A stretch of 63,813 bases of DNA, the filler included, from Olpidium bornovanus S191 (Eukaryota; Fungi; Olpidiomycota): assembly GCA_017911155.1 (NCBI GenBank). It is 29 parts of 29 records of this genome, joined end to end, with 100 filler letters (N's around TTAATTAATTAA, not from the genome) between each part and the next. Parts side by side here need not be neighbours in the genome. Positions count along the whole stretch, not along the records: positions 42,167 to 46,450 come from JAEFCI010001791.1; 28 more parts are not named here. One strand, written 5' to 3'. Below are positions 1-63,813 of the stretch, piece by piece (position 1 is the stretch's first letter; every line of letters starts with the position of its first letter). The position numbers and the translations under genes were made by a program. Under the pieces are notes generated by a model. The model saw only the letters and a list, made by a program, of their open reading frames with translations, made no database searches and was not told the DNA's origin.

Positions 1-221
1 ACCAAGACCCCACACCGTACGGCGTAACGGCGCAGGCATTAGGCCGCGCCTATATAAAGCGCCACGCCCGACGTACCTAAGAGGTAGATCGTGCACAAGA
101 AGCTCATACGCACAAAAGTCCTAGCACAATACCCAGATCCAGATCCAGATTCCAGAGCTAGACTCGTGTATACATTATCTCCAGATAGCGCATTGCGCAG
201 ATAAATAATACACTTGTTACA

Positions 222-315
222 GGTTGGGCCACACACGGTTTGGGCCACACACGGGTTGACACACCCGGTTGGGCCACACACGGGTTGACACACCCGGTTG
301 GGCCACACATGGGCT
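222..315. repeat. Tandem 29-bp repeat (gggccacacacgggttgacacacccggtt)
   Basis: gggccacaca recurs at about 226, 242, 271 and 300, with two full 29-bp units. Confidence 0.9.
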
Positions 316-425
316 GGATTATCCCCACGGTTCCAAGGACAACGGCCACCGGGAGCAAAAGGTATAAATAGGCACCATTGCCCAAATGTTGGCTGTTAGA
401 ATCTTCAGATCCACACAACCACACT

Positions 426-486
426 ACTTCCGATAGCTTAACAGCTGAAGTACACACACTTCCGATAGCTAGACAGCTGAAGTGCA
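426..486. repeat. Two-copy 32-bp direct repeat with internal dyad (ACTTC...GAAGT)
   Basis: acttccgatagcttaacagctgaagt at 426 and acttccgatagctagacagctgaagt at 458. Confidence 0.85.
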
Positions 487-989
487 TTCACACTTTAAAA
501 ACACGCTTTAAAAAGTTCTTCTGGGTTCCGATAAAAATCGAATCACTTTTCAACCCTGCGTGTTACAGGCACGTTATCACAGTGCCGAATTGCCCAGATC
601 TCATGGTTGTCGGACATTTACAGAGGACAACGGGGGCATTGTAACAGCTCCGAACCAAGGTTGATTTGCCATTTCCCCGCAATCCTTCTGCCATCTATCT
701 CATTATATATCTTTCTCAAATGCTTCAAAAAAAAAACGGGGGTCACTGGTTTCAGTTTCGTGGAATAAGGGTAATTTTCCGTGTTGACGATTAGGCGCGG
801 CTTCGTGGCGTGCCGAGGCAAGCGGCTCGCGTGTCGGTCGAGAAAGTGACGTCCGTTACCCCTCCCCCCCCCAGCCACGCCCTCGAAGACCACGCAACTG
901 TCTTCGGCACGAACGGCCAACACCAGACCTGTCCCAAAGGGTCTCCAACAAATTTTTTTTCCAGACACTATATGTGGCGCACAGTATAT

Positions 990-2038
990 CTATCTGCGGC
1001 GGACCTCGGTGAACCCGTCCGCGTCAGTAGCAGCAGCCTCCCTCGCTTTCTTGGCTGCTTCACGCTCGCGCCAGCCACCAGCCTTGCCACTGCCGAATAG
1101 CGGCCGCGAACTTCCGTCCCCTGCGGAGTCTAATGACTGCGCGGAGCCTCTCAGCGACGAGGTCGTACCAGCGTCGTCGCGCCGGGTGGCGGCGTTCTCG
1201 GTCTCGGTGTTAGTTGTCGAGGCCCCGATCGGCTCGCGCGACTCCCGGCGCCAAGACCGACTATCGGAACTCGCGGGAGACGTGAAGTCCTTACGGGGGA
1301 AGGACGGCGAAGAACCCTCACCGTGCGCACGGTGCGGTGGGACGTATTTACCCGTTGATGCCGCCGGAGAGGCAGCCTCCGCAGACGATGGAGGGGTGCT
1401 CCGCGCGGACGGTACGCCGCGTGCCCGTTCGGTAAGCTTCCTCTCAATTTCTGCCTCCCTGGCACGCTGCTTCTCGGACTGCTCCGCCAATTTTCTTTAA
1501 TATCGAAAAGAAACAAAAACTTCAGCACGAAGATCGCACAAATGAACGACTCGCATTATTGAACACGTACCTCTGATGCTCCGCGGCCTCTTCCTTCTCC
1601 TTCGCAAGGCTGGCCTGCCTAGCTGCCTCTGCCGCGGCATTTTCTTCCTTGCGTCTCCTCTCCTCCTCCTCGCGATGGGTGCGCTCGCGCTCCGCCTCTT
1701 CCTCGCGCTGAATTCGTTCGCGCTCCGCCTCTTCAGCATCACGGGCTGCCTTGGCCTTAAGCTCGCGGTAGCGGGCACGGCGGTTCTCTTTTTCCTGCTC
1801 AATCTTGGCGCGCGCGGCCGCGTGCCTTTCCCTGAACTCATCTTGGCGGCGTTCTTCGACGGATGCGCGGTACTGCTGGTACTCAGCCAGCATGCGGATG
1901 AATCGTTCCTTCTCCCGCATGTCAGCCGCGCGCTTCGCCCGAGCGGATTCCAAGATCGCCTTACGAGTCGCCTCGTGGTAGGCTGCGTCGCGCTTTCGCT
2001 GCTGTTCGTAATCCTTCTCCAGCAGCGGGATTTCCGCA
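990..2038 (-). CDS. TIF32: Translation initiation factor eIF3 subunit A, C-terminal part (5' truncated; intron 1495-1570)
   Basis: REIPLLEKDYEQQRKRDAAYHE followed by an E/R-rich coiled coil, then GKYVPPHR and GGWREREAAK tail motifs typical of fungal eIF3a. A GT-AG intron joins the two ORFs in frame. Confidence 0.85.
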
Positions 2039-2138
2039 NNNNNNNNNNNNNNNNNNNNNNNNNNNNNNNNNNNNNNNNNNNNTTAATTAATTAANNNNNN
2101 NNNNNNNNNNNNNNNNNNNNNNNNNNNNNNNNNNNNNN
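2039..2138. other. Artificial contig linker (about N44-TTAATTAATTAA-N44); first of 28 such linkers in the window
   Basis: The same 12-mer, which has stops in all six frames, sits between N runs at about 2039, 5634, 7737, 9138, 10395, 13085, 15001, 16317, 18104, 19605, 22064, 23902, 28136, 29939, 32241, 34759, 38770, 40806, 42066, 46451, 48373, 49907, 51973, 53122, 55852, 57362, 59949 and 61549. Genes are truncated at the linkers. Confidence 0.98.
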
Positions 2139-2143
2139 CCCCC

Positions 2144-2210
<67 letters not shown>

Positions 2211-2220
2211 GGGCGCGCAG

Positions 2221-2838
2221 GTATTTTATGCATTAGGTGAGCGGCCGGTGGCCGGCGATTCGGAAGAACGGGGGAAGGGGAGGGGGTGCGGGAGGTGAAA
2301 GGGAACGGTTTTTCTCCGAGTACCAAGATTCCCCCCCGCCTCACTCCGCATTCGAGGCGCGGGTACGACCCCCCCCCTACTTCCCGTAAATTTTTTCCTC
2401 GCCAGCATTCTTCACCAGGTTCGACGACCCCGTCTCGAACGTGGCGGCAGGTCTGGTAATAGGTGAGTTCCCCTTTCCTCTCCCCTTTATCTTTCGCTGC
2501 CCCTTTTTTTTTTTTTTTTTTTTTTTCCCGGGGCCTTCCGAAAACCCCCGCCCGCCTTTTTCCTCGGGGGGGGGGGAATGACTAGTGTTTTTTTTTTTTT
2601 TTTTTTTTTTACATCGCACGCAGGCATATACGTTCACGGAGTCTCGGCGTAAGTTTTCCCACGCCGCCCTCCCCTTCCCTCCCCTCCCCCCAAGTTTCCT
2701 TCGGGAGGTCTTATTGCTTACCGCCTCCCTCCCTTCCCTCCCGCACCGAACCCCGCCCGGTTTTTTTGCGTTTTCCCCCCGTGCCGGGCCGGCAGGTACG
2801 GCATGGACGGCCTGCTGGAAGACGGTTGCGATCGCTGA
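2221..2838 (+). CDS. C-terminal exons of a membrane protein, probably of the fungal LCCL-domain membrane protein family (5' truncated)
   Basis: GT-AG exons 2221-2236, 2406-2462, 2624-2648 and 2796-2838 splice in frame to VFYALAFFTRFDDPVSNVAAGLVIGIYVHGVSAYGMDGLLEDGCDR*. This resembles the GLLVGLFINGIARWGFDSIL-type C-terminus of fungal LCCL proteins (recalled, not searched). Confidence 0.55.
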
Positions 2839-3746
2839 GAAAGTTTGACGGTGCTACCATTAACCGACGCCCCTTCTTGTCTCTCCCCCAACCCCGCATT
2901 TTTTTTTTTTGTTTTTTGCGGGGGGGGAGGGCCGGGGACGGGTGGGGCCCGTTCAAATCCAATTTTTGTACCTTTTGGAACAAACCTCGCCGCGCAAGGA
3001 AAAAAAAAGAAAAAAAAATCGGGGTTGGCGAAAATGTTGTGGTTTGCGTATTTCCGGACCGGGTCCCCCCTCCGTCGCACGCGCGCGCGCCCTCCCCCCT
3101 CCTCTCTCTCTCTCTCGCCCGGCCGCCTCTCCCCTTCTCCTCCTCCCCTCCCGCACCCGTTTACTTTTTCGTTCCTAAACGGAATCCTCGCCGTTTTGGG
3201 ACCTTCCCCCCCGCGACGCCCCCACTCCTTCCCTCTTTTTTTTTTTTTTTTTTTTTGTCCTTCGGGTTCGTTTAAAATTTCCTCCTCACCGTCGCGCCAC
3301 TTTTCTTAGTTTTTATTTATTTTTCTTGTTTTAAATTTTGTTCTGGTTTGTTTTTTTTGTTGTTTTTTTTTTCCCCGCGAAAAGAAAAGAACGCGCGAGA
3401 ACTTTCGTTCTTCGGCCCCCCTTCCCGCCTCCACCCGCCCCGGGGAAAAAAAAAAAAAAAGAAAAAAAAAAAAAGGAAAAAAAAACCTTAAAATTCCCCG
3501 CCCGCGCCCCTCTTCCCTCTCCCCGAGACAACGTGAGAAAAAATCCCGGCCTTCCCTTTCCCCCCTGTAGATCGCACGCAAAGTACGCACGCACGCACGC
3601 CCGGTTCCCCTCTGCCCCTCTTCCTCCCCTCTACCCCGTCTCCTCTCCTTCCCGTAATCGCTGCCTGATTCCGGGGCCGGGAGAAAAAAAAAAAAAGAAA
3701 CCTTCTCTTTCCCGCCTGTTTCAAACTTCTCGCGGGCCGGGCGCTC

Positions 3747-4661
3747 ATGGACACCGCCGCGGCGGCCGGGCGGCACGCGGACTGCGCCTCGTCCTGGTGG
3801 AGCTTCGCCGAGCGCGCCCCCTTCGATCCGCCGGGCCCCCGTCAGCAGCCGGGCGCTGCGCCTCCCCTGTGCCGCTTCTTTCGACCGCCGGGCCCGCGGG
3901 CGGCGGCCAAGAGGCCGCGGGAAGTCGGCGCCGACGACGAGGACGGCGACGACCTGCCCGGCTGCGCGGCGGCGGGTTCACCAACGCGGAGGAAGAGAGC
4001 GCGGCCGGCGAGGCCGGCGCGCGACCGGGTGATAACCGCGGCCGGCCCTCCGTCTTTCGTGCCGGGGACGATCGAAGAGGAGGAGGAAGAGGAGGAGGAG
4101 CCCCCCTCGGAGCCGCGGCGGAGCGGCAGAGAAACAGCGGCTGCCGCCGGGGAGGATGACGATTTAGACCTGGAGGTGGACGGGGTTATCGACGTGCGCG
4201 GGACGGCGCTGGACACCGTCGGTGCTGACAGCGACGGCGTTGACGCGGACCCATGCAACGGCGGGTGGTGGCGCGGCAGCCCGCCGCGGACAAGACTCGA
4301 CGGCGATGTCCCCGGCCGCGGACCCGCCGCCGGGCCCTGCGCGCTTTCCGGCGCCCTGGTGCCCCGCCGCCGCCTCTACAACATCCGTTTTGGCCAGAGC
4401 GCGCGGGCGCCAGAGCTCACCCCGCTGCCGCCGCACCTGCGCTTCTCCGACGAGTTCGACTTTCGGTCCCTGGCGGACTGCCGCCAGGCCGCGGCGGCCG
4501 GCCCGCACGAGCGCCGCGGTCCGGCGAGCGAGAAGCAGCTCGTCCTGTACCGGCCCGCGCCTTCCCTCCTGCAGCCGGCGGCCTCGCGGAAAGCGCCGCC
4601 CTTGCTGCCAGAGGAGATCGACACGGTCGCCGACGCGGTGGATGCCATGGATCTTAGTTGA
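3747..4661 (+). CDS. Hypothetical low-complexity protein, 304 aa
   Basis: ATG-to-stop ORF with GC3-rich codons, a poly-E tract and a C-terminal LVLYRP motif. No recognised domain. Confidence 0.6.
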   Translation: MDTAAAAGRHADCASSWWSFAERAPFDPPGPRQQPGAAPPLCRFFRPPGPRAAAKRPREVGADDEDGDDLPGCAAAGSPTRRKRARPARPARDRVITAAGPPSFVPGTIEEEEEEEEEPPSEPRRSGRETAAAAGEDDDLDLEVDGVIDVRGTALDTVGADSDGVDADPCNGGWWRGSPPRTRLDGDVPGRGPAAGPCALSGALVPRRRLYNIRFGQSARAPELTPLPPHLRFSDEFDFRSLADCRQAAAAGPHERRGPASEKQLVLYRPAPSLLQPAASRKAPPLLPEEIDTVADAVDAMDLS

Positions 4662-4993
4662 GGAAGCTTTTTCTTTTTTGTTTTTTTTTTCTGTTCCCTC
4701 TCATTCCCGTGATATCATAGTGTCGCGATCCGCCTTATACTCCCCCTTATTGAGTAATATACCGGTGATTCCGTGCTCGCCGTGCCCGCCAATTGACCCG
4801 CACCTTCGCCGCGTTCGGTTTAGTTTGCACTATGGCGTACGCCGCGAGCGCATTTGAATTCATCTGATGCGGATCGGCGGTGTCCTTTTTTCAATATAAT
4901 TTTTTTTCTTTGAGACCGCTCTGGGCTGAAGCCGTCGCGTTGCGCTCTGGAGACGCCACTGAGAGGAACGTTCGTGGTATTTATCCGGGGATT

Positions 4994-5580
4994 TCAGTCC
5001 ACGTATTGAACAGTGAGCGACAAGGCGATCGGCAGCAGGGCATCCGTGACCGAAACGATCTCCCCCTCCTGCGCAAACTCCGAGACCGGTTTCTCGAGGT
5101 TTGGCCGGGTCGCCAACTCCAGCGACGGCGGAGCGGGCATGTATATCGAGCGCGACGCAGTGCGCAGCGACGGCCTTTTCAGCAGCCTTTTTGGCAGAGT
5201 CGGAAAACCACGTCCCCGGAGCCGGGCATTGGAAAAAAAAAATAATGATCAGCGGGAACCGGCCCGAATAAAGTTGGTAGCCGTCTGGCACCAAAGCGAA
5301 AAAAAAAGTAAGAAAGAAAAACAACGCCCAGTTTGCTCCCCGTACTCACCCGAATCGACCTTCCCCACCGGCCTTGATCCATTCCAAAAGATTCAAGACT
5401 GTCCACGCCCGCGAGACGTTGGCGGTGATCTCTTGCCTTCCGCAAACCGCACAGTCTTCGAGCCTCTGATGTTGAAAAGTGTACGTGTAGATGCCATCAG
5501 TACCGGAGTACATCATGTAGTTGTCAAGGCGCGGCCCGCATAGTGTCGCGATCTTGAGCGCCTCCAGACAGCACGACGCT
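4994..5580 (-). CDS. UBA3: NEDD8-activating enzyme E1 catalytic subunit, C-terminal exons
   Basis: CCLEALKIATLCGPRLDNYMMYSGTDGIYTYTFQHQRLEDCAVCG, then after an intron KRPSLRTASRSIYMPAPPSLELATRPNLEKPVSEF...VTDALLPIALSLTVQYVD* (E2-binding domain). Confidence 0.9.
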
Positions 5581-6486
5581 TTTTTTAAAGTTCGAGAACG
5601 GGGGATGGCGGAACCGGCTTTGATGACTTTTTCNNNNNNNNNNNNNNNNNNNNNNNNNNNNNNNNNNNNNNNNNNNNTTAATTAATTAANNNNNNNNNNN
5701 NNNNNNNNNNNNNNNNNNNNNNNNNNNNNNNNNCATGCCCAAACCGCTCTGGTTCACACGACGAGAGAAGGACACCTCCACAGTGTCATCTGCTACATTC
5801 TTTGTCCACGGCTCCTTGAAATTTGCTCAGCCGATTCTGGCTGAGAAGAACTCAAAAGAGGTTTTGCCGAGACAGGTCTGACTGCAGAACACGGTGAGCT
5901 ATGGTACAGCAAAAGACGCTTTGCAGGAGCAGCTCAAGAACCGGCTCATCAAGGCGAACAAGGCACAAAAGCGGGCTGTAAACGCGATCGCAAACAGGTC
6001 GCCATATCGAGTGACGCGCCGGTTTGCGTGAGGAATTCGCCCACGGCCCGCCGGGCGTCCTCAAATCTAGATAGGATCCATTTGCATTGCTTGTATTATT
6101 GTTTTGCATGGTCCAAACACCATGGCGCGGAGACGCCGGATGACTATGCCGAACTTTGTGGGTTTATTTACCTGCATGGTGGGGTTGTGAAAAATAAAAA
6201 AGAAAAAGCCCCGAACAGCTGCCGTTAACGCGTCGGCCCGCCGTGTTCTCATTCAGCGGTTGAACAAAAGAACCGACCGCCGGCGCGTCCGGTCTTGTCT
6301 GCCCGCTTTCCCTGTGCGCCGAGAGGCTGTTTCGGCGGTGTGGGGGAGGACGATAGAGATGACGGGCGCGGGCGGAAGGAGTTTCTCGTCGACGCCGTCG
6401 CCACCCCACCGGGGCCAGAGGGGCCGCGTTACCGGGGGCCGCTAGGGATTGATTGCCCATACCGGCGCATCTGAAACCCACAAGAC

Positions 6487-7532
6487 ATGCTGTTTTCGCC
6501 GGCCAACAAAGGCGGCACGGCGGTGAAGACCACTCCCGTCGACCCGGCGGACCCCCACGAGCCCGTCGCGCACCTGGGCGATCACGACCTGCTGGCGCAG
6601 GAAGACCGTCGGCGGCCGCACAAGGAGAAGCGGGGCGACCACAGGGTCGCTCCGATCCTGCAGCAGTCGCGGGTCAGGGTCGTGCACCCTTGCGTGCCCG
6701 TCTCGCCCCACCAATTCCTCCTTGCGCCCACCGGCGGGGCCGGCGCCGATCTGGAGGAGAGCCGCCGGGAGCCGCAACGGCGAAGGGACCGGGACGGCCA
6801 AGCGGTGGGCGCCGACGGGGTCGTGACCGTCGGGTCGTTACCGTACACGCCGACGATGCCCATGAAGCTCAGCAGAGCCTACGCCGTCTCCGACCCAGAC
6901 CCGCTCGGCGGTTTGGCCGAGGCCGCGGACAGCTGCCAGACCCCTCTGCCTGTCTCCGCCGACGTCGAGGGCGGAGACGGCCAGATGTGCCAATCCGGCT
7001 CGGCGAACTCCATCGTGCGCACCGCCGCTGACCGACTTGTCACGGGTAAGCGCCCCACCCATCACGGGAGTCATGGACGGGAAATTCGAACAGGGATGCG
7101 CCCCTTTAGCCCCCCTCCCTCCTCCATCCTTCCCCCTCTTCCTCCGCAATCTGAGCTCCGCGGCGGCTTCATGTCTAACGCAATCGCGGCTGCCGGGTGC
7201 ATCAGGACTTGACTGGGCAGGGGAGAAGCTTGCCAACTTATTTGGAATCAGCCAACCGAAGTATGCATGGGCCATTGAGGAGCACGAACGATGGAAGCGA
7301 TACGTAAGCGCCAAGGCCGGTTCAAATTATCTCTCCTCGCTTTGGTTGGCCTTCCCCTCCCCGTTTTGCTCCCATCCCTTTCCCCCCCGCTCTTTTCCGT
7401 CCGTTCCCTCGCAAAGTTAACCAGAGCAATAAAATTCGGCGGTGTTTGCCGGAGGCACAGGTGGAGGCCGAACAGGAACACGACCGTTTGGCGAAAAACG
7501 CGCAATTCTTCGAAAAGGGATTTACGGTCTGA
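6487..7532 (+). CDS. FAM177-like protein (exons 6487-7045, 7206-7303, 7461-7532)
   Basis: In-frame GT-AG splicing gives GLDWAGEKLANLFGISQPKYAWAIEEHERWK, which matches the FAM177 core as recalled (DFLGEKIASVLGISTPKYQYAIDEY). Confidence 0.7.
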
Positions 7533-8013
7533 CGCCTCTGGAGGCGACTGTCTGGAGGAGACGGAAAGATTTGTGCCTGCAATCGCGCCAAAATTCCTAC
7601 CTACGGATGTAAATAACCCGGCGGCATTCGATCATACCCCTCCATCCCCCTTCTCCCAGGCCAAGCTCCGCGCCCGGCGTCTATTTAAAGTGCTCTCCTC
7701 TTTCTTTTACCTCCCGTTAGAAAAAACAAACATGTANNNNNNNNNNNNNNNNNNNNNNNNNNNNNNNNNNNNNNNNNNNNTTAATTAATTAANNNNNNNN
7801 NNNNNNNNNNNNNNNNNNNNNNNNNNNNNNNNNNNNGTACGCGGCGCTGGCGGCGAGCGGCGCGGCTTCCGGAAACAGGGGTCGCATCCCGTGCGACTGT
7901 TTTGATCAGAAAAGTGAGCACACAACATCGTTTTTCCGAAAGGGATGGGGGGGGGGGGGGGGGGGGAAAGGGGGCCCCGGGGGCCCCGGGCGCCTTTTCC
8001 GGGGGGGGTTACC

Positions 8014-8047
<34 letters not shown>

Positions 8048-8261
8048 CAAAAAAACAATCCGGATTTTTGAAAACAAAAAAAAAAAAAAAAAAAAAGATT
8101 GCTTCCCCGCGGAAGAAAAAAAAAAACTTGCTGCCTAACCCGATCTAAATCAAACAGAAGGCTCCTGGGGCAAACAACATCAACGACAACAACAGTCCCT
8201 CCTTCCCCACGTCCTGCGAAGGCGCACGAAAGCCTCCGGAAACGACAGCAACAAAAAAAAT

Positions 8262-9108
8262 ATGTCTGCTCAACTGTTTTGCCTGGCGGAAGAAGAGGGG
8301 GACGATGACGACGGTACGGCGAACAGCGTGTTGTGCGTGTCGGCCGATTCGTTCAAGACAATGCTCACCTCAACCAGCGACACGATCGAGCCCAACGGCG
8401 GGCTCATGTTCCGCGACGACGGCGAGGACGAGCTGAACAGCGGCCTCGCCGAACGGGACCCCCATTGCGGAGAGTCGCTCCGCGCGGCGTTGTCGGGCTC
8501 GGGCGCAGACGCCAAGTTCTGGCTGGGCTCGCTGGGCGCCGACCGGCCGTCGGACGGGGTGATGAAGGCTTGGGACCCCGATGACGGCCGTGATGTCGAC
8601 CGGGCGCACGGGGGCGGGCAGCACGCCGACGAGGCCGTCCCGCCCGAAACGCCATCCCGCGGCGCGGCCCACGCGGGCAGCAGGCGCCCCGAAAACCCGT
8701 CGCTGCTCTACCAGTTCGAACACGACAGCGACCTCGCCGCGGGCGGGGAAAGGAAATTTTTCAAGGTCCTGACGGACGACGAGATCGGCGGTTTCAGCTC
8801 GGCGCCCAGCACGCCGCCGGCCGACCTCATGTCTCACGCCAGCGGAGCGAGTTCCGTGGTGTGGGGCTCCGCGAGCACCTTGGGTTTCACCAGGTCAACG
8901 GCGGGCGCCAGCACGGATCTGTTTCCCGTTCCCTCGGAAAGCGGCGAGCAGGGTGCCGGTGGCGCCGCTGATCGACCGCTTCCTCCCTCGGCGCCGGCAG
9001 CAGCAAAGAAGACTCCGCGCATGCTGAAGAAATCTCTTCCTACGTTGCTGACGGAGATGGGCACGCATCATCCCCTCAGGATACTGCTGGTCGACGACAA
9101 TCCAGGTA
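8262..9108 (+). CDS. Fragment of a two-component signalling protein (likely hybrid histidine kinase); start of a receiver domain
   Basis: A long S/G/D-rich linker ends in LRILLVDDNP (receiver beta1 plus acidic pair), followed by a GT donor and the contig end. Confidence 0.55.
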
Positions 9109-9330
9109 AAGGGGCGTGAGTGAGGAACGTGCCTCAANNNNNNNNNNNNNNNNNNNNNNNNNNNNNNNNNNNNNNNNNNNNTTAATTAATTAANNNNNNN
9201 NNNNNNNNNNNNNNNNNNNNNNNNNNNNNNNNNNNNNAAAAAAAACGGGGGGCGGGGTAAAAGAATATACGCGGTGGGGACACGGGAGAGAGGGGGACGG
9301 GAGGGGGGGGAGATGAGGAAGAGGATTGGT

Positions 9331-9540
9331 ACGCACGACGCCGGCGGTTTCCTCGACCGCGGCGAGCAGATTGCCGTCCTTCCACGCGACGGGTTCCGGG
9401 GACGGCGGCGGCGGCGGCGACTCGAGGTGGACCGCGGCCGGGAGGTCGACGACCGGGGCTTCGCCGCCGGGCGGCGGGATGGACGCCGCGTAGACCGCAG
9501 GGGCGGCGAGGGCCAAGGCGAGGAGGAGCGAGGCGCGCAT
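9331..9540 (-). CDS. First exon of a secreted protein (signal peptide, Pro-rich)
   Basis: MRASLLLALALAAPAVYAASIPPP... followed by a GT donor (gtacca); truncated by the linker. Confidence 0.6.
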
Positions 9541-9727
9541 AGCGTCGGTTTGTTGGTTTTTTTTTTTTTTTTTTTTTTTGTTTCACAACAAGAGGACGCG
9601 AGGACGCGGCTGAGGGAGGGAGGCGGCGGGGCCGAGCGCGGGTTTTTTTTTTATTCCGCGGGGGGCTCCGGAGAGGCGCGGGGGCGGCGGGTGAGCGAAG
9701 AACGCGCGGCTATCGTACGGAGGCGAT

Positions 9728-9728
<1 letters not shown>

Positions 9729-9796
<68 letters not shown>

Positions 9797-9806
9797 GCCG
9801 TCGTCG
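9729..9806. repeat. (GTC)n microsatellite
   Basis: About 20 near-perfect GTC units. Confidence 0.95.
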
Positions 9807-9938
9807 CCGTCGTCGGGTTCCGGCGGAAAAGGGGGCGGGGGGGAAAAGGGGAGAAAGGCGGAAAAGGGGGCGAAGGGAGGGTGGGGGGGGGGGGGGGAAA
9901 GGGGGGGGGAGGGGGCAAGGGCCTCGAAAAGCACCCCC

Positions 9939-9992
<54 letters not shown>

Positions 9993-11065
9993 CCGCGTCC
10001 TCAGAGCTCTCCTCCCCCTTTTTTTCCTGTTTGTCCCCCCCTTTTTTTCTGTCCGCCCCCTTCTTTCCCATGATCCCCCTCCCCCCCCCCCCGCCTCCGC
10101 CTCCCCGCCCGCCCCGGAACGGAGACGCGCAGGGGGGGATTCCCCCCCTTCTTAAAAACCGCCGCCCCACCCACCACAACCTTCCCCCTGAAGAACGCAG
10201 ACGACTTTCGGCTTTCTTTCGGGGTACGGAGGAGCTCTGCCGAAGCTGTATTTCCGCCGCCTTTGTTACTCTACATGTACGATGTACGAGGGGGACCTAT
10301 GGTCCAGGGGCGGGAGAGTCCGCAGTGCCCCTTTAGTATGCCTCCCCCTTTGCCATTCTTTCCAACACCCCGCCTCACTGACACACTATCGCCCNNNNNN
10401 NNNNNNNNNNNNNNNNNNNNNNNNNNNNNNNNNNNNNNTTAATTAATTAANNNNNNNNNNNNNNNNNNNNNNNNNNNNNNNNNNNNNNNNNNNNCATGTT
10501 CGTTGGAGCCGACCTCGCTCAAAGTTGCTTATCATAAGCGTTGTTGGGATATTTTCTGCTTTCGTCGGCCTTCGTTTCTGCGCTAGTCGTCCGGCCTCGT
10601 AATCGCGCGTGGTTCAATCAATTGGGATAGAGACGTTTCCCCCGCGGGCGGCACCAAACAAGGCGCCGTGTGCCGCACTAAACATACACCAGCAGTGTTT
10701 TGTGAGACGTTTTGTATTTCTGACGGGGCGCCAGGGTTTTGGAGCATCTGGAGCGTATGACAGAAGGACAGAACAGAATCTGCGCTTTGCAGTGAGCTTT
10801 TCAAGAAGTCTCCGTGCTTGATCAACCGCCGTAACTCGGCCCCTGGTGGGTCGCGGAAGTCTTTCTTCCTGCGACTCGCGAGAGGTGTTTGCTGCGGGTG
10901 GAAGACGGCGGGAGGAGGCGGCGAGGTGGGGCGGGAACAGGCCGCGCGCGGGGAACTTCTTCCGTCCCTCTTCCACCGCCGCCGGCCCGAACAAAAAAAA
11001 AAAAAAAAAAGTATTCCCGCGAAACCGTTTGACGCAGATCGGCCTTTCGCGAGTGCGAACGCGCC

Positions 11066-13084
11066 ATGGCGGGCGACGCCACCGCTGCCCGCGGTGGGCG
11101 CGTCGGTCGTCAGCCGCCCGTCGCTGCTGCGTCCTCACCCGGAAAGGACTTGGGTGGAGACGGGCCCGTCAGGAGCGACGACGTTGCACAGCCGCCGCGG
11201 AGCCCCGCACGTTCGGAAAGCGGCACCCAAACCACCTGCCAGTCGCTTCCGGCTTCGGGAGCTGCCGGCGAGAGCAGCGCTCGAGAGTCGAGAGCAGGCC
11301 GAAGCGTTTGGGCGCCCAGCGATGCCGCCGAAGGCAGGCAGGATTCGGCTTCCGCCGGCGGGCGAATGAGGGAGGACGATCCGGACCCCGGGCGAGGACT
11401 GGCAGTGGCAGACGGCGCGCCCTCGCAGCGGCCGCCGCCGACGTCCGGCTTCGCGTCCTCCCTGCCGTCAGCAAATGCGCGAGGCGCTGCCGGCCTGCCG
11501 TCGCACCCGGCGACGCCGCTGTGCCAAGTGGCGTGGCAGCACCTCGTCCACGCCGAGATCATCGCCGTGACGTCCGCGATGCGCAGGAACGCCCGGTGGT
11601 CCGGCGTGTCCATCGGAAACCTGGGAGACATCAGCGGTCCTGCGTTTGCCGGCGGCTTGCGGCGCACCGTTTTTGCTTCTGCTCTGAGGCGGCATTCGCA
11701 TGGACTGCACTCGACGGCGTACCCGGCCGCCGAGCAGGCTGCCCGGCAACGTCCTCAGCAACACCAGCAGCAACAGCAGCAGGTGGACAGGGCGAAGGTT
11801 GATCCGCCGTCGAGTCAGGAGGCGCCTGCAGCGGGCCCTTCCCCGCCGGCGAGGCAGTCTGCGCCGGTTGGTGCCTCGGCCGGACATTTGGCTGTTGGCA
11901 GCAGCCGTCCTTCGATCGCGAAGCCCGAGTCGCGTCCTTCTTATCCGCCGAACAGCTCCGTGACGGTGGCCACGTACCGAACACGCCGGAGTCCCTTAAT
12001 GGACTCGTTCTCTAACCTGAGAGCCGTTCTTGCGACAGTTGAAGGTGAAAACCGGGTTTCCTTCTGACCCCCTTTTGGGCCGATTACGATCGAACGAAAG
12101 CTCACTTTGCCCCCCGCAGATTTACGATCCATGGATGCACTGGTACTGCTCAGCCCGTTCTTGGATGTGATCCACTCCGGCGATACGTCTGGACCTATCA
12201 CGGGAGCCGCGCTGTCCAGCGTCGAGAAGTTTATTACCTACGGAATCATTGGTAGGAGAGCGAGAAAGATGATGTACTGGCGGAACGCGCTGGAGCTGCT
12301 TTGTTTTGATCCCGCTTGAGCGCTTGGTATGATGGTCGGTCGGCAGAGGAATATACGTAATATTGTCCTCTATGATATCCACGCTCGTCGCCAGCACCCG
12401 ACTTGGCCAACCTACAGGCCGCCATGACCGCGCTCGCGAGCGCGGCTACGAGGTGCAAATTTGAAGCAACTGACTCGGAATCGGACGACGTGGTGCTCCT
12501 CAAAATCCTGCACGTACTTCGGATCGCTCTCACTTCCAGCTGTGGTGATGTCCTCGGCGATCAGTCCGTGTGCCAGATGATTGAGACCGCTCTCAGCATG
12601 TGCTGTCAAGGTCGCCTTAGTGGTAAGTGGCAGGAACTCCGAGGACAAATTGCATGGATTTACAATTTGGTGTACCGTTCACGTATGCCGCATGCCAAAC
12701 ACGTTAGAGATGCTTCGCAAATCCGCCGAACACACGCTAATTGCCATGGTGCAAAGTCTTTTCAGGAGGTGCGCTGGAGGCCAAAAGCCATGGGGTCGCG
12801 CACACATGATGGGGAAAAAAAACTCTCTGGCCGTTCTGCCGGAGATGAGTGTGTGCGTGCGTGCGTGTGCGTGTGTGTGATGCCGTCCTTCTGACCTTGT
12901 TCACTGCGTATCGCAAGTAGGTTGTACTATATTGAAGGCGTTACGGCGGGCGCGCCACGGGTACATGGGGACCCTTCGATGGACCCCGTTCACGACGTCG
13001 TGGCCAGTCCAAGCGAAAGCGCATCCTCGAAAAGCCCCGTCGAATTATCGCTCTCGCAGCCGTTCGAACCCGCTTCACGGAAAC
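11066..13084 (+). CDS. GEA2: ARF guanine-nucleotide exchange factor, GBF1/Gea family, N-terminal DCB region (3' truncated)
   Basis: HAEIIAVTSAMRRNARW; LLSPFLDVIHSGDTSGPITGAALSSVEKF; CKFEATDSESDDVVLLKILHVL; VCQMIETALSMCCQGRLS; EMLRKSAEHTL across several GT-AG introns. Confidence 0.92.
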
Positions 13085-13671
13085 NNNNNNNNNNNNNNNN
13101 NNNNNNNNNNNNNNNNNNNNNNNNNNNNTTAATTAATTAANNNNNNNNNNNNNNNNNNNNNNNNNNNNNNNNNNNNNNNNNNNNAGAAATAGAAAAAAAA
13201 AAAAAAAAAAAAAAAAAAACAGAGAGAGATCTCGGCGGTTGGAGCTGTACAGCGTCGGCGACGCTCTCCTTCCTTGGCCAAAAGACGAACGGATCAAAAC
13301 GTGCTCTCTCTCCTCTTCAGAACAGCGGGGAAGTGGGGGATTAACTAAGGCGGAAAAAAAAAGAAATACCGGTCGTTTTCCGAGCTTTCTCCCCGCACTC
13401 TCGCCCGACCGTGCGCGCCACACACACACCCTCCGCGCGCACCTCCCAGAGAACCAAAAAAAAAAAAAATCAAAAAAAAAAAAAAAAATTAAACCCGCCT
13501 GCCTCAGGAAAAACGTCCCCCAGGTCAGCGTGTTCGGGCGCCCATTCTCGCTTTTGCAGCTGACAAGCGGACGGCCCACGTCGCAAGGTCGAAGCTCCCG
13601 AGCTCCGGGGGCCCACCTCCCCCCTCCCCCCGCCCACACCGAGAATCCGCGGCGGTCTGCCTGCTGCACCG

Positions 13672-15000
13672 ATGCCGCAGCCGAAGAAAAAAGGAAAGGC
13701 CGCGAAAAAGAAAGACGGCGGCGGCGGCGCTTTCGCCGCTCTGGCGTTTGAGGACGACGAAGTCGCCGCGGAGGAGGCGGCGGAGAAACCCGCCTCTCCT
13801 GAGCCGGAGGAACCCCCGTCTCCTGAGCCTGAGCAAGCCGCCGCCGTTCTTCCGGCGAAAAAACGAGGCAAGGCGAAGAAAGGGAAGAAGGGCAAAGCCG
13901 ACGACGAGCTGTTTCCCGACGACTCTGCTGCGGCCGAACAGCTAATTGAAGCGTCGACCACGGGCGAGGGAGACATGGACGGCGAAAACGTGGAAGCAGG
14001 ATTTGGCAAGAAGAAGAAAAAGGGAAAGAAAGACACGGGACGGAAGGCGATATCCGTCAAAAACGCCTTTGACATTCTCAACGCAGAAGGGTCAACGGAT
14101 GACAACGTCGGCTCAGAAGGAAAGGAGGCCGAAGAGACGGTTGAAGCTCTTCCCGAAAACCGTCCGGGAATCCAGAGTTTGAGCGGCGATGAAGGGGAAA
14201 CCCTTAAAAGCGAGATCAAAGGAAAGAAAAAGCCGAAGGAGTCCCGAGAAAGTCGGAAAGAGCGTTTAAAGAAGGCGAAGGAAGCGGATGCAGCGGCCGC
14301 CGGCAAGAACGAGCCGGAAGTACTTACGGGGGAGAACGCGAAATACGGCAATTCGGGCTTCGAGAGGTCGCAAGCCGCTGCATACGGTTATGCGTCAGGC
14401 CAGCCCCTCGGGCCGGAAGGCACCAATCCCGCTGACGCGATCGCGGTGACGGGGAACCTCGTTTCGGCGCAAAACAGCCGAGATTTGCAGGTCGACAAGG
14501 TGACTGTCCAGGCATTCGGCAAGCTCCTTATCAAGGAATCTGAGCTGAATCTGATCAACGGCAGACGATACGGCCTCATCGCGCCGAACGGGTCCGGCAA
14601 GAGTACGCTCCTGCACGCCATCGCTTGTGGACTTATGCCGATGCCTCGCGTCCTTGACGTGTACCTGCTCGACCGTGAATACATTCCCACGGAGACGACG
14701 GGAGAGCTCACATCCCTCGAGGCTGTGCTGGAGATCGTCGAACGCGAGAAGAACCACCTTGGAAAGGAGATGGAGGAGTTGTTGTCTGACGTGCATCTGC
14801 ACGCCGTGCGCATCGACGCCATTCAGAATCGACTAACCGAGCTTGAGGCCGAAGGCGCTGACCGACGCGCTCTATCGATCCTGAAGGGTCTTGGGTTCAC
14901 GGAAGCGCTTATCAGCACGAAGACGAAAGACCTCTCAGGTGGCTGGCGCATGAGAATTTCTCTCGCGCGGATTCTTTTCGTGCGGCCCACGCTCATCATG
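13672..15000 (+). CDS. ABC-F family ATPase (ABCF2/ARB1-like) with K/E-rich N-terminal extension (3' truncated)
   Basis: SRDLQVDKVT; RYGLIAPNGSGKSTLL (Walker A); LSGGWRMRISLAR (signature); no transmembrane segments. Confidence 0.9.
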
Positions 15001-16416
15001 NNNNNNNNNNNNNNNNNNNNNNNNNNNNNNNNNNNNNNNNNNNNTTAATTAATTAANNNNNNNNNNNNNNNNNNNNNNNNNNNNNNNNNNNNNNNNNNNN
15101 CATGCCGAAATACCAAAACTGGCAATCCTTGCCGCCAAAACTGGCCCGCTTGCTGACAAAGTTGGCGCGCCTCGCGACGCCTCCACCAAAGCCGGCGCCG
15201 TCGCCGTGTTGGTTGCCAATGTGTTTCCCGGTACGGTTGCCGAAGCAGAGATGCTCGGTGATGCGCTCTCTGGCTTCTGACCTGCTCTTTGATGAGCCTT
15301 TAACTATCAGCTGGGCAGCTTCCCTGTAGGGGAATTCCCCCCCAGGGAGTGCGTTCACAGGTGAACTCGTGCTTTACCATCACCAGACCAAGCACACCAA
15401 AAACAAAAGCCCGCGCTCCGTTCCCTGGCGGGTGAACGCTTTCGCGTGGACCGGATATGTGGATTGGCAGTCCCGCCATTTGTCTTGAACCTGCCCTCTC
15501 GACACACTTCACCTTAAACACTTTTATCGGAGAGCCCTTTACAATGCTCTGCAAAGCACATCCAATTACCGGCGCTTTTACCGAAGCCGGTGCCGCCTCC
15601 CGGGGAACGCTCCGACACGCCCTCGGCATAAGTTAGTTGCCGATGCAGAGGCAGACGCAGATGCAGATGCCGATTGCGTTTTCCTAGCGTACTCAATGGT
15701 GGGTTGGGCGACTTCCCCGGGGAGGGATGGGGAGAACCCCCTCCCCGAGGGGTGCGTCCACAGGTGAATTTGCGCTTCACCCTCACAAAAAAAAACACAA
15801 CTGCTTCCCACGCCCTCCTCTCCGCCTCTCGTGCTCAGCTCCCCGCTCCCTCGTCGCCATGGCGGCCACCAAAGTGGAAAATCGGCTCTCGTCGCCCGTC
15901 CCCGTGCCTCCCGTGACCGCCATCGGCTCTCGTTGCCCGTCCGCCACCCCTGGTCGTCGTGACCGCCGTCGGCCTCTGGCCATCCCAGTGCCTTCCCGGT
16001 GCTTCCCCGTGTTTCCTCCGTGACGCCCCCGTGCCTCCCCGGTGCCGCTCCCGTGCTCGTTTTCCGCTCTTTTACCGCGTTTTCTGCCGTCCCCAAGGCC
16101 ATGCCAAGTCGCCGCCATTGCCCCCAACCATTTTTGTGATCTGTACCCAAAGAATCGCTGCGAGCATAATTGAGTGACACTGTGATGCAGCAAAGCATGT
16201 GGGCCGCCAGCAATGTCTTACGCCAACGGACACAACACTGCTGCCGGTGAAAGATCGCAGAAAACTTTAAACCTCAACGTTATTTACCCCCAGAAAGATC
16301 AGTTATTGATGATTCCNNNNNNNNNNNNNNNNNNNNNNNNNNNNNNNNNNNNNNNNNNNNTTAATTAATTAANNNNNNNNNNNNNNNNNNNNNNNNNNNN
16401 NNNNNNNNNNNNNNNN

Positions 16417-16652
16417 AGTACAACCCGCTGCCGGTCGAGCAGCAGGTGTGCATCATCTTCGCGGGCGTCAACGGCTTCCTCGACAAGATCCCCGTGGCGC
16501 GGGTCGTCGCGTTCGAGAAAGCGTTCCTGCCTTACCTTGCCATCGAGCACAAGGGCCTTTTGGAAAAGATTCGCACAACCGGCGTCCTCTCCCCCGAGCT
16601 CGAGGCGGAGCTCCGGGAAATAACGCGCAAGTTCGCCGGCGGGTTTATGTGA
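16417..16652 (+). CDS. ATP1: Mitochondrial ATP synthase F1 alpha subunit, C-terminus
   Basis: YNPLPVEQQVCIIFAGVNGFLDKIPVARVVAFEKAFL...ELREITRKFAGGFM*. Confidence 0.92.
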
Positions 16653-16859
16653 GGATCAGATAATGGACAAATCACCCCGACGTCAGGTGTAAATATGAAA
16701 TCAACAAAAGTTCACGATTAGACCGGTTCTTTTCGGAACTGGGGCGAGCTTCCTCGGATACCCGGGATGCGGGGACGTGTTTCTGTTGCGCCGTGGCCCT
16801 TGTTTTGTTTTGTATACTGAACGGGTCTATAACCGTGGATCAAGCTCACTACGCCACGC

Positions 16860-17640
16860 AACTGCTCACGAAACACAATTTGCTAGAAGCGAGCCCGGTA
16901 AGTACAACCCTGGGACGCAAAGCCATGTACTTCCTTATGGACTAATAGACATTCGATACAGACGCGGCAAGATACATGGAGGTCATCGGTTTGATCCTTT
17001 GGTCGACGTCCATGACGCAACCGGACCTCACGTTTTGCCGTATTATTCCTCGCGCATTCTTACGCCAAGCCGACAACATCGCGTTGGGCAATGGCAGAAC
17101 GGGTAAATGCGCTACCTTAAAGGAGCTGCGCACCTCGGAATCCGCTACAATGGACCAAGCGAACTCGACACATTCAAAATGCACGGCGAATCGTCTGGGC
17201 AGGGTGCCGCGAGACCCGCGGCGTCGACCACCGGATTCGCGGGGAGACCAATCTCTTAACAATATGTGCTCGACAAAGATACGCGGCCACATCGTCATGC
17301 GAGGCCGAGTTTGTTGCTTGCTCCACAGCGGCACAGGAAATGAAATAGCTAAGGTCGCCCCCCCGGCAGCATCAACCCAGATGTCATCAAGGGAGCATCA
17401 CCCTTCTATATCGATAATGACGGAGCGGCTGAGCCAGCGGGGGACATCAAGGTATCAAAAAGATCTAAGCACATCGATACCAAGTTTCATCGTCCGAGGC
17501 AGTGTGCCGCGGATCGAGAGGTCCGGATCGAGCGCGTTGCCCCCCGCGGATAACCCCGGCTGACCTTCTCACGAAGCCATCAGACAGAGTGAAATTCGTA
17601 AAGTTCAGAACGACGCTCGGTATGCGGGGCAGCATGTCAA
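16860..17640 (+). mobile_element. Degenerate Ty1/copia RT-RNase H fragment (frameshifted)
   Basis: YMEVIGLILWSTSMTQPDL; RYLKGAAHLGIRYN; SSCEAEFVAC; IDNDGA; RSKHIDTKFH; DNP/ADLLTKP, spread over several frames. Confidence 0.88.
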
Positions 17641-18203
17641 ACGACAAACCGCCGGCAGACGCCGAGGAAAAGGTAGATTAAGGTGATGTTTCATAGATAG
17701 AGCGTGACCGTGGAGTATGATAAGCGAGGGCGCGTGATGCGGAGGAGTGTGGAAAGTAAGTGGGATAGAAGCTTAGGCCCAACCCGCGTGCATCGCGCGG
17801 CAAAAATTATCCCCTCCCCAATCCCCTGAAGAACCTCTAGGAATCCTGTACCATAAAAAAGGCTAGAACTCGAAAAGAGAAAATAAGGCTCCCTGCGGAG
17901 TCTCGTTCTACATTCCGCGCTCGGCGCAGCTTCCCCGTCTCGTCTCCCGCGTACGCGAATTCTTCTCGTCTTCCCACAACGGTGGGGGGAAGGGGAGGGG
18001 ACGAGCCGGGCTTTGCGGCGGCGGCGGGGGGGCGCGGGGGCGGGGGGAGGTGGGCGGGGGAGGTGGGGGGAAGGGCACGTTCGGGCTGAGTATAAATTTG
18101 ACGNNNNNNNNNNNNNNNNNNNNNNNNNNNNNNNNNNNNNNNNNNNNTTAATTAATTAANNNNNNNNNNNNNNNNNNNNNNNNNNNNNNNNNNNNNNNNN
18201 NNN

Positions 18204-18800
18204 CATGAACTGCTTCTTCGACAGCTGCTGCGGCTGCTCCGCCGGGTTGTTTCCGGCGCGGTACTGGGCGGAACATTTTTGCACCTTCTGCGTAGCTGCG
18301 GACCGAGGTTGAATAAGAAGGCGAACGGAGCCGTCAGACGGGGAAACTGCGACCGATAACGGGGGGCACGTTCAAAAGGGCGGCGTTCGTTTGACAAAAT
18401 GGTTTCAACGTCGTTGACTGACGGAGACGGGCTGCTTCTTGCTTGTAAGCGGCCAAATACCTTGCGGCGCGTGCGCTGCCGATCTGGACGACGCGAGCTG
18501 CGTCAATGCGAGGGCGTTTCCTGCTGCAGGTGACGACTGGGCGGGCCCGCCGACGCAGTCGGTGCGCGTGGCGAAATCGATCTGCGGGGGGTGACGGGAG
18601 GCGTCCAGCAATCCTTGGAGCGCGTAAGGCCTCTTGTCTGTCGCAGTCATGGGCCGCGACAGGCGGGTGATTGGCGGGAGGCCGGTGACAGGAGGACCTT
18701 TCTTATCTTCCTCGACCTTCTGATAAATTAGGAAGGCGCCCGCGGCGCGCCGCAACGAGGCCGCAAGCGTGCTGTCGGCGGAGCGCGTTCGCGCAAAGCT
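18204..18800 (-). CDS. Probable exons of an unidentified gene
   Basis: Open frames LRRAAGAFLIYQKVEEDKKG... and, after an AG acceptor, TQKVQKCSAQYRAGNNPAEQPQQLSKKQFM. No family recognised. Confidence 0.3.
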
Positions 18801-19137
18801 CGGGGTAAGCTCAGTCGACGACTTTCAGAGCACGCGCGCGCGCCCGCCCTCTCTCTCTCCTCGGCCGCCTCCTCCGCAGAGGAAGTGGGGGAAATGCAGG
18901 ACGTGCGCGCGGAAGGTCTTTTTTTCTTTTTTCGCCCGCAAACACGCGCGGCTGCTTTTTGCTCACCTCCTTCGCGGTTCGTCGCCCAACCGGGCCGGCG
19001 ACCTGACGTGTGAGAAGCCGGGCGGAACTGGGAGTTTTTTTCTTTCTTTCTTTTCTCTCTCTCTCTCTGTCTCTGTTTTTCTCAGGAGGCGAAGCGTACG
19101 GTAGCTTTCCGACTTTCCGCGAGCGGTTTTTTTTTTT

Positions 19138-19170
<33 letters not shown>

Positions 19171-19704
19171 CCCGCAGACAGGGCGAGAAAACAAAACCAG
19201 AAAGAAAGAAGGAAACGAAAACTCAGGTAAATAAACGCAAAACTCCGGCAAAAAAAATTGAAATATGCCCCCCCCCCCCCCCCCCCGTCGTCCCCGTGCC
19301 AGAAGGGGGAAAGGTGAGCCGGCGGTCCGCACGTGCCAAACCTCGCGAAACCCGCTTCTCCCGCGCGCCGGCCCTGGGCCGAGCCGGCCCTCACTCGTGC
19401 GCTCGCGCTCTTCCACCCTCCCCCACGCCCTTCCCCCGCCCCCCCTTCACCCCGTCGCCTCTCCCAGGAGCAGCCGGCAGTTTATATCGCAGGAGCGGGG
19501 GAAAGGGCGCGGGGGACCAAGTCCCGCGCCGCCATACTCCGGCAGAACGCAGGACGGAGGGCCGGTGCGCGCGGCGTGGGCGGAGACGGAAGGGCGTGGG
19601 GGGGNNNNNNNNNNNNNNNNNNNNNNNNNNNNNNNNNNNNNNNNNNNNTTAATTAATTAANNNNNNNNNNNNNNNNNNNNNNNNNNNNNNNNNNNNNNNN
19701 NNNN

Positions 19705-21924
19705 CGTCCCAGCCGTGCCCTCCACAAAGTCCAGAGGTCCCGAGATCCCAGTAAGCCAAAATTCTTCTCCATCGTTGTACAAGGCGAATCCAGGATCCCT
19801 ACCTGTCAATGTCCTGTCTTCCATGCCCTCCTGGAAGTTCCAGATCTTAATTGTGCTGTCGTCTGAAGCGGTCGCGAAGCGAGAATCAGTAGGTGAGAAC
19901 CTGAGGCGAGATTAAAAGAAAAAACAAACGAATAGGGCGCGTATGCGGGATCAGGACACCAGAAGATGCATGCGTGCGTCGCCGTTGCACGAAGGCCCCG
20001 GAGTCCGCATCAGATCAAACCCATCGAGTAAGGAAGACTTAAAAATTGCAAGCCTATAAAAAGCGGCATTCAAAAATTAAGCGCCACTCACGACAGGTCG
20101 CGAATCGCTTCCCGGTGGCCCTGAAACATCTTAAGGTTATTCATGTTTGATTGCCAGTACTTGATGACGCCGTTGTGGTCCGCGCTCACGAGCCAGTTGT
20201 CGTTGTGTGACCACCTCATCGCGCGCACAGCGACATCATGCGCCTGGCGGCATTCCGGCGAGAGCTATTAGTTCGCCAAATGAGGAAAGAGAGAAGAAGA
20301 CAATATGATGTATCGAACCTGAAGGATGGTTTCAAAATTGAACGTCATCCCGTTCCACAATGTAAATTCCCCTGTCGAGCAGCCGGTGATTAGCCGTCGG
20401 CCCTCCGGCGTCCACTGCAGGGGGTCAACAACATCAATAGGAAGCAGAAGAAAACAAATGTAAGACGAAGGCGCACATTCCGGGCCGCCAATACCGCAGC
20501 ACCTGTTCAACACACGCAAATGCTGGCTCGCCGCAGGAAAAAATGCGTAACACGGGGAGCAGGAAAGCAGCAAGTTGGTGATCGGACGCCAACATCACGG
20601 GATACTCACTCTAACCGCATTCACGGGGCACCTGACTTTGTTCGTTGACGTGTGGACAAATTTGGTGGCGCACGCTTCTATGGGCTTATGGACCATTGCC
20701 GCCGGAGGAAGCATCTAGTACGGGTAATGCGTTCCCACCGCACGCGATGTCGGCGGGGAAAAGGCAAGCGGGCGGAGGAACAAAGCGGGAGCCAAACGTC
20801 AGCAAGGAACGCGCGCTCAAAGCTGTCGGCGGGATCCCCTCCCTTCCTGGTGCCCGACAAAAATGTCCAAGAATCCGTCGGCGCGGCATACTGCTTTGCG
20901 CGCCCGCGCAATTACATCAAACAATGCAGGCGATCACATTTTGAAAACAGCCCACTGTTTTTTGTTATTTTTTTTAGGTTTCTTGCGGCCTTTTGTTTAT
21001 TTTATTCAAAGCCTCTATCTGTCGGCCAAGGCCTTGCTGGAAAAAGATACTGTATCTGAAACATCCCCGCACTAGAATACAATCAGACGCAGGGACGCAG
21101 CGGCAAAGGGATTTGTGCTGGAATGCAATTTTCCGTGTACCGCCGGAGAGCGGCAAACATTGTAAAAGGGTGGCTCACTGTCCGCACCGCGACAACCCCG
21201 TTGTGCAACTTACGTCGACCACAAAGTTTGCGTCAGGACGTAAAGCAGGATACTCGCGATGGTCCCGCACCCAGTATTGTATCTGAGAAAGCGCGGCGCA
21301 ACGGAAGCCAATTAGAGGCCTTGTCCCGACAACACGGAAGAGCATGCTCCCCAAACAGCTGGGGTTCTCGACAAGGTCTGTTTGCTGCTTTCGTCTTTTC
21401 GGGTTGGTCAAGCACACCTCCAAGTGCCTCGTTATGCTGGCATAGCAGTCCACCGTCCGCCTCGGCAAGCCACGCTTAGACCTCCTGCCGTCCCCGCCGA
21501 GCGCCCGCGCGAGCCGCTCCTCTTCCTTCAGCTCGCGCGGCCGCGGCTCCCGCTCCCCGGAAGCTGGGTCGGGTTTGGGCGGCGGCACGGGGGGCTGCGC
21601 CGACCGCGGCGGGGCAGTCGCTCGCGGGTTCTGGCGGAGCCGGCCGATCACGTGGTGGATGACGAGCGGTGGCGGCCGCTCTTCCCGCGGAACCTTGCGG
21701 TGCTTGGCGGGCGGCAGCGGGGGGGGGGACGTCCCGCGGCCGCCATTGTCACCGCGCGGACCGCCGTCCCGCCGCCGGTCGGCGTAGGAGCCGTCGCTCG
21801 GCCTCCTGCTCTCTCTCCTCCGCTTCCTGTCGGGCTGCGAAGCGGCAGAAGCGGCCGACGCCGCCCCGCTCGCGGAGCCGTCCAGGGCGCTGGCCGGTGG
21901 CGTCAGCGGAACCGGCGGGGCCAT
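19705..21924 (-). CDS. PFS2: Polyadenylation factor subunit 2 (WDR33/Pfs2), N-terminal WD40 region (3' truncated)
   Basis: Spliced [15 protein letters not shown]|[23 protein letters not shown]|MLPP...[19 protein letters not shown]|[32 protein letters not shown]|[22 protein letters not shown]. Confidence 0.93.
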
Positions 21925-22011
21925 TTGCGTGTGTTTCTGCGGCGGGAAAAGGTTGCCACGGCGTCCTTGTTGGGTGTGCGGCGGTTGCGCGGGGCGGAGA
22001 AGTCCGAAGGC

Positions 22012-22064
<53 letters not shown>

Positions 22065-22164
22065 NNNNNNNNNNNNNNNNNNNNNNNNNNNNNNNNNNNN
22101 NNNNNNNNTTAATTAATTAANNNNNNNNNNNNNNNNNNNNNNNNNNNNNNNNNNNNNNNNNNNN

Positions 22165-23137
22165 ATTTGGACTTGCCAGGAAGATCCGCCCTTGTGTCGT
22201 CTTTGTCGACGAGGTGGACGCGCTTCTTGGGGCACGCGGACCCCATATGCCGCGGTGGGCGTCGTCGGTTGTAAATGACTTCATGCAGGTACGTTCCATC
22301 ACCCCTCTGCCTCCATCACAACGGTGACGTGTTTGTTACTTCAGAATCGTCCCTGACCTCTGCCGTTGCTTCTCTTGCTCGTCCGTTTGCATCCGTTGAG
22401 CGCAGCAATGGGATGGTGTGGCGAAAAATAACGACGGCGTGATCGTCGTTGCGGCGACCAACCGACCGTTCGATCTTGACGACGCCGTTTTGCGTCGCTT
22501 GCCACGGAGGATTTTAGGCGGGTATACTCGCTTCAAAAACCAAAAACAAAAGGAGAAAGTTTAGAGAAATTTTTATCTGACCTTCCACCTTTCGTTGTTC
22601 CGGCCGACTTGATTGCACTCAGTCAATTTGCCGGACGACGCAGAGCGCGAGAAAATCTTGGCGCTTCAGCTAGAGGGCGAGACGATAGCGGATGAAGTCA
22701 CACTCGAAGCTCTCGCTAAGCGGACCAAGGGCTACAGCGGAAGCGATTTGAAGAATGTCGCAATCGCCGCCGGTAACGTTTTCGGCGAATCTGGGTCGTT
22801 CTGTCGGGTCTAACTTATCTTCTTGGCCACGATGGCTGACTCCTGCTATACTTCCCCCCCCCCCTCCCCTTACTCCCCTCCCCGTCCCTTCTCAAATTCT
22901 GTTCTCTCGTGCTCTTTCTGCCTGGCCAAACAAAAAGCCTTGAATGCGATTAGAGAGCAAAACGCCAAGCAGGATTCCACCCTCGCCCGCACCCTTCAAC
23001 TCCGGCATTTCGAGGCCGCCCTCAAGTCGGTCGTGCCCTCTATCAAGGCGGAAACTTCCGATCTAATGAAGCAGCTCCACGAGTGGAACGCTGTGTACGG
23101 CACCGGGAACAAAGCAGGCGGAATCGGCTTTGTGTAG
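22165..23137 (+). CDS. AAA+ ATPase, Msp1/ATAD1-spastin group, C-terminal part
   Basis: [12 protein letters not shown] (Walker B); [23 protein letters not shown]; GYSGSDLKN; WNAVYG...GIGF* terminus. Confidence 0.88.
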
Positions 23138-23773
23138 AGTGCCCGGGGAAGTTTGTCCCGCCTTTTTCTCCCCGCCCCCCCTCCCTCTCCCCCCCCACAC
23201 GTTGACGTAACAAAATACGCGCCGTTTGACCAAGAAATTGGCGGAATTCCATTTTGTGCGGCGGCCGTCTGCAAATTGCCAGAAGGGAAACCAGGTTATC
23301 CGAGGAAATGGTTGGCGGGACGTCTTAATTTGGCGCACGCACGCGCTGGAATGCAGACAGCCGAATGCAGGTCGCGGAGATTTGGTTGGGACCCGGGTTT
23401 GATGGGTGAGAGTGCAGGGACCCAAGACGTGAAATGGCAGGGACGTAATCAAGTTTAAGTTATTACACGTCGGCGGGCGCAGGGTGGGCCGGACCTCCAG
23501 CGCGGGGCGTCTCCGAGGGCGGTTCCGTTAAGATGGTTCGTGCCGGTTATGAATCAATTTTCCTCTATTTAGGCAGGGCTGCCCGCCCGCACCGAGATAT
23601 TTATGCCGCCAGGGAGTAACCCCGGCAGCTTGACCGTCGACGACGTCGCATCGGGGTACCGTTGTTCACACACTTTAAATATTCAGGACCAGCTTATATA
23701 ACATCAGCCGCCGAGTGATAGAAATGCCCCGGGGGCGAGTGGAGGTTGGGTGGGGGGAGCGGAGCGGAAGGCA

Positions 23774-23901
23774 TTATTTGATAGAGCGGAGTCGGGAACT
23801 GTTACTCGCAATGGTTGCCCCGGTCTTGTCGACCTTTTCGGACAGTCTTGTGATCGCCACGTTTTGGTTCTGGATCTCGCCGTTCATCGAGAGCGCCATG
23901 C
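23774..23901 (-). CDS. SEC9: SNAP-25/Sec9-type t-SNARE, C-terminal helix
   Basis: MALSMNGEIQNQNVAITRLSEKVDKTGATIASNSSRLRSIK*: a Q-SNARE motif at the C-terminus with no TM anchor. Confidence 0.65.
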
Positions 23902-24763
23902 NNNNNNNNNNNNNNNNNNNNNNNNNNNNNNNNNNNNNNNNNNNNTTAATTAATTAANNNNNNNNNNNNNNNNNNNNNNNNNNNNNNNNNNNNNNNNNNN
24001 NCATGGTGCAGGTCGGCTGCTGCCGCCAACGAAGCGGAAGGAGCATTTTTTTGGAATAAAAAAAGCCAAGAAGACCGGCCGTCCCGCAGAGACCTGTTGG
24101 CCAGTACGTCCCTGGTGAGAAATACAGCGCGCCACGCCGCCGCTATCAATTCCGGCGGCAAACGGAAGTCATTAACGACGTACCCTGCCGCACACTTTGT
24201 TCCGGGCCGCATTTCAAAACGAATAAAAATTGGCGGCCGGATGTTCTTTTATCTCCGGACGGGAATGGGCGTGGGATCACGGGGTTCCGGACCGTGGGGG
24301 CGGAAAGAAGGGGGATAGGATGTTGGGGGAGGTTTGCGGGGTTTGGTCAGGGAATTCTCCGAAGCCCTTCAAATGAAAAATTTCCGGTGTTTAAATGAGA
24401 AATTTCTGGTGTTTTTTTCACGCCCCGCTTAATTGGCCGCCAAAATTTCCCTGGCAACGGGGAAAATTTTTGTCGAACGAGGCCGCCTGACGGAACCGAA
24501 CGGAATGGGAAGGGGAGGGGGGGGGGGGGGGAAGAGGAAGAAGGGGCGCGACGCGGGCAATGGCGCAAAACGCCCGGCCGCGAAGGCGGGGCAGGGCGGC
24601 GCACTGGGGGTATATCTGAACCGAGGTTCTCCGGCCGCGCCGATGCTGTGTGCGAAGTCGCCATTTTTATTTTATTTTTTTTTGTTTGTTTGCCCGCGCC
24701 CGCGCGCGCGGTCTTTATATTCTTATATTCGCGGAACTCCCACACCCGCCCCCCCCCCCCGCA

Positions 24764-27397
24764 ATGGCGATGCTGACGTTCGCGGCGGCGGCCGTCCTGA
24801 TGCTCAGCGGCGGCTCGACGGCCGCGAAGCCGGCCGGCTCGCAGACCGCGTGGAAGGCTGAAGAGCGCTCGTGGACCGGCTCCCGGCCCGATTACGGCGT
24901 GACCCACCGCGTGTCCGAGATCACGATGAAGGACGGCGTCAACCTGTCGGTAACGTACACGCTGCCGGATCCAAAGTACTACGGCGAGGCGTTCCCCGTG
25001 CTGCTTGATTATCGGCCCTACCGGAAAGACGACTCGTACGTGTTTGCCTCCCCGCTCCCCCTTGCACCTTGCGCCCGGACGGTGGCGGTTTAGATTTCGC
25101 GGTGGCCCTAAAACGTCCGAATGTTCCCCCCTCCCCCCCCCCACGCACACATACAACTTGCAGGATGTACACGCACGATCACGAGTTCTTCCTGTATTTC
25201 GGTCGCCGCGGTTACGTCGTCGCCAAAGTGGACATCAGGGGCACCGGCTCCAGCGGCGGCCGGCTTGTCAACAAGGAATACTCGGAGGTGGAGCTCGACG
25301 ACGGCGCGGAGATCATCCGCCAGCTGGCCCACATGACCTGGAACGGCGGCGCCGTCGTCTCCAACCGGCGCGTCGCCATGTACGGCCAGTCGTGGGGCGC
25401 GTTTAACGCCCTGATGCTTGCCAGCCGGCAAACCCCGTACCTGGCGACCGTCTACGCCCTCCACGGCTCCGAGGACCTCTACTACAACGACGTCCACTAC
25501 CTCGACGGCGTCGTCCACAAGGACGAGTACATCCTCTCGGTCGACCACGAGAACGCGCTCCCGCGCTGGCCCGCGATGAAAATCGATGAGGAATTCATCG
25601 GCGACCGGTTCAACGCCACCCCGTGGCACATGGTCTACCTGCAGCAGCAGGTCGACTCGCCTTTTTGGCGGAACAACTCCGGGATGTACCACTACGACCG
25701 GTTCAGGATCCCGATGTACCTCGTGGGAGGGATCTACGACGCGTACGCCGACTTTTGCCTCCGCTACTACGACGGCATCCGGAAGGCGCAGGCGGACCCA
25801 CCCCGCATCAAGTGCACGATCGGCCCGTGGAACCACGCGTGGCCGCAGGGTATGCGGGGATTATTTTTTTTGCGTTTCGGTTTCGGCCAAGAGGAAACGC
25901 GGGATGCAAGTGGATCCTGACGTGCTCCTCGTTGCTATCCCTGCAGACTCGCTCATAGGACCCAATTACGACGGCCTCGGGGAGGCGGTGCGCTGGTTCG
26001 ACCAGTGGATGAAGGACTACGACACGGGGATCCTCGACGAGCCGGACTTCACCACCTTCGTCCGCGCCTCGCACAAGCCGGACCCGAACATCGCCGTCAT
26101 CCCCGGCCAATGGCGCGGCTTCGACTGGCCGGTGCCCTCGACAAAGTGGGAGCGCATGAGCCTGTCCGTCGGCGGCCGCCTCGAGCCCCTGGCGAAGGCC
26201 GAAGCCCGGTCCGCCCGGCCTTGTGAGCGGGCGGACGCATCCGCCTTCTGCCTCCGCCGGCAAGCCGTCCTTCCCTACAAGGCCACCGTGGGGACGGAGA
26301 TGGGCACGTGGTGGGGCGAGACGCTCGGCGACCAGGCCGACCTGGACGCCGACTCCCAGGTCTTCGACTCGGGCGTCCTCGCCGAGGAGGTGACGGTCAT
26401 CGGGTTCCCGAAGGTCTCCCTCCGCGTCTCCTCGACGGCGAAGCTCGCCCACTGGGCGGTGCGGCTGGAGGACGTCCACCCGGACGGCAAGGTGTCCCAC
26501 GTCACCGGCGCGCTCCGCAACGGCGCGCACCGCGCCGGCCGCGAGAGGCCGGCGCACCTCGAGCCCGGCGAGGACTTCGTGGTCTTGTTCGACCTGCACT
26601 TCACGACGTGGACGTTCCCGCCCGGCCACCGCATCCGCGTCGCCGTCTCGAACGCGCTCTTCCGGGTCGTCTGGCCCTCCCCGGAGCGGATGAACACCAC
26701 CCTGTTCGTCGACCAACCCGACACGTGGGTCGAGCTGCCGACGGTGCCGCCGCTGCCGCCCGGCGGGGCTTTCGTGCCCCCCTTCACGCAGACCCCCGTT
26801 CCCGCTGAGGCGACCGCGATCCCCGCGGATTCCACCAAATACAAGGCCGGCGGCTACCCGCGGCGGTACGCCGTGGAGCGCGTCGGATCCAAGAAGCTCG
26901 TCACGACCTCCGCGGACTACTACTTCCGCATCAAGGGCGCGCTCGTCGGCGCGATGTTGACGCAGCGGTGGATCGCCGACGACGAGAACCCCGCCCGATC
27001 GGCGTGGCTCAACGAGGCGCGCCAGCTCTACGTCTGGGACTACCCGGCCGACGCCTCCCTCCGGAACGCCGCGGGCGCGGCGCCCGCGCTAATGATGATG
27101 TCGCCCGAGTTCCGGAGCTTCCACGAGAGCTTCCCTGACAACTTCCCGTCCTCGTCGTCCCCGCCGCCCGCGACCATCCCGTCCCGCACCGGCGACTCGC
27201 CTTCGGGCTGGGTGTGGGTCAAGCAGGCGCCGGGCGCCGACCTCGCTGGCAAGCGCTGGATCGAGCTCCACACGAAGATGTCTATCGTCTCGGACGAAGA
27301 GTATTTCTATTCTTCTCTGACGCGGTCCATCTACGAGAACGGCACGCTGATCTCGACGAAGTCGTTCGAGCAGAAGGACCGACGCCGTTTCCAGTAA
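24764..27397 (+). CDS. Secreted CocE/NonD (peptidase S15-like) alpha/beta hydrolase (exons 24764-25035, 25164-25849, 25947-27397)
   Basis: Signal peptide; MKDGVNL; LLDYRPYRKDD; VDIRGTGSSGG; nucleophile GQSWGA; GGIYDAY; IGPWNHAWP; PepX_C-like VRLEDVHPDGKVSHVTGALRN. Two in-phase GT-AG introns. Confidence 0.92.
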
Positions 27398-27522
27398 AAA
27401 ATCTCCCGGCGAGAAACGGTCAAACTGTGCTCGCCGTCGTGCCGCCGTGTAAGCTGCAAGGACCCGACCAGCTGCCCTCGTTATCCACTTGAAGCAGAAA
27501 TACCTTAAGAAACTACAGCGAC

Positions 27523-27580
27523 ACACCGAACAGTACTAAGAATAGAATCGGCACACCGAATTCCTAGTACTGTTCGGTGT
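27523..27580. repeat. Perfect 16-bp inverted repeat with 26-nt loop
   Basis: ACACCGAACAGTACTA (27523-27538) and TAGTACTGTTCGGTGT (27565-27580). Confidence 0.9.
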
Positions 27581-28235
27581 TCGCGGGAATATATACCCCG
27601 TATATACACATACAAACAGATATATTATGTACGCCTACGTTTATAGAAGAGACTGTGTTTGTTCGTACGGCGGTCCCTTCCGGCAATTATCTCCCCATCA
27701 CATCCGCCACCCCGCCTCTTCCACCCCGACACCCCCTCGGGTTCAACGAGTGTACCCGGGGGTGTCGCTATATACGTATTTTAGGATAAGATTTTTGTTT
27801 GCTTTTCAACGCCACGAGGGTTATCGATTTGCGGACCCCCCATACTTCGTCGGGACGTCGCGTTGGCCTCTCGAACAGATAGCATCCTTCGCCGCCGGAA
27901 GCATACAGGGGGGGCGGCGGGTAAGGAGCCGGAGCGCAAGGCGGGCAGCGGCCGGTGTACTTTACAAATCCCAAATTTCTACGGTGCCAGAGGCATTTAA
28001 ACAAGTAAGAGAATCCGTTCTTGCGAGGACAGTACGGGTCTGCGATGCGGCAAATGATGTATATAGTCCGAGTGGTGTAGGCACACTTTTGATAAGAACT
28101 CCAGCAAACTACGGATGGGTGGATTTTGCGAACACNNNNNNNNNNNNNNNNNNNNNNNNNNNNNNNNNNNNNNNNNNNNTTAATTAATTAANNNNNNNNN
28201 NNNNNNNNNNNNNNNNNNNNNNNNNNNNNNNNNNN

Positions 28236-29790
28236 CATGTCCGTGATAACGCCATCCGTCAGCATTAGGAGAATATAGTAATCCACCGTTTCCTTGGACG
28301 GGTTCTCGGCCAGCGATAGCCTGACCTGCTCCGCTACTTCGTTGATGACCGGGCTGAAGTTCGTGGGCCCGTAGAGAGCGACGTTGTTCAGGGCGGTCGA
28401 GTACGCTGCGAGCACACCGGCGATACGGCTCACTTCGGGCTAAGCGGGCGGCCAAGTCAATCTCCGACCGTCGCTAGCAGGCCTTTTTTTGAATCCATCA
28501 CAAAATCGAGGGTGATTACAGACGTTTTGGGCGTTACCGTTTAGCGCAAAGCAATGCGAGACCGTCCCGTTAGGCAACTTTCCGCCATATCCGTACACCT
28601 GAAGGCGACAACGAAAGTTGGCATAAAAATTTCGCCGGAAAACAGGATAGGTGAACAGACGCAAGGAAGAAATAATGGAAGCGTAATTCTGTCTCTCTAC
28701 CGAAATAGACCAGCCGGCACCGCAAGTCCGGGAAGGCCAAGCCGCAACATAAACGCACCGGAAGCATCTTATCCGAGTCATACTCTTCCAGGATAGATCC
28801 AACAGACAAAATGGCCTGCTGGTACTCATTGTATCTGCCCGGACAATTGTAGTGAAGGGATTCCGGTGTTCTTGGATCACCTTACGAGGGACAGGGACGG
28901 GGAAGCTTGATCAGCAAGGAATAGGGCTGGTTTTGTTTTGCCTTCTTCTTGGAAACACGTCGCATTTTTCGACCCCATCGTGTTCGCACTTACCGTTGCT
29001 AGCCGTCCAATCGATTGCGACGGTCATTAGGATATTGGCGCCGCCGCGTATGTACTCCAAAAAACTATCAAAATTCGCGGTCGACTTTGAGGGACCGCAA
29101 AAGTAGCAACCGTGAGAAAGGCAGCAGCACCCCCACGCCGTCGCGCTCACGTTGGGATTTTGACCACGTCCCATTCGACGACCTGCAGCGTGCCGCACTT
29201 CCTGCCCGACGCGGGCAGCGACGCGAGAGGCACCACCAGTCCGCTCTGGAATTCCCTTCCCGTTCGGACAGCCTGACCGATGAGCTTGTGCTTGTTCCAA
29301 ATCTCCACTCTGAGAGAGATATCCAGGTTCCCGTTGCACAGCGTCAAGAGCGGCAGCTCAACCGGCGGCCAGACCGGGCTGGTCGACTTCGCGGCCGCTT
29401 GGGACTGGAACACCGGGTGAAACGCGTCGCCCGACGTGCCGACCGCGCGGGAAATGACGAAATGGGCTGTCGGCGTGCTGAGCAGCTAGAGTTAAATCGC
29501 CTGGTGAGCGGCGTCACAGAATCGAACGCGTGACACGGGAGGACGTCTGGGCAGGCAGTTACCCCCGAAGGGAGATTATCTGCGCGAAGGCAGAACCTTG
29601 AAATGCAAGATTTCTCAGAAAACCCCGTCGGTTCTGAACGCGCGTCAGGCAAAACCGCAGCATTCGTTTTTTCGGGCTCACCTTGCGACATAACCGTGTC
29701 CTGCCTCGTTGACCTCCTCCGCCGTCACTTTCAGCTTCCCGTTCGCCGCTCGCGCCGGATGGCAGATCCGAGCGACCAGCGTTGATCCTT
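28236..29790 (-). CDS. Copine (C2 + vWA), partial, multi-exon
   Basis: FLEYIRGGANILMTVAIDWTASN; ILEEYDSDKMLP; YGYGGKLPNGTVSHCFALNG; LYGPTNFSPVI; YYILLMLTDGVITDM; upstream C2-like LCNGNLDISLRVEIWN. Confidence 0.9.
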
Positions 29791-29858
29791 TGGAAGAGAC
29801 TGGACGCGCGTTCGCAAAAGCCTGGCTTCAGAAAACGGGGACCCGGGCCCGGAACGGC

Positions 29859-29899
<41 letters not shown>

Positions 29900-31465
29900 C
29901 GCGGGGGGGGGGGGGGGGGGGGCGGGCCGCGCGGGCCCNNNNNNNNNNNNNNNNNNNNNNNNNNNNNNNNNNNNNNNNNNNNTTAATTAATTAANNNNNN
30001 NNNNNNNNNNNNNNNNNNNNNNNNNNNNNNNNNNNNNNCATGGAAACTTCACTGAACCGCGAGGCCAGAACAACGACAATGCAAAACGATTTATTTTTTA
30101 GCAAGAGGGGGAAAACGCGCTACCTGCGTTCTGCTGTCACTGCTCGTCATTCTGATGTGGGCAATCGTTTTTCACCATATCTCAGTAAAAATTCGGAGAC
30201 TACTGATCAAAACGGCCGGATCAGGTCTTATAGCTCTGACACGACCCTCCGTGAGCAAGCGCCATGGTTGAGGTGAACAAATGAAGTACAGTAACTCAAT
30301 CTGTCAAACCGGCCAACGCCACTGGTGCCTTCCCTTTTTGATTCCTTGGCGATCCCAACCGCCGACAATATGGGAAGGTGAAGCCGGCAGCCGTATATGA
30401 TGTAGAGCCCTTGCGGTCCGTTTCCGAATGAGCGCTAAGGTCATCAAAGGCGGGCCTCCAAAATACACTACAACTTAGCGTCCGTCTTCCAACATTATAA
30501 CAGACGAGTTAGGCCGCAGTCAAACCTCATTATGTTTCAGTTGCGCGAGCCCCCTTGGAACCTCCGCAGAAGCCTGCATATACTCCCCGTCGCTTGAGCG
30601 TGATGGATGATTCCAGGATCTTGCGTCATTGCTTCGCTTCGAGAAAAGGGGCTATCAGGGATGTGGGGCTCCATGTGTAGATAGATTGTGCATTGCATAT
30701 TTTACAACTAATCATAACGTAACTATTATTAGTTCAAGTACTAATGCCATAAGTATTTCGTGACTTGATTCACCATAGCAACCCCCCCCCCTCCCCACCG
30801 TCCTCCAATGTGCCTTTCTTTTCCCCATCCGGCGCGCACGCGCGCCCGCGCCGGGGCCGGGGGGGGGGGAGGGGTGGTGCAGTTGAGGGGCTTTTCCGTG
30901 GTTTGTGCCGGTCTGAAACGCGAAGCGCCTTTCTCCTCGGCCCTCCGCGAAAACCTTCGGGGCAGGGCGATGACCCATAATTGGCGGGTCCCCACCGCTG
31001 CGCGTAAGCGAATCTGGAAGGACCAACAGTGCTTCGTCACCGCGCAACAACTTCCCCGGCGGGCCGCCTCCCCTCCCCCCACCCCTGCCCACTTAGATCC
31101 GTTTAACTCAGAACGCACAGACGTCCATTCGGACAACGGAGGCGCATTGCGAACGGGCGGAATCCGCGTTTTGTGAGTTTTTCGGGCGGGAGGAAGGGCG
31201 GCGGGCGGGAAGGTGAAGGGGGGGGGGAAGACGGGGGGAGGGGGAAGGGGTTGACACGTGCACACAAGGGTGAGGGGGAAAGGGTGGGCCTTTTGGTGCT
31301 GGAGAGCTGCTTGGGGTTATAAAAAAAATAAAAAAAAGAAATTATACGCCAATTCAACGTCTGAATGCGTTCGCAAAAAGCGGCCACTGCACGCATACCC
31401 ACGGGGCAGCAATCCCTGGCAACACAACCAATATTGCACAGGTTGAGACGAGCCGGCCAGAAATC

Positions 31466-32173
31466 ATGGTCGACGTGGCATTGATACTGTTCACGACGCT
31501 GTTTGGCCTGCTACTATTAATGTAAGGGGGCAGCGGGGGGGAGGGGAGCGTGGGGGATGAAAGAGGAAGGGAGGGGTGGTGGTTGAGGCGGGAGCCCGCC
31601 GAACAAACCGCAGGGGCGCTCCGGCTAGATTTGGCGAGGTTCGTTTTACAACGCTAACCGCCAAAGGCGCCCCGCGGCGGGGTAACCCCGTTCCGTTCAG
31701 AGCATCGACCTACTTCATGGTGTACTTCGCACATCCGGACGACAAATGGATAGCATGGTTCCCAAAAGTGGTCGTGGTACGGTTTTTTTCCTCTTTCTTT
31801 TTTTTCCCCCCGGCCTAGGGCTTTTCGGCCACGCGCGGACGCCGAGCGCATGAATACGTTTTGCAGTGCCTGACTCCTTTTCTTGCAAAAAAAAAAAAAA
31901 AAAAAAAAATCGCCGCGCTTTTTCCCTTTTATGCCTGCTTTTTCCTTCCTCTCTAAGGTACTGGGCATGGCGCTGGCCTGCTACAACATCCTCCTGCTGC
32001 CTTTGGATGTGGCAAACCAGCGAGGCCAGTTCGAAGCGGCTGGGGGCATCCCGATGCGGCCGATCAACATCGCCTTCTTCTTCGCGACCGTGTGCGGGTG
32101 TCTGACGATCGTGCCGTTCACGATCTTTTACTACGAGGGCGTCGACGACTCCGACGAAACGGACGACAAGACG
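31466..32173 (+). CDS. LMBR1-domain (LIMR family) membrane protein, N-terminal exons
   Basis: Spliced MVDVALILF...[43 protein letters not shown]...VPFTIFYYEG. Confidence 0.88.
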
Positions 32174-32421
32174 TAAGGGAACAAAAACTGGCCAGTCTAT
32201 GGGACGGCATATTTTTTTTTTTTTTGCTTTCCCTGTCGCCNNNNNNNNNNNNNNNNNNNNNNNNNNNNNNNNNNNNNNNNNNNNTTAATTAATTAANNNN
32301 NNNNNNNNNNNNNNNNNNNNNNNNNNNNNNNNNNNNNNNNCCCCCCCGCACCTCACAAGCGCGCTCACGCGGTCAGAAGACCTCCCCCGTCCCCCGACGC
32401 ACTCGCCAGCCCGACCAGGCC

Positions 32422-34048
32422 ATGTCTGCAACAATAGGCGGCGGCGCAGCACCGGCTGCCGGCGCCCTGGGTGTGTGGGAGAGGCACAAGCAGAACCCCG
32501 CGGACGCGTCGCTTTTTTCTGAAACCGCCGTGCTGCTTTTCGTCCCTACCGTCGCGGGCGGGAAGGGGCGCGCGGCAGTGAGGGCGTTCCTCGAGCGCGC
32601 CCATCCGCGCGCCGCAGACGGCGCTCCCGCCAAGGCGGCGGCGGCGCCGCGGGTCCTCAGCACGGTCGTCGGAGTCTCATCGCTCGTCGAGGAGTCCGTG
32701 TTCGACGACGCCCTTAACCGCGGGCACTGCGAGTGGATCTGTCCCGGCGCGGACCTCAGGAACGTCGTCGGGAAGCGCGTTACGATCCCAATGGTTCGCT
32801 GAGGTCTCCCCCCCCACACCCGGTGTGCTCGTCTATCGTCATTCTTCTCCGCAATGTGCCGGAAGCAGGCGGGCTCATGTCCCCGGGTCAGATTTTCATG
32901 TCGATTTCCGGCCTGCTGCTGATTTGCCTATATTGCGTAGGTTACGGTGGTCACCTTTTCCGGCGTTATGATTGAGTCCAAACACGTCTACTGGGACCAG
33001 GCCTCGGTTCTCGCCCAGATCGGCGTCTTGTCGCTTGCCCTGATCAGGAACAACAACATCCCCGTGCTCACCAACGCAGAGCAGGCTGAATTGGTCGAAA
33101 ATCCGGGGAGCTCCTCCTACAACAAACTGGCCAACGTCACGGAGGAGCTGAGCCACATGTCGGTGCAGGTCAGCATTAAGGTTTTCTTGTTCCGCGCCCT
33201 GGACCCATCAGCTCTGTTGCCAAATTGTCGGTTGATCGCGTCCCAGGTAGGTGCAGCGAAGGAATCTCATTCTCGCATGATCAATTTCATTTTTGATTAA
33301 GCAGAACCCGAGGACTGTCGAGGGAGAGAGCGTGGGTGAGCCAGCGAGCGGGATGTCAACCGCCACGTCGATGGCGACAACGGCAACCGAAATTGGGCTG
33401 GCTGACCCCAGTTTGCTTTCCAACAGATATCTTAAGCCAGGGCACCCAGAACGTCCAGTACCGCCTCAGCTCGCGTGTTCTGCAGCCGGGGGGGACGGGC
33501 GGTAAGAGCTCGGTATTCTCCGATGAACCCGAGACTCGCCGAACGATACCTGCAGACCCACGGCGCTACGAAACAAACATATCTTTTGGCAGCGACCCCA
33601 AAGAGGAGCAACCATCCGCGCCGTCGGGCACGGCGCGCAGGGACATGAACTCTCACTCCCAAAAGGGGGACGACGCGTCCGCTGACACACGACAGCCGGT
33701 GATTACGGGAAAGAAGGTGAATCCGAATAAGACGAACGTCTCTCAGTTCAGCCTCAACGGCGACCAGTCTGCGGATGCCAGCGAGAGTACGTCGATCACG
33801 GGGGCCAGGAAAAGGCCCGGGGCCTCCAACCCGAATCTTGTTAGCCAGTTTGGATTGAGTGCCGAGGACGCGAACGTCCCCGTCGAGCAGAAACGCTCGT
33901 CTCGGTGTGTACTGTATTTCTGTTTCTCCGATAAACGCCAAACGGCCGCGAATACACCTGGGTGCCAAAGCCTGATAAATCGATGTGTCTCCACTTTCCC
34001 AGTGTCACCCAGCCACCCGGCGGAGGATCTTCCGTCACTCTGGGTTGA
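32422..34048 (+). CDS. SnoaL/NTF2-like domain protein with a repetitive tail carrying PGG motifs (exons 32422-32793, 32941-33168, 33305-33335, 33427-33904, 34003-34048)
   Basis: All four introns are GT-AG and phase-compatible. The N-terminal domain has VTIPMVTVVTF...KHVYWDQASVLAQIG. The tail has SSRVLQPGGTGGKSS, and the protein ends SSRVTQPPGGGSSVTLG*. Confidence 0.75.
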
Positions 34049-34459
34049 CGTCGGTCCGGTCTCGTCTCGTTCCCCTTCCCGCTTCGACTAATTCTTGTTT
34101 CTTCGGCTTTTCGTAATCTCCAGAAACGCCTTCAAAATTCGATTTAGCAATACACACGTCCAAAACTAGTGGGGCCTAGATATCGCCTTCTACGCGTGTA
34201 GCCAGCGACGTGTAAGGAGAAAATATCGAAGTGTACCCAGCTGTTGTGGCGGCGATGCGAACGGCAGGAACGGACTAATCAAAGAGGCAGTATCGGTGAT
34301 TCGCTTCTATGGCACCTGAACAGCCACGTGTCGGTACAAAACTGGTGCGAGTGAGTGTGTATTGTGGTATATACAAGTGTAGAGTGGGTGATTTTGTTAA
34401 GTATACGGTGGACGAACCGACAAACTGCCGGCCTGTCGGGCTTCCATTGTCTTTCGAAA

Positions 34460-34758
34460 CTACCCTCCTTCGGCCAGCCTCCGCTCGAGTTCCGCCAGCT
34501 CGGCTTTCTTGGACGCCAGATCTGCCTTCGTCCGTTCGATGACGTCTCCGAAGCGTTTCTGCGAGAGGTTAGAAGAGCGCAATTTTCAACAAGCAGCAAT
34601 TTTAGGTCAAAACCAGAGACCAAACGTGCCCACGAGACGCACTTTGATGATGAGATTGGTGGCGTTGTTGTAGTCGGAAACTTTCCGTTCGATGGAGGCT
34701 TCGAGCTCGGCCACCTCGTCCTTGAGGACAGATTTTTGTAATTGCAAGGCGGACATGC
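34460..34758 (-). CDS. C-terminal coiled-coil exons of an unidentified gene
   Basis: LKDEVAELEASIERKVSDYNNATNLIIK|KRFGDVIERTKADLASKKAELAELERRLAEGG*, joined across a GT-AG intron. Confidence 0.6.
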
Positions 34759-34858
34759 NNNNNNNNNNNNNNNNNNNNNNNNNNNNNNNNNNNNNNNNNN
34801 NNTTAATTAATTAANNNNNNNNNNNNNNNNNNNNNNNNNNNNNNNNNNNNNNNNNNNN

Positions 34859-37800
34859 AAAGCGGCGGCGCGTGAATAGGGCTAGTGACGTCGGCGTGAA
34901 TCTGGAAGCGACCACGTACCCGTCTTCCGCGACCAGGCTTTCGATGCTCTGCAAGACTTTCGTGAGCACCGTCCGCATGTGCGCTCGCATTGGGTGCTCC
35001 GCCAAGTCCCCGGGGACCTCGTCCGCGGGCTCCGAAGTTTTTCCCACGGCTTTTTTCTTGAACGACACGGGCGTGTCTCCCCGCGAAGCGCCCTCGTCGT
35101 CGTCCTCCCTCTTCCTCCGGCCGCGTCTTTTCCGCGCCTCCGAACCTTCGTCCGCATCGGCCGAGGCGCCGCTGATCCTGCTCTGTCGCCGATCGCGCGG
35201 GGTGCTGGCGCCTGAGCGGGAGGGCGAGCTCCGGCCGCTGCCGGCAGCGTAGCTCGAGAGGCTGCCCTCCTCGTCCTCGTCCGCCTGCTCATCCCGGTAC
35301 TCTTCGCCTTCCGGCAGAGCTCCGTCTTCCCGGGGCTCGGACCGTTCCCGGGCCTCCTGCGCCGCGCGCTTTTTCGCCCGCTTTTCCATCTGGAGCCGCT
35401 TTTTGTGCACCTTTTGGTTCAGCGCCTCCTCGGCATCCATTTCTTCGTTCTGCATCGCCTCCATCCACTGCTCGTCCGTCAAGCCGTCCGCGTACTGCAC
35501 GGCCGTCCTGACGCGCCGACCCTTGCCAAACTCCTCCTCCGCGGACTCGACCTGCCGCATCCGCTCCTCGGCTCCAATGTCTCTCAGGTACACCTTCGGG
35601 AGCTCATTTTCCTGGATAAGCCGCGGCGCCGGAGGGCCCCAGTTGCCTCTTGCCCTCCACTGCTGCTCTTCCGCCTGCTCGCGCTCTCGGTCCATCTCGC
35701 GGAAGATTTCGGCCTCCTCGTCGGAGCGCGCGATCACCTCGTTTATTTCCTCGTCGTCCATGACCTCCGTCTCGTTCGCATCGTTTTCCTCAGGATCATT
35801 GGCCAGCAATGCCCTCTGGAACCAACAAGTCGTAAACCGATCAGAGGCGAATTCGCAGTATGATGATCAGGGAAAACAGAGAAATGAACCGCATCGACGC
35901 GGCATCCCGTACCAGCAGCGCGTCCCGGTCCTCTCCCGACGTCTTGTTGTCGAACTTCCCAGCTTGGATGACCTTCCCGTCGATGTCAAGTTTATACTGC
36001 GCCCGCGCGAGGATGTTCTCCTCAACGGACTTCTCAGTGATAAGCCGGAGGATGCGGACCTCTTTGGTCTGGCCGATGCGGTGTGCGCGGTCCTGAGCCT
36101 GTAGGTCCTGGTGCGGATTCCAGTCCGAGTCGAAAATAATGACCGTGTCGGCGGTCTGGAGGTTGAGCCCAAGGCCCCCGGCGCGCGTGGACAGGAGGAA
36201 GACGGAGACGTCCGACTCTGGGTCATTGAACTGCCTGAGCAGCTCCGACCGGTCGTCGGCCTTGATCGTGCCGTCCAGGCGAAGGTATTTGTAACCGCGG
36301 AAATGCAGGAAGTCTTCCATGATGGTCATGATCGTTGTCATTTGGAAAAAAATCAGCACGCGGTGGCCGGTCCGGAAAAACTTGGGGAGTATCCGGTCCA
36401 GCAGCTCGAATTTGCCGGACACTCGGTACAGCTTCTCGTCGTTCATGTTTGCCGGGTTGATCAACCGCTCCACATCTTCGAAGACGTACGGGTGGTTGCA
36501 GATCTTCCGCAGCTGCATGATCGTGTTGTTCAGACCTTTTACGCCTGACTTTCCTTTGATCCCGTCCGTCGTGTATAGCATGCCGTAGCTTTTCATTTGG
36601 TTGTAGAGCTTTACCTGCAGGGCGGACATCCTGCATTTGACTATCCGCTCGACCTTGTCCGGCAGCTCGGCCTCCACATCCTTCTTCAGCCGCCGAAGTA
36701 GGAACGGCCGGAGTACCTTGTGCAGGCGTTTGATCACCAGCAGCTGCTCTTCTTCCGTCAGCGCAATTTTCTCCTGGCCACCCTGCGACGAAAAGGGGGG
36801 ATTGAACCACTCGTCGAAACTTTTCACGGAATTGAATATCCTGGGCAGCACGAAGTTCAGCAACGCCCACAGCTCCGGGAGATTATTCTAGGGGGGGTGG
36901 GGAAGGAAGGAAACGAGCAGTCAGCCGCAGGAAACTCAGACCTTGGGAATATAATCCTCTATTCGACTTCAGTCCTTCCTCACCTGCAGAGGAGTTCCAG
37001 TCAAGATCAGCCGGTACCGAGTGGTATAATATTGTGTTAGAACCATGGTGAGTTTGCTCTGGGTATTCTTCATCCGGTGACCTTCGTCGATGATCATGTG
37101 AACCCATTTGACTTTGGCAAGCGTGGGCCGATCCTTGATGATGTACTCGTAGGTGGTGAGCAGGACATGAAAGTTCATCTGGCGAACCTCCGCTTGCAGA
37201 GCTTTCCGCTGGCTGGGAACGCCTTTGTACACTATTTTCGACACGGACGGAGCCCACTTCTCGAATTCGAGTGTCCAGTTGGTAAGGGTCGAGAGCGGCA
37301 CGATAATAAGGAACGGGCCGTTCTGCTTCTTGACCTCCATCAGGTGTGTGATCAGCGAGATGGTCTGGATGGTCTTGCCGAGTCCCATCTCGTCGGCCAA
37401 GATGCCGTTCAGGCGGTTGTTGTACAGCGACACCATCCACTGCAGGCCCTTGAGCTGGTATTCCTTGAGCGCGCCGCCGACAAGGATAGACGGCTGCTCG
37501 TGGACCACCTCTTTGATCCTGTGGGCCTCGCCGTAGTAATCGCGCTTGACCTTTGCTTCTTCAAAGGCCTGTCCTTCGTCGTCCATCAGCTCCACTCCGC
37601 CGCGCATAGTGGGGTCGCTGTGCAGCTCGTCAGCCTGCTGGGCGCGCACGCTTTGGGCAAGGTTGTTGAGATACTCGTCCGTCTGCTGGAGGAGGTGAGT
37701 GATGCGCGTGTCCTTGGCCTGGTCCACCAGCTTCAAATACGCCTCTTCGTCATCATTCTTCAGGGCCGACAGACGGGCTTTGGACATCCTGTCCGCTTTC

Positions 37801-38769
37801 TTGGCCTCCTCCTTTTCCACCGTGTTGTGATAGGCCATGACCTTCCGGGTCAGGACCCCTACGCGGTTCTGCTGGCCGAGGTGGAAGCGAGTCATCTCCG
37901 TACGGTGGTTGAGCACAGTAGCGAGAAAATCGTGGTGCTTCTGCTTTTCGCGGCGGTCGCGTTCTGCGCGCTGTTGTCGCTCCAGGCGCTCCGTCATGCG
38001 GGCTTCCCGCAGGGACTGCTTTTTCATGCGCCGGTAGGCGGCCCGGTCGCCCTGCGTCACGAGCGTCGTCGCGCGGGTCATGCCTTTGACCATCTCCTCG
38101 CGCAGCCGGCGCTGCCGGCCGAGAAGTCGGAGCGCCTTCAGCTCGATGAGCGCCTTCAGTTTCGACGACCCGCTCGGCGCCACCTCCAGCATGGCATCGT
38201 CGAAGTACATCGGCCCGCCCAAGGCCTCGTTGCTGAGGTTGCTCGGCATTTCCTCCAGTTCACGGATCCGCTGGTCGATCCGAGTGCGAATCTGACGTTC
38301 ACGTTCCTGCGCGAGGGCGATCGGGTCCAACCCCACCGGGTTCAGGACCGGCACGATCATGCGCTGCTGCCTCGCGTTGTGAGCCAGGGTCTTCTTCAGC
38401 TGCGCGTACGCCGGAGAAAAGCCGCTGTACTTCTGCGCTATCGCGGGGAACTTGGTCGGCTTCTGCGCAGGTGCGGAGGTAGCCGGAGGCGGCTCATGGT
38501 GCGTAACAGCCGCCTCGACTATCTTTTTCGAGAGGTCGCCAGAGGCCGGGGACACCGCCGGAATACTGGATACCGGAGGACCCAGACTGAAAACCGCTTC
38601 CTGGAGATTGCCCGGGAGAGGGAGGTTTCTCGATATGAACTTGTACGCCATGATTTGAAGCCTCAGGGCAGAGAGCTGGGCTTGGGTGTACGGGTGCGTC
38701 GCCGAACCAGGGGCAGCTTTTGACGATTGCGAAGCCTGGGCCGCTGTCCCAGACGGGGCGCCTCTATTG
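34859..38769 (-). CDS. SNF2: SWI/SNF-family chromatin remodelling ATPase (Snf2/Sth1/Brm), both ends truncated
   Basis: QLQ ([13 protein letters not shown]); HSA; [36 protein letters not shown]; [10 protein letters not shown]; [20 protein letters not shown]; [11 protein letters not shown]; SnAC-like [20 protein letters not shown]. Confidence 0.97.
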
Positions 38770-39094
38770 NNNNNNNNNNNNNNNNNNNNNNNNNNNNNNN
38801 NNNNNNNNNNNNNTTAATTAATTAANNNNNNNNNNNNNNNNNNNNNNNNNNNNNNNNNNNNNNNNNNNNAAGGGCCGAAGCGCAGGAAAGCGCAGGCGAC
38901 ATTCGAGATCAGAGAGGCGCAAGAGCAAATGCGCCCCGGCCGCCAAACGTGCGTGAGGCCACGACTTTAAGACGAAGACCTTGATCATGTTTTCTTTTTC
39001 TTTGGTCCGAAAGTCCGGCGGCAAAAAAAAATGGGGGAAAAACAAAAGATAAAGCCGTTCCGCTTAGAATCCTGAAGCGTCCGCCTGAACGCAC

Positions 39095-39599
39095 AAGATG
39101 ACGTCCACGAGGTCGACGATGTTCTGGTGTGGTTTCAGCCGCCGCAAGGCCTGGATCTCCCTGAGGCCTTCCACTTCTTCGAAGCTGTTGAAATGCTTCC
39201 GAAACCGTTTCATCGCGTAGACCTTTGAAGTTTTGCGATGCTTCACCTTGAGCACCTCGCTGTTCCGTTGGAAACGGGGTTGCGGGGTGGGCGTCAAAAC
39301 CGGAAGCATTTGCGGGGGAAAGAAGGCTGGGAGGGGAGTTTGAATTCGACTGTCCCCTAGATAGGAGTCCGAGGGGGGGGGGGGGGGCGTCAGATCACCT
39401 GAATGTTCCCGCACCCAGCTTGCACAAAAGGCGAAAATCTAGAAAGCGGTGCCCGATCGCTCGCGCAGTCAGCAGACGATTCCGAGAAGCGTGTCGTTTT
39501 CATTTTCCTTTTTTTTCCGCTTAATTTTTTTTTTTTTTTGGTTTTTCGCGGAAGGGGGGGGGGGGGGGGGGGAAGGGGGGGCATGGCACCACCTTCCAT
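39095..39599 (-). CDS. MOK: MOK/RAGE-type (MAK/ICK/MOK group) CMGC kinase, N-terminal exons (39593-39599, 39399-39438, 39095-39259)
   Basis: Spliced MEDFRLLCKLGAGTFSEVLKVKHRKTSKVYAMKRFRKHFNSFEEVEGLREIQALRRLKPHQNIVDLVDVI. GTFSEV and LREIQALRRL.PH.NI match MOK as recalled. Confidence 0.82.
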
Positions 39600-40959
39600 C
39601 TACGCCGAAGTTTCGCCCGGAAACCAGCGGCCGACGACCGGGGGAGACGCCCGGGTGGGGTATTTTAGTTGGCGGTGACGAAATTTTTTTTTTCTCCCTT
39701 TTTTTTTCTTTTTTTTTTTTTTTTTTTTTTTTTTGCTTTGCTTTTTTTCTTGGCCGCTACGTCGCGCGGTCCGCCGAAGGTCGGTACCCCGCTGGCCGTG
39801 GACAGGTGCGTATGTGATTTTTTCTGCCGGCGGGAGCTCCGCGGCGGGCGTTCGGGCGGCCGGCGGGCGGCTCGGAAAGCCGCGCGAAGCGGCCGGCGGG
39901 CGCCCGCGGAACGGGGATTCCCGCGGTTGTGCGCAGGGGGGGAGGGGGAGCGCCCGGAGCGGACGGCGCGCCCGCGTTCCGCCCGTGGAGACGCCCCCGG
40001 GTCCGGGGCCGGGTCCGGGTCGAAGCGAGGCGGGTTGCGGGGCGAAGCGAGCCGGCCGTCCGTCGGTCGTTTTTCATGGGCCGCCTTGTTTTCGCCGTTC
40101 ACGCTGCCCATGAGAGGAAATGCGAGACCCCCGCGGCCCCCGTTTGAGTAAATACGGCAGAAAAGGAAAGTCCTGGTTTCCGGCGGCACCGCCCACCCCC
40201 GCCCCGCCCCCCGCCCCCCGGCCCCTCCCCCCTCGCTTCCTCACCCCGCCTCCTCCACCCCCTTCCCCCACTTCCAGCCTTCGTCCAGCCGGAAGAAACT
40301 CGGAAGCGCCTACCCCTTCTCCCCTTTGGCCTACTCCCGGGGGGCGGGCGGTGCGTGCGTGCGGGCCGGGGAGTGGCAGCCGCCAACCGCCCCGGGAGTA
40401 TATTGGGCAGGGGCCGGGGGACTCGGCGGTTTCTCTGTTACCCAGGGAACGGGCCAGGTCGGCCAGGTCCGGTCAGGGGGGGGGGGAAAGAAGAGCGGGG
40501 GGAGTCGGAGATTTTCCGACGACCCGCCGGTAGAACAACTGGCGCACGCCGCTGTCCGGACGCGGCGCAGAGACATCTGACCCACCTGGCATTGGGCCGC
40601 GCTCCTCACGCCCGGGCGGCAGGCACGCGTCGGCCGCGTTGGCGCCCGTGTCAACGCTCGTCCCGTCGGCCGACAACGACCCACCCCCCCCCCAAAAAAA
40701 AAAAAAACAAAAAGAAAAATAAAAAAACCAAAAAAACATAAAGAAATGGCCGGGCCCTCCGAACGTTCCAGGCGCCGCGGTCCGGGCGGCGCCATCTACG
40801 AGGCCNNNNNNNNNNNNNNNNNNNNNNNNNNNNNNNNNNNNNNNNNNNNTTAATTAATTAANNNNNNNNNNNNNNNNNNNNNNNNNNNNNNNNNNNNNNN
40901 NNNNNCCCGCCAAATCAGTCACGTGACACACACGAAATGTGCGTCAACAATCGCGGCGC

Positions 40960-41235
40960 TCCTTCTCTGCGCCGCCGCCGCGGCGCTCTGCGCCGCCGTC
41001 GCGGGGCGCGGCGCCATCTCGGCGCTCCTTCTCATGCGCTCTGCGTCACCGTCGCGGTGCTCTGCGCCGTTGCCGCGGCGCTCTGCGCCGCCATCTCGGG
41101 GCGCGGCGCCATCTCGGCGATCTCTCTGGCCGCCAGCTCGGCGCTCTGCGCCACTGCCGCGGCACTCTCTGCCGCCGTCGCGGCGCGCGGCGCCATCTTG
41201 GTGCTCTCGCTCCTTCTCTGCGCCATCTCGGCACG
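40960..41235. repeat. GC-rich imperfect tandem array (gcggcgccatctcggc / ctctgcgccgcc units)
   Basis: gcgccatct recurs four times, interleaved with several ctctgcgcc units. Confidence 0.8.
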
Positions 41236-41595
41236 TTTTTTCTCTCTCCGGACGGGAACGCTGTTCCCGCAGGGCCGCCTCTCGCGGACCCCTTAAGCTA
41301 AAGCTACCGGCTCTCGCCGGGCGGAAAGCGCCTTTCGCGCTTCCTCCAACCGCGGGTAAACCCGCTTGGCCGTGCCCCGGAGAGCCGGGACTCCGCCCAG
41401 GTTCCACACACCCCCACTCTCTCGCCTCGAACACGCGGTGGATAATGGGTTCCATCCCACATCGCCATCCCCATCCCCCCATCCCACGCATCCTAAGCGA
41501 ACTCCCGTCAACCCGACGGCAAGCCCATTCCATCGTCAAGTGCGCTGAAGTAGAAAAATCAGGCTTCTAGGTGACGTCATTCGATTGGATGTGAT

Positions 41596-41643
41596 GTGCC
41601 AATTTACCGCGCCGAGGTGCCAATTTACCGCGTCGAGATGCCA
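41596..41643. repeat. 21-bp tandem duplication (gtgccaatttaccgcgYcgag)
   Basis: Two units at 41596 and 41617, plus a partial third. Confidence 0.9.
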
Positions 41644-41906
41644 GAAGAGACGGACGGGAAGCCGATGATTGCGCGGGCAAGCAGCGCTGAAGGCTGCGAC
41701 AGTGCCGGCATAAGGTCTTCGAATAATTTAATTAATGGGTTGAGGACCAATTAAGGAGGGCAGCCGAGGGAGGACACGTGAAGTGCTGCCAATTCAGCGA
41801 GTCGAACGGCCACGGATCACGGGCGGGGAGCCACCATATAGTTGACGCGTCGCACCGCACACATAGACCCCCCTGCTTTTGACTCTGTTCCAACGTTCTC
41901 TGTTCA

Positions 41907-41942
<36 letters not shown>

Positions 41943-43095
41943 CCCCCCCCCCACCCCCCCCCCCCTCCCCGTCCCAGAAAAAAACAAACCGCCCCTTCCC
42001 TCTCTCGTCGGAGGGAGATTCCCCCATCCCCCCTTTCCCTCTGCGCTTATCGAACAGAGTAGTGCCNNNNNNNNNNNNNNNNNNNNNNNNNNNNNNNNNN
42101 NNNNNNNNNNTTAATTAATTAANNNNNNNNNNNNNNNNNNNNNNNNNNNNNNNNNNNNNNNNNNNNATATAGTACGTGGCAGTTCGCGCAGCTCAACAGA
42201 TGCCAAGTGCCAGCAATAGATGCGTGGATTTAGTAGTTGAAACCGTTTGAAAACGCGTGATAGCAATAGCAGTGGCGTCCTGCCATGTACGAGCCGTGTC
42301 AGAGACACTCTGATCCAGAATCCAGCGAGCGGGCGTGCGGGGCGGGCTGGGCACGAGGACCGGGCGGGTGGGGCTGACGGTGGCCGGGGGAGGTGCGGCG
42401 CACAATTGCCCCACCCAAACGAGACTACCAATCCACGACAAGACACCGAGACAAAACTCGCTGGCCACCAGATCAAAAGCTAGAATCAGCCAAAAGAGGA
42501 ATTTGATCTGGCTAAAATCGTTACTAAGGAACCAGGGTAAGTGAATGCCGCAGAACTGTAAACCATACCAGAAAGCATGGTGGAAAGGCTTTAAATGGAG
42601 GAAAAGAGGCCATGTCTGATGGGTCCATGCATGGGCCCATTTTCCTCAGCGTGTGAGACGGAGAGGAAACGCCCCCATGGTTGCATGACGATGGAAGGAA
42701 GGAAAATTGGGAAGACGTTGCGTACGTTGCCTTTAGCGCGGTTCAGAAGGAAGGAAGGAAGAATATGGGGGGGGGGGGGGGAGGACGGCCATGGTCAGCA
42801 TACTTTTCGCTAATATGGGGGCTGACTTTAAACTGTGATTGCTCCTCACAGGGTCACCAGTTCAAAACGTCTCCCGGCTCGTTCAAAAGGCCTGTTCAAG
42901 GGCCTTAAAATCCTAAGATCATTCCGGTACCGGTCAGCCGTCGCTGAGATCCAACAGTTCTATGTCAGGAGTCATATTCACGCTGAACATGCTCGGAAAG
43001 GTCCTACGTGGCGTACGTGACGACGAGTTGGTCAAAACCTTTGAATTTTTTGACGCTTTGGAAGGAAGGACGGAGGAAAGCGGGGGGGATGACCT

Positions 43096-43130
<35 letters not shown>

Positions 43131-44505
43131 GGCTCGCCGAAAGAAAAAAGGGGTGGCGGCGGAAGGCGGCGTTTTTGTGCCAGGTCTGCCCGGCTCCACC
43201 CTCTAAACTAGTGTGGGGGACAGCGGGGGTGAGTGGCGGCCAACCGGGTTCTGCTGGGCCACAAAATGGGCCTAAACCCACTGTCGGCGGGAAACAAATA
43301 CGTAATGATGGCCATCGTCGGCGGCTCGTGACGACTTGCAGCCTACTTCCTCCCGACAAAAAAGGATAATGGTAACTCAGCCGCTGTCACCGACTACATC
43401 ACATTCTTGGAGCGGGTGACCGGCCGCAAGCTCTTGGTTCATCGATCCGATCACGGCGGGGAATTTCTCGGTGGTCGCTACACCGAGGTGTTCCGCAGCC
43501 GCGGGATCACGCAAGAAACGATAATACGAGAGACACCAGAATAGAATGGCGGCGCGAAACGTGTCGGCCGGACCACCCAAGGTCACGTGCGCGCAATCAT
43601 GATTGCGGCACATCTACCCATCAAGTTGTGGGACGAGATCTGGGGTGCGTGCGCCCACCTCTACAATCGGTCACCGCACTCCAGGATTGACGGCCTGCTC
43701 CCGCACCCCAGGATTGACGGCCTGCTCCTGCACGTGGTCTTCCACCATGGCGAAGATGCCGTTATTCACCCGGTCAATCTTGACTACGTACGCATTCTCG
43801 GCTTGATCGTTTATGCGCATCTACCTAAAGCGCATCGCGCCAAGGACACCTCCGGCAAGTTGGCACCAACGGGCGAAAAGTTCATTCTCGTTGGCTACCC
43901 TGCCGGGCCAAAGGGCTACCGACTCTGGGATCCTCGTACCGACCACATCATCGATAGACACGATGTCACCATTGACGAATCTTGCAAGTATGATCCTGCT
44001 GAATTTGGTCAACCATCGGTTAACAACCGACTAGAGGCGACTGATGTGCCCGATTCGCCCAAGGAAGAATATGAGGTCGAACGTGTTGTCTGCCATATTT
44101 GGGACGGCAGTGTACCGCGGTTCAACATCAAATGGTGCAACTACCCAATTAGCCCATTGACCTACGAACCGTTCGATCATCTCCTCAACGCAGCGTCAAA
44201 GGTTTCCAAATATTGTCGACATCACAAGATACCTGTGCCGGGCCACAACATGGACTCCGCTTCCGCCCAAATCAGCGTTGCCACGTTTGCCGCCCAGGCA
44301 GGCAGCGGCCATGAGATTACCTACCCGCCAGAGCCGACCACTTACGCGGCTGCCATGGCATCTCTCAAGGCTGCATGTTGGCAAGACGCGATGTAGGCTG
44401 AACACGACGCGCTTTGGTCATTTCCCACATTTCGTAAGGTCGCCCGGCCGGCTGATCGTCATATCCTCTAGGGCAAATGAGTCTACAAGCGGAAGCTGCA
44501 CCCGG

Positions 44506-45115
44506 TGTGGAAGAAAAAGCCAACCAAGCCCTATTGGTGGTAAGGGTGTGCTGGAGGGACAGCGGCGTCAAGCTGAGACTTGGGCGGAGCCGTCACATCG
44601 CTCAGGAGGGGACCTGCATTCTCCGAGTATGCGAGTCACTTCTCCAACTGGTACCAATGATTGGAGGATGCCGAGAGTACACGGTGAAGGCAATGTGTGA
44701 CGCAGTGGCTAACACGAGTCCGCGGCAGGGCGAACAGGACAACGCGTCACGGGGGAGGGTACTGTAATTAAAAGAGGCTACGCGTAAAACCCCAACCCCT
44801 GTTCACGCGCGAATTCCGGTCGCAAAACTCGCACCGCTCCACTCTCCGCCGAGGAGAACCCCGCCGCCGCCGAGGCGAGACTTCGTCTTAGAGAATAGAG
44901 AACACGACGTTCAGAACCCCCATCTACCTTGCCGCCGAGGCGAGTAATTTCAGAGAATAGTTTGGTGTATTTGGGCCCCGTTCAGAGTAGCCGCCAAGGC
45001 ATAGAAAGAAGAGAAAGGAGACAGAGAAAAGAAGAAAACAGACACCCGGCCTTAGCACCCCAGCGGTCGCCGAAAGAGACTGCCTTTGGGACAAGCAGAG
45101 CCATTCTTGCCCACA
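44506..45115. mobile_element. 610-bp nested insertion (solo-LTR-like) inside the copia RT
   Basis: TGTGG...CCACA termini; flanks CCGG/CCAG (4-bp TSD, one mismatch). Excision restores YKRKLHPDGRVAKYKAR in frame. Confidence 0.8.
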
Positions 45116-45625
45116 CCAGACGGCCGTGTCGCAAAATACAAGGCACGATACGTCGCGCATGGGTTCATGCAAACAAAGGGCATTGACTATCACGAGACGT
45201 TTTTACCGGTTGTATCAGCACCGGCTCTACGATCTATCATCGCGCTCGCATCACGACATCATTGGCCGATCCGGCAGGTCTGGCCTACCTCAATGGTCGC
45301 CTAGATGTCGATATCTACATGAAACAAATCGAAGGATGTGCTGATGACTCCAGTGACGTACTGCAGCTATTTCGCGTGCTTTACGGTTTATAGCAGTCAG
45401 GTCGGGTCTGGAATCAGGCTCTCGACGCAGAACTGCTCCGTCTTGACTTTACGGCTCTCCGGTCGCCGCTCGAGGGGGGGGCAGAGACAGACAATCAACA
45501 GACCAGCACCGCCGACGAACGGGTGACCTTGACGGGCGAATGGGTGACCTTGACACATTTGGCATTCCTCGCGTGATCATCGCGGTGTTCATCGCTGATC
45601 TTATAATCACTGGCTCAGATGATAC

Positions 45626-45989
45626 TGTGGCGGGCCCGCCGAGAAGGACCACCGACGGGGGCTCAAGGCGGGTTCTCTTTACGAAGACGATTGTTTAGCT
45701 TCGGGGCTCGGGGAGGGTGCGAGAGGGGAGATGGAGGTGGCCGGTGGTGTGTGCTCTTTAGCCGGTGGTATGTTCTCTTTACCGGTCGTCGGCGCCGGCG
45801 GGGTGTTGTGTTCACCGGTCACGGCGGCAGCGCCGGTGAGGGGGGGTGGCGCTATTCTAGGGGGGGAGCTAGCACTGCCGGCGAGTCGGGGACCACCTGC
45901 AACAACACCCCGGCGGCACAGTCTGCCACTCTGGACTACACCACGGCGGCACAGCGGCACAGTCCGCCGGTGCGGCACAGCCCGTGACA
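45626..45989. mobile_element. 364-bp solo LTR nested in the copia RT
   Basis: TGTGGCGGGC...GCCCGTGACA termini; perfect 5-bp TSD GATAC. Excision restores ITGSDDTAITAMESRLEQKFKM in frame. Confidence 0.88.
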
Positions 45990-47253
45990 GATACGGCGAT
46001 CACCGCAATGGAATCTCGACTTGAACAGAAATTCAAAATGACCAAAGGGCAAAATTTCTCGTTCATTCTCGGCATCTGTATCAGCACATCCTCGACGGCT
46101 CGCTCTCTCCCTCAGCTGTTGGAGCGATTCTCGATGCTGGACGCCCGCGCGGCTGTGACCCCGTTTGAGAGCGGTGCAGTCGAACAGCTGAGCATCCAAT
46201 TGACGTTCACGGAAAATCTAGACGATGACGCCGACAAAGAGATCTCCTGCTACGCAGAGGTCATTGGTTCTCTTCTCTGGCTGTCAACAATGACGAGACC
46301 AGACATCAGCTTTGTGACGTCCTTCCTCGCATGATTCACAGCCAATCCGCACCCAAAGCATTGGAACGGCGCGAAGCGCGTTCTCAGATATTTACGCCGG
46401 ACGTTGCACCACGGGATTTGCTACCATATCGGCGACAATACCGCAAAAAANNNNNNNNNNNNNNNNNNNNNNNNNNNNNNNNNNNNNNNNNNNNTTAATT
46501 AATTAANNNNNNNNNNNNNNNNNNNNNNNNNNNNNNNNNNNNNNNNNNNNCACGGAAATGATCAATATGCGGAGATTGTCTACCGTATGGGAGCTAGAGT
46601 CGCAATGAGGATGATATTGAGGAGCGCGTATATTTTTACCCACGTCATAAACCACTGTTGCTTACGGCATGGAACCGAATCCATATTGTTCATAGACTGC
46701 ATCATGTATCCACCATAATCTTACGGTCGCTCGTTCGGCCGAGGAGCGTTGTGGAAACTTCAGTCCCGGCCACCTGTTACCCTTTTTGGAATACACCAAC
46801 AGAATATCGAGACACAACAAAAAAAAGAAACAATCCCGGCGTGCGTGCGTTCGTGCGTGGCAAAAAGAGAGAGACGCCGCCCGCGAGCCGCCTTCCCGAA
46901 TCGCCCGGCCCAAAAACCGTTGAGCCTCTGTCCCCAATAAAAATAAAAACAAGGCGCCTCTTTAGGGGGGCTTTCTTTGTTTTACCTGGCTCGAAAGCGG
47001 CAGCCGCGTGTTTTTCCCCAAATTGCGCTCAATTTACCTCCCAAATGCGCTTGCAATTTTCTTTGACCTCCGTCAAATTGTGGGATGCGGCGTGAAACGG
47101 AAGTCAAACAAAACGCTACTGCCCCAAACGAAAGGAACCTGGCCCCGAAACGCGCAGTTTTTTTGTTTTTTTTTTTTTTTTTTTTTTTTTTTTGGCGTGT
47201 ACCGGATATATTTATCCCCGCGCAGGCGGTAATAAGGGTCGCCAAACCCGAAT

Positions 47254-47959
47254 TCAGCCGAAGATGAGCTCGTATACGATGACGAGGGTATTAATGGCGA
47301 TAAGCGGCACTGTTTGCCGGGAGGCGGTGGGAGGGGTGGGAACCGGTTTATCGGAGGAGACCCGGGCCATTCGAGCAAAAGAGAGCAGCGGCTCCTTTTA
47401 GCTTTCCGGCCGGTCAAAGTGTAACCGAGAAGAAACCGACTGAGGGTGCGGGGAATTTTTGGCCCGACATCCCCCGTTCCGCGGCACGATAAAAGAAACA
47501 CCTGGTAGAAAGCAACCTACGCCTGAGTAACGTCCGCGTTGCCGACATCAAGCCAATCAACTTCGCCTTGACGCTCTGACTCTGCTCGCCACCAAAACCG
47601 GCGTTTTGTTCGGGATAATTTCCCCAGCCGACTGAACGACGGGCGAGGTCGGGGAAGGAGAGGGAGGGTGGTTAGCGAAAGCGGGGGTGGTGCCGCCCCC
47701 TCCGCCCTTCCCCCTCCCCCCAACATCCTCCCCACATCCTCCCCGTTCTCCGAGGGCACTTTCTACCATTTTTTTTTTCTTCTGGAGAGGCCTTTCGCGT
47801 TTGGCGGGGAGGACCAGCCGGAAGGGCCCCCCAGAAACGAACGAACGCGGGTGGCACACACTCACGCGGGGCGAGGAACCGCTCCTCGTTCAGCACCGCA
47901 ACGGCGTTGACGAGCAGGAGCAAAACGTAAAAGAGGTTGCCTAGGACGGCGAAGGCCAT
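47254..47959 (-). CDS. YOS1: Yos1/IER3IP1 ER-Golgi transport protein, complete, 3 exons
   Basis: MAFAVLGNLFYVLLLLVNAVAVLNEERFLA|GW...SVKAKLIGLMSATRTLLR|LPLIAINTLVIVYELIFG*. Confidence 0.93.
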
Positions 47960-48331
47960 GACAGCCTATAGTTTTTGTTATTCTCTCTCGTGGTTCTCTG
48001 TCGTGGTTCTCTCTCGCTCCGTATTTCCCCCCTCCGCGGGGGGGTGCGGAGAGAGGGCGGCAGTACACAGAGAGACTGGCAAAACACGGAAGCGAGAACA
48101 ACGCCCGCGACGCGGGAGGCGGGGACGCGGGGACGCGGGGAGGGCGGGGCGGGTGTGTGTGTGGCGCCGGCGCAGGCTTTGGCGAAGGACGGGGCGAGCG
48201 AGAGTCTTCCTCAATCTCTGTCCTGCCTCAGTCTCTTCCCTGCCTGGGGGTGGGGAGACGGGGGGTGATGGGCCCCGGTTCGTGTCCGTCGAGGGTAAGG
48301 GCAGCAAAGCGCCGCCGCCAAGAGGAAGGAG

Positions 48332-48372
<41 letters not shown>

Positions 48373-48472
48373 NNNNNNNNNNNNNNNNNNNNNNNNNNNN
48401 NNNNNNNNNNNNNNNNTTAATTAATTAANNNNNNNNNNNNNNNNNNNNNNNNNNNNNNNNNNNNNNNNNNNN

Positions 48473-49455
48473 CATGGAGGCATCTTGAGAGCGGTACCAT
48501 CAACCGCGCAAAGTCGGTCCCCGAGCGGTCAGAAACAGGGAAGCGGGAAAAGGCATTGCGGGACCTGCCAGACCCGGCGCCTCCCTACTTTTGTCGGAAT
48601 GGCTCAACGGCGCCTCCACGTCCTCAAAAAGTTTCCGAAGGCGGGCGACGACCTGGTCGTCCACGAGCTTAAAATTCTGGTATTCGCTCGCCGGCCGCTG
48701 CGACTCCCGGGCGGCGTCCGCGGCACGGCCGGGATAGGCCCGTGAGCCGCGAGCGGTCGTGGTCGGGAATGGATACAGGAAGGCGCTGGTCGTTTTTTTT
48801 TTTTTGGGAAAGAAAACTTGGCAGGTCAGGCGTGAAAAGGCAGCCCTTTTCCCCGGAAAAGGGAGGAGGGTGAGGCGGCCGGGGCGGGGGAAATTTTCTT
48901 ACCTTTTGCCCACGTGGCTCGCGACGACAGCGAGCCTGTTGTCATGGGTGAGGGCCAGGTACGCGTTCAGGAAGACCAGGACGTGCTTCACCGCCTCTTC
49001 CAGAGACAGTGCGTCGCCGCCGTCGTCTCGGAGCCCTTTGCTGCGCGCCTTATCCCACACGAACGGGTTGGTGTCAAGAACGAAGACCAGCAACGATGAG
49101 TCGTCTGTTGGGAAAAAGCGCAGGAAAGAGAACCGAGGAGGTGGGGGAACAGTCAACAGGAGCCAAGAACGATGAGGCCGGTTGCTCGGTGCGGGAGAAC
49201 CCGCCTACGGCTGAGGTTGCGTCCGTCTCAGGAGTCCCGGGTCCAGCGGAAGCACCGAAAGGGCGGGCCAATTTTGTCCACGCAAGCCCGCCGCGTCCCC
49301 TTCCCGCCCCCCGGGCCCCCCCACCGCCCTTCCCCCAATCTCTCCCGCGCGCCCAACCCGCTGTGCCCGAGCCTTTCCCACCTCCCTCGCCCGGCTTCGT
49401 GCGCGCTGCGGCGTTTTCTCTCCTTCTCACCTTCCGACGGAGGGGAGTCCCGCAT
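48473..49455 (-). CDS. TFB4: TFIIH subunit Tfb4/p34, N-terminal exons (3' truncated)
   Basis: DDSSLLVFVLDTNPFVW...HVLVFLNAYLALTHDNRLAVVASH; downstream exon YQNFKLVDDQVVARLRKL. Confidence 0.88.
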
Positions 49456-50142
49456 GGCCTCGGGGGTCCGCGAGGATCTCTTTTCACTCGAGGACGGTTT
49501 TTTTCTTTTTTTTTCTTTTTTTTCTTTTTTTTTTTTTTTTTTTTTTTTTCCGGTCCAGACCGCACGCCCAAAAGGCGGGCTATAGGCAGGAAGGCCTGAG
49601 CGCCCTGTGCGCGCGTGCCAACCCTCCTCCGCCCTGAAGATACCGCTCGCCAGGGAAGTTTGGAAACGGCCTTCGGAGAATTAAAGAGCCGCGTCATCCC
49701 ACGTGAATACAATCATTCTCGTCCCCTCCCCTCACCCCCGAGTCGCTCCCCGCTGCGTCCGGCATTCTCCTGGCCGGCCAGGTCCTTCCACAAAACCTCC
49801 AATCCTTCCCCTCTCAACGCCGGCTAAGTCCTTCAACAAAACCACCACTCAACCACCCTTCTCCCCCCCCCACACCACACACACACACATATGCGGCAGC
49901 TCCGGGNNNNNNNNNNNNNNNNNNNNNNNNNNNNNNNNNNNNNNNNNNNNTTAATTAATTAANNNNNNNNNNNNNNNNNNNNNNNNNNNNNNNNNNNNNN
50001 NNNNNNCCCCCCCCCCCCCCCCTCTCCCCCCCCCCCCCCCCCCCCCCCTCCCCCCCCCCCGCCCCCCCCCCCCCCCCCCCCCCCCCCGGGGCGGGCCCCC
50101 CCCCCCCCCCCCCCCCCCCCCGCTCTCTCCGACACCCCGGGA

Positions 50143-51247
50143 ATGTCGTCGTACGGCGCGGCGCTGCAGGCCTGCAACAACGAGCTGGTGATATGTGAGA
50201 ACCCGGAGACCGAACGACGGCGGGGGACGGGGGAGAGGGGACGCCCGCTGCCGTGCGAATAACGATGGCGAAACAAGCGCGCGCGCGCCCCGGCATACTG
50301 CGCTGGCCCTCGCTTTTCTACTTTTCCCCGACAAAGTGCGCCTCACTATCTCCGCCCCTCCCCGCTCTCTCTCTCTCTCTCTTGCCAGGCCTAGAATCGC
50401 TGCGTGAAAAACGGAACGCGGTAGGAACGAGCTCCCTCCCCACTTCCCGATCCCGGTTTTTTTTTTATACTTTTTTCCCCTCCAACTCACTTTTTGTTTT
50501 CCTGCGTCGCTGAACTCAGAACCGCGGGCGTCCGCCTTCCCGTTCGTCCTCCTGCGCGACCGCGCGGATTCGGGATCCTCACAGATCGCGCGCGAGATCG
50601 AGAAGGAAGAAGGCGAGCGCGAAGAAATAGAGGACCAGGTTTAAAAGATTTGCTTTTTTTCCTTCTCGTTATTTCTCGCGCCCGAAAGAGGACGGGCGCC
50701 TTTCACCGGACCTGAAGGAACCTCGCCACTCGGAAAACGAGGGGAGTCCGTCTAAAATAAAAAAATTCTTTCCCCATCTTTTCTCGCGCTTTTTTTCCAG
50801 GTCCGACAGTGGACTCGGAAACTCGAACTCACGCAAGACTCCCTTTCGAAGAAATACGCGATGAAAAGCCAGTACGACGAGCGGCTCCGGGACGCGGAAA
50901 TCACGTTTTCAAAAGTAAACGCGCGCTGTCCCACACCCCCCCCCCCCCCCCCCTTCTTCCCCGACTGCCCCCGTCGTTCATTTTGTTTTTTTTTTTCGTT
51001 CCAGCGCGAGCACCGTGTTTGATTCGATCACACGCGGTTCCTTCTTCGACGGTTCATCGGCAAAAAAAAAACTCCCCATTCACTTCTAAAGATTGTAGCC
51101 ACTTCCAAAGACCTCTTGGAAACGCTCAGGCAGCAAGCCGCTGTCGCGCCTCCGCAGCAACTGCAGAACGGGGATTACCTCCCGGCGAATGCCAGGCGTT
51201 CAATAGACCTCGGGCGATCGCGGTCAGAATTGAAGATGGGAGAATAA
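50143..51247 (+). CDS. SSNA1: SSNA1/NA14/DIP13 centriolar-ciliary coiled-coil protein, complete, 135 aa (exons 50143-50194, 50389-50420, 50585-50638, 50801-50914, 51092-51247)
   Basis: Spliced MSSYGAALQACNNELVICLESLREKRNAIAREIEKEEGEREEIEDQVRQWTRKLELTQDSLSKKYAMKSQYDERLRDAEITFSKIVATSKDLLETLRQ. Aligns to recalled SSNA1 ([22 protein letters not shown]...KILESSQTLL). Confidence 0.88.
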
Positions 51248-52074
51248 AGGCGGGAAAGCGCGCCAGCGTCCGCCGGGAAGGCGCCGTCCGTGAGGCCGAA
51301 GATGGAGACGCGCTGCTAAAGGAGGCAAATCTCTGTTTTTGCTTTTGGTTATGCAAGCTCGCAAGCTTGCGAATGCGAGAAAAAAACCCCCGAAAATTTT
51401 TTCTTTCTTCTGGGTAGGAAGCAGAGGGAGGGGAAGAGGGCGAAACGCGATCGTCGACGACGCTATTTTTTTTCTCTTAAAAAAATGAGGCCGAGTTCGC
51501 GGCGGAGCCGAACCGCGGGCATGGTTCGAATCACTCACAGGGTTTGACGGCAGCTCTGGCGGTGTGAAATTCACGCGTGGAATTGCGGAAGGGTCGCGAG
51601 GCGAGGGAGGGAGGAAGGATGTGGTGAGGTGAGCAAAAAGGAAAAGGGGAGAGGAACGCGACGCCGTTTTGCGTTTGATTATTTGTTTTTTTTTCCGCGA
51701 CGATTTATTCGGGCCCGGAAAATGCGCGAAAATCGGGCGAGGCCCACCCACCCCCCCCCCTTCCCTTCCCCCCAAGAAACGAACTGGGTCGGGAACGCGG
51801 GGTTCGGCCCGCTTATTCCGCCATCTCCGGCGTCTCCCGGCAAAAATCAAAGATAAAAAAAATGGTTTCAGTTCTCGAGCGCGGGCGGTGGCGGCACTCC
51901 CCGCCGCCCGGCCCGGCCCCGATTCTCTCTCGTCGACAGGTTAAAGTCGCGCAAAAATCCTGCGTTTGTGACNNNNNNNNNNNNNNNNNNNNNNNNNNNN
52001 NNNNNNNNNNNNNNNNTTAATTAATTAANNNNNNNNNNNNNNNNNNNNNNNNNNNNNNNNNNNNNNNNNNNNCA

Positions 52075-52629
52075 TGGTATCCGCTGAATCGCTTATGGTA
52101 TCCGGAGGATTATGACCGACCGCCGTATTTTGACGAGGAGGATGTAAGGGTGCAATATGGGGAATTCCCCGGAAATTTCCAAAGGCAGACGGTCGCCAAG
52201 TGGATTGTGAGCTTTGCGCGCAACCGTTGCAGTGCGAGCAAATCTCAAATCCTTCAGGCCGCCAAGAAATGGATTGAGGATCCTGATGAAATACGGCGGG
52301 TTTGGCGCGATGATCCTGATAGAATATCGGTTGCTTGGCGCGCAAGTGTCTGGAAGCTTGCCAGACTGGAGGTCCTGGTTTCTGAAATCAAAGATATGGC
52401 GGACGACTTTGTGGAGCAGCTCCAGCCGAACGAAAAGTCGACGGAGCAGAAGCAGTCCGTCATGTACACAGAGTACGAATCACACTACGATGCCATGATC
52501 GGACCAAACAGGATATCAGGGGATTCACTGCTAGTCACACCTTTATCCCCCGAACATAGCGTAGCACCGGAGCAGTTTTTCGTTGACGTTTTAGTGGAGC
52601 CCGAACCTGCTGTTCGGTTCGATTTGTGA
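52075..52629 (+). CDS. C-terminal part of a hypothetical protein
   Basis: Open frame from the contig start: WYPLNRLWYPEDYDRPPYFDEED...PAVRFDL*. Globular-looking composition; no family recognised. Confidence 0.55.
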   Translation, partial: WYPLNRLWYPEDYDRPPYFDEEDVRVQYGEFPGNFQRQTVAKWIVSFARNRCSASKSQILQAAKKWIEDPDEIRRVWRDDPDRISVAWRASVWKLARLEVLVSEIKDMADDFVEQLQPNEKSTEQKQSVMYTEYESHYDAMIGPNRISGDSLLVTPLSPEHSVAPEQFFVDVLVEPEPAVRFDL

Positions 52630-52938
52630 TTCCTGCCGCGCGTGCACCCGTCGTTGGCCCCCTTTGTAGAGAACTCCCTAGTCCCCCGCCATGTAGAAAA
52701 AGGGCCGGGGGAAAAAAACCAGTAAAAACAAAACGCCCTCCCCCCCCCCCCCCCCCAAAAAAAAGGGGGGGGGGAAAAAAACCAAAAAAAAAAAAACCCC
52801 CCCCCCCCCCCCCCCCGCGATTTACAGTTCTCCTTCCTTTTCGCCGGTTCTCGCGGGCCCCCCGCGCGCGCGCGGCGCATCTTCTTCGCCTTCTCCTCAG
52901 GCTCGCGGCTAAAACATCCTTGATCTGCCTTTTTTTTG

Positions 52939-53019
<81 letters not shown>

Positions 53020-53279
53020 CGAACGCTCGGTGACGTCACGTGCCCGTCACGTTCCGCGGCCGACGCCACACTTCGCACCGAACCCGCTCCGCGGCGGTCG
53101 GAGCTCGCGCTCCCCTTCGAAANNNNNNNNNNNNNNNNNNNNNNNNNNNNNNNNNNNNNNNNNNNNTTAATTAATTAANNNNNNNNNNNNNNNNNNNNNN
53201 NNNNNNNNNNNNNNNNNNNNNNCATGAAATACTAACTTGTTTTACCTGTTCCAAATCTCTTCTCAAAAATGTCACTGCA

Positions 53280-53480
53280 GACAAATCCGAATTCACCGCT
53301 CTGACCGCGGAGGCGAATATGTCTTGCAGAGTTACCAGCAGTACCTGGAGAATGCCTGTATCTGACCCAAATCAAATATCCGGGAAACTCCTGAACAGAA
53401 TGGAGCAGCCGAACGTTTCAATTGCACGATTGAAGAATGCATCAGCGTGACGCTACATTCGACGCAACTTTTCATATTGC
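53280..53480 (+). mobile_element. Ty1/copia integrase core fragment
   Basis: IHRSDRGGEYVLQSYQQYLEN...IRETPEQNGAAERFNCTIEE, with an in-frame stop. Confidence 0.85.
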
Positions 53481-53908
53481 GCACGCACCAAGCTGCGTGG
53501 AGGCGGAAGTCCCCGGCACCAGCGTACAAATTCTCGCGCAGGGTCCGCGGGTGCTCGGCGATAGCATCCGCGGATTCACGGCGGCAGGATTTGCCTCAGG
53601 ATTTGATCGCCGGCGCAGAATTCACAGCAGGATTTGCCAGGAGGACGCGCCGCAAAATTTACACCCCGAAGGCGAGCGGGATGGTGGACAATGGGAGGGA
53701 GAGCAGCGAACGCGCGCTGGTTTCTCCTGAAACTCAAACGTTTGTGGCGCCCTGCCGACCAGTCGTGTGGTCACGTGATGCACAAGTGCGCCGGAAAATC
53801 GTAAACAAACCGCCGCGCCGACTGGGACACGCCCTTTTTCCCGTTTTGCACTGCGAGCCCGCGACGTACCGCGACTCCCGTCTCCCGTCACTTCAATACC
53901 AACGCAAC

Positions 53909-54724
53909 ATGCCGAAGATCACCGATCCCACCTTCGCTGTCCAACGTGAACAAGTCGGCCCTGCTTTTGGCGGACACGGCTCCGCTGCAGTCACGTTGTT
54001 CCAAGGCTTCACGGGATTGTCCGAGACACCACAGCTGGACGCATTTTCCACCACACTTGGGGCAATAGTCCTCAGGAGTCTTTTCAAGCGGTTTGTGAAG
54101 AAGCCCCGCAAGAGGGGCTTCCTCCCTATCTTGGAAGCGACCTTCTGCCGTAACGCTGAAAGGGCAGCCAAGGTTGCTAGGACTTTCCACGTTCGCCACC
54201 AGGAAGGAACACTTCCAAGTGAACTGCAAGATTGGCTACAAACAAATTTCAAGACTCGGACGCCAAGCTCTACCTCACTCTCCACCTTCAGGAGGCTTGC
54301 TAACCTTCTTCGAACGGCGTTCGAAGCGACCAGCATCAGGCTGAATGGGCAACCGCTGGATCGTACCGCAGTGTCGCTGGAGAGGCTCATTTCACAGGAG
54401 GACCATTGTCCAGGAGCCATTGCGCCGTTAAAAGAATTCCTTCAGGGTGCAAACGATGGGGATACAGTCGTTGATGCTGCCCTAAAAGTCGATGCAGGCG
54501 AACTCATTGATGAAAAGTGGTCATTTCTATCACCTGGCGGTCTCGATGTTCGACGGGCCGGCTGTTCAACGGTAGTTGCTCTTCCTGGTGACATAACCGA
54601 CGAAAAGTTTTCATGTCGTCCACCACCGGGATTTGACGCTCGGCAGGCGGGCTACTCAACGGTAGCCGCTTGTCCTGATCCGGCCGGGCGGCACGCCGGG
54701 GTCAGCGGCTTTCGAGGTGTCTGA
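53909..54724 (+). CDS. Hypothetical intronless ORF (about 271 aa) with a 30-aa C-terminal duplication
   Basis: MPKITDPTF... open to a stop; DEKWSFLSPGGLDVRRAGCSTVVALP / DEKFSCRPPPGFDARQAGYSTVAACP. Confidence 0.45.
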   Translation: MPKITDPTFAVQREQVGPAFGGHGSAAVTLFQGFTGLSETPQLDAFSTTLGAIVLRSLFKRFVKKPRKRGFLPILEATFCRNAERAAKVARTFHVRHQEGTLPSELQDWLQTNFKTRTPSSTSLSTFRRLANLLRTAFEATSIRLNGQPLDRTAVSLERLISQEDHCPGAIAPLKEFLQGANDGDTVVDAALKVDAGELIDEKWSFLSPGGLDVRRAGCSTVVALPGDITDEKFSCRPPPGFDARQAGYSTVAACPDPAGRHAGVSGFRGV

Positions 54725-55952
54725 AGGAGACGCGCATGACTGAACGATGAAGAATCCGCGCCCGGCGCTCGGCTGTACCACCTCCCCCACACCCCTTCCC
54801 CCCGCCCCCCTTCCTCCTCCTCCTCTTCCCCCCGGCGTCGAAGAGGACAAGGTCGGAGGTGGTGAGGAGGTCGAAAATGAAGCGGTCTGAGAAAGAAAAG
54901 GTTGGCTTTGAAGAGGAAGAACGGTTCGTGTTTTAATGGCAGTCGGATGGAGCGACGAACAAGCAGGTATTACTTACTTTTTCCGCATCTTTAATATTGA
55001 CATTTACGTACTTCGAGATGTGGCCAATTTTCGGGGAAGTGGGGAGTGGAGGGCGCGGTGGTGACATCCCAATTCCCCCCCCCCGGACCAAGGCTCGCAG
55101 CCCTTGTAAACCAGCTCTCAACTGGGAGTTCGCTATGCGTGGAAGGGCGGGTCTGTTGTCGAAAGAATGGAGAGGCCACGTCCAGCTTGTAAGGTGCCTG
55201 TGGTCACCACCCGCTGCGGGCCTTTTATGCGCTCAGTCCGGCGTTGCGTTGATGCTTGACAGTGCGCCGGTCGCGTCCCTTCCTTTAGGGCTCCGACGCA
55301 CGCGCGCTGTCTTAACCCTTGGCGCTTTGATAACTGCGCCGGCCGCTCTACGCATCATATTTCTTTTTTCTACTTTAACCAAATGTGTTCTTTCATGAAA
55401 GTCGGGAAGACGCCGCGCTCTTTGAATGCTCGAGTATGGTGTCGTTAGGCCCATTTGCACGACATGGGCCGCGCCTGTGAATCTTGAGCCGAAGAAGGGC
55501 GGGAGTACCTGTTTTTGCATAGTTTTATTGGGAGCTAACAAGGTCCCGTGCATCCGCTTCTGCGTATCGATAATGCCGTTTACGACGTCCCTACATGGAA
55601 AATTTTCTCCGTAAATATATAAAGGCGCAACAGTGGGGGGGGGCCTGCCGAGAGCACTGCTAGGGCGCTCGTCGATGTGCCGGCAATCTGGGCTTGTCCC
55701 GTCGACGATTCCACCGGCCGACAAGTCGACGCTATCTCGCCTTGCTCCCCTCACTTCGCCGATCGACCCTACGTCCCGACGCCAACCATCCCCTCCGACC
55801 GTATTGTCAAAGCCAACTGAGGCCCCGGCCGGCGACGACCCCCCTCGGCAGGNNNNNNNNNNNNNNNNNNNNNNNNNNNNNNNNNNNNNNNNNNNNTTAA
55901 TTAATTAANNNNNNNNNNNNNNNNNNNNNNNNNNNNNNNNNNNNNNNNNNNN

Positions 55953-57078
55953 CATGCCCGCCATTCCACCCGGAGCCGCGCTTTCATCGCTGTCCTCGTC
56001 TTCGTCCTTCCACCTTGAGAAGTCCGTCTTGAGGAAGGAGGGCTTGTTGTCGCCTTTTTGCAGGCGCGGCCACCAGGGCTTGTCTACATCGGCCTTGCCA
56101 ATTACAAGGAAGACCTGCCGGTCGTTCGAAAGCTTTTTACTCGTCTGCGATAAATTGTTTGATAAAAGGGAGTGGAAGGTAAACGCAGACGCGTCAGTTC
56201 CGGTCACGCGAGCGCAAAACCTGAAGGAAACGTGTGGCGCGGCTTTAACGGCGGCCGGATATGGTAGGAAAGACCGGTGCGCGCCGGCGTCATTCCCATA
56301 AAGATGGAGTTACGGGAGATACCCGTCCACATCGCGTCACACCGTCGGTATTAAACCTTTTCCCTACCTTCCCCCGCCCCCCCCTCCCGCCTCCCGACGC
56401 CTCCTTCTACGACGGCGCCCGGTTCCAGGCCATCCTTCGCCGTCTTTGCCTTTCGCCCATTGTCTTTAATACCCTATGCCCTCCCGCCCCTCCATCCAAA
56501 CACCCACCTCCGGGTTGACCTTGCCGTAGAACTCTAGCTCGAACTCGTACACCTTCCCCTCCTGACCAGCGACCGAGGTCTGAAAGAGCAGCTTCTCCTC
56601 AGAGAGGTCGATCTTAGGGTCCCTGGCATCCTGTACGTTGATGGTGACGTACAGCTCGTTGTCACGCTGGGCCCAGCGTACCTCGGGGTGAGCGGTCGTT
56701 CTGCGACGAACGCGAGAGCGAGGGAATAGAAAGGCGGAAGAGAAAGCGGGCGTTGAAACGGTAACGCAGGAAGTCAGGAAAACCGTTATGCATTCTTCCT
56801 TTACACGGTGCTCCCCTTACGTTCGACGTTCAGGGCAGGAAAGGGGAGTAGTAGGGGAAGCGAACGGGCAGCAGCGGGTGTGCGGACGCTTGACGAGCGA
56901 CGTTTTCTCAAGCGCGGGAAAAAAAAGGAGGTTCGTCGCGTGGTTTTTAGGTCTGGCCTTTTTCACAGACGTTCTGTTCTGTCGCGCGCCGCTCCCCTAC
57001 GCGCTTCTCGCCTCACTGGCGGGGACGGGGCGGGAAGCGTGGGGGGGGGAGAGACCACACGCACATCGAGGGGACCAT
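55953..57078 (-). CDS. SBA1: Hsp90 co-chaperone p23 (Sba1/Wos2), 3' truncated
   Basis: MVPSI|TTAHPEVRWAQRDNELYVTINV...YEFELEFYGK|...WWPRLQKGDNKPSFLKTDFSRWKDEDE. Confidence 0.92.
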
Positions 57079-58599
57079 GACCGCGGCTGCTAATGCTGTC
57101 TTGAGTAATGTCCCCGTTTCCCCGGGTGTGTTGGTCGGGGGAGGGGCTGTGGGGGGAAGAAAGGGAGAAACGGAACAAAAAAAAAAAGAAAACACACGAA
57201 GAGAAAACTCAAGTCTTTCCCTGACCCTCGTTGGCTGTGCCCATGACACTGCGGAAACCGCCGTGTGGCTTCTCTCACGAGCATACGGGCATCGCTTTGC
57301 CGTAAAGATGGAATTCGCCCAATGGCAATCCAGTGCCGGTAGTTGTTCCAGCGTATAGTGCNNNNNNNNNNNNNNNNNNNNNNNNNNNNNNNNNNNNNNN
57401 NNNNNTTAATTAATTAANNNNNNNNNNNNNNNNNNNNNNNNNNNNNNNNNNNNNNNNNNNNCATGCTACCTCGGCCTGTCCCTATCAGGTCGAGCAAGTA
57501 TTTGAAAACGTCAACCAAGTAGAATCGACCTTAGCTGCCGAACTCCGCATCCACCCGGAATTCCAGAAGGCCTCCTCAGGCCGTATCGAAATCCGACGAA
57601 GGTCCCCATACCACGCGACGTAACTCGCTCAGACCCGTCAGACGCGGTGGGCAAGTTTGTCGAGACGGAACGGATCTTCGGGCGCCGCCGCCAGCACGGA
57701 CAGACACCATACGGAAGGGATACGACGCCTCCGGGGACACGTGGGAACCGACGTAAAATCTCCGAGGTGCCAAGCAGGCGGTACATGAATTGCTTAGGCG
57801 ACCCGATGTTAAACTGCTCAGCGACCAGGACCACCGGACCCTTCCAACAGGAGGACGCCGGAATGTCCTCGGCATGACATTCAACTGCTAGACCGGCTGC
57901 GCCGGGCATCATCCTGACACAAGAAGCCGGACAGGCGCCAGCGGCGCGTCTTCCTGAGCGCCGCAAAGCCTCCTCACCCACTCCCACACCGAGGCATGTT
58001 AACCAAGGCCTACACTCCCGCACCCCGCCGTTTTGTTAAGTTTACAGCTTCTTTATTGGAAGGAAGAAATTTACGCGTTATGAGGTACAAAACATGCAGG
58101 GGTTTTGAATAACTGGCCGCGAATCAAACGAGAATCAAGAAAGGCGAAATTCAATTCAACACGTTCAACGTTGATGACCGCCCCCGCGCACGCGACCTCC
58201 CCGCACGACGTCTCCGACCGGCCCCTGTTCACCTTCCGAGTCATCATCTTGCGACCTTGGCACGTCGCGACGAAACTGTTTCAATGAGACTGTGGACGAG
58301 CCCAACGGACTCAGGCTTCCTGCGGTCATTGGCACCGGGAAGTACGGGGGAGCGTATTGTCCGCCGCTTACTGCAGGCGAAGCCGTGCCCACCTCGGGTC
58401 ACGTGCCCCATGCTCCTCCTTCCCTTGCACATTTTTTGTCCCCAAAGACGGCACGCACGCGGCTCCGCTGTCAAAATCCCTCCCCTCGCCTGCTCAAAGA
58501 ACTCGCTTGCCTCCTCCCGGTGATCCTCTATAGTCCGCGAAGTGGGGCTTCCGGCTTCGGTGTGAGCGAGTCCTGCGGCGCATCAACAAATGCATCAGT

Positions 58600-59165
58600 T
58601 GCAACGTCGTCCGATTCCGCGTCCTGGGTTTCCGTCCCCCATGCCCCTTAGTCGCCTTCAGACCCGAACTCATGCGGGATCGCTTGGTATCAGAAAATCT
58701 TTCTCGTTTGTCCGAGATCTGGGCTCGGCGCCGACGTCGCTCGGAGCCCGCTCTTGTCTTCCAAGAAATGGACGCCACGGCTTCACAGAGTGCAAACATG
58801 GGGATGGGAAGCGGAGAGATAAACTGTCGTGTAGCCGTGTCCCAAACCTTCCAACGCTTCTGCCGGTCGACGTAGCCCACGAATGCCATGGGCTTTGCGT
58901 TTGGCACTAGTTACTAATCTGCGCCGCTCCTTCGGCACATGTACAAAGGCGAGACAACCAAAAATGCGGAGGTGCCTTAGGGATGGCACCCAGCCCGCCC
59001 ATGCTTCGAATAGACTCATTCCAGGGGCGGTGTGTGGAACACGGTTGTACCAATGAAGCACGCATGCCGGCGCCTCCGCCCAAGAGCGTTCCGGCACATT
59101 GTGGTGTAGGAGTCGGCAGCGTGCCCGCTTGAGTAGCGTTCGGTTGACGCGTTCTTTCATTCCAT
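58600..59165 (-). mobile_element. Ty1/copia integrase C-terminal / SH3-like fragment, degenerate
   Basis: ERVNRTLLKRARC...WAEA...YNRVPH...FEAWAG..PSLRHLRIFGCLAFVHVPKERR; FVGY...WKVWD. Confidence 0.87.
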
Positions 59166-60048
59166 TTTGGTGGGGTGTCTTTCACCGTCAGCTGTACGCG
59201 TGGCGTGTACCTTCAGCGAAAGCTGCCCATTCGCCGATGACGCACTCTCCTCCCCCGTCTTTTGCACTATAAAAAAACCCCCCGTCTTCTTGGAGACGGT
59301 TGGGTCCATATCCTGTCCCCAGTTGCACGGCTTCGGCGTACGCTCGGAAGCCTGTGGCGGCTTAGTGATGGTCTCTATCTCTCTGTCTGCTCTGCTCGTC
59401 GCCGTCGTCATCGCCGTCATTCTCAGAAGGGAACGGTCTTACGGGTGCCGTCCTGCCCAGGAGTGCAAAACGTTTGCAGGGAATAAGTAGCAAGTTCTGC
59501 CGGCACCACTGGGCCTTTGATTTCTCTTTGTCCCCGCCGATCCACGGCTTTGTATCGTCCTTCAGCCGCGCCTTTTTTCCCTCTCTTTTTACGTTTGCTT
59601 TGTCCGTTGCGGGAGTTCGCTTTTGGGAAGGCGGCTTCATTTTGTTGGGCGGGCGCTACACGTATAGGGGGGGAGAGGAACGGATCGCCTCACATTTCCC
59701 ATTCAGCCAGCTGGGATAATTGTAAACGCGGAATTTCTGTTCTTTGATCTGCAATCGCGTTTTTTTTTTCATTAACAGCGTGGCGCAAATGTGCCGATGT
59801 CAGAGGCCGAAGCCCATCGACAAATTCCACAATAAAACCGGTCTGGACATGACCGGGCTAGAACGATCATTTCCTGGTTTGCTTTGCGCTGTGCGATGTC
59901 ACTCCATTGCAACGCGGATAGGCCTGAGGTGCTCGGCTCTACGGCAGGNNNNNNNNNNNNNNNNNNNNNNNNNNNNNNNNNNNNNNNNNNNNTTAATTAA
60001 TTAANNNNNNNNNNNNNNNNNNNNNNNNNNNNNNNNNNNNNNNNNNNN

Positions 60049-60083
<35 letters not shown>

Positions 60084-60085
60084 CC

Positions 60086-60282
60086 GGAACAGGCTGCTGT
60101 CAAAGCACTTGAAGTCCAACCAAGTGAGCGAGGCGGGCGGCTGGAAGTTGATCAGGTGACGGTTGCGCCCAGGCCGCCGCCCTCTCTCGTGCGAAACCTG
60201 CGTTCCTGCACACACCGACGCTTCAGCTCACGGCGTCGTCCGCCCCCTTCTCCCCCCCCCCCCCCCCCCCCCTTCCCCCCCC

Positions 60283-60316
<34 letters not shown>

Positions 60317-60605
60317 ACCCGCCTTTCCCCACGGGCGCGCGCCGGGGCGCATCAGCGACCTGAACGCCTACCACGCCTGGGCGACAACGCTGCGCAACGC
60401 GGACGTCACCCTCCACTTCACGGCGCTCAAGGAGCTCGGCAACCTGTTCATCGTCCCGGGCCACGCCTGCAAGGGCATCCTGTACGACATGCAGAGGTTT
60501 AAGGGGATCATCCGCGTGGAGGACCTCATGGAGTTCGTGGAGATGCGGACGGACTTCAAGAAGCTGAAGCTCACGGAAGCGATGGACGAGTGCGTGGTCA
60601 GCTGA
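60086..60605 (+). CDS. RCY1: Recyclin Rcy1 (F-box/Sec10-like), C-terminal exons ending in a CaaX box
   Basis: LLSKHLKSNQVSEAGGWKLI|SDLNAYHAW...FTALKELGNLFIV...RFKGIIRVEDLMEFVEMRTDF...ECVVS*. Confidence 0.8.
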
Positions 60606-61451
60606 ACCCGGGGGGAGGGGGGGGGGTTTAAGGTACAAAAAAAAAAAGTAAAATAAAAAATAAAAATAAAATAACAAAAGGGGAAAGTGGGTGGGTGTGA
60701 AAAATATAAAATAAAATAAAAAAGAAAAATCATCCGCGCTTTGCGATTTTTACCGCCTCGCGGCCGGAAATATGTGCCACATGCGTAAAGCGCGACGCCG
60801 CCCACGCCGCGTGTTTGTTCGACCGCGGCCCGTCACCCCCCCGCCCCCCTTTTTGACCATGCCCGCGGGTGAGGGATGGTGTAATGGGAGGGGGAGGGGG
60901 GGTGAGGGGTTCCAAGGGAAGTTGTAAACGTTGAGGCCGCGCCAGGATCCCGTTCCGAGTTCCGAGCGGCGGCGGCGGCGGCGGCTGGGGAGAGAAGATT
61001 CTCCGTCGCGCGACTACCGGGGGAACCCCTACCCCACCCCGTGGGCTCGGCGCCCGGGTGCCGCGGCCCGGCTCGGTTGGAATATAAAATTACGCTCACA
61101 ATTTTTTGTTAGTGATGTATTTACTTCCGACGGCGCGGCCCCCTGGTCGACGCCGCGGCCGGCGAAACCGCTATACAGTTCACAACGGCGCACGACGGCG
61201 TTCGGGGGGAGAGGGGGAGAGTGGGGCGGGAAGGGGCCGGGGGGTCGTTCTTCGTCACTTTTTGTTTTCGAAGGCCGGCTTGGCGGGGGGAAGGGGCCGG
61301 CGGCCGGGGCCGGAACTAGCCAAGCTAGTGATAGATAAATGAAAAAAAAAAAAAAAAAAAAAAGCCCGAAAAAAAAAACCGAAAAAAGAAAGGAAAAAAA
61401 AACGAGGGGGAAAGAAGGGCTTTTTTTTATGGAAAGCCAACCGGAGGAAGA

Positions 61452-61513
<62 letters not shown>

Positions 61514-62256
61514 TTTCCCCCCGGCCCCGCCCCACGGGGCCCCCGGGGNNNNNNNNNNNNNNNNNNNNNNNNNNNNNNNNNNNNNNNNNNNNTTAATTAA
61601 TTAANNNNNNNNNNNNNNNNNNNNNNNNNNNNNNNNNNNNNNNNNNNNTATACCATTGTCAACGCACTACTAACTAACTAACCAATTTGAGAATTCTAAA
61701 TTTCTATATGTAATTATAAACTATCTATCCATATCCCGTCCTTGATTGTTACGTTCTTTTTTGCATGGGATTTAGTGTTACGCATTCTGCATAAGACTCT
61801 TGGTATTGGGGCTTCGGCCAGATTTTTCTGTTAAGACCCAAACCTAACTAGCTGTTCGGGAATCACTCGCAACGGCGTTCCACGCCGGGCCCGCCGGCGC
61901 GCTGACCTCCCCCCTCTCCATCCCCCCCCCCTTTCTCCCGCCCCCCCTCGTGACAATCCGCCCAGGTGCACAATCCGGAGAACCGCCTCAACATGGCGCA
62001 CAGCGGCAATTCCGCAAGAACAAATGAGCTGACGCTTCTCATATGACGCAACCCCCTCCCACCCCCCGCCCACCGCAAGAAACACACACATGACACGCGC
62101 TCCTCCCTTGAAAAAGTCGCACCGATTAGGCGCGCGCATGCCGCCGATATTCAATCATAATATATGCAAGTACATAATAATTAAAAGTGTTTTTTGGTTT
62201 TAGAGACGGATGCCGCCGTTAAGGACGTTCGCCGTCAAGAGCGCGGAAAAAAATTT

Positions 62257-63813
62257 TCACGCAGAGGGCTGCGGGGAGAGGGAAAACGAAAGGCCCGCCG
62301 GCTGCTGGTGCTGGTGCTGCTGCTCAGAAGACGGTGGCTCCGGTGGCGGCGCCTGGGAAGGCATGTCCGCAGGCAGGAGCCCTGATGGAGGCGGCGGCGG
62401 CGGCGGGGGCAGCAGCGAGTACGCGCCGAACCGGGCGAACGAGTCCGAAAAAGACGGTAGGGTCGGCGCGGCGGCCGCGTCGGAGGGTTGGCGTGGCAAA
62501 GGTTCCCAGCGACCACCTCGCGGGCCCACAAACCTCGGCATTTGCCGGCCCAGCAAGCTCGCCATCGGCGGTAGCAGCCCCGCGGGTAGGTGCGCAGACG
62601 GGTCCTGCTCCTGACCGGCGGCGGCGACAGGCGCTGCAGGCACAGCCCGGTATTGCGGCTGGTGTCCGAAAGTCGACATGGGACTGCTATCATGTTCGAC
62701 CGCAGGCTGGATATGCACGGTCGTCGTTGTCTCCTCAGGAGCCGCGAACGCCACCTCCGGATGCGAGTCCTTACACTGCCATTTCTTCCGGCCGCGTGGC
62801 TGCGCGCGCGCAATTTCTGTTTCCTCGTTCGCAGCCGGGTACCGACCATCCGAAGACGAACCGGCCAGGTCGTACCGGCGCGCCTCGTCGGCAAAGCGAT
62901 CTCGTCCGTCGTGCTTGATGTCGCTTTCCGCCCGCCGCTCGTCTGCAACACGCGCGGCGGCCGCGTCGCGGTGGCTGCTGTCCGCCAACGCCTGGTACCG
63001 GCTCGGAACGAAATTCAGTTCGACCTTCGGTGGAGGAGGAGGGCCCCCGCCCGCAACGTCTTGGGCGAATGCGAAGGACGGTTGCCGCTGACGCCCGCTC
63101 GAAGGACTGCGGGAGCAGCGTGGACCTCGCGGCGGATAAGCGCTCTCCGGCGATGGGCCGCGGAAAAGGTAGTGCCCGATGGAAGTCGAGTGGTAGTTTG
63201 AGGATATTTCTGGCAGTTCCGCGCTCGTTCCACCACGGCCGGACCTGGCGGTTAAAGGCGACTTCTGGTATGCGGAGCAATCTCGGCGGTGGCCTTCGGG
63301 TGGGACTGTGTTGATTGGAGGGGGGCGCGGAAGCGGAAATGTTTCGGCCACCGTCCGCTTCGATGAAGCGACCGCCAACAAGCCCTCAACCGCAAGATGT
63401 TCTTTCTGCGTGCTTGGAGAGAGCAGGTTAGCCCGCTTAGGCAGCGGCACGTCCCCAACGTTTCCACGTGAGTCTCCAGCCGCTACGGTAGCATCGATTT
63501 TGGCCAGCAGCTGCTGCGCTCCATCCAAGAGCTGGGCAAGACGGTCGGCCTCCAGTGCGATGGACAACCGGTAGCCCCTCAACGACTCAAGGTCAGATTG
63601 AGACAGGATCGAGGCAGGCAAACGCGCTAAAACCGGCGGTGGTGCCGCCGTTGCAGAGTGATGCGTCGATCCATCCCGGTCCAATGTTGGGCCATGACCA
63701 AGCTCGTAGGCTGAGCGCGCCAACGTCGGCCGGCTTTCCACCGGGGCTTCTCTTTCAAAAACGGCGCTGGCCGACTCGGCGCCTCCGGCGCCCGAATTTA
63801 TAGGTTCCGGACA
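62257..63813 (-). CDS. Large P/S/A-rich hypothetical ORF, open to the window end
   Basis: More than 500 uninterrupted codons, mostly disordered, with one helical patch (LESLRGYRLSIALEADRLAQLLDGAQQLL). No family recognised. Confidence 0.55.
   Translation of the reverse strand, partial: CPEPINSGAGGAESASAVFEREAPVESRPTLARSAYELGHGPTLDRDGSTHHSATAAPPPVLARLPASILSQSDLESLRGYRLSIALEADRLAQLLDGAQQLLAKIDATVAAGDSRGNVGDVPLPKRANLLSPSTQKEHLAVEGLLAVASSKRTVAETFPLPRPPPINTVPPEGHRRDCSAYQKSPLTARSGRGGTSAELPEISSNYHSTSIGHYLFRGPSPESAYPPRGPRCSRSPSSGRQRQPSFAFAQDVAGGGPPPPPKVELNFVPSRYQALADSSHRDAAAARVADERRAESDIKHDGRDRFADEARRYDLAGSSSDGRYPAANEETEIARAQPRGRKKWQCKDSHPEVAFAAPEETTTTVHIQPAVEHDSSPMSTFGHQPQYRAVPAAPVAAAGQEQDPSAHLPAGLLPPMASLLGRQMPRFVGPRGGRWEPLPRQPSDAAAAPTLPSFSDSFARFGAYSLLPPPPPPPPSGLLPADMPSQAPPPEPPSSEQQHQHQQPAGLSFSLSPQPSA

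What the first reader, a model, noticed from the sequence alone, without database searches (positions are those of the whole stretch)
43200..44500. Ty1/copia retrotransposon with a chromodomain at the integrase C-terminus
Seen: one frame runs copia integrase (RSDHGGEF, TPE*NG, YNRSPH), then the SH3-like module (LVGY...KGYRLWDP...DVTIDE), then EEYEVERVVCHIWDGSVPRFNIKWCNYPISPLTYEPFDHLLNAASKVSKY (44064-44213), then the copia RT start (EPTTYAAAM...W..AM). Integrase-before-RT order and the RT motifs make this Copia, not Gypsy. The insert fits the chromodomain consensus (Y-EVE, F/Y-x-I/V-KW-x-x-Y, T-W/Y-EP, L) and keeps aromatic residues at the three cage positions (Y, W, Y). Established: integrase chromodomains are the hallmark of chromoviral Ty3/Gypsy elements and are rare in Copia. 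Inference: a chromatin-reading, possibly heterochromatin-targeting Copia lineage in a zoosporic fungus, acquired by domain capture. The fusion is in frame with no junction scar, which argues against a nested Gypsy fragment.
Basis: partly seen in the sequence, partly recalled or inferred. Interest (0 to 1): 0.8.

Follow-up and report, generated by a model that had tools for sequence, protein, structure and literature searches.

The report
Fungal Copia retrotransposon carrying a chromodomain
A decayed copia-type jumping gene carries a true chromodomain right behind its integrase, as do many relatives including ones from zoosporic fungi; the domain likely steers new insertions into silent chromatin, and the design was reported before in diatoms.

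Summary
One reading phase runs Copia integrase, SH3 module, chromodomain and RT start. The insert passes Pfam Chromo's cut-off, folds like Chp1/HP1 chromodomains and keeps the Y/W/Y cage. The copy is dead: stops, frameshifts, changed catalytic motifs, two nested solo-LTR-like inserts. It is not a misassembly or a Gypsy scrap: contigs of other runs cross the borders, and 24 of 225 other Copia linkers carry the domain at the same place, seven records in uninterrupted polyproteins. Named relatives come from Olpidium bornovanus and Powellomyces hirtus. The architecture is not new: diatom CoDi-A Copia were reported with a putative chromodomain in 2009 (PMC2774666), and this scan noted the same design in other chytrid genomes. 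I found no paper on a fungal lineage. Two additions: the closest intact relatives have lost two cage residues, and all 15 chromodomain-bearing relatives with a Gag have a Ty3/Arc-like Gag, not the usual Copia type. Heterochromatin targeting is inferred, not shown.

The parts
43284..43769 (+). Copia integrase core and C-terminal part, broken (stops at 43329 and 43542; K where intact relatives have the E of the NGxAER motif; that this E is the catalytic one is recalled knowledge)
   Evidence: tblastn to P0001 residues 686-1068, E 1e-74; rve E 0.005; alignment
43680..43733 (+). 27-nt tandem duplication; the second copy seen in the runs has a 27-letter gap against this stretch
43770..43991 (+). 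SH3-like module of Copia integrase (PF25597)
   Evidence: E 7e-18; pLDDT about 90
44064..44240 (+). Type I chromodomain (cage Y 44070, W 44133, Y 44142; TWE motif reads TYE) with a clade-specific basic tail after the helix
   Evidence: Pfam Chromo 30.5 bits; Clr4 chromodomain E 8e-6; fold Z 8.6, rmsd 1.4 A over 54 residues to Chp1; tail
44325..44505 (+). Start of Copia reverse transcriptase, with stops at 44394, 44469, 44478
   Evidence: collinear with P0003 up to residue 936
44506..45115 (.). Nested 610-nt TG...CA solo-LTR-like repeat, 4-bp target duplication with one mismatch
   Evidence: ends and flanks; other copies in runs X1-X3 stop matching at its ends
45116..45625 (+). RT middle part (RVT_2), frameshifted; the YXDD position reads FIAD
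   Evidence: RVT_2 E 7e-11; 54-65% identical to P0003
45626..45989 (.). Nested 364-nt TG...CA solo-LTR-like repeat with a perfect 5-bp target duplication
   Evidence: multi-copy in runs
45990..46427 (+). RT C-terminal part, cut by the assembly gap at 46451
   Evidence: 50% identical to P0003 residues 1096-1242

Best explanation
This is a dead copy of a Ty1/copia lineage whose integrase is followed in frame by an inherited type I chromodomain, which in active copies likely binds methylated histone H3 (most likely H3K9me2/3) and would steer integration into heterochromatin. Shown: the domain order, the chromodomain's identity and fold, its presence at the same place across the family, and the decay of this copy. 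Inferred: that protease cleavage leaves the domain on the integrase (the likely cut lies in the short hydrophobic stretch just before the RT start; recalled knowledge of Copia processing), that the cage binds methyl-lysine, which mark it reads, and that this directs insertion.
For: Domain: Pfam Chromo above cut-off. AlphaFold model from a 26-row alignment, mean pLDDT 86.5; its top structural matches are Chp1, HP1, Oxpecker, Rhino and SUV39H1 chromodomains, Z 8.6-7.2. Family: 24 of 225 other SH3-to-RT linkers score 20 bits or more for a chromodomain and 5 more score weakly. Pfam Chromo passes its cut-off in 15 of 23 Copia proteins that I picked from the 150 hits and in L001, L004, P0158. Gag-PR-IN-SH3-chromo-RT lies in one uninterrupted frame in P0009, P0010, P0014, its cluster mate P0158, P0019, P0031 and L001. 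22 of 30 aligned domains have a full aromatic cage. In 10 pairs of 5 clade-B loci synonymous sites are saturated while the chromodomain is as constrained as the SH3 module (pN 0.14-0.38 against 0.13-0.34). The window's RT is sister to P0001 and P0003 (SH-aLRT 99), the proteins that best match its integrase in the word search. Context: 21 of 32 listed transitions against a second copy are CpG-type, background 32%, P 8e-5 (only 38 listed differences, not all), which fits methylated chromatin; two further elements have inserted into this copy. Precedent: MAGGY's type I chromodomain binds H3K9me2/3 and its loss lowers transposition (as summarised in PMC3350952, passages; the primary paper was not held).
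Against: The two closest intact relatives, P0001 and P0003, and also P0008, lack the first and third cage aromatics; a second copy in runs X2 and X3 appears to have L at the third position (30-letter loose end); P0017 and P0026 in the same clade have no chromodomain. So methyl-lysine reading is dispensable in this lineage. The window's domain has Y in place of the near-invariant W of TWE. The same review notes that removing Tf1's chromodomain changes integrase activity and substrate specificity, so targeting is not the only known role. Structural matches also include the H3K27me readers Polycomb and CBX7 (Z 6.9 and 6.8), and a shared fold shows no ligand. CpG decay and nesting are expected of any silenced element. 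No insertion-site or chromatin data were available.
Confidence: 0.62

Rival explanations
1. The chromodomain is a real part of the lineage but works without histone methyl-lysine: it tunes integrase activity or binds another host factor or nucleic acid, as type II and Tf1 chromodomains are thought to.
For: The fold and central W persist in P0001 and P0003 without the cage; 8 of 30 domains lack a full cage, one of them only because it is cut short; Tf1 precedent (PMC3350952, passages).
Against: 22 of 30 domains, spread over both tree groups, keep all three aromatics; the clade profile's best chromodomain matches are HP1-family domains, E 5e-13.
Confidence: 0.27
2. This copy has been exapted: a spliced transcript makes an SH3-chromodomain protein for the host.
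For: Near-identical contigs of runs guessed to be RNA cover most of the copy; GT..AG joints 44392>44472 and 44650>44729 skip the stop at 44394 and leave 361 open codons from 43545.
Against: The first joint is in one contig of one run with 25 letters on its short side; the added tail comes from the nested repeat; 5 of 6 allele differences in the frame change the residue; contigs cannot show level or strand; the runs belong to one study.
Confidence: 0.05
3. The chromodomain is a nested Gypsy fragment or an assembly chimera.
For: The window is a patchwork of short contigs. The core of the window's domain does not score best against its own clade's profile (26.6 bits, against 31.4 for clade B and 47.7 for the favoured unrelated profile). 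No single contig spans chromodomain and RT start.
Against: An X2 contig, 44007-44256 with 3 differences, crosses both borders by 57 and 43 letters; a second, about 89% identical copy runs from the integrase core into the domain; relatives have the domain at the same place; the tail after the helix is shared with 7 of 8 full-length clade-A domains and with none of 9 clade-B ones.
Confidence: 0.02

Closest known systems
CoDi-A / CoDi-I Ty1/copia elements of diatoms (Llorens et al. 2009, PMC2774666; Ustyantsev et al. 2017, PMC5348765)
   Same: Copia order with a chromodomain at the integrase C-terminus.
   Different: Reported from Phaeodactylum, described as putative, and placed in Copia Branch 1. 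Here named relatives are zoosporic fungi and the domain passes Pfam's cut-off with a full cage. Kinship with CoDi-A was not testable; the paper's alignment in supplement 2 was not readable beyond its caption.
Chromoviruses (Ty3/gypsy; MAGGY, Tcn1, Tf1) and oomycete Chronos elements
   Same: Chromodomain after the integrase; cage-complete and cage-less forms side by side, like types I and II (PMC6317226, PMC3350952, passages); relatives' Gag resembles Ty3 and Arc.
   Different: Integrase lies before an RVT_2-type RT; the integrase matches Ty1's best; the chromodomain is internal to the polyprotein.
CopiaMBD of arthropods (PMC6673714, passages)
   Same: Copia with a chromatin-reading domain in the same frame next to the integrase, proposed to guide insertion.
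   Different: Reads methyl-CpG DNA rather than histone marks; binding was tested there and is untested here.

Membership tests
Ty1/copia superfamily | Integrase upstream of RT in pol | tested here: met
   IN 43284-43991, RT from 44325, collinear with P0003
Ty1/copia superfamily | Copia-type RT | tested here: met
   RVT_2 E 7e-11, no RVT_1; nested among RVT_2 proteins (the tree has no Gypsy outgroup)
Ty1/copia superfamily | Own LTRs, primer-binding site and target duplication | not testable with these tools
   The contig (42167-46450) lacks Gag, protease and RNase H matches; no whole genome is held
Chromoviruses (Ty3/gypsy) | RT-RNase H-integrase order and Gypsy-type RT | tested here: not met
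Chromoviruses (Ty3/gypsy) | Chromodomain at the integrase C-terminus | tested here: met
CoDi-A / CoDi-I | Copia with a chromodomain after the integrase | tested here: met
CoDi-A / CoDi-I | Placement in the CoDi-A clade of Copia Branch 1 by pol phylogeny | not testable with these tools
CoDi-A / CoDi-I | Diatom host | tested here: inconclusive
   5 of 20 proteins looked up carry an organism name, all fungal; the window's host was not determined
Type I (HP1-like) chromodomain | Three aromatic cage residues | tested here: met
   Y, W, Y
Type I (HP1-like) chromodomain | Three-stranded sheet plus C-terminal helix | tested here: met
   Model strands 103-112, 115-122, 131-134 and helix 135-151; Z 8.6 to Chp1
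Type I (HP1-like) chromodomain | Methyl-lysine binding | not testable with these tools
   Needs a binding assay

The most novel reading that the evidence does not exclude
An old, widespread Copia lineage of zoosporic fungi is a Gypsy-Copia mosaic: it runs a Copia protease, integrase and RT but took both its Ty3/Arc-like Gag and its H3K9me-reading chromodomain from a chromovirus, and then repeated the chromovirus path from cage-complete to cage-less domains.
Probability: 0.25. Interest if true: 0.75.

Novelty: new variant of a known kind. Interest (0 to 1): 0.5.

Why it matters
Reviews treat the integrase chromodomain as a near-diagnostic mark of Gypsy chromoviruses: a plant survey found it in 94% of chromoviruses and in no other group (PMC6317226, passages), and the one Copia exception in print that I found is a putative domain in diatoms. 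A fungal Copia lineage with intact, cage-complete, cage-less and domain-less members gives a natural series in which to test whether a chromodomain is enough to redirect a Copia integrase to heterochromatin. If the Ty3-like Gag and the chromodomain came from one donor, it would be an exchange between the two oldest LTR superfamilies. The copy in this window is itself dead, so its value is as a pointer to the intact relatives.

Tried and rejected
No whole genome was held, so copy number and insertion sites were not examined. A first AlphaFold run on 283 residues with 3 rows gave mean pLDDT 38.5 and was discarded. Foldseek on the two-domain model gave no match at E 0.001 or better, best 3.8e-3 to CDY1. 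A word-index search with the chromodomain alone found 1 candidate and no hit, so no donor was identified; no Gypsy chromodomain was fetched for comparison. The Atlas gave no result, and a viral-contig scan could not be made from the alignment. The careful tree did not finish; all trees are quick LG+G4 trees with SH-aLRT only and no outgroup. Rows left out: 20 of 99 near-duplicates; 7 long-branch, deleted or fused rows and 15 thinned rows; 23 more for the AU test. The chromodomain-bearing elements fall in two or three places on the free trees; holding them together is not rejected (p-AU 0.39), which does not show one clade. A single-sequence search with L001's Gag gave only PEG10 at E 0.078 among natural proteins. 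No RNA holder was listed on record; raw-read run X4 gave 6 partial reads. Look-ups of earlier findings by place and by sequence were blank, as was one on the Gag type. Paper searches; none of the titles or abstract starts listed described a fungal Copia with a chromodomain or a Copia with a Gypsy-like Gag. Subscription papers, Repbase and GyDB entries and most supplements were not searched and may hold such a report.

Full report
What is in the window. The finding lies in a 4.3-kb contig (42167-46450) bounded by assembly gaps; no host gene was found in it. One phase from about 43284 to 44505 is collinear with intact Copia polyproteins P0001 and P0003: integrase core, SH3 module (PF25597, E 7e-18), a 50-residue insert, and the RT start. 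The insert at 44064-44213 scores 30.5 bits on Pfam Chromo against a cut-off of 25.1, and its best solved relative by sequence is the Clr4 chromodomain (E 8e-6). RT continues in four more pieces to 46427, 50-65% identical to P0003 where aligned, and hits RVT_2, not RVT_1. The copy is dead: five stops in the phase between 43329 and 44478, frameshifts, K at the integrase NGxAER glutamate, FIAD at the RT YXDD position, a 27-nt duplication, and two TG...CA inserts of 610 and 364 nt with target duplications. Gag, protease and RNase H are not in the contig.

Is the join real? Three runs of one study hold the stretch as contigs. An X2 contig (44007-44256, 3 differences) crosses both chromodomain borders, and an X3 contig (44218-44371) runs on into the RT start. 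A second copy, about 89% identical, runs from the integrase core to 44105 and its loose end reads as the KW strand of a chromodomain, with L at the third cage position. No single contig spans domain and RT start. The stronger evidence is in relatives.

The family. A phmmer search of 1.84 billion representatives (best 150 of 1709 hits), two word-index searches and 80 of 312 metagenome loci gave 233 sequences with the SH3 module. Of 225 linkers other than the window's, 24 score 20 bits or more against a profile built from five unrelated tandem-chromodomain proteins and 5 score weakly. This is no frequency estimate, because the query itself held the domain. Pfam confirms 15 of 23 chosen Copia proteins and three more records; seven records hold Gag, protease, integrase, chromodomain and RVT_2 in one frame. 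Five of 20 proteins looked up carry an organism name: four Olpidium bornovanus, one Powellomyces hirtus.

The domain. A model from a 26-row alignment has mean pLDDT 86.5; residues 98-151 superpose on the Chp1 chromodomain with Z 8.6, rmsd 1.4 A over 54 residues, with HP1 and Oxpecker tied. 22 of 30 aligned domains have all three cage aromatics, the window's among them. Against a simple reading: P0001 and P0003, the window's sisters, keep only the central W, as plant type II chromodomains do (definition from PMC6317226 and PMC3350952, passages); P0017 and P0026 have lost the domain; and the window has TYE for TWE. In five clade-B loci the domain is as constrained as the SH3 module.

Trees. On RT (79 rows) the window is sister to P0001 and P0003 (SH-aLRT 99) in a 14-row set with 11 chromodomain carriers (95). 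On integrase plus RT (61 rows) a second group of 10 carriers stands apart (99). One origin is neither rejected nor shown (p-AU 0.39, 38 rows). No labelled references or outgroup were available.

The Gag. This concerns relatives only. Among 69 sequences with a Gag hit, all 15 chromodomain carriers match a Gag profile of the clade and not the ordinary one (9 were profile seeds; of the other 6, one is a near copy of a seed and L017's Gag lies downstream and may belong to the next copy). All 37 non-seed elements without a chromodomain match the ordinary profile only; the two exceptions, P0017 and P0026, are seeds inside clade A. The clade's Gag hits PF03732 and Ty3_capsid, the latter above cut-off in P0001, P0014, P0158 and L001. 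Against solved structures its profile matches Ty3 Gag (37.3 bits) and Drosophila Arc (43, 40.8) a little better than Copia VLP (33.7), while the control profile matches Copia VLP at 132 bits; both match Ty1 integrase best. The shared Gag type favours one lineage for both tree groups. It does not prove a Gypsy donor: the margin is small, kin share traits, and I recall that some plant Copia Gags also hit PF03732.

Mechanism. Most likely the processed integrase keeps the chromodomain at its C-terminus and the cage binds methylated H3K9, tethering the integration complex to silent chromatin, as reported for MAGGY (seen only as summarised in PMC3350952). Every step after domain identity is inferred. 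CpG-type transitions are enriched between the two copies (21 of 32, background 32%, P 8e-5), which fits a methylated setting but would hold for any silenced element. GT..AG joints suggest the locus is transcribed and spliced; one weakly supported joint skips a stop, too little to argue for exaptation.

What is known. Llorens et al. 2009 (PMC2774666; passages and one supplement caption) report a putative chromodomain on diatom CoDi-A integrases and none in other Copia; Ustyantsev et al. 2017 (PMC5348765; passages) repeat this. In PMC3248453 (fungal LTR survey) the passages shown tie chromodomains to Gypsy; PMC5445492 (fungal Copia) has no occurrence of 'chromo' and PMC2806351 none of 'chromodomain'. 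PMC6673714 (passages) describes the analogous CopiaMBD. Nine searches listed no paper on a fungal case; I saw only listings for papers not named here. The lead to CoDi-A came from earlier notes of this scan, which also record Copia chromodomains in other chytrid genomes and marine metagenomes; I checked the papers, not those loci.

Verdict. A real feature and a well-supported lineage, of a kind known from diatoms, here in a fungal variant with a Ty3-like Gag and a graded loss of the cage. Interest 0.5.

Noticed in passing
window 44506-45115 and 45626-45989: Two unrelated TG...CA solo-LTR-like repeats with 4-bp and 5-bp target duplications; both multi-copy in runs X1-X3, the first with a GT..AG joint (44650>44729) seen in all three runs.
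   Followed up: partly
window 42167-43230: Repeat-like DNA in place of the element's Gag and protease; run contigs show GT..AG and CT..AC joints at 42536>42650, 42729>42849 and 42902>43007, suggesting spliced transcripts on both strands.
   Followed up: no
window 16718-17627, 53234-53503, 58788-59259: Three more decayed Copia scraps on other contigs; the first (RT end and RNase H) matches P0001 and P0003 better than ordinary Copia.
   Followed up: partly
P0063: Ordinary-Gag Copia polyprotein with a weak methyl-CpG-binding-domain hit (20.6 bits, cut-off 21) between integrase and RT, like CopiaMBD.
   Followed up: no
P0016: Protein with six tandem chromodomains and an N-terminal ADP-ribosyltransferase-family Pfam hit above cut-off.
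   Followed up: no
window 34859-38768 and 39067-39438, minus strand: A Snf2/Sth1-type remodeller gene (QLQ, HSA, SNF2, SnAC) and a kinase exon whose motif I recall as MOK-like, a kinase of flagellated cells; both on other contigs.
   Followed up: no
window, all gaps: The 28 assembly gaps are 44 N, a 12-letter AT filler and 44 N, so neighbouring contigs need not be linked.
   Followed up: yes
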